A DNA stretch of 26,729 nucleotides from IMG/VR virus record IMGVR_UViG_3300012952_000109, positions 1 to 26,729 of that record; one strand, 5' to 3'. The notes below the pieces were generated by a model. It did no database searches. It was not told the origin of the DNA and saw only the letters and a list, made by a program, of their open reading frames with translations. How positions within the stretch are numbered: position 1 is the first letter of the stretch; each line of letters starts with the position of its first letter. Source of the DNA: a virus (taxonomy: Duplodnaviria > Caudoviricetes). Shown in pieces: positions 1 through 26,729 of the stretch. Both the position numbers and the translations under genes were made by a program.

Positions 1-78
1 TATAAAGATCAAGTGAATGGCACTACAACTTGGAAAGATAAAATAACGGAGATAAAAAATAAATACCCTAAAGAATGA
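1..78 (+). CDS. 3' end of a gene, probably a tail/tail-fibre-associated protein (partial)
   Basis: Frame 1 reads YKDQVNGTTTWKDKITEIKNKYPKE*. This resembles the 'W.D.I..VK..YPK' C-terminus common in marine phage tail-associated proteins. Stop overlaps the next ATG (ATGA). Confidence 0.6.
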   Translation, partial: YKDQVNGTTTWKDKITEIKNKYPKE

Positions 79-233
79 TTTTATATTTAGAGTCACAACT
101 TGACCAAGCATATAGAGAATACTGCTTACTACAAGTAAGAAACGACATGCCTTTTTGTAATAGAGAGGGTTTTAGGGTATTGTATGAAAAGCTTATGGAA
201 CAAGCTTATGAGGCAATAGATGAAGAAGACTAG
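75..233 (+). CDS. small hypothetical protein (52 aa)
   Basis: Manual translation MILYLESQLDQAYREYCLLQVRNDMPFCNREGFRVLYEKLMEQAYEAIDEED; overlaps both neighbours, suggesting translational coupling. Confidence 0.65.
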   Translation: MILYLESQLDQAYREYCLLQVRNDMPFCNREGFRVLYEKLMEQAYEAIDEED

Positions 234-381
234 AGCAATTTTCAATAAAAATTTGTATAATGATGAACGTAGACAAAATAGGCGTACCAAACGAACCAGT
301 ATAGGAAATAGTAGGTTTAGCTTTGGTGCTGGTAGTAATAAAAAAGATACGCGTAAGCGCTATCGAGGACAAGGTAAATAA
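220..381 (+). CDS. small basic phage protein ending in KRYRGQGK (53 aa)
   Basis: Manual translation MKKTRAIF...KRTSIGNS...NKKDTRKRYRGQGK; the YRGQG terminus is a recurrent small phage protein motif; GAGG upstream. Confidence 0.75.
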   Translation: MKKTRAIFNKNLYNDERRQNRRTKRTSIGNSRFSFGAGSNKKDTRKRYRGQGK

Positions 382-531
382 ATGGAAACATTAATTATTA
401 TAATAATTGTATTAGTAGTAGCTGGTTTTTTACTTAAAAATTATGCCCCGACTACTTTTGATAAGATAAAAAGCTATATTAAAGCTTTATCTATTCTAGG
501 TATAATGAAGTCAGGTAAAAAGAGGAAATAA
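382..531 (+). CDS. small single-pass membrane protein (49 aa)
   Basis: METLIIIIIVLVVAGFLLKNYAP...KKRK; starts immediately after the previous stop. Confidence 0.6.
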   Translation: METLIIIIIVLVVAGFLLKNYAPTTFDKIKSYIKALSILGIMKSGKKRK

Positions 532-532
532 T

Positions 533-619
533 ATGCCAAAAGGTTTAGGAACATACGGGAAGAAACGCGGAAGACCTCCAGTTAAAAACAAAAAAATTAA
601 GAGGAAAAAGAAGAAATAA
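533..619 (+). CDS. very small basic peptide with AT-hook-like motif (28 aa)
   Basis: MPKGLGTYGKKRGRPPVKNKKIKRKKKK; GAGG RBS; stop abuts the next start. Confidence 0.7.
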   Translation: MPKGLGTYGKKRGRPPVKNKKIKRKKKK

Positions 620-1702
620 GTGAAAAATATTACCCCCGTAAGTAGATGGATTCTACTAGGGGTAATAGGAGTTTTATCAACCACCGTATTAGCGGATCAA
701 ACAGGCGATTGTACAGCTGGGGAACAGTATTGCGAGCAGAATAGTTTAGAAACAACTAACACTACAACTACGAACAATACTAATACCAACACAAATACTA
801 ATACCAACACAAATACTAATACAAATACTAATACGAATACTAATACAAACACTAACACTAATACTAATACCAACACTAATACTAATACCAACACAAATAC
901 TAATACCAATACCAATAGTAATACCAATGTAAATACTAATAATAGTACTAGTACGGCTACTAATACCAACAGCAACACAAACACAAATGTTTCTACGTCT
1001 ACAAGTACAGTAAACTCAAGTGTTGATCAGAATGTTACTAACACAAGTACTACAAACAACACTAACACATCCACAAGTACGTCCAACAATACGAATACAA
1101 ACAATAATACAAATAATAATACTAATATTAATAAAAATGAGAGTAAGTCTGAGTCAAATGTGCAAACAAATAATGTTAATCAGAACAATAACAACTCAAA
1201 ATCTGATAATACAAATAGAAATATAAACCAAAGCAACTCTACTCAGACAATCAAACAGGAAATAACAAGTAAAGCCCCTCCTGCTTCTGCTATAGCCCCA
1301 AGTATCATGTCTTATTCACAAGACCTTTGTACTGTTGGTAGATCAGGAGCATTTCAAGGACAAGTCTTTGGTATCTCAACAGGTAGAACAGTAAGAGATG
1401 AGAACTGTGAAAGGTTAAAACTATCTAAATATCTATATGATACAGGTATGAAGGTCGCATCTGTGGGTATACTTTGTCAGGATAAAAGAGTTTTTCAAGC
1501 AATGGAAATGGCAGGAACTCCTTGTCCAGCGTATGGAAAGATAGGTAAAGAGGCTAGTAAATATTGGAAAGAAAACCCTTCTAAAAGACCAGACGCTAAA
1601 CAATATAAAAGTGAGTTCATGAAACAGTGTAAAAACACTAGGGGAGAAAGCGGAAAATGGAAGTCAAAGCGTACCTGTAATGAAGAGTTTAATAACTACT
1701 AG
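620..1702 (+). CDS. secreted Asn/Thr-repeat protein with Cys-containing C-terminal domain
   Basis: 360-aa ORF; signal-peptide-like N-terminus (..TTVLA|DQ), long (NT)n tract, globular C-terminal domain (SAIAPS...DLC...NCERLKLSK...LCQD..VF.AM.MAGTPCP). Confidence 0.85.
   Translation: MKNITPVSRWILLGVIGVLSTTVLADQTGDCTAGEQYCEQNSLETTNTTTTNNTNTNTNTNTNTNTNTNTNTNTNTNTNTNTNTNTNTNTNTNTNTNTNSNTNVNTNNSTSTATNTNSNTNTNVSTSTSTVNSSVDQNVTNTSTTNNTNTSTSTSNNTNTNNNTNNNTNINKNESKSESNVQTNNVNQNNNNSKSDNTNRNINQSNSTQTIKQEITSKAPPASAIAPSIMSYSQDLCTVGRSGAFQGQVFGISTGRTVRDENCERLKLSKYLYDTGMKVASVGILCQDKRVFQAMEMAGTPCPAYGKIGKEASKYWKENPSKRPDAKQYKSEFMKQCKNTRGESGKWKSKRTCNEEFNNY
772..930 (+). repeat. coding hexamer tandem repeat (AAY ACN)n encoding (Asn-Thr)n
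   Basis: Directly visible run of aatact/aatacc/aacaca/aacact units with synonymous variation. Confidence 0.95.
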
Positions 1703-3887
1703 TATACTTCTATTAAGTAGTTTTTTAAGTTCTGCTTATATATACGAGCCAAATCAAAGTCTTTTCGATTTAACAAACCAAACCGGTACTACTAATTTTA
1801 ATACTGGTGATGATCAGTTATCAAATGCTTTTAATTTAGATTTTACCTTCACTTTATATGATGAAGACTTTACATCTGCCAGAATGGCTACAAATGGGTG
1901 TCTTCACTTTGGTTTAGGAACAGGGAATGTAAACTATAATAACTATTGTGGTGACTACACACCTGATCCATTACCCCACACCACTTATACTTTATACCCT
2001 TTCTGGACTGACTTAATTAGGGATGGTGGTTCAAAGATGCTTGCTAAAAACTTTACGGACAAAGCTGTTTTTGGTTGGTACAACATGAAGGAATATGGTC
2101 GTAATAATACTGATAATAGTTTTGAAGTTATACTTTGGACTAACGATACTTTTGAATATAGATATGGTGGATTAAATATAACTAACCACGATGTACTAAT
2201 AGGAGAACAAGGAAGTGCGACAGAGATCTATACGTACCTTTTTCACGATGAATGTAATACAGGTACAACTAATGTTGCTGGTACATGTGTAAACACAAAC
2301 TGGAATGGTACAGCTAGTAACACCGCTCTAGAAGGTGGGGGCAGTCTATATGGAGAGGGATCAGGCAATGCAGTGGACTGTAGTGACCCCCTGAATGACG
2401 CTAGTTGCTCAGGTTACGCAGCAGCTTATCTAACCCAACAATGTGGGTTAGACTCATTACACAGTACTTCATGTCCTTTATATTGGGAAGCCTATGATGA
2501 CCAGCAGTGTGATGAAGACCCTCAATACGCCCCTTTCTGTGCTGGGTACACACAAGAAGCATCAGTAGCCTATTACATTGAGGAAGAATTTGATTATGGT
2601 TATGGAGAAGAAACAAACTATGACGATTACTACATAGAAGAAGAGTGGTTTGAAGAGCCCTTTGAAGAATTTAACTACGTTGGGTATGAAGAAGAATATG
2701 AAGAAATATTAATAACTTTTGGGGGTGATGACATATTTGGGTGGGAGGAAGAAGAAATGCTATTTGAAGAATATAGTATAGGCGACATTGATCCACTCCC
2801 AGACTTCAATATAATTGAGGAAGAGTATATAGTATTTGAGCGTATTGATGAGCCTTTAGCTATTTTAGATATAATTAACACTGATGAGCTTATTGATATA
2901 TTTGAATTTGAAACAATAATTAGAGAGGAAATAGAATATGAAGAAGAGAGGATCGAAGAGTTCGAGTCTATTGAAGACTTGGAAGAATGGTTTGAAGAAA
3001 CAATGGACGAAATTCAAGAAGATGATGAAGTCTTCGAGATTACAGAAAGTCGTGAAGAGCTTCTTGCCGAAACCGAAGAAAGCACTGAAGAAGAAATCGA
3101 GTCCGAAGAAATCGAAGAAGTCTTCGCCGAAAACGAAGAAGAAGTAGGAGAACAAAGAAGTTCAGTAAGAATATCTGCTTTAGATGTTGTTGCTGGCACA
3201 ATGCAAACAGCCAGGAATAGTTATTCTTCTAGTGCGAATTCTGTAGGGGGAAATAGTTCAATATACTCTGGGGGGTCTAGTGGAGGGTCTAGTACTTCTA
3301 CGGTTACAAGCAGTTCATCTGGTGCGTCCATGTCATCAACGGGTGGGGTAAGTACAACAAGCTCTCCAAGTTTATCCGACCAATTCGCTTCTGCTTCTGC
3401 ACAAACACAACAAGTGTTGTCTATGAGTTCAGGAAGTGATATGTCTAGTAGCAGCTCTACTGTTACAGTTAGTGTATTACCTGATATAGATAACACCCCT
3501 CAAGTGTCTATGGCCGACGTTCAGGTCCAGGATATGCAAGGTGAGATAAATACAGCAGTATCAGGTGTTATGACATCAAGTGAGGCAGACCAAATAGCTG
3601 AACAAATAGTAGCTCAAAATATAGAATCTCAACAAGAACAAGCAGAAACAGAACAACAAGAGACAGGGCAGTATGGTGATGAGTCAACTTTAGTAGCTTA
3701 TTTAGGATATGTAGTAGGTTTTGATGCTTATAGAGAAGTACAAATGCCTACACAAGATACTTGGTACGAACCTAAAGCTATATATGCTAATTCTAATATG
3801 TCAGATAATGTACAAGCATTCTATCAATTAGCAGGAACTAACTTGAATAGACTTGGAGAAATGGTAAACTTACAACCAGATTTATAA
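1680..3887 (+). CDS. secreted protein with nidogen(NIDO)-like N-terminal domain, three Cys repeats, and Glu-rich and Ser-rich regions
   Basis: 735-aa ORF; signal peptide; 'FTFTLY...ATNGCLHF...LYPFWTDL...NSFEVIL...FEYRYG' resembles NIDO-type domains; repeats CSDPLNDASCSGY / CGLDSLHSTSCPLY / CDEDPQYAPFCAGY. Confidence 0.75.
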   Translation: MKSLITTSILLLSSFLSSAYIYEPNQSLFDLTNQTGTTNFNTGDDQLSNAFNLDFTFTLYDEDFTSARMATNGCLHFGLGTGNVNYNNYCGDYTPDPLPHTTYTLYPFWTDLIRDGGSKMLAKNFTDKAVFGWYNMKEYGRNNTDNSFEVILWTNDTFEYRYGGLNITNHDVLIGEQGSATEIYTYLFHDECNTGTTNVAGTCVNTNWNGTASNTALEGGGSLYGEGSGNAVDCSDPLNDASCSGYAAAYLTQQCGLDSLHSTSCPLYWEAYDDQQCDEDPQYAPFCAGYTQEASVAYYIEEEFDYGYGEETNYDDYYIEEEWFEEPFEEFNYVGYEEEYEEILITFGGDDIFGWEEEEMLFEEYSIGDIDPLPDFNIIEEEYIVFERIDEPLAILDIINTDELIDIFEFETIIREEIEYEEERIEEFESIEDLEEWFEETMDEIQEDDEVFEITESREELLAETEESTEEEIESEEIEEVFAENEEEVGEQRSSVRISALDVVAGTMQTARNSYSSSANSVGGNSSIYSGGSSGGSSTSTVTSSSSGASMSSTGGVSTTSSPSLSDQFASASAQTQQVLSMSSGSDMSSSSSTVTVSVLPDIDNTPQVSMADVQVQDMQGEINTAVSGVMTSSEADQIAEQIVAQNIESQQEQAETEQQETGQYGDESTLVAYLGYVVGFDAYREVQMPTQDTWYEPKAIYANSNMSDNVQAFYQLAGTNLNRLGEMVNLQPDL

Positions 3888-3985
3888 TGAAAGAACGTAT
3901 AATAGATGGAGCTATTTATGTAATCTATTGTACTTGTTGGTTATATTTAATTTTATTAATTGGAAGTGAAAATGGATTGGTTTAA
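3887..3985 (+). CDS. possible tiny membrane peptide (32 aa)
   Basis: MKERIIDGAIYVIYCTCWLYLILLIGSENGLV; TAATG coupling to the upstream gene. Confidence 0.4.
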   Translation: MKERIIDGAIYVIYCTCWLYLILLIGSENGLV

Positions 3986-4340
3986 AAACACAACAACTCA
4001 ACTAATAGCCTTAGTAAGTATAGTAGGTACTTTGGCTGGTTTCGGGTATACAGGGGCCACTTACATAAATAGACTTGAAAACTTAGAAGCAAAGATAGGT
4101 GGTATTGGAGCTACAAAAAATGCTCAACAAGCCATTGAAGAACGGTTTGCGGCTATTGAAAAATCAGTAGAATATATAAATAAAAGTATAGATGGTGGAA
4201 TTAACCCATCATTAAAAACTATTGCTGAAACTTCTAATGAATCAGGCAAAAAAATTATTGCCCTACAAAAAGAAGTAGAGTATTTACAAGACGCAATTGA
4301 CGAAATTAGGAACGATAATAAGAACCCATTACTAGATTAG
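3972..4340 (+). CDS. membrane-anchored coiled-coil protein
   Basis: ATG at 3972 preferred over TTG 3960; N-terminal hydrophobic helix (LIALVSIVGTLAGFGY) followed by heptad-like segments. Confidence 0.8.
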   Translation: MDWFKNTTTQLIALVSIVGTLAGFGYTGATYINRLENLEAKIGGIGATKNAQQAIEERFAAIEKSVEYINKSIDGGINPSLKTIAETSNESGKKIIALQKEVEYLQDAIDEIRNDNKNPLLD

Positions 4341-4349
4341 GAGTAGATA

Positions 4350-4442
4350 GTGAGTAGAGACCAAAAAATAATAGCGCTTATTATAGCTTCACTAGGATTG
4401 GCTGTTACTTTGTTACTTACTTTAATTGTACATTATGCCTAG
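4350..4442 (+). CDS. possible tiny membrane peptide (30 aa)
   Basis: AGGAG RBS then GTG; MSRDQKIIALIIASLGLAVTLLLTLIVHYA. Confidence 0.5.
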   Translation: MSRDQKIIALIIASLGLAVTLLLTLIVHYA

Positions 4443-4698
4443 TAGTAAAAATTACAAAAGGGACTATGCACAAGAGTATGCAAACTACCATTCAAAACCA
4501 AAACAAAAAAAACGGAGGGCAGCAAGAAATGGGGCTAGGAGACAAGCTGAAAAAACGGGCAGGGTATCTAAGGGAGACGGTAAGGATATACACCACGTTG
4601 ATGGGAATCCTACTAATAATAGTACTAACAATCTTGTGGTACGTAGTAGGAATAGTAACAGATCTTTTTCAAGGAATAAAAAAGCTGGTAAAAAATAG
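4435..4698 (+). CDS. HNH endonuclease
   Basis: GDGKDIHHVDGNPTNNSTNNL...NRS HNH motif; basic N-terminus (RDYAQEY...KRRAARN.ARR); ATG at 4435. Confidence 0.88.
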   Translation: MPSSKNYKRDYAQEYANYHSKPKQKKRRAARNGARRQAEKTGRVSKGDGKDIHHVDGNPTNNSTNNLVVRSRNSNRSFSRNKKAGKK

Positions 4699-4711
4699 GA
4701 GATAGTTTGTT

Positions 4712-4882
4712 ATGACAACTAAAACAATAAAGAAAAGAGCGCGTACAAAAACTGGAAAGTATGTAAAGGATGATCCTAAAACTTCAACTAATGAAGCATG
4801 GACATACACTGGACCTACTTACATGTGGATTGCACACGCTGTAGAAGATAAAATTAAAAAATATTTAGAGAAAACACATTAA
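4712..4882 (+). CDS. small hypothetical phage protein (56 aa)
   Basis: AGGAG RBS; MTTKTIKKRARTKTGKYVKDDPKTSTNEAW...; the 'RAR...G.Y..DDP.T..NEAW' motif recurs in phage proteins. Confidence 0.75.
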   Translation: MTTKTIKKRARTKTGKYVKDDPKTSTNEAWTYTGPTYMWIAHAVEDKIKKYLEKTH

Positions 4883-4889
4883 TATCATT

Positions 4890-4926
4890 TATAGATATTG
4901 ATAAGTAAAATCAATATCTATATAAT
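4890..4926 (+). promoter_or_regulatory. sigma70-type promoter overlapped by a perfect 13-bp inverted repeat (candidate operator)
   Basis: TTGATA (4898-4903), 17-bp spacer, TATAAT (4921-4926); TATAGATATTGAT (4890-4902) and ATCAATATCTATA (4910-4922) are exact reverse complements. Confidence 0.75.
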
Positions 4927-4963
4927 GCGCAGCGTGATGGAGCTGTGTAAAGGAATAATAATA

Positions 4964-5029
4964 ATGGTATCAACTATAGGAATGTTTCCTTTGTTAATTG
5001 CTCTTTCAGAACTTACTTTATATATTTAA
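4964..5029 (+). CDS. possible 21-aa hydrophobic peptide
   Basis: AAGGA RBS; MVSTIGMFPLLIALSELTLYI; the only ORF with an RBS that I saw between the promoter and terminator. Confidence 0.4.
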   Translation: MVSTIGMFPLLIALSELTLYI

Positions 5030-5048
5030 AAGTATGAATTCTCCCCAT

Positions 5049-5090
5049 AAAAAAAAGGACCTGATGCATCATGTGTCGGGTCCTTTTTTT
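5049..5090. terminator. bidirectional intrinsic terminator at the convergence of the plus and minus gene blocks
   Basis: A8-GGACCTGATGCA-tca-TGTGTCGGGTCC-T7. Confidence 0.9.
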
Positions 5091-5126
5091 CCTTTAATAA
5101 TAAGTAACGGTCTTTTTATTGGACTG

Positions 5127-5351
5127 TTATTTATTATCTTCAGTTGATGGTTTCTTATTTACTTCTTCGTCAACTTTGTCAACTATAGTTTTTACTGCGT
5201 TAACAGGTATAGATATAGCTGTTTGACCAACACTTACAGTGTCATCAATTGCAGCATTACCTATAGCTTTACCAGAGTCTATGGTTGTTGACAGAGTCGT
5301 ACAACCACCAAGAATTAAAAAAGGTAAGAAAACTAGTACTAATTTTTTCAA
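5127..5351 (-). CDS. small lipoprotein
   Basis: MKK + hydrophobic stretch + LGGC lipobox; GAGG RBS. Confidence 0.75.
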   Translation of the reverse strand: MKKLVLVFLPFLILGGCTTLSTTIDSGKAIGNAAIDDTVSVGQTAISIPVNAVKTIVDKVDEEVNKKPSTEDNK

Positions 5352-5391
5352 TTTTTTTCCTCGTTCTTATTTGCGTTAGATCGTCGTTCAA

Positions 5392-5667
5392 CTAACGCTT
5401 GTTTGATTTTCGTATTGTACCATTTATAGGGGTTGGCCTCCAACCAGTAGGAACACACTGCCTAATAGTAAACCCATCTCCAGCATTTCTTATGTTGATA
5501 AGTTTCTTTTCTATGTCAGTATATTTTGACCATTGACGAATTTCTGTTTCAAGCCTTCCACAGCCTTTACAACGTTCGTCTCCGAACTGTCTGGTAGTAC
5601 ACCATCCTACACATGGGTTGCCTGCTAAGCTCTCAGATTCACCCTTTAATTGCGCTAATTTACACAT
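5392..5667 (-). CDS. DUF1289-family Cys-rich protein
   Basis: NPCVGWCTT..GDERCKGCGRLETEIRQW...EK pattern; GGAGG RBS. Confidence 0.85.
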   Translation of the reverse strand: MCKLAQLKGESESLAGNPCVGWCTTRQFGDERCKGCGRLETEIRQWSKYTDIEKKLINIRNAGDGFTIRQCVPTGWRPTPINGTIRKSNKR

Positions 5668-5726
5668 AAAACCTCCAATTTTCAGTTTTTCGTGCCTATA
5701 GCTTTGATAATATTACACTTTTTCTA

Positions 5727-5957
5727 TTAATTGTCTAATTTATTTAAAGTTTTTAATAGTCTATTTTCATACCATTCAGCTTTTTTTAGGTCCTCAATAC
5801 CGTTTTTATACCTAAATCTCCAACGATATTTAAGGCTATTACCCCGTAAATATCCTATAAATTCTTCTGGAGATAACATAGCTTCTATAGCATCTATACA
5901 TTCTATGTTCCCATTATTATAGTGAGGAGGATTATTTACATAATCTATTTTTTTCAT
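5727..5957 (-). CDS. DUF3310-family protein
   Basis: D.VNNPPHY..GNIECIDAI...GYLRGN.LKY.WR...KNG.EDLKKAEWY signature. Confidence 0.92.
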   Translation of the reverse strand: MKKIDYVNNPPHYNNGNIECIDAIEAMLSPEEFIGYLRGNSLKYRWRFRYKNGIEDLKKAEWYENRLLKTLNKLDN

Positions 5958-6160
5958 AGCACACGTTTCCTATATAAAGTATAAACTTCTATAAAAGTAG
6001 ATATTGCTGCTCTAGGAGCATTCGCTTCTTCAAGGTATTTTAGTTGGGGTATGAATTTACCATCGAACGGGTAATTAGGATCTTTTAAAGCAAAAGAACA
6101 AAACCGGCCTATATGGCCAGTATCATTTTCTTGTAGTAGCATAAAAGTTTTAAAATTCAT
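5954..6160 (-). CDS. YozE/SAM-like fold small protein (tentative)
   Basis: M.F..F......IG.F......DPNYP........YLEE..A...AI..F......Y pattern resembles the YozE family. Confidence 0.55.
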   Translation of the reverse strand: MNFKTFMLLQENDTGHIGRFCSFALKDPNYPFDGKFIPQLKYLEEANAPRAAISTFIEVYTLYRKRVL

Positions 6161-6164
6161 ATTA

Positions 6165-6197
6165 AAAAGAAATGGGGGGCACTACATCCCCCCATAT
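6165..6197 (-). terminator. intrinsic terminator after the SSB-like gene
   Basis: Minus strand ATGGGGGG-atgtagtg-CCCCCCAT-TTCTTTTT. Confidence 0.8.
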
Positions 6198-6205
6198 CTC
6201 AATTA

Positions 6206-6889
6206 TTAAGCAGCCCCGTTAGAACGTTGTGTACGTTCATATAACTCCTTGGCTACATTATAATCGGCATCTTGAGCCCAGCCAACTTCCGTAACATCCA
6301 AGTTATAGAACTGTTGTCCAGCTCTATTGGCTTTTTTAACGGACTCAAGCTTCCATAGAACAGAGAATCTGTCACCACCTTTAGTTTGGATTTGTGAATT
6401 CCAAGAACGTGAAACACGTAGCTTAGAAGAGGAGAAATCCATAATAAAAGGTATGCCAAGTTCTCCGGTCTCTGGATTCTTTTCAACAAGTAGATGTGAA
6501 TGTGTTTGTATTACATCATGTTGTTCAGGATCCATGTTTTGCTCTGTCATAAACTCAGTAGCTTGTTGGAGACTATTAAAAGTCCCTATAAGTCCACCAC
6601 CGAATTCACGTTTTTTCCATACAACAAAGTCTTCAGTAAAACGTACGTTAAGAGCATAAAGCTCTGTACCGTAGTTTTCCTTTGTAACATTGTTAATGAA
6701 ATGTCCAGGTTTAGCTCCCTCTATGTATTCGCTGTGGTTCTCGTCAACTTCGTTGTTAAGTTGTTGTAACAATTTAACACGAGGAGTTTGAAGATGTTCT
6801 GTTGAAACTTCTTCATTACCGAGCCCGGCACTTTCTTTTACATGAGCAGGAACTGAATCTGATACGAGGGCTATTTCTTGATTTTCCAT
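6206..6889 (-). CDS. phage replication-module protein, putative ssDNA-binding protein
   Basis: 227 aa; 'L..PRVKLLQ....EV......YIEGAKPG.F.N.VT.E.YG' motif seen in phage replication modules; SSB function inferred from context. Confidence 0.6.
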   Translation of the reverse strand: MENQEIALVSDSVPAHVKESAGLGNEEVSTEHLQTPRVKLLQQLNNEVDENHSEYIEGAKPGHFINNVTKENYGTELYALNVRFTEDFVVWKKREFGGGLIGTFNSLQQATEFMTEQNMDPEQHDVIQTHSHLLVEKNPETGELGIPFIMDFSSSKLRVSRSWNSQIQTKGGDRFSVLWKLESVKKANRAGQQFYNLDVTEVGWAQDADYNVAKELYERTQRSNGAA

Positions 6890-6917
6890 CGTTATTTTTT
6901 CCTTATTTCATAGTTAA

Positions 6918-7295
6918 TTAACGCGATCTGTAATTAATACGGACCACTTCCGTTGATCTTACACCTGGAACATTTTGTCCCAAAGATAGGATCTCCCTAA
7001 ATGCTTGCGCACTAAGACGTCTATGTAAAAGCTCAAACTGCTTTGTAGCAAGTATGTGCTCATATATTTGGTCCCAGTCCTCAGCACTAGGCATAGTTTC
7101 TGTTTTCACAGAAATCGTTGCACGGTCATTAGCTGTACGGTCGATACCTTGATCGTCCATAATTGCTACTAACCTAGATTCTAGATCGACCTTTTTTTGG
7201 ACGAACTCCTTTCTTTTTTCATCAAGAGAGTTTATAGAGTCTCTTGTGTTAGCTAATTCATTAATTAGTTCATTTATATTTGATTCTTCTGTCAT
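6918..7295 (-). CDS. conserved phage coiled-coil protein (Gam-like architecture)
   Basis: N-terminal coiled coil, then 'ATIS......P..EDWD.IY..I.....FELL.RRLS......VPGV'. Confidence 0.65.
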   Translation of the reverse strand: MTEESNINELINELANTRDSINSLDEKRKEFVQKKVDLESRLVAIMDDQGIDRTANDRATISVKTETMPSAEDWDQIYEHILATKQFELLHRRLSAQAFREILSLGQNVPGVRSTEVVRINYRSR

Positions 7296-7297
7296 TT

Positions 7298-7549
7298 TTA
7301 ATGCCTCGTCATTTCTTGAGTGTTATACAAAATATTTATCTGATCAGCTAGGCTCAGGGCTTCTTCGCCTGCTTTATCTATAATAGAAGAGAATTCATCC
7401 CCTGTTTCAGGTTCTGTAATAACCATTGTATTTGCTATTGTAAATAACAATGCAGCAGCTAATACTTCATTAGGAAACTGGCTGAGATATAGCACTTTGT
7501 CTTCTATATCCGTCCCCAGATATATCTTGTCTTGTTGCATTTTTTTCAT
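7298..7549 (-). CDS. hypothetical protein
   Basis: ORF track 7298..7561; ATG at 7549 or 7540 more plausible; overlaps the helicase 3' end. Confidence 0.6.
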   Translation of the reverse strand: MKKMQQDKIYLGTDIEDKVLYLSQFPNEVLAAALLFTIANTMVITEPETGDEFSSIIDKAGEEALSLADQINILYNTQEMTRH

Positions 7550-8882
7550 CTGATAATTCACATAATACAGATAAAAGGTTCTCCATACGACCTAATTTTG
7601 TATTAAGTTTTTTATACACAACACCTTCCCAGGTGTCCCTTGCAGAGATTAATATAGTTTCGGTCTTTTTATCTTGACCGGCTCTATGTACTCTTCTATT
7701 AAATTGTTGAAACTGTTCCGCGTTATACGTAGGGCTGCACCATATGCATGTAGTTGCTTTTGTAAGTGTTAATCCATGACCTGCAGATTGCGGGTGTGCA
7801 AACAGTACTTTTATTTGACCAGCTTGAAATCTTTGTACAATACCTTGTCTTTTTTGGGGTGGTACATCTCCGTCTATAACGTCATAGCTAAACCCTCTTT
7901 TTTCTGCTAATTCTATTAAATGTTCTTTTTCGTGTTTCCAATTAAAAGCTACTAATGAGTGTTCTCTTTGTTCTAATAGATCCATTACTAAGTCGTATCG
8001 TTCTTGGTGTACAAACTGAGCTTTACCAGGTTGAGTGTAAACAGCGCCGGTTATAAGTTGTAATAGTTTTTTAACCCTAGCGCCTGCGTTTACTGCATTA
8101 ATGGTCCCTTGTTTTGTGTACAAGACAGATTCTTCAGATAACGTGTCGTAGTAATGTTTTATTTGTTTACTTAAGTTTGTATAGATTGTACGAGTAATAT
8201 TTTGTGGTAAGTCCATGCATTCTTCTAATGAGTGTCTTATAGTTATATCTCGTAATTTATCGGCTACTGCTTCTTCTGCACCAGGTTTATCTTTCCATTC
8301 ATTTGCGTAGCCGTTGAATACTGGTGTGCATACCTGACTTCTGAAAGAAAAGAATCTTCTACCTAATCTTTCTCCTTCATCAATTATATAAGAAGGGTGC
8401 CATATATCTAATATAGTATTACTATTAGGAGTACCTGACATTGCTATTCTATATTCAAAATTATGAGCAATATTTGCCATTGCTTTTGATCGTTTAGCAG
8501 TTCTATTTTTAAATGCTGTAAACTCATCTATACATATAGTATTAAAGTCATCTAATAAATGTTGGTTATTGACTAAAAAGTTTACAGCTTCAAAATTAGT
8601 TATAACTATATCGTTGTCCCCTTCAAATACTTTTGCTCTATTTTTAGCATAAGCTATATCGTATTTAATACTGGGTTGGAATTTCTTAATATCATCTCCC
8701 CAAGCTGCTTCTAGTATAGATAAAGGTGCTAATACCAGCATTTTTCCCCCTCTTTGTACAAAAGCATCGAGCACAGCTCTAGTCTTACCAGTACCTGGGT
8801 CCGATGTAATTAAGCATTTAGGGGAATTTAGAATAAAGTTGGTAGTTTCTTTTTGATGAGCATAAGCTTCTGGAATATTCAT
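7470..8882 (-). CDS. SNF2-family (SF2) helicase
   Basis: Q motif (YAHQ), DPGTGKT Walker A, IDEF Walker B, SGTP motif III, SAGHGLTL motif V, QFNRRVHRAGQ motif VI. Confidence 0.95.
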   Translation of the reverse strand: MNIPEAYAHQKETTNFILNSPKCLITSDPGTGKTRAVLDAFVQRGGKMLVLAPLSILEAAWGDDIKKFQPSIKYDIAYAKNRAKVFEGDNDIVITNFEAVNFLVNNQHLLDDFNTICIDEFTAFKNRTAKRSKAMANIAHNFEYRIAMSGTPNSNTILDIWHPSYIIDEGERLGRRFFSFRSQVCTPVFNGYANEWKDKPGAEEAVADKLRDITIRHSLEECMDLPQNITRTIYTNLSKQIKHYYDTLSEESVLYTKQGTINAVNAGARVKKLLQLITGAVYTQPGKAQFVHQERYDLVMDLLEQREHSLVAFNWKHEKEHLIELAEKRGFSYDVIDGDVPPQKRQGIVQRFQAGQIKVLFAHPQSAGHGLTLTKATTCIWCSPTYNAEQFQQFNRRVHRAGQDKKTETILISARDTWEGVVYKKLNTKLGRMENLLSVLCELSDEKNATRQDISGDGYRRQSAISQPVS

Positions 8883-8916
8883 ATTTAGTATTTAGTATTT
8901 ATTATTTAGTATTTAT
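8882..8916. repeat. five tandem heptamers TATTTA(G/T)
   Basis: tatttag tatttag tatttat tatttag tatttat directly upstream of the helicase start. Confidence 0.85.
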
Positions 8917-8920
8917 ATTT

Positions 8921-8949
8921 ATTTTAGCATAAAAATAGGTATTTATCTA
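8921..8949 (-). promoter_or_regulatory. candidate sigma70 promoter for the helicase operon
   Basis: Minus strand TAGATA, 17-bp spacer ending TGC, TAAAAT (extended -10). Confidence 0.5.
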
Positions 8950-9702
8950 TTTTATGCCCCATTCACACATAGGATGGTCTCCTTTTTTATAAGAGCACCA
9001 TTTACAAGAGTATGAACTAGGGTTAGGAGGAAATTTAACAGCACTAGTCATAGTAAGGGCTCTTTGATTTAAACTAGGCATAAAAGTCATAGCCTCATCT
9101 CTAGTATAAGCCTGAAGAGTTGTTTCTCCTTGGTCTAGATACCACAGTTCTGTTTGCACATGTTCCAAATGAGGGTATCTAAAGAAGCTTCCTATAGCAT
9201 AAGTAAGAGCTTGTTGGCCATGTGCTATTTCATTACCAAACATTTTACCTGTTTTATAATCAATTACTCTTGCTGAGGTTTCTGTTTCATGGACAATAGC
9301 ATCTAATTTAATTCTAGCCCATACATCTTTAGCCATCCAATCACAGGCTTCCCAATCTATAGTGAACCCCCATTCTCCTTCTAGTTCTACTTTAGCTTCT
9401 ATATATAGCTTTTTAAGTACTTCAAATTGGGACTCGAATTTTTTTAAAGAAGCAGGGAACCCTTTACTTGTACCTTGTACGTAGTGTTCAGCCTCTTCAT
9501 GGATCTTAGTTCCACGAGTAGCTGCAGGTCCGTAGTCTTCTTGTACTTTTTTAACCTTAGCTATATATACCCTGTAAGGGCAAGTTTCGTATGTTTTTAA
9601 TGAGGAGTAGGACCAAGCTGGTATTAAACCAAGTTCTCCCTTTTTAGAGCTATTTTGCTCTAAGTTGTCCAAATCTGGACGTACATCCTGTGTCATTTCC
9701 AT
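8947..9702 (-). CDS. PD-(D/E)XK nuclease (RecB/Cas4-like exonuclease)
   Basis: WSYSSL..Y..CP, RGT.IH, KLD...IDYKTG, Q...Y, C-terminal CKWC...C cluster. Confidence 0.92.
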   Translation of the reverse strand: MEMTQDVRPDLDNLEQNSSKKGELGLIPAWSYSSLKTYETCPYRVYIAKVKKVQEDYGPAATRGTKIHEEAEHYVQGTSKGFPASLKKFESQFEVLKKLYIEAKVELEGEWGFTIDWEACDWMAKDVWARIKLDAIVHETETSARVIDYKTGKMFGNEIAHGQQALTYAIGSFFRYPHLEHVQTELWYLDQGETTLQAYTRDEAMTFMPSLNQRALTMTSAVKFPPNPSSYSCKWCSYKKGDHPMCEWGIK

Positions 9703-9716
9703 GGTTATATACCCTT

Positions 9717-12173
9717 TTACATCAGTGCAACTTTATCTTTTTGATCGAAATGTTGGTCTATTAAAGCATGTTTTTGTTCATCTGATAAGTACCAAGTTAA
9801 AATAACTCCTCTAGGAGCAGAAGATGATTTATCAGCGCCTACTCTTTTTCTTCCTGTATTTACATTATATCTAGACATAGATTTAGAAAAGTCTCTAGCA
9901 GATAATTTATTTCTGCTGTCAGTTAGTACGTCGTACACTAGTTTAAAATGTTGCATTGGTATAACCATTTCTGTACCAGCTTTAGAGATCCAATCTTTTA
10001 CATAACGTTGTGCAATTGATATGCTGCCAGCATCAAAAGTGTTAGCAAGTGGTATATCTAATACTTCAGAGAAATATACTAGGTTTTGATTTTTTATAGC
10101 AGTAGCAAATTCTTCTAATACTGACATACTTATTTGCCTCATCTCTGTTTTAGCTGAATTTTCTAGAACTGTATGTGCCATTCTTGCATCTACTGCAAAT
10201 GTTTTAAGAGATCCGGCAAAGTTGTACAACTCAGAACGTAATGTAGATATATTATTTATAACTTCTGGGTGTACATTCTCTAACCTGCGTTCTTGACGTG
10301 GTGAAACATTATACCGTCTGTCACCTTCTTCTATACGTACTGCATCGGCTCTATTTGTAAGGAATATAAAATTACAAAAACTCGGAAGTTCTATCTGATT
10401 GCTGCGCATTGCACGTATTGTAAGAGTAGGTTCTGTTATTTGATGTTTTAATTTATCTGCCATACGACCTATGTTACCTGAGTCACCCATTCTAAATTCA
10501 TCTACAATTAAGAAGAGCGCTGTACGCATGTACAAATTAAATTGTTCTTCTATATTTTCTAGGGACCTCATAGGTACTTGTTGTTCCCCGAATAGCGGCT
10601 TTAAAACTTTTTGTACAAGTACGCCCTTACCAGTCCCTGGAACACCAGTGAATATCCAAGCTGTCATAGCTTTCTGTTTTTCTTGGTATATATAAGCTAA
10701 CCAATTAATAAAGTGTTCAAATTCAGTTTCTCCGTCCCCAAGTACATGTTTTATAAGCTTAGTAATAGTGGGGCAAGAAAACTCAAGTTTAGAGAAGGCC
10801 TCACCATAGGGTATTTCTTCGTTTTCGCTTGCTTTGATCATATATTGCGTTCTACGGTACATATTTACAAAGTAAGGTGCCTTTTCTAAATTAACTCCTT
10901 CTTCAGCTGAAGGGTCAAACACAACTCTAGCGTCTGGTACAAAGTCAGGCATCGGTCCATTATGGGATCTCATGAATCCTTCTAAACTAGTTTTATTAGT
11001 TGGAGTTAATGGGAACTCATCTGTAAACTGTTTTTTATTTTTATCGTAAAGTCCGTTGTAATATGTGTCAGTAAAGAAGTCTCTTAATATAATAGGTTTA
11101 GCAGGAGTATCATCTTTTAATAATTCTTCAAATACATACCTATAGAACTCTGGGTCTGCTTTTTCTATTTCCCATATAGGTTCTCCTTTAAAGTTATACA
11201 TATAATAAGGATTAGTGAGCAAGAAATAGTAACCCCCACTATCCCCACCATTTATATTACAATTAACATACGGCTCAGAGATTCTACTAATTTGTATAGT
11301 CATCTTATCTGGGTTTTGTAAAAGTTCTACAAACTCATCTTGGATGGTTATATTTGTAGTTTTTGCTACTTTTTTCCTGAGCCCACTTTTTGTACGTAAG
11401 TTATCTTTAATTTTTGTTTCTAAAGTATGAACTTTTTCACGATTAACATCGGATAATAAAGAACCTAAATCAACTGTCGGTGAACCACGGTCTATTCGTA
11501 CAATCCTAGAGCTGGAGACCGGGTCTTGTACGTTAGTAAACTTTGGAGCAGCAATATAGATCAATTTTGAATTGTCTGCTACAGAAGTATCCAATGGGTA
11601 ACAAAGCGAGTGTCCGTTTGACGACAAAGTTAATTGATCGGCTAATATATCAATTTCATAATTAAGTGTTTTTAACCAATTTTTAAGAGCTCTTGGATAT
11701 ACTGAATTTTTTAGTATGAAAAATATATGTAAAGATATTTTATTACCTTTTAAACCTAAACTAGCGCTAGCTTGTGCTATATAAGAAGAATCATTAAATT
11801 CTGGTGGTAATAAAGCAACAAATTGCTCAGCTATATTATGTATATCATGTTCGTTTATTGAACCTCTAAGATTAACTCCTGGTAATTCTATGCCGTCTAA
11901 ATCAAATACGAGTAAGTCTGTTACTGCGTTACGGTCGGCCATACCTGCACGAGATTGATTTTTTATTTTCTTTAATAATCTGCCTTTGTGCAAACAGGCA
12001 CCCCTGGAGGCTTGTTCTGTAAGCAAATGTTCAAAATCCTGAAGACCCTCAGGTGTTTTTTCTATCGTATAATGATGTGATGTAAAGCTTTTAGCTAATG
12101 GGTAAGGTGTTGTACCTTCTTGTGAAATCTCTTTTACAAGCGCTTCTTTGGCACTTAAAAAAATTACTTCCAT
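9717..12173 (-). CDS. DNA primase-helicase (prim-pol-like N-terminus, SF3/DUF5906-type helicase C-terminus)
   Basis: VFDLDG and SLHIFF motifs; GVPGTGKG Walker A, IVDE Walker B, FLTN motif C, DRRY arginine finger. Confidence 0.9.
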   Translation of the reverse strand: MEVIFLSAKEALVKEISQEGTTPYPLAKSFTSHHYTIEKTPEGLQDFEHLLTEQASRGACLHKGRLLKKIKNQSRAGMADRNAVTDLLVFDLDGIELPGVNLRGSINEHDIHNIAEQFVALLPPEFNDSSYIAQASASLGLKGNKISLHIFFILKNSVYPRALKNWLKTLNYEIDILADQLTLSSNGHSLCYPLDTSVADNSKLIYIAAPKFTNVQDPVSSSRIVRIDRGSPTVDLGSLLSDVNREKVHTLETKIKDNLRTKSGLRKKVAKTTNITIQDEFVELLQNPDKMTIQISRISEPYVNCNINGGDSGGYYFLLTNPYYMYNFKGEPIWEIEKADPEFYRYVFEELLKDDTPAKPIILRDFFTDTYYNGLYDKNKKQFTDEFPLTPTNKTSLEGFMRSHNGPMPDFVPDARVVFDPSAEEGVNLEKAPYFVNMYRRTQYMIKASENEEIPYGEAFSKLEFSCPTITKLIKHVLGDGETEFEHFINWLAYIYQEKQKAMTAWIFTGVPGTGKGVLVQKVLKPLFGEQQVPMRSLENIEEQFNLYMRTALFLIVDEFRMGDSGNIGRMADKLKHQITEPTLTIRAMRSNQIELPSFCNFIFLTNRADAVRIEEGDRRYNVSPRQERRLENVHPEVINNISTLRSELYNFAGSLKTFAVDARMAHTVLENSAKTEMRQISMSVLEEFATAIKNQNLVYFSEVLDIPLANTFDAGSISIAQRYVKDWISKAGTEMVIPMQHFKLVYDVLTDSRNKLSARDFSKSMSRYNVNTGRKRVGADKSSSAPRGVILTWYLSDEQKHALIDQHFDQKDKVALM

Positions 12174-12197
12174 ATATCTCTCTCCTCATGAAGTATG

Positions 12198-12371
12198 TTA
12201 TCTAATTTTATACACTTCTTCTCTATCAATTTTTATATTATTGTCCGCTTCGAAACCTAATTTGACTTGTTTAGGACCTAGGGAAGTAACAACAATTTTA
12301 GCTATTATTCCTCGGTCGTCATATATTACTACAGACTCCTTCTTTCTTCGAGTTAAAATCAAATTATTCAT
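12198..12371 (-). CDS. csrA: carbon storage regulator CsrA/RsmA homologue (57 aa; absent from the ORF track)
   Basis: Manual translation MNNLILTRRKKESVVIYDDRGIIAKIVVTSLGPKQVKLGFEADNNIKIDREEVYKIR matches CsrA (LILTRR..E...I...V.V......QV.LG..A.....REE.Y); ATGA overlap with the polymerase stop. Confidence 0.92.
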   Translation of the reverse strand: MNNLILTRRKKESVVIYDDRGIIAKIVVTSLGPKQVKLGFEADNNIKIDREEVYKIR

Positions 12372-14155
12372 TTGTCATATCTATTACTATAACCACCTTC
12401 TGCGGCTAATGGTATATCTGAACACCATTCTGGTGCTGTAGTCATTATACCTAACATACGACTTAATTCACTATCGGGATCGGAAGATTCTTTACAAGTT
12501 ATAATCTCATCATGTACTTGCAGTACAACATTATCTAACTGCAGCATTGCATCGGTTATAACTATACGAGCAAGAGCCTGAATTATATTTTCTGTAAGTT
12601 TTGGGCCATAGATTCTTTCTACTCTTTTAAATGAGTTGTACACAAAGCCCTGATTACTTGGAGTGTATGTTAAGCCGGGATAACTTAAGAACATTCCATT
12701 AGGTAATTTCAATGCATTATGTTCTATGGTCAACGGTCCGTAGCCTGACCCCCATTGGTATTGGTCCCCCATAGAAAATAATATTTGTTTACACATTCTC
12801 CATAGATTTCCTATGTTGGGGTAAGATGTACGATATATCTCTACAATGGCACGCGCTGTACTTTCTGTTACATCTACAGATGGAGATCCGGTTTTAAGAG
12901 TAAATTTAAACCTTTCCCAACCCATACCATACCCAAGTCCTAATATTGCTGTTTTTCCTACATAACGTTCAAGTTTGTCATCTTTAGTTATCTGTCGGCC
13001 ATAAATTTCGGATGCAAACTCACTATAAACGTCTCTACCTTCGGTAAAAGCATCAATTAAATCGGCTTCTTTTGCTAACCAAGCTAGCATTCGTGCCTCT
13101 ATATTTGATAAATCTCCAATAAATAACCATTTGGACGGCGGGCTACACAGCGAAGTACGTAAAGCAGAGCCCCTAGGTAGGTTTTGTAAATTTAATTTTT
13201 CTGTACCACCAAATCTGCCAGTATGTGCTGCATAGTATCTTAGGGGGACACTGAAGGTGCCATCTTTATTTACAGAGTTCATAAACCTTTCGGCCCTAGT
13301 TTCTTCTATTCGGCTTTTTACAGCTTGTCGCGCCTCCCATATATGTTTGTACTCGGGGTGGCTATTACACATTTGTTGATATGCAGGATCATTTTTGCTA
13401 AATGCAGGTATCATTTCTCCGGTAGAGGGAGATTTTTTAGTAGGTATTACAACATTGAGTTCCTGGAGATGTTCACTGAACTTATTATTACTTGCTAATA
13501 TCTCTCTAGTTACACCTGAATTTTTTATTTTTTCTGCGACATCTTCAGCATATTTTGTACGATGTTGTTCAAGTAGCTGGAGATCTAATACTAATTTAGG
13601 TTCAACAAACATACGAGTAGTTAAATCAATTAAATCTAATTCTTCTTGTGGGTATTGAGTTTCTAAAACATTAAAAATATCTTTGGTTAGAATTACGTCT
13701 TGTTTGCAATATTTCATTATTTCATCTTCTAAACTAGGAGGTAAATCTCGTATACCTTTAGCATTAACTAGTTCATCTCCTTTACGCATAGTAGGATCAT
13801 TTGGAAATAGTCGTTCACATACGTTCTTCAGGCTGGCGCTTTGTCCGGGGTACAAACCTCTACTCATAGCTGCTGTATCATAATAGTAAGCAGGTCTACA
13901 TTTATAATGTTGAGTTAATATATAAGCATCAAATAAAGTGTTGTGGCAAAGCAAAGCTATATTATTCCAATCTAAAGTTGAAAAGTATTCTTCTATTTCA
14001 TCGGTTGAATACCAATCGGATAACCCTTCATCTAATTTAACTCCTACTCCCCATACTTTAAAATCCTCGTGGTTAACGTATTCCATAGTTGTCATTTTTG
14101 TTAACGAATATTTAGTGTCATAATAGGTTTCAAAATCTAAAGTTAATATTTTCAT
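12368..14155 (-). CDS. polA: family A DNA polymerase with 3'-5' exonuclease domain
   Basis: Exo I DFETYY; HTGRFGG...NLQNLPR; motif A DLSNIEAR; motif B RYVGKTAILGLGYG; motif C VHDE. Confidence 0.96.
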   Translation of the reverse strand: MKILTLDFETYYDTKYSLTKMTTMEYVNHEDFKVWGVGVKLDEGLSDWYSTDEIEEYFSTLDWNNIALLCHNTLFDAYILTQHYKCRPAYYYDTAAMSRGLYPGQSASLKNVCERLFPNDPTMRKGDELVNAKGIRDLPPSLEDEIMKYCKQDVILTKDIFNVLETQYPQEELDLIDLTTRMFVEPKLVLDLQLLEQHRTKYAEDVAEKIKNSGVTREILASNNKFSEHLQELNVVIPTKKSPSTGEMIPAFSKNDPAYQQMCNSHPEYKHIWEARQAVKSRIEETRAERFMNSVNKDGTFSVPLRYYAAHTGRFGGTEKLNLQNLPRGSALRTSLCSPPSKWLFIGDLSNIEARMLAWLAKEADLIDAFTEGRDVYSEFASEIYGRQITKDDKLERYVGKTAILGLGYGMGWERFKFTLKTGSPSVDVTESTARAIVEIYRTSYPNIGNLWRMCKQILFSMGDQYQWGSGYGPLTIEHNALKLPNGMFLSYPGLTYTPSNQGFVYNSFKRVERIYGPKLTENIIQALARIVITDAMLQLDNVVLQVHDEIITCKESSDPDSELSRMLGIMTTAPEWCSDIPLAAEGGYSNRYDK

Positions 14156-14370
14156 CGGTTGTCCTCTATTATTTTAAAAGAACTTAATTTAATTATTTTG
14201 TCCCAATTCATACGAGATATCCTTTTAGCATTTTTATGAGCTTTAGCTGATTCACGAATACGTACCCATTTTCTACCTATATGTAATACGTCAAAATATC
14301 TTTGACCACTAGCTACCCCATGTATTTGATAGCTGTGGGCAAAGGTTACTTTTAGTAATCTTTCTTTCAT
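14152..14370 (-). CDS. hypothetical protein
   Basis: 72-aa ORF, AAGGAG RBS, ATGA overlap with the polymerase start. Confidence 0.75.
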   Translation of the reverse strand: MKERLLKVTFAHSYQIHGVASGQRYFDVLHIGRKWVRIRESAKAHKNAKRISRMNWDKIIKLSSFKIIEDNR

Positions 14371-14517
14371 GTATTCTCCTTAATATTTTATGTATACTCT
14401 TTTATGGACCCGTCTGCGGCCCAGCAGCGTGTACAAAGTTGTACAAATTACTAATACTGCAGACAGCTTTTGTACTCAATTGTACATTCAGTGTTTGAGC
14501 TAAGTATTTGATTTTGT

Positions 14518-14763
14518 TCAAGTTATTCTTCTAGCGTTATCTATTAGAAATTTTTCAAATCTTTTTATTAAAGATTCTTTAGTAATGTCGGCGTATTCCC
14601 AACTTTTTTTATGGGTAGTTGAATTTATAATCCATTTATTACCATTATTAAAATGGTAGATTACATATCCATTTTCACCAATAACATGCTTTACTCGTTC
14701 TCCCCATTCTTCGGCGGCTAACTCAAGCTGTCGTTTTTTTATTACGTCTGTATACTGTGTCAT
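14518..14763 (-). CDS. hypothetical protein
   Basis: 81-aa ORF, TAATG coupling, GAGG RBS. Confidence 0.75.
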   Translation of the reverse strand: MTQYTDVIKKRQLELAAEEWGERVKHVIGENGYVIYHFNNGNKWIINSTTHKKSWEYADITKESLIKRFEKFLIDNARRIT

Positions 14764-15074
14764 TAATATTCCTCTGGTGGTACATTATTATCTTTGTTAT
14801 CTAACCACCTTAATAGTTCACAAAAATTTGTATTTTTATCTTCGGTTAATATTTCGGATAATTCTTGCACTAATTCATTTCTACATTCAGCCCTGTGTAC
14901 AGCTTCTTTAGCCTGAGGGTTTATTTGTAAGTTAGATAATTCATTAGTTATACCTTTAACTAACATTTTAGTTTGTACAAGTTCCGGGTATAGATCTATA
15001 ATTTGTACAGCTTTATCCACTGTGTCTCCATACCTTTCTTCTAAATCCATGTAATATTCTTTTACTTTCCCCAT
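14763..15074 (-). CDS. hypothetical protein
   Basis: ORF 14763..15104; MGKVKEYY start at 15074 has AAGGA upstream. Confidence 0.7.
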   Translation of the reverse strand: MGKVKEYYMDLEERYGDTVDKAVQIIDLYPELVQTKMLVKGITNELSNLQINPQAKEAVHRAECRNELVQELSEILTEDKNTNFCELLRWLDNKDNNVPPEEY

Positions 15075-15100
15075 AAGTTTTTTCCTTCTTAAAAAACGCA

Positions 15101-15289
15101 TCACCTTTTACGGCTCGTGGCTTTTAACCACTCTTCGTATTCACCTTTTTTTGCACGCTCCCACCCAATATCTTTTCGGTGACACATGTTAAAGGCTGTA
15201 GCCATAGGAACTCTTTTAAACTCTACGTTTCTAGGATTCTTATAGTTATAACGAATTTTGCTACGTTTAACGTAGACATGAGTAGACAA
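15101..15289 (-). CDS. hypothetical protein
   Basis: 62 aa, TTG start with GGAG RBS. Confidence 0.7.
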   Translation of the reverse strand: MSTHVYVKRSKIRYNYKNPRNVEFKRVPMATAFNMCHRKDIGWERAKKGEYEEWLKATSRKR

Positions 15290-15308
15290 TTTATATTCTC
15301 CATAATAG

Positions 15309-15336
15309 TTGACATATGCTAAAAAGGCATTATGTT
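15309..15336 (+). promoter_or_regulatory. candidate sigma70 promoter for the isolated plus-strand gene
   Basis: TTGACA (15309-15314), 16-bp spacer, TATGTT (15331-15336). Confidence 0.5.
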
Positions 15337-15386
15337 AAATATTTGTACATAAGTACATTTGTTTAATTATATTATAAGGAATAAAA

Positions 15387-15797
15387 ATGGCTACATTTAC
15401 TTCTGATCAAGTCGATGGAAATCAGGTTTTCAAACCTTTTCCAGACGGCAATATGGGCGTAAGATACGCTAAATACACTGTGGCTGCAGCACCTAATGCT
15501 AATGATGTTTACCAAATGGTAGACGTATTTGCTGGTGAGACAGTTCATGATGTAAAAATCAAATCTAGTGACCTAGACGGCGGAACGGCTCTTGTTTATG
15601 GTGTTGGTGATGGCGGAGATACTGATAAGTATATCGCTGCTTCAACATGTGGACAGGGCGGTACAGCTGACGAAATGGATGCTGACGTTGCTCCTGTTGC
15701 TTACACTTCTGATGACACTATTGACATCATTTGTGAAGTTGCTCCAGGTACTGACGTTGCAACTGGTACTCTAGAAATGTGGGTTTACGTATCATAA
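15387..15797 (+). CDS. putative virion structural protein (capsid cement/decoration-like beta-sandwich)
   Basis: 136 aa, acidic, Gly/Ala/Thr/Val-rich with 'D.D.GT.L..GVGD..D.D.YI' and terminal 'TGTL...VY'; resembles podovirus minor capsid proteins; AAGGA RBS. Confidence 0.6.
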   Translation: MATFTSDQVDGNQVFKPFPDGNMGVRYAKYTVAAAPNANDVYQMVDVFAGETVHDVKIKSSDLDGGTALVYGVGDGGDTDKYIAASTCGQGGTADEMDADVAPVAYTSDDTIDIICEVAPGTDVATGTLEMWVYVS

Positions 15798-15815
15798 GAT
15801 CTCTCTCCGAGAACT

Positions 15816-15850
15816 AAGAGGGGGTCTAACCCCTATAAGGTCCCCTCTTT
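15816..15850. terminator. hairpin/terminator between convergent genes
   Basis: AAGAGGGG (15816-15823) pairs with CCCCTCTT (15842-15849). Confidence 0.65.
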
Positions 15851-16202
15851 ACTGCTCAATACTGTAATACACAGTTAATTCTTCTCCTTTTTTTATAGGT
15901 TTTATAGACATTAATGTGTAAGTTGATTCTTTAATTTCTGGTTCTTGTTCACAAGAGTGCCAATCGTCTCCAGGTTGTTGTGGTATAACAACACAATTAG
16001 GTGTATTTGAATGATTAATGAAACCACCTAAAGGTGTACGTGTATATGGCAAAGTATCATTAACATTTTTTAGATGTGTTATACCAAAGATATAATGAAT
16101 TTTTATATCTTTTGTTGCATGTAAACCTAATCCTTCTAATTTAGACTTTTTAATAGTCACGTTATTGGGCAACGGTCTATAGTTAAATTTTATTTTTTTC
16201 AT
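15849..16202 (-). CDS. SET-domain protein (putative lysine methyltransferase)
   Basis: S...GLGL.AT.DI; GGFINHS..PNC; I..GEELTV.Y SET signatures. Confidence 0.92.
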   Translation of the reverse strand: MKKIKFNYRPLPNNVTIKKSKLEGLGLHATKDIKIHYIFGITHLKNVNDTLPYTRTPLGGFINHSNTPNCVVIPQQPGDDWHSCEQEPEIKESTYTLMSIKPIKKGEELTVYYSIEQ

Positions 16203-16474
16203 TAGTGTAAAGTTCCTTCATTTTCGTCTTCATCTTCAGAAAGATCATCTTGTCCAGTATTATGCGCATATGCAGCGCTCATACAACTACCTATTAGACC
16301 TAAAACTTCTTGTTTATCAGGGGCTGCATCTAAAACATAATCAAGTATTACAGTTAATGATGCATGTAATACTAAACTAGGTTTTATGCCTTGTTCACTA
16401 CAATCTTTTAGTGCACTTTGTATTGCATCACATACATACTCATGATTGTCTTCTAATTTTTTATCTTCACTCAT
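16202..16474 (-). CDS. hypothetical acidic protein
   Basis: 90 aa, AGGA RBS, TAATG coupling to the SET gene; starts about 25 nt downstream of the array. Confidence 0.75.
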   Translation of the reverse strand: MSEDKKLEDNHEYVCDAIQSALKDCSEQGIKPSLVLHASLTVILDYVLDAAPDKQEVLGLIGSCMSAAYAHNTGQDDLSEDEDENEGTLH

Positions 16475-16498
16475 AATATTTTCCTGTTATTTTTCCGT

Positions 16499-16913
16499 AA
16501 CTGCCAAACCTCGACGTGCCACTCCGTCCGAACCTAAACTGCCGTACCGTGGCGAACCAGAACGCGCGCCGCGCTAACATGCTAGACCGTAACTGCCATA
16601 CTTTACCGAACCGACCCGTGACTTACCTGACGCCGCGACACCCCAACTGCCTTAACGCACGAGGGCATACCTAACTGCGACCAACCATAACTGCCATAAC
16701 CAAGACTTACCGGACCCGAACGCACCGAGACTCGCGCCACCTAAACTGCCATACCGAGAGCCACCATGCCGAACAGCACATTACCACTCGTTACCTCACC
16801 TTGACTGCCTCACCAAAACAAACCAAACCGCATCTCGCCTGCGCCTCACCTTGACTGCCATAACGGACCGGAACACGCGGCACCTTGCGCCGGCAAAACT
16901 GACCGCAACTGCC
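16499..16913 (-). repeat. non-coding array: 9 short repeats (minus strand GGCAGTY) separating 8 variable units with 5-nt GGY-NN periodicity; candidate guide-RNA array
   Basis: Plus-strand RACTGCC at 16499, 16537, 16591, 16645, 16689, 16744, 16803, 16853, 16907; periods 38, 54, 54, 44, 55, 59, 50, 54; units parse as NN-RCC-NN-RCC; GC-rich relative to flanks; no ORF in the track. Confidence 0.93.
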
Positions 16914-17319
16914 AAAAGATAGCTAGAATTACGCTAGTGTAGGGGGGCCTGCTTTATACCCTAATCTCGGTTCTGTTTTTATTTCAAACTTACCAACGGC
17001 CCAGATCACGGTTGTAATCCTAGCTAAATGTTAGATGTAATACACAATGCTATTTTTAGTAATATCAGGTCAGAGTCGTCAAACGGTTAACAGCTCCTAC
17101 TGTTAATTTAATTTAAAATTAAGGGACTATAAATAGTTTTTATAGCCTTGAATGAGGGCTCTTTTTAAAAATCAAGTGGTTCTGCAGATTCACTATTTTC
17201 ATACGGTCAATTACTCTTCAATTGCACTATGTATTACAGAAACTGGTGTGTGACTAAGGTTAGAAGCTGACTTGATTTATTCTAACTTCTCTAGATTCAG
17301 CACATAGCCACACGGGAAC
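16914..17319 (-). ncRNA. structured non-coding leader upstream of the array (putative)
   Basis: Stems 16922-16932/17014-17024, 17087-17106 and 17248-17256/17305-17313; mismatches become G-U pairs only on the minus strand. Confidence 0.45.
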
Positions 17320-17832
17320 TTACGCAGCTTTTTTACCTTTCTTTTTCTTAGAAGCACGCGCAACTTTTCTTTCAAGTTGTTCACGTCTTTTAGTAATAGG
17401 TTCTTTAGCTACTTTTAATGCTGTTTTAGAAACTCCTTTAAGAAGATTTAAAGACTGTAATTGGTCTTGTAAAGCATCCATACGAGCTTCTAGTTGAGAA
17501 AATATTTGTAGTACAAGTTCAGAATCCTGCACAGCTTGGGCTGTATGTACAAATTCTCTGCCTTCTTCCCTATTAACACTTATAAAAGCGCTTACTGTAC
17601 GTTCCTCATGGTCCGTAATTATGATCTGCGCTCTAGTAATAAGCATATTGGCTTGATGTAAACGCCACTTTTGTGCAGCACTTGAATCATCCCAATTGAA
17701 ATAAGGATGTAAGGGGTGTCTTTTCTTTTTAGCCTCTTTTAAGACGGCAGACGCCGAAAGAGTCCCATAAGTCTTTTGGATCTTAAGTAACTCTTTCGTT
17801 ATATCTGCTTTAGGCTTTACACCTCTAGGCAT
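17320..17832 (-). CDS. partner protein of the Cas7-like gene (basic, helical, function unknown)
   Basis: 170 aa; 'G.L....VL.EA.....PLH.YF.WDD..AA..WRL.QA..LI' motif; 1-nt TAATG overlap with the RAMP gene stop. Confidence 0.8.
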   Translation of the reverse strand: MPRGVKPKADITKELLKIQKTYGTLSASAVLKEAKKKRHPLHPYFNWDDSSAAQKWRLHQANMLITRAQIIITDHEERTVSAFISVNREEGREFVHTAQAVQDSELVLQIFSQLEARMDALQDQLQSLNLLKGVSKTALKVAKEPITKRREQLERKVARASKKKKGKKAA

Positions 17833-18425
17833 TATGCACCTACCTCGAAAGTTCCGAATGTACCATTCTTTTCAGGTCTCCATTCGCCGACTCCTACGGT
17901 TTGTCCACCGTGGTTTAACAGGTTAGCTATTTGTTCAATAGTTATTCTGTCTGCGTCAAACTTAACAAGCAGTTCTGCTTTCCAGTTTCTAAACTCTGGT
18001 CTGAACCTTAAGTCCTTACCAGTTTTTACATTTACTGGATCTTTACGCAAGACTGGTTTGTTGCTCTTGATAGAGACACACTCACCGTCTGGTGCGTTGG
18101 GCAGAACGAAAAACAAAGTTCTTGTGTCAGTCATTGCTAGACCAAGACCTTTACCTGCACGAACTGCACATTGTTTGAAAGCTGATGCTGGAAAGCCAAA
18201 GCTACCATCGTCTTGCTTGTAAGCAGACTTGATATATTCTTTCTTTGGATCTACAGCTGTACGAGTAGACTTCTTAGCCTTACCTGCACGCACATCTTCC
18301 ATTTGTTGAATGATGGTTTCTTTCATCTTATTTTGAATAAGAGGAGTTAAACCTGTTACTTTTAATTTCACCTGTTGGAAATTAGGTGGATTTATAACGA
18401 TTTTGACATCTTTAGTAGTTGCCAT
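17832..18425 (-). CDS. stand-alone Cas7-like RAMP-superfamily RNA-binding protein
   Basis: 197 aa; first strand 'LKVTGLTPLI', 'GFPASAFKQC' (compare IPGSSLKG of Cas7/Csm3 group), 'RPEF..W', C-terminal Gly-rich loop 'GGQTVGVGEWRPEKNGTFGTFEV'; GGAG RBS. Confidence 0.82.
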   Translation of the reverse strand: MATTKDVKIVINPPNFQQVKLKVTGLTPLIQNKMKETIIQQMEDVRAGKAKKSTRTAVDPKKEYIKSAYKQDDGSFGFPASAFKQCAVRAGKGLGLAMTDTRTLFFVLPNAPDGECVSIKSNKPVLRKDPVNVKTGKDLRFRPEFRNWKAELLVKFDADRITIEQIANLLNHGGQTVGVGEWRPEKNGTFGTFEVGA

Positions 18426-18444
18426 ATCTTTCTCTCCGTTGGTT

Positions 18445-18560
18445 AAACAAAAAACATACCAGTGTTTAGTAACTGAGCACCTATGGGATAAGTCCTCTCT
18501 GCAGTTACTAAACTTAAGCCGCCTGGTATAACCACAGCTTTAACAGGAGCAGAGAGTCCT
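18445..18560 (-). promoter_or_regulatory. structured leader/attenuator-like element upstream of the RAMP gene
   Basis: Perfect 12-bp IR 18464-18475/18502-18513 plus 7-bp outer stem 18456-18462/18523-18529, followed on the minus strand by GTTTTTTGTTT; alternative 8-bp stem 18495-18502/18549-18556. Confidence 0.55.
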
Positions 18561-18561
18561 T

Positions 18562-18888
18562 TTATCGGTTTCTCCATTCCGGCTCTACCTCAACCCACTC
18601 AACATCAGGTACGTCTAAACGTAACTTCATTATTTTCACGGGTCGTTTGGTAATTGTTAGGCGTTCATGAACTACAGTTTTCTTTAAAATAAATAGAACA
18701 ATAGTCACGAACAACCCACCTAGCATTGCCGAAGCCATGCCAGAAAATGTTCCCATAAAACTAATTACAAGAACTATTGTGATAAGGACATCAAAAAAGA
18801 TATCCATTCCAATGGTTTTTCGACCACCTAGTTTAAGCGCTAGCAATAGAAGCCCTAACGCGCTCCCTATACCTACGAGTAACATCAT
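18562..18888 (-). CDS. multi-pass membrane protein
   Basis: 108 aa with about three hydrophobic helices; GGAG RBS. Confidence 0.8.
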   Translation of the reverse strand: MMLLVGIGSALGLLLLALKLGGRKTIGMDIFFDVLITIVLVISFMGTFSGMASAMLGGLFVTIVLFILKKTVVHERLTITKRPVKIMKLRLDVPDVEWVEVEPEWRNR

Positions 18889-18988
18889 TGCGATCTCTCC
18901 AAATTAAATAGGCCATATAGCCAAATTGGATTGCTTCCATAAGAATCCACAATAAAGAATATAATGTAGCTGTAACAGATGACATCAT
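18833..18988 (-). CDS. small membrane protein (51 aa)
   Basis: Manual translation MMSSVTATLYSLLWILMEAIQFGYMAYLIWRDRND...; GGAG RBS; overlaps neighbours. Confidence 0.55.
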   Translation of the reverse strand: MMSSVTATLYSLLWILMEAIQFGYMAYLIWRDRNDVTRRYRERVRASIASA

Positions 18989-19161
18989 TTTCTCCATAAA
19001 AGGTAACCTAACAAACCTATTGCAATTGCAATAGAACCAACTACCACTAAGTGGTAGGCATAGGAAGCTAGTAACATTAAAGTTAATATAACTATGCTTC
19101 CTACAATCAGTGATGACTTATAATCATCAATGAAACTATTAAAATTTTCTTTTAATTTCAT
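18985..19161 (-). CDS. small two-helix membrane protein (58 aa)
   Basis: Manual translation MKLKENFNSFIDDYKSSLIVGSIVILTLMLLASYAYHLVVVGSIAIAIGLLGYLLWRK; ATGA overlaps at both ends. Confidence 0.65.
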   Translation of the reverse strand: MKLKENFNSFIDDYKSSLIVGSIVILTLMLLASYAYHLVVVGSIAIAIGLLGYLLWRK

Positions 19162-20288
19162 GCTACTTCCTCTAAAACTCCTTCCATGAATACGACTTCA
19201 CCAAAAGGAGCATCATGTTTTACAGTTGTAATCCATAACATTGGAAATTCAGGTGGTGAATCGGGAAAATCACCCTCTAAATCTGTGAAATAGATACAAG
19301 CTGTTGTTAATGGATAATGCTCCTGCACATATTCGATAGCAGGAACAAAACTTGTTCCACCTCTTCCTTTATATTCAAATTTCAAAGGTAGATCTTCTCT
19401 TGTGTACGTAACTGCAGAATGTACATCTGCATCGCACTGTATAAAATTAACTGCTGATGGGTTCAAATCTTGTAATATAGATGAGGTTTCATTACTGAAA
19501 TATGAAAGTTCAGAATCTGATACGGATCCAGAAGTATCTACAATTATAGATATTTCTTCTAAAGCAGGGTTGTACATACCAGGTAGATATAACCCTTGTG
19601 ATATTAACCTTCTATTAAATCTTATCCATGAATAATCAGATTTATCTTGTCCTCTTAGAAATCTCGCTAATAATATTCTCCAATCTAATATTGGAGTAAC
19701 AGCTTCTTCAATTATACTTTCTAAATTACCAGGTAAATTACCTTTAGCTTTAGCCTCATTAGCTGCAGCTACAGTTGCTACTGTCCAATCTGTTTGTGCT
19801 TTAGCAGTAGAATTTTTAGCAGAGTCTGGGTGATCTAAAACACCGCCACACTGGCCTGGATCACAACCCCATTGAGAATCATCATCTTCTTCTTCATGTG
19901 GTAGTAAAGAATAAATGTGTTCAGCACCCATATCTGCGTATGTATCGTCCCATACTCCACCTGGTGGAAGACTGAATCCTATTTCTCTTAGATTTAAATT
20001 GATTGCGTGATCACATGCTATATTCCATTTTTTATGTGTACGCTCATCTCTTCTAAATATGTGCTGTAAAACACAGTGCATAACTTCATGAGCTAGAAAT
20101 CCAATGCGTTCAAATCTATTTAATTTTAAGAACCAATGTGGGTTGTAGTAAAGATGCACACCGTCGGTAGCGCCGGTTGGAAATTTGTCTGTTTCTACAG
20201 GTTTTAGCCTCATACATAAAGTACCAAAGAAAGGTTGATCTATAATTAACTTTGCTCTGGCTTTTGTATATTCGATGTCTGCTAACAT
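19158..20288 (-). CDS. metallopeptidase + VWA-like domain protein (DUF2201 type)
   Basis: ATDG..LYYNP, HEVMH (HExxH), WNIACDHAIN, MIDAS DTSGS, GRGGTSF, YFTDLEG. Confidence 0.92.
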   Translation of the reverse strand: MLADIEYTKARAKLIIDQPFFGTLCMRLKPVETDKFPTGATDGVHLYYNPHWFLKLNRFERIGFLAHEVMHCVLQHIFRRDERTHKKWNIACDHAINLNLREIGFSLPPGGVWDDTYADMGAEHIYSLLPHEEEDDDSQWGCDPGQCGGVLDHPDSAKNSTAKAQTDWTVATVAAANEAKAKGNLPGNLESIIEEAVTPILDWRILLARFLRGQDKSDYSWIRFNRRLISQGLYLPGMYNPALEEISIIVDTSGSVSDSELSYFSNETSSILQDLNPSAVNFIQCDADVHSAVTYTREDLPLKFEYKGRGGTSFVPAIEYVQEHYPLTTACIYFTDLEGDFPDSPPEFPMLWITTVKHDAPFGEVVFMEGVLEEVA

Positions 20289-20440
20289 TTATCTTTCTCC
20301 TGTTCTAATCTTTTAGCTATATCTGCTTGTCTTCTACCTTCTTTGACACCTGCAAGGAAACTAGAAGACTGTATTTCTATAAATAATTTCGCCATTTCAA
20401 TAGCGTAATTATCCTGAGGGGCTTTAGGTTTTTTTGCCAT
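20282..20440 (-). CDS. small hypothetical protein (52 aa)
   Basis: Manual translation MAKKPKAPQDNYAIEMAKLFIEIQ...; fills the gap between neighbours. Confidence 0.6.
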   Translation of the reverse strand: MAKKPKAPQDNYAIEMAKLFIEIQSSSFLAGVKEGRRQADIAKRLEQEKDKC

Positions 20441-20442
20441 AA

Positions 20443-21108
20443 TTAATCGTCCAATAAACTTGATGTTAAAATTGAGGTATTTAGATCTGATTCCATGCCC
20501 TCGACCAACGCTCTACGGTCATCAGCTTGCTGCTTACGAACAGAGCGCTCATTTACTTTTTGTAGTTTTTCTTGAGGCACATGTGCTGCACCTGCTGGCC
20601 AAGCTTTTACGAATTGGTTTATGGTAGAACAAGCTTCTATAACTCTTTCTATTTTTTCCATATGTACATCTAAATCAGAAAGCATTCTTTCATTATTTTG
20701 AAGTTTCGTAAGTATCTCAGCATGATATGGATTTTCTTTAGGTAAAGATATTGTAGCTCCTCTGTCTTCAATGAACCTAGCTTCAAAACTCATAGACATC
20801 TGTAGGGTGTCATATAAACGATTTGGTCCATAAGAATGACCTATAGATTTGGGATCAACATAATCACTAAGATTTATTCCTTCTAAACTTAAAGAGTAAG
20901 TTGATTTTTTTGATACATCAAAACTTAAGTTCTCAAGTTCATCTAATTGTTTAACAATAGGCTCTACACGATTTTTATATTCATCTCTATAGATCCTATC
21001 TGCTAGTTCTTCTGTAAAGAACTCAAATGGTTGTGATTTTATAAAAGCTGTACGAGCGTTATTTTTAATCTCGCCTTGCACATCTCTTGACATTCTTACT
21101 GTTGCCAT
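20443..21108 (-). CDS. Nmad5-like protein, paralog 1
   Basis: MATVRMS N-terminus and 'CSTINQFVKAWPAG...VP' motif typical of Nmad5-type proteins; AAGGAG RBS. Confidence 0.6.
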   Translation of the reverse strand: MATVRMSRDVQGEIKNNARTAFIKSQPFEFFTEELADRIYRDEYKNRVEPIVKQLDELENLSFDVSKKSTYSLSLEGINLSDYVDPKSIGHSYGPNRLYDTLQMSMSFEARFIEDRGATISLPKENPYHAEILTKLQNNERMLSDLDVHMEKIERVIEACSTINQFVKAWPAGAAHVPQEKLQKVNERSVRKQQADDRRALVEGMESDLNTSILTSSLLDD

Positions 21109-21117
21109 ATTTTCTCC

Positions 21118-21903
21118 TTAATTGGTTAATTTTGAGGTTAGTATTGCTGCATTCATTTGTTCTTTAAAATCAGAATCTAATGTTTTTGCAGCAATTAAAC
21201 TTTTATGAGTCATTTCTGTATTTTTAGCTGGCCCTAACATTTGTTGTATGTATTCTTGAGGTACTATATTTTCAGCACCTGGCCACTCATCTAAGAATTT
21301 CTTTAAAGTAGTACAATTTTCTAAAAAGGTATCTAGTGTAGTTATAGAGTCTTCTACACCAAGAGATCCTTCACTGAATTGCTTAACTAATTTAATTATT
21401 TCTTTATCAGTAATGCAAAAACCATTTTGGATCGAGGTTTGATTATCATATGAGCTATACCAATAATTTTGATTAACAATCATAGGTTTTTCACCTGACA
21501 TAGGTATTTGGACTCCTACTTCTCCAGGATACCTGTCTCGCCTACCAGAATATTTGTTATCTTTTGAAGTCCAATTATCTCTAATAGAAAAGTTTTTTAT
21601 TTCTGTAACTTCTTCTCCACTAGCTAAATTTTCAATGTGATTTGGACATAAAATTACTACTAATTCTTCTGAAGAACGTTGGTTAAGCATGTTTTTACGC
21701 TTCTGTGCAGAACCGTCATAAGAATTTATTAATTTTTCAGTTAGCTGCAACCACTCTACTTCTAAAGGAGAATGTACCATTTCATATAGTTTATCGCCTA
21801 GATTTACTATATCTGGATTATTTTGAGTAGTTGCAACTAACGCCTCACGAAACTTATTTAAAATGCTAGATCTTAAATTTTTTGTCATTCTTACACTTGC
21901 CAT
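21118..21903 (-). CDS. Nmad5-like protein, paralog 2
   Basis: MASVRMT N-terminus and 'CTTLKKFLDEWPGAENIVP'; AAGGAG RBS. Confidence 0.6.
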   Translation of the reverse strand: MASVRMTKNLRSSILNKFREALVATTQNNPDIVNLGDKLYEMVHSPLEVEWLQLTEKLINSYDGSAQKRKNMLNQRSSEELVVILCPNHIENLASGEEVTEIKNFSIRDNWTSKDNKYSGRRDRYPGEVGVQIPMSGEKPMIVNQNYWYSSYDNQTSIQNGFCITDKEIIKLVKQFSEGSLGVEDSITTLDTFLENCTTLKKFLDEWPGAENIVPQEYIQQMLGPAKNTEMTHKSLIAAKTLDSDFKEQMNAAILTSKLTN

Positions 21904-21913
21904 AATTTTCTCC

Positions 21914-22942
21914 TTATAAAATTACTGTTGAATTTTTAGACGCCCAATTTTGAAAGTCTGGTTGAAATCTAAACTGCTCTTCTCTATTTATAGCGTCACG
22001 CATGAGTATTACTTGAAACTCAGGTGCCATTTTGTCGGCTATCTTACAAATAGTTTGACAGTTATCTTTAGTTGCACGTGCTGCTACTGCACCACATACA
22101 GCATAAAGTACAGAAACCTGATCTTTATCAACGTTAAAACTGTTAGGTTCTTTCATTAATTTATCTATATCAGGCATATGTTCTCTATGCTCTAAGAACG
22201 TAATCATTTCACCTGCAGGTCCATCGCCTACTAGCGAAGCAATATCGTAATATCTATTTTGTTCGTTGATATCTGCTGATTTTTCATGGTATCCCAGCTT
22301 GAATTTACGGTCTACGAACTCCCACGTTCTAGGGGTCGGAAATGCATAGTCATCTGGGTTGAAGCTGTTTAATAGGTCTGATTTCATTCTTAAGAAAGAA
22401 ATGATTGAGTCGTCTATTCCTTTTTTGTTTGCCCACTTACACCAGTCTTCTAAATTGGGACTTAATGTATAGTGTGCAAATCTATTCTTAGCCGCAGTTG
22501 GCATTTGGAATACAGCTGCTCTATCAGTAATTCTATTACCAGCTGCGATGATTCCCCAACCGTCAGGCAATTGATATTCGCCTATCCTACCTGTTAACAG
22601 TAACTGCAAAAATGCATTCTGTGTTGCTGGTGGAGCAGTTGGTAGCTCATCTATAAAAAGTATACCTGCTGAACCATCTGATTCAGTAGGAAATATACTA
22701 GGTATTGCCCATTCGGTAGTTGAAATAGCCGCATCTCTTACAATGTGAGGCACACCTCTTATATCGACTGGGTCAAATAGATTGGCTCTTAAATCTAGAA
22801 CCTTTCTACTTAAAGATTCACCTATCTGCATAGTTATATCTGACTTACCAATGCCTGGGCTTCCCCATATCATTGTATTTACATTAGATCTAAGATTTCT
22901 TACAGCTTGTGAAACTAATAACTTTGGACTTATCTCCTGCAT
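21914..22942 (-). CDS. MoxR/dynein-related AAA+ ATPase
   Basis: GSPGIGKS Walker A, DPVDIRGVP, LFIDE Walker B, AAGN sensor, NRF arginine finger, PTPRTW. Confidence 0.93.
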   Translation of the reverse strand: MQEISPKLLVSQAVRNLRSNVNTMIWGSPGIGKSDITMQIGESLSRKVLDLRANLFDPVDIRGVPHIVRDAAISTTEWAIPSIFPTESDGSAGILFIDELPTAPPATQNAFLQLLLTGRIGEYQLPDGWGIIAAGNRITDRAAVFQMPTAAKNRFAHYTLSPNLEDWCKWANKKGIDDSIISFLRMKSDLLNSFNPDDYAFPTPRTWEFVDRKFKLGYHEKSADINEQNRYYDIASLVGDGPAGEMITFLEHREHMPDIDKLMKEPNSFNVDKDQVSVLYAVCGAVAARATKDNCQTICKIADKMAPEFQVILMRDAINREEQFRFQPDFQNWASKNSTVIL

Positions 22943-22963
22943 AATTTTCTCCTTGTATTATTA

Positions 22964-23254
22964 TTACTCTTCATTAAAGTTATATTTATCTAACGGCTCT
23001 AGGTCCGCATCAATAAAGTCTTCAACCTCAAAAGTTATTTTAATTTTGACGTTTTCTGGGTATTGGAGCCTATGTTTTTTAACTATATTCTCTAAAATAT
23101 CTTCATCTATAACTTGTGAAAGAGTATCTAAGTCTATTCCAGATGTATCACCCCAAGGGAATCTTAATTTCTGATAAGGTTTAAATACTTCTGTATGTAC
23201 AGAGCCGTCTTCTACTTTAAAGGTAGCAGATATTTGCATATTTTCTAAAATCAT
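22964..23254 (-). CDS. hypothetical protein
   Basis: ORF track 22964..23326; internal ATG at 23254 has GGAG RBS, and the upstream part overlaps hairpins. Confidence 0.7.
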   Translation of the reverse strand: MILENMQISATFKVEDGSVHTEVFKPYQKLRFPWGDTSGIDLDTLSQVIDEDILENIVKKHRLQYPENVKIKITFEVEDFIDADLEPLDKYNFNEE

Positions 23255-23541
23255 AATTTCTCCAATTTGCGTACAACATGCGACATGTACTGTCGCACAT
23301 GTACAAAAATTGTCGTAGTTCTCCAATATCAGGCGAAGCAGTGAATTTACTACTTACAGTGGACCACCTACCGTCTCGCGAGATCTTGGCGTACGTCCTG
23401 CGGTCAATTGGTTTCCCTACGACAATCTGTTTAGATGAATAATGGCTCACGTGTTTGATACTGACCTAGTTTTTAACCTAGAGTTTTTATATGTAACCTA
23501 GGGTCTAAAGATTCCACGTAGGTAACGTGAGCCAAAATTCG

Positions 23542-24276
23542 TTAGACTGAATCTACGATTGACTCTGTAAATTCAGCTGAGGCTTGTTTCATCTCACGAC
23601 CAACAGTGCTCTCTGTATAACGATTATTGTAATAATCAGCGAGGCGTTCGAATCGTCCAAAAACAGCCCTTTCTACTCGTCCTCTGTCGAGACTAAATTG
23701 GCCATTTATGTTAAATAATGTCCAAAGTTCGCTTGACGCGTCTCTAAGTAAACGAGCCTTAATACCAAGATGATGCATCTTAGTTTCAAGATCTAGAAAA
23801 GATTGAGGTTGATCTAGCTCAGGATTGAGTTGTCTAGCCCATGACGTATAGTCATAGATAGCGCATATAAACTCAGCCCATGTTCTAGTCATTTCACTCA
23901 ATGTGTTGTAACCAGAAGTAGGTGCGTCAACTTCAAGTAAGGGTTTCTTACCTTCAATTATTGCTTCTACTTGTGATTGGTACTGTTGTAAAGCTTCGTC
24001 TTCGAAGTTTACATCAGTCTTTGCTTTAGTATCGAAGATAGCCATACAAGCTTCTACAGTTGCACTGCTAACTTGTACTTCACCATTCTTCACTAAATAG
24101 TCACGATAGACTCTTTCTGGAAAGTCTTTGTTTCCAGGTTTTGCTCTAGCTTCAGCTCCATCGGGATCAGCCATAGTGTCATCGTTAATATCATCGTGTG
24201 AGGTTGGTTCGTCAGATGGTAAGAGCTCCTCAGTCTCTAACTCTGTTGGATCAAAATGATCTTTTGGATTTGCCAT
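23542..24276 (-). CDS. hypothetical early protein (244 aa, acidic N-terminus)
   Basis: Long ORF with AAGGAG RBS; no recognisable motif. Confidence 0.85.
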   Translation of the reverse strand: MANPKDHFDPTELETEELLPSDEPTSHDDINDDTMADPDGAEARAKPGNKDFPERVYRDYLVKNGEVQVSSATVEACMAIFDTKAKTDVNFEDEALQQYQSQVEAIIEGKKPLLEVDAPTSGYNTLSEMTRTWAEFICAIYDYTSWARQLNPELDQPQSFLDLETKMHHLGIKARLLRDASSELWTLFNINGQFSLDRGRVERAVFGRFERLADYYNNRYTESTVGREMKQASAEFTESIVDSV

Positions 24277-24499
24277 AATTTACTCCTTACGTTAATCCTA
24301 TTAATAAAATAAACTCATAACTTTGAGTTCAATAACTGGAAAGGCTCTAGGCCTATTCCGAATCTAGGTAAACTAGACTTATGGGAGAACCATTATTTGA
24401 GAATAATACTTCTCCATTCTGATGTGTACTTACATACCACATAGATATACTCCTAACTGTTAAATTCAAAAAATAAAAGGATCAATAAATCCTCTCACT

Positions 24500-25010
24500 T
24501 TAACCACTACCACCTCTACCACGAGCTTCGTGGAACGAAGCTAGCTGTCAACACTGTCGGATAAGTTAAGCGAAGCTAGCCGAACGGGGGCGAACCCGCA
24601 GGAGCGAGCGACTAACAGAAGCGAGCGAAGTTCGCCAAGAGATGCGAGTTATGAAAGAACGAGCGTTGACGAAGGCTACCTGAGTGGTTGTTGAATTGTT
24701 GATACACGACCGAGATTATAAGCAAAGCCTGGCTGGGCGAAGGTTGAGCGACCAAGCTTATCGTTGGGAACGAGGGAAATACATGTATGACCGAGTGAAT
24801 AGCAGAGATAGATAAGCGAGGGAGCGAACCGAGAGTTTTAGCTCGGTCAGGTACTTATAACGAGTGAGCGTACTGATGGCGAAGGCTGAAAGCCTGCGAG
24901 CGACTAACAGGAGTGAGCTTAGGAGCCATCATAGGAGCGAGCGAAGTTAAACGAAGCCCGAAGCTGAGTGTTAAGTAGCTGTCCTCGCTAAAACCTTATA
25001 AAATCGAGGG
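24500..25010. other. purine-skewed, hairpin-rich non-coding region with recurrent GAGCGA/CGAAG motifs
   Basis: No ORF in the track; GCGAGCGACTAACAG and AGCGAGCGAAGTT each occur twice; several nested inverted repeats. Confidence 0.7.
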
Positions 25011-25011
25011 A

Positions 25012-25340
25012 GTGTACCAGTAACTAGTCGTATTGTGGTACACCCGTAAGCTATTGATTATATTGATGAAACTGTCGTTGGTGTACCAGTACTAAAATTG
25101 TGGTGGTACACCCGTAAACCATTGATATTTAAGCATTATTAGAGGTTTTGTACCATTTGTACCGTTATTCTTTAAGTTTATACCTAAAAATAACTGTCTA
25201 TGATCTACGGTCTATTAAATAAATAAGCCGAAATACATGGTACATCTGGTACAGCTGGTACAACAGCTGAAAAAGTCAATAAAAACAGTAGTTTCCGGTG
25301 TACCGGTATGAATATTAGTTGGTGGTACAAGTGGTACACA
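25012..25340. repeat. cluster of about 12 GGTACA/TGTACC motifs in both orientations; candidate origin iterons
   Basis: Two ~46-bp imperfect direct repeats (25012-25058, 25082-25126), each GTGTACCA...TGGTACAC; further copies flank an AT-rich stretch at about 25165-25225. Confidence 0.7.
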
Positions 25341-25793
25341 CCGCCCGAGGGGCGTTGAACATTGGCTGTAGACCATGATTTATGGCCTAAGATCCACATC
25401 GCTGGCGCGATGATAGTAGTAATTGGCACATAAACAGCACATGATAGTAGTGGCACACGCCCAAACCGTCCCAACCTAAAGGCGCGGGAGCTTTAGCTCA
25501 AGGGTGAGTGACCTCTGGTCACGATCCCCGCGCCATAAAAGTGCGAGCGCGTAGCGCGAGCTCATTTGCTTTTGTGTTTAAATGGAATAGGGGGAATTGA
25601 ACCCCCCTTGTTGTAATATTAATACTGTTTCATACGTTAGATTATAGTCATAAGATTCAATGACAAATGACTATAAGAGCTAAAATACGTCATATATTAA
25701 TATATAACTAGAGCTTCATCTCTAGTTTGAACGACGCGTAATAAATTACATGCCAGCCAGACCGACTGGTATCCCACCCTTTCGGGAAGACGA

Positions 25794-26006
25794 TTAATCA
25801 GGAATGTTGTTCTTGTAACGTTCTCCGTAGGTTAAATAGTCTTGATACTTTTTGTCTTCTAAAGATTCAACACCTTCATCTGACATAAAGTCTTTCATGA
25901 ATTCTACATGAGCTATAAGAACAGGAGAGATAATACACATTAGAACTGTGTATATTAGCCCTGCTATTATTACTACGATACAAGCTAGTGATATTAGTAT
26001 ATCCAT
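25794..26006 (-). CDS. small membrane protein
   Basis: 70 aa, long N-terminal hydrophobic segment, GGAG RBS. Confidence 0.7.
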   Translation of the reverse strand: MDILISLACIVVIIAGLIYTVLMCIISPVLIAHVEFMKDFMSDEGVESLEDKKYQDYLTYGERYKNNIPD

Positions 26007-26062
26007 GCTGTTCTCCGTTGTTAATGATAGTAGTAAAGGGGGTTTTTACACCCCCGATACCG

Positions 26063-26275
26063 TTATGCCTTTCTAGCAAAGTCGAAAGGTAGTTTCCTTT
26101 TGGCTTTGCTATCAGCCTCGTTAGCCTGTTCCTCAGGCTTATCCATTTCTTTCTTTACATCTTCTGTAAAGCTAGAAGTTGATTTTTTAATTCCTTTAGC
26201 GAGGCTGAGAACCGTAGCTGTACTTTTGACAGCTACGTTTCTAAGGTTGGGGACACTAAGAGTTATTTTTGCCAT
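26063..26275 (-). CDS. hypothetical protein
   Basis: 70 aa, GGAG RBS; followed by a GGGGG/CCCCC hairpin at about 26038-26055. Confidence 0.7.
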   Translation of the reverse strand: MAKITLSVPNLRNVAVKSTATVLSLAKGIKKSTSSFTEDVKKEMDKPEEQANEADSKAKRKLPFDFARKA

Positions 26276-26489
26276 TGGCTTCTCCCTTATTGTCTAGAGG
26301 GAATAAAGATATTCTTTCAATGGAACCATTGTTTACCATTGGTAAAGAATCGAGGTCAATATTGACTCCGTTCCCTTGTTGAGTAGATGAGCCGAAACCA
26401 AGTTGAACTGGTCGTTGCTTCATTACGTCATTACCGTTTTCGTCCTTAGCTGGATAGCCACGGTAGGCTTTTACTACAAATCTGTCCAT
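26256..26489 (-). CDS. hypothetical small beta-rich protein
   Basis: 77 aa, AAGGAG RBS; 'LGFG.....GNGVNIDLDSLP' motif. Confidence 0.75.
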   Translation of the reverse strand: MDRFVVKAYRGYPAKDENGNDVMKQRPVQLGFGSSTQQGNGVNIDLDSLPMVNNGSIERISLFPLDNKGEANGKNNS

Positions 26490-26729
26490 AATTACTCCTT
26501 ATATATGATAGTAGTTAGTTAATAAAAGAAATCGGTAATACACCCCAACACCCTACTTTATCGGGCGAATATCTAACAGGTGTACTACCTTTTTCACACC
26601 AGACACCTACGACTTACTCGCTGGGGGCGAGTAAGCGACCGAAAATGCCTAGTATTGATAACACAATGCCTAATGGAATACTCCATAGGACATATGTGAA
26701 ACGATAATCATCTTGTGGGTATACATCGA

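Follow-up and report, generated by a model that had tools for sequence, protein, structure and literature searches.

Known guide arrays include those of class 1 CRISPR systems and the phage mini-arrays that repress host defense. VIPR systems address their targets through guides in which GGY triplets alternate with dinucleotides (NN), one target base being skipped on the codon wobble position; related triplet consensuses besides GGY are allowed, and binding represses transcription from either strand (bioRxiv 10.64898/2026.04.26.720920). Staggered vrRNA arrays, in which guides overlap by 1 nt, are described in the legend of fig. S18 of the same preprint. In the accessible text of two VIPR preprints, the reported targets of phage VIPRs are satellites, prophages, and other VIPRs (bioRxiv 10.64898/2026.04.26.720920; 10.64898/2026.10.15.759431), and host DNA appears there as a target only in the form of the REP decoys of satellite solo guides (bioRxiv 10.64898/2026.10.15.759431). 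Our literature search retrieved no report of VIPR in SAR86 or of a phage VIPR directed against host genes, although the figures and supplements of the preprints could hold such reports.

Here, we analyzed a 26,729-nt stretch of a virus of the Caudoviricetes (IMG/VR record IMGVR_UViG_3300012952_000109), referred to as the window, which carries a guide array, a vipr gene, and an accessory gene (Table 1). On all features that can be tested in sequence, the locus is a member of the VIPR family: it is virus-encoded, combines vipr and vap without a CRISPR array, places tandem pentanucleotide repeats with a GKY consensus beside vipr, and has matched sites in which a 1-nt skip falls on the wobble position.

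Table 1. Features of the VIPR locus and neighboring genes, in window coordinates
Feature	Position	Strand	Description
SET-domain gene	15849-16202		
Guide (vrRNA) array	16499..16913	(-)	8 units between 9 GGCAG-TY junctions, 5n+4 spacing
Unit 8	16506..16543	(-)	1-nt deletion here; intact sisters match last glmS codons (AKSVTVE-stop)
Unit 7	16544..16597	(-)	18/20 to tRNA-Ser(GCT); second class read as tRNA-Ile(GAT)
Unit 6	16598..16651	(-)	Weak 18/20 match to UvrD; 3/266 genomes vs control 1
Unit 5	16652..16695	(-)	16/16 to acyl-CoA dehydrogenase gene (LASMYAHM) flanking island
Unit 4	16696..16750	(-)	No target found
Unit 3	16751..16809	(-)	22/22 match to WYL-WCX regulator (MDPIEALTFSL) in SAR86 defense islands
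Unit 2	16810..16859	(-)	1-nt slip; no target found, best 16/18, E 0.2-0.3
Unit 1	16860..16913	(-)	Reads A-Q-L-G-N-A-V-P-P; 17/20 to C5 DNA methyltransferase motif X
Leader, ~407 nt	16914..17319	(-)	Between accessory gene and array
Accessory gene (vap-like), 170 aa	17320..17832	(-)	Overlaps vipr stop codon; PHROG 15946
vipr gene, 197 aa	17832..18425	(-)	RAMP-fold predicted guide-binding protein; PDB 36PP, AF2 model
MoxR-type AAA ATPase, two Nmad5-like genes, vWA/metallopeptidase gene	19158-22942	(-)	Upstream of VIPR locus

Layout of the guide array

On the minus strand, GGCAGTY starts were located at 16913, 16859, 16809, 16750, 16695, 16651, 16597, 16543, and 16505 (n = 9), and the repeat distances given in a preliminary description of this DNA were reproduced in reverse order (54, 50, 59, 55, 44, 54, 54, 38). 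That description had counted by hand 67 triplet slots, 32 of them GGY (28 GGT and 4 GGC) and about 63 with a final pyrimidine; our slip-aware parse returned identical GGY counts and a final pyrimidine in 63/67 slots, and 65/67 triplets lay within one base of GGY, as had been stated for nearly all of them. The GGCAGTY-NN-GGT opening ascribed to every complete unit was seen in 8/8. Autocorrelation, which had been proposed as a check on the 5-nt periodicity, gave z = 4.1 at lag 5, a value reached by 0/2000 dinucleotide shuffles, along with z = 3.5 at lag 10 (reached by 2/2000) and z = 4.1 at lag 15 (1/2000). Within the 26.7-kb window, a comparable lag signal was confined to the array region. Translation of the array as a repeat protein was ruled out by the presence of 3-8 stops in each of the six frames.

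Each unit consists of 7-11 pentanucleotide repeats and abuts its neighbor at GGCAG, with 1-nt register slips in units 2, 4, and 8; among related loci, 94/133 distinct units have a length of 5n+4. As this spacing amounts to an overlap of 1 nt, with GGCAG ending in the G that opens the next GTY, the array is probably of the staggered form. The conserved, structured 3' tail of ~40 nt that accompanies each guide in type II (SUSP1-like) systems is missing between the units. The ribozyme-interspersed form of VIPR does not apply either, as hammerheads are absent between guides, the units leave no room for them, and no Rfam match was found in the window. The organization also departs from that of a CRISPR array in that a 7-nt junction takes the place of long direct repeats and the matches are gapped rather than contiguous.

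The GGY scaffold put forward earlier coincides with the published VIPR code in its alternation of triplets and dinucleotides, but the clade consensus proved to be GKY: among 856 clade triplets, 696 have G at position 1, whereas at position 2 there are 517 with G and 299 with T. Similarly, the proposal that the dinucleotides spell the address needs correction at the last one before GGCAG, which is A/T-biased and often mismatches the target. In the clade arrays (L002-L032), G at the first triplet position was rarer after dinucleotides ending in G (102/151 versus 594/705, p 6e-6), as if runs of G were avoided. Pieces of the array and of vipr were present as contigs in RNA libraries, where ends and strand are not readable.

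Vipr, the accessory gene, and the surrounding genes

The vipr product matched SUSP1 Vipr (PDB 36PP) with a phmmer E value of 6.4e-11. Vipr proteins are RAMPs with a single RRM, a G-loop, and a thumb, and homology and fold place the protein of the window among them. Its AF2 model, built on a 41-sequence alignment, reached a pLDDT of 89 (32 only from the single sequence) and matched Cas7-group RAMPs, with a best E value of 3.6e-6, in a structure library extending to April 2026 that showed no Vipr entry. Residues R142, E181, W182, and R183 align with R138, D177, W178, and R179 of SUSP1 Vipr, which contact the triplet according to the accessible part of the VIPR structure preprint; judged by this alignment, the guide-binding residues of SUSP1 Vipr are kept in the Vipr of the window. 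Residue 32 (window 18330-18332) is Asn in 11/11 clade Viprs versus His in 28/30 distant Viprs, and this Asn is possibly linked to the relaxed GKY scaffold.

Upstream of the array, and in the same orientation, are vipr and then the accessory gene. A homolog of the accessory gene was present in 72/80 vipr loci; tblastn identified 33 records with homologs, located near vipr in Mycobacterium and Gordonia phages and in Cy-LDV1, and 0/33 belonged to an Escherichia phage. No informative match to the accessory gene was obtained in Pfam, PADLOC, NCBIfam, or the atlas. The leader folded better than all 100 shuffles (z = -3.6), without a blastn match in 80 related loci or a match in Rfam, and is possibly a separate structured RNA. 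It is lacking in the L003-type loci, where the arrays of L003-L006 and L009 begin directly after the stop codon ending the vap position.

Other genes of the window encode a family A DNA polymerase, an SNF2 helicase, and a PD-(D/E)XK protein. A long noncoding stretch at 24500-25300 has elevated G+C, a reversal of GC skew, and numerous CTCGC/TTCG-like and TGTACCA motifs, and is a possible origin or packaging region.

The comparison covered approximately 30 viral loci whose Vipr is 72-97% identical, the majority of them with the same type of array. One further locus (L001, 188-1300) encodes vipr and vap proteins 100% identical to those of the window in another gene context and with no array downstream, which suggests recent transfer of the vipr-vap module. 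Cultured phages of Gordonia and Mycobacterium smegmatis also have vipr and vap homologs; in Gordonia phage UmaThurman (L326, 2495-3895), they are located near an integrase and a repressor.

Unit 3 and the WYL defense islands

The large collections (genomes, metagenomes, and viral sequences) were scanned at skip 1 only. As a pattern of 22 fixed bases with single-base gaps, unit 3 matched exactly in 31 metagenome contigs and in 2/185,579 genomes, both of them SAR86; by chance, 0.07-0.15 matches would be expected among these genomes. All 33 matches fell antisense within the same WYL gene, and the skipped base lay on the wobble position in 33/33, in agreement with the published rule and with the earlier suggestion that a one-base skip would let the guide ignore wobble positions. 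The peptide MDPIEALTFSL was read in 30/33 matches, and the other three, on short contigs, showed the same flanks in the opposite frame. These matches represent 26 distinct sites that differ at skipped wobble bases only, with 9/10 skipped positions varying. When WYL homologs were chosen by protein search rather than by the pattern, 6/9 genomes examined had a 19-21/22 match to unit 3. The 11 matches of a loose unit 3 pattern in the viral collection included none in the WYL gene.

The WYL-WCX regulator gene was present in 35/266 genomes of the SAR86 order; these genomes are related, so counts among them are not independent. Its neighbors in annotated loci are MzaB-E, HmaA/B, RmuC, SinI/TdeIII restriction genes, or an Hhe/ProA-like helicase. 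One 1.59-Mb contig (G231) has its sites for units 3, 5, and 7 within 46 kb; they surround the island of this contig and lie 430-475 kb from dnaA. Another genome (G001) is matched exactly by units 3 and 5 and with ≤1 mismatch by unit 8. The genes selO and polA, both matched by L003-type guides, flank the WYL island on either side in three genomes (G034, G007, and G030).

Targets of the other units

Unit 5 was found at ≤1 mismatch in 63/266 genomes (22 exact) and its reversed control in 1; 57/64 sites look like a single site, annotated as acyl-CoA dehydrogenase in G231. A sister of this unit carries an AG to TC swap, both of which encode serine in the target frame. Unit 7 was found at 18/20 in 100/266 genomes, compared with 1 for the reversed control; all six loci checked were tRNA-Ser(GCT), and tRNA-Ile(GAT) was second best in G231 (ARAGORN). 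Neither unit 6 nor unit 7 had an exact match in the viral collection, and a 16/20 match between unit 7 and the vipr gene of L068 was not significant.

The peptide read by unit 1 is one that we take to be motif X of C5 methyltransferases, at which this unit is likely aimed as judged from its matches. The 17/20 match occurred in three loci, one of which (L108) is annotated dcm. In the viral collection, the full 20-nt pattern had 0 exact matches, and its 16-nt core had 17, of which 15 read QLGNAVPP near the end of an ORF, an agreement at the level of the motif only. No unit 1 site was found in G001 or G002 at ≤3 mismatches. Unit 4 had no site in 266 genomes at ≤2 mismatches, and the single viral match of its 16-nt core lay outside any long ORF; in other strains it is replaced by other units. 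In 2/4 other marine DNA runs, array units were swapped for longer blocks.

At the final codons of glmS, 178/266 genomes matched the clade consensus of unit 8, versus 7 for the reversed control. In intact sisters of this unit, the triplets have drifted but the dinucleotides are retained, and the reverse complement is present in other lineages. Of 49 matches to this consensus in the viral collection, 38 lay at glmS C-termini, so the unit-8 guide by itself does not single out a host. According to the accessible part of PMC2918618, Tn7 has its attachment site at the end of glmS. A search for TniQ in five SAR86 genomes gave no match, and its control was likewise silent.

Downstream of SAR86 glmS, there are tandem noncoding copies of an 18-bp glmS-end motif, numbering five in G120, counting glmS itself, and six in G160. 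The copies, seen in G120 C1 at ~148,990-151,430 (L200), in G160 C6 at 62,669-64,291 (L219), and in many of L165-L184, do not vary at codon positions 1-2 but do at the wobble position, with short inverted arms and short cassettes between them; they look like an undescribed cassette array. Two sequences of the viral collection, both candidate marine satellites, begin with the end of glmS; a resolvase and a C5 methylase come next in L364 (1-4136), and a small tyrosine integrase in L362 (1-4111).

Self-targeting was rejected, with no match above 14/20 at skip 1. Targets among 80 vipr loci and the window were also rejected, as skip 1 showed no excess (29/92 at ≥80%, versus 34, 31, and 26 at other skips).

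Taken by its guide matches, the probable host of this marine phage is SAR86. A search of the 266 SAR86-order genomes for Vipr gave no match, so it is through the guides alone that phage and host are linked.

Guide matches across the phage clade

The clade-wide tests are based on 93 of the 141 units parsed, after removal of those that were slipped or out of range. An excess of gapped matches over shuffles, which the preliminary description had made a test of its proposal, was obtained on 0.95 Mb of fetched SAR86 and marine DNA: at E<0.01, 11 guides matched at skip 1 versus 0/279 shuffles, and the counts for skips 0, 2, and 3 were 1, 0, and 0. Seven of the 11 matches lie in loci that had been selected for them; the remaining four are to polA (19/20), acyl-CoA dehydrogenase (16/16), Z1 (21/24), and methyltransferase motif IV (18/20). 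At the peptide level (E<0.05), 15/93 clade guides matched versus 6/372 shuffles. On the whole G231 contig at E<0.05, skip 1 gave 8/93 versus 4, 2, and 3 at the other skips, with 0/186 for shuffles; at E<0.01, skip 0 gave 3/93, and 7/8 distinct coding sites at E<0.1 were wobble-aligned. In 480 kb of G009, skip 1 showed no excess.

Guides of sister phages match polA, selO, and aroE (annotated), Z1, and methyltransferases, with polA and aroE each reached by several sister guides. Further clade matches are presumably to tsaC, ilvC, guaA, fmt, and malate synthase, which we named from their motifs. Four phages of the VIPR clade (L015, L016, L018, and L019) have a C5-methyltransferase-like ORF of their own, which in L018 and L019 shows a 17/20 match to the motif-IV guide of a sister phage; guides of the clade may also hit related phages.

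Proposed function and alternative explanations

We lean, by somewhat more than an even chance, toward a counter-defense role in which the phage VIPR targets the chromosome of its host and silences defense islands and their conserved flanks. The array would be transcribed together with vipr-vap, and the spacing of the units suggests that the transcript may be cut at the GGCAG junctions. If the system works like SUSP1 VIPR, one Vipr per 5-nt repeat would polymerize on the guide and hide the triplet, the exposed NN would pair with double-stranded host DNA, and binding on either strand would block transcription. Such a block could repress the defense islands and the conserved genes bounding them, presumably for counter-defense. 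At the WYL site, it would have to be polar because BrxR-type WYL proteins are repressors, as described for BrxR, a WYL-family regulator, in the accessible part of PMC9122601, and silencing of the WYL gene only could raise defense. The cargo of the islands changes quickly, so guides to a shared regulator, conserved enzyme motifs, and core flanks would work across many strains.

Extended to the whole group, the proposal becomes that VIPR serves SAR86 phages of a widespread clade as a programmable anti-host weapon insensitive to wobble changes, in which a fast-changing multiplexed array is directed against an island regulator, methyltransferase motifs, core genes, and attachment sites, and Vipr-Vap shuts down islands whose cargo the phage cannot track; this broader version we rate slightly below an even chance. 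Several observations weigh against the counter-defense reading. Many targets (ilvC, guaA, fmt, tsaC, and malate synthase, as presumed above) are housekeeping genes that no observation ties to an island. The skip-1 excess on the whole G231 contig is modest, and the G009 stretch shows none. Within the array, no target was found for units 2 and 4, unit 6 stays at the level of its control, the matches of units 1 and 7 are inexact, and this copy of unit 8 has a register slip. Furthermore, glmS-end elements with recombinases exist in the viral collection, and one island, that of G214, carries an integrase.

The last two observations belong to the main rival explanation, an anti-satellite use as in SUSP1, which we consider unlikely, though it deserves serious weight. 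Guides would sit on attachment hot spots (the glmS end, tRNAs, and the guaA end) and on mobile cargo to stop excision or hijacking, and the islands would be parasites rather than immunity. The role of the glmS end in Tn7 attachment, the candidate satellites that open there, the integrase of the G214 island, and the tandem glmS-end copies, whose junctions are matched 18/18 by L003-type guides, are all in its favor, as is a precedent within VIPR in the accessible part of bioRxiv 10.64898/2026.10.15.759431. However, the mid-gene matches in polA, selO, aroE, and acyl-CoA dehydrogenase are neither attachment sites nor cargo, no guide matching a recombinase was seen, and the integrases in four genomes (G001, G002, G034, and G120) are of XerC/D size only.

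In G034, glmS, aroE, selO, and polA all lie between -18 and +57 kb of dnaA, and the distances in G007 and G009 are similar; together with the many housekeeping targets, this could instead point to a general host shut-off or replication block, in which guides on invariant core-gene codons, many of them near dnaA, form filaments that stall transcription or replication forks. This explanation appears improbable, as the sites of units 3, 5, and 7 in G231 surround the island far from dnaA, and the repeatedly matched methyltransferases, Z1, and WYL are not core genes.

A function other than silencing, in which Vipr-Vap anchors the phage DNA on the chromosome of the host or guides recombination or integration to conserved sites, would account for the classic integration sites among the targets and for both strands of the glmS site being addressed by different lineages. 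We regard it as very improbable: no integrase was annotated among the window proteins scanned, which cover part of the ORFs of a partial contig, and no prophage copy was found in the 266 genomes. That only the WYL and glmS matches are real, with the rest arising by chance between short degenerate patterns and conserved motifs, is scarcely credible, for although the patterns span 16-20 nt with mismatches, the genomes are related, and skip 0 had its 3/93 in G231, reversed controls never found a conserved site, nearly all distinct G231 coding sites were wobble-aligned, and sister guides converge on polA and aroE.

If the natural targets are chromosomal, VIPR would be an RNA-guided tool of counter-defense or host takeover, extending beyond its published virus-versus-virus role. 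The guides tie an uncultured phage clade to SAR86, and decoding arrays offers a route to host prediction for VIPR phages; guide matching also exposed the cassette array at the SAR86 glmS end. A compact array of eight guides with unit-sized natural turnover bears on guide acquisition and on tools for multiplexed repression.

Comparison with described systems

The locus resembles the type II VIPRs of SUSP1 and P. fulva in having a phage vipr with one accessory gene, GGY/NN guides, and a wobble skip, with both strands targeted and self-targets absent. In contrast to these systems, its units of 7-11 repeats are joined by GGCAG without a structured tail, the scaffold is GKY, the accessory gene has no tblastn match in Escherichia (SUSP1-like) phages, and the matched sites are host chromosomal genes rather than satellites or prophages. 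With class 1 CRISPR arrays and phage mini-arrays, it shares a RAMP backbone, a short repeat between variable guides, and gain and loss in unit-sized steps, but its code is noncontiguous, its junction measures 7 nt, and no cas genes are present. The 5n+4 spacing would fit the 1-nt overlap that a figure legend gives for staggered arrays (bioRxiv 10.64898/2026.04.26.720920). As described in the accessible text on satellite solo vrRNAs (bioRxiv 10.64898/2026.10.15.759431), guides that address host chromosomal DNA have a counterpart in those directed at REP; those are satellite-encoded decoys to repeats, whereas here the system is a complete phage one, with sites in single-copy coding genes, in a tRNA, and in an island regulator. 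TnsD of Tn7 likewise reads the last glmS codons at attTn7, conserved at non-wobble positions, although by protein-only recognition and in the service of transposition, according to the accessible part of PMC2918618. Taken together with these systems, the two-letter guide code is already published, and the host-chromosome target set appears to be new.
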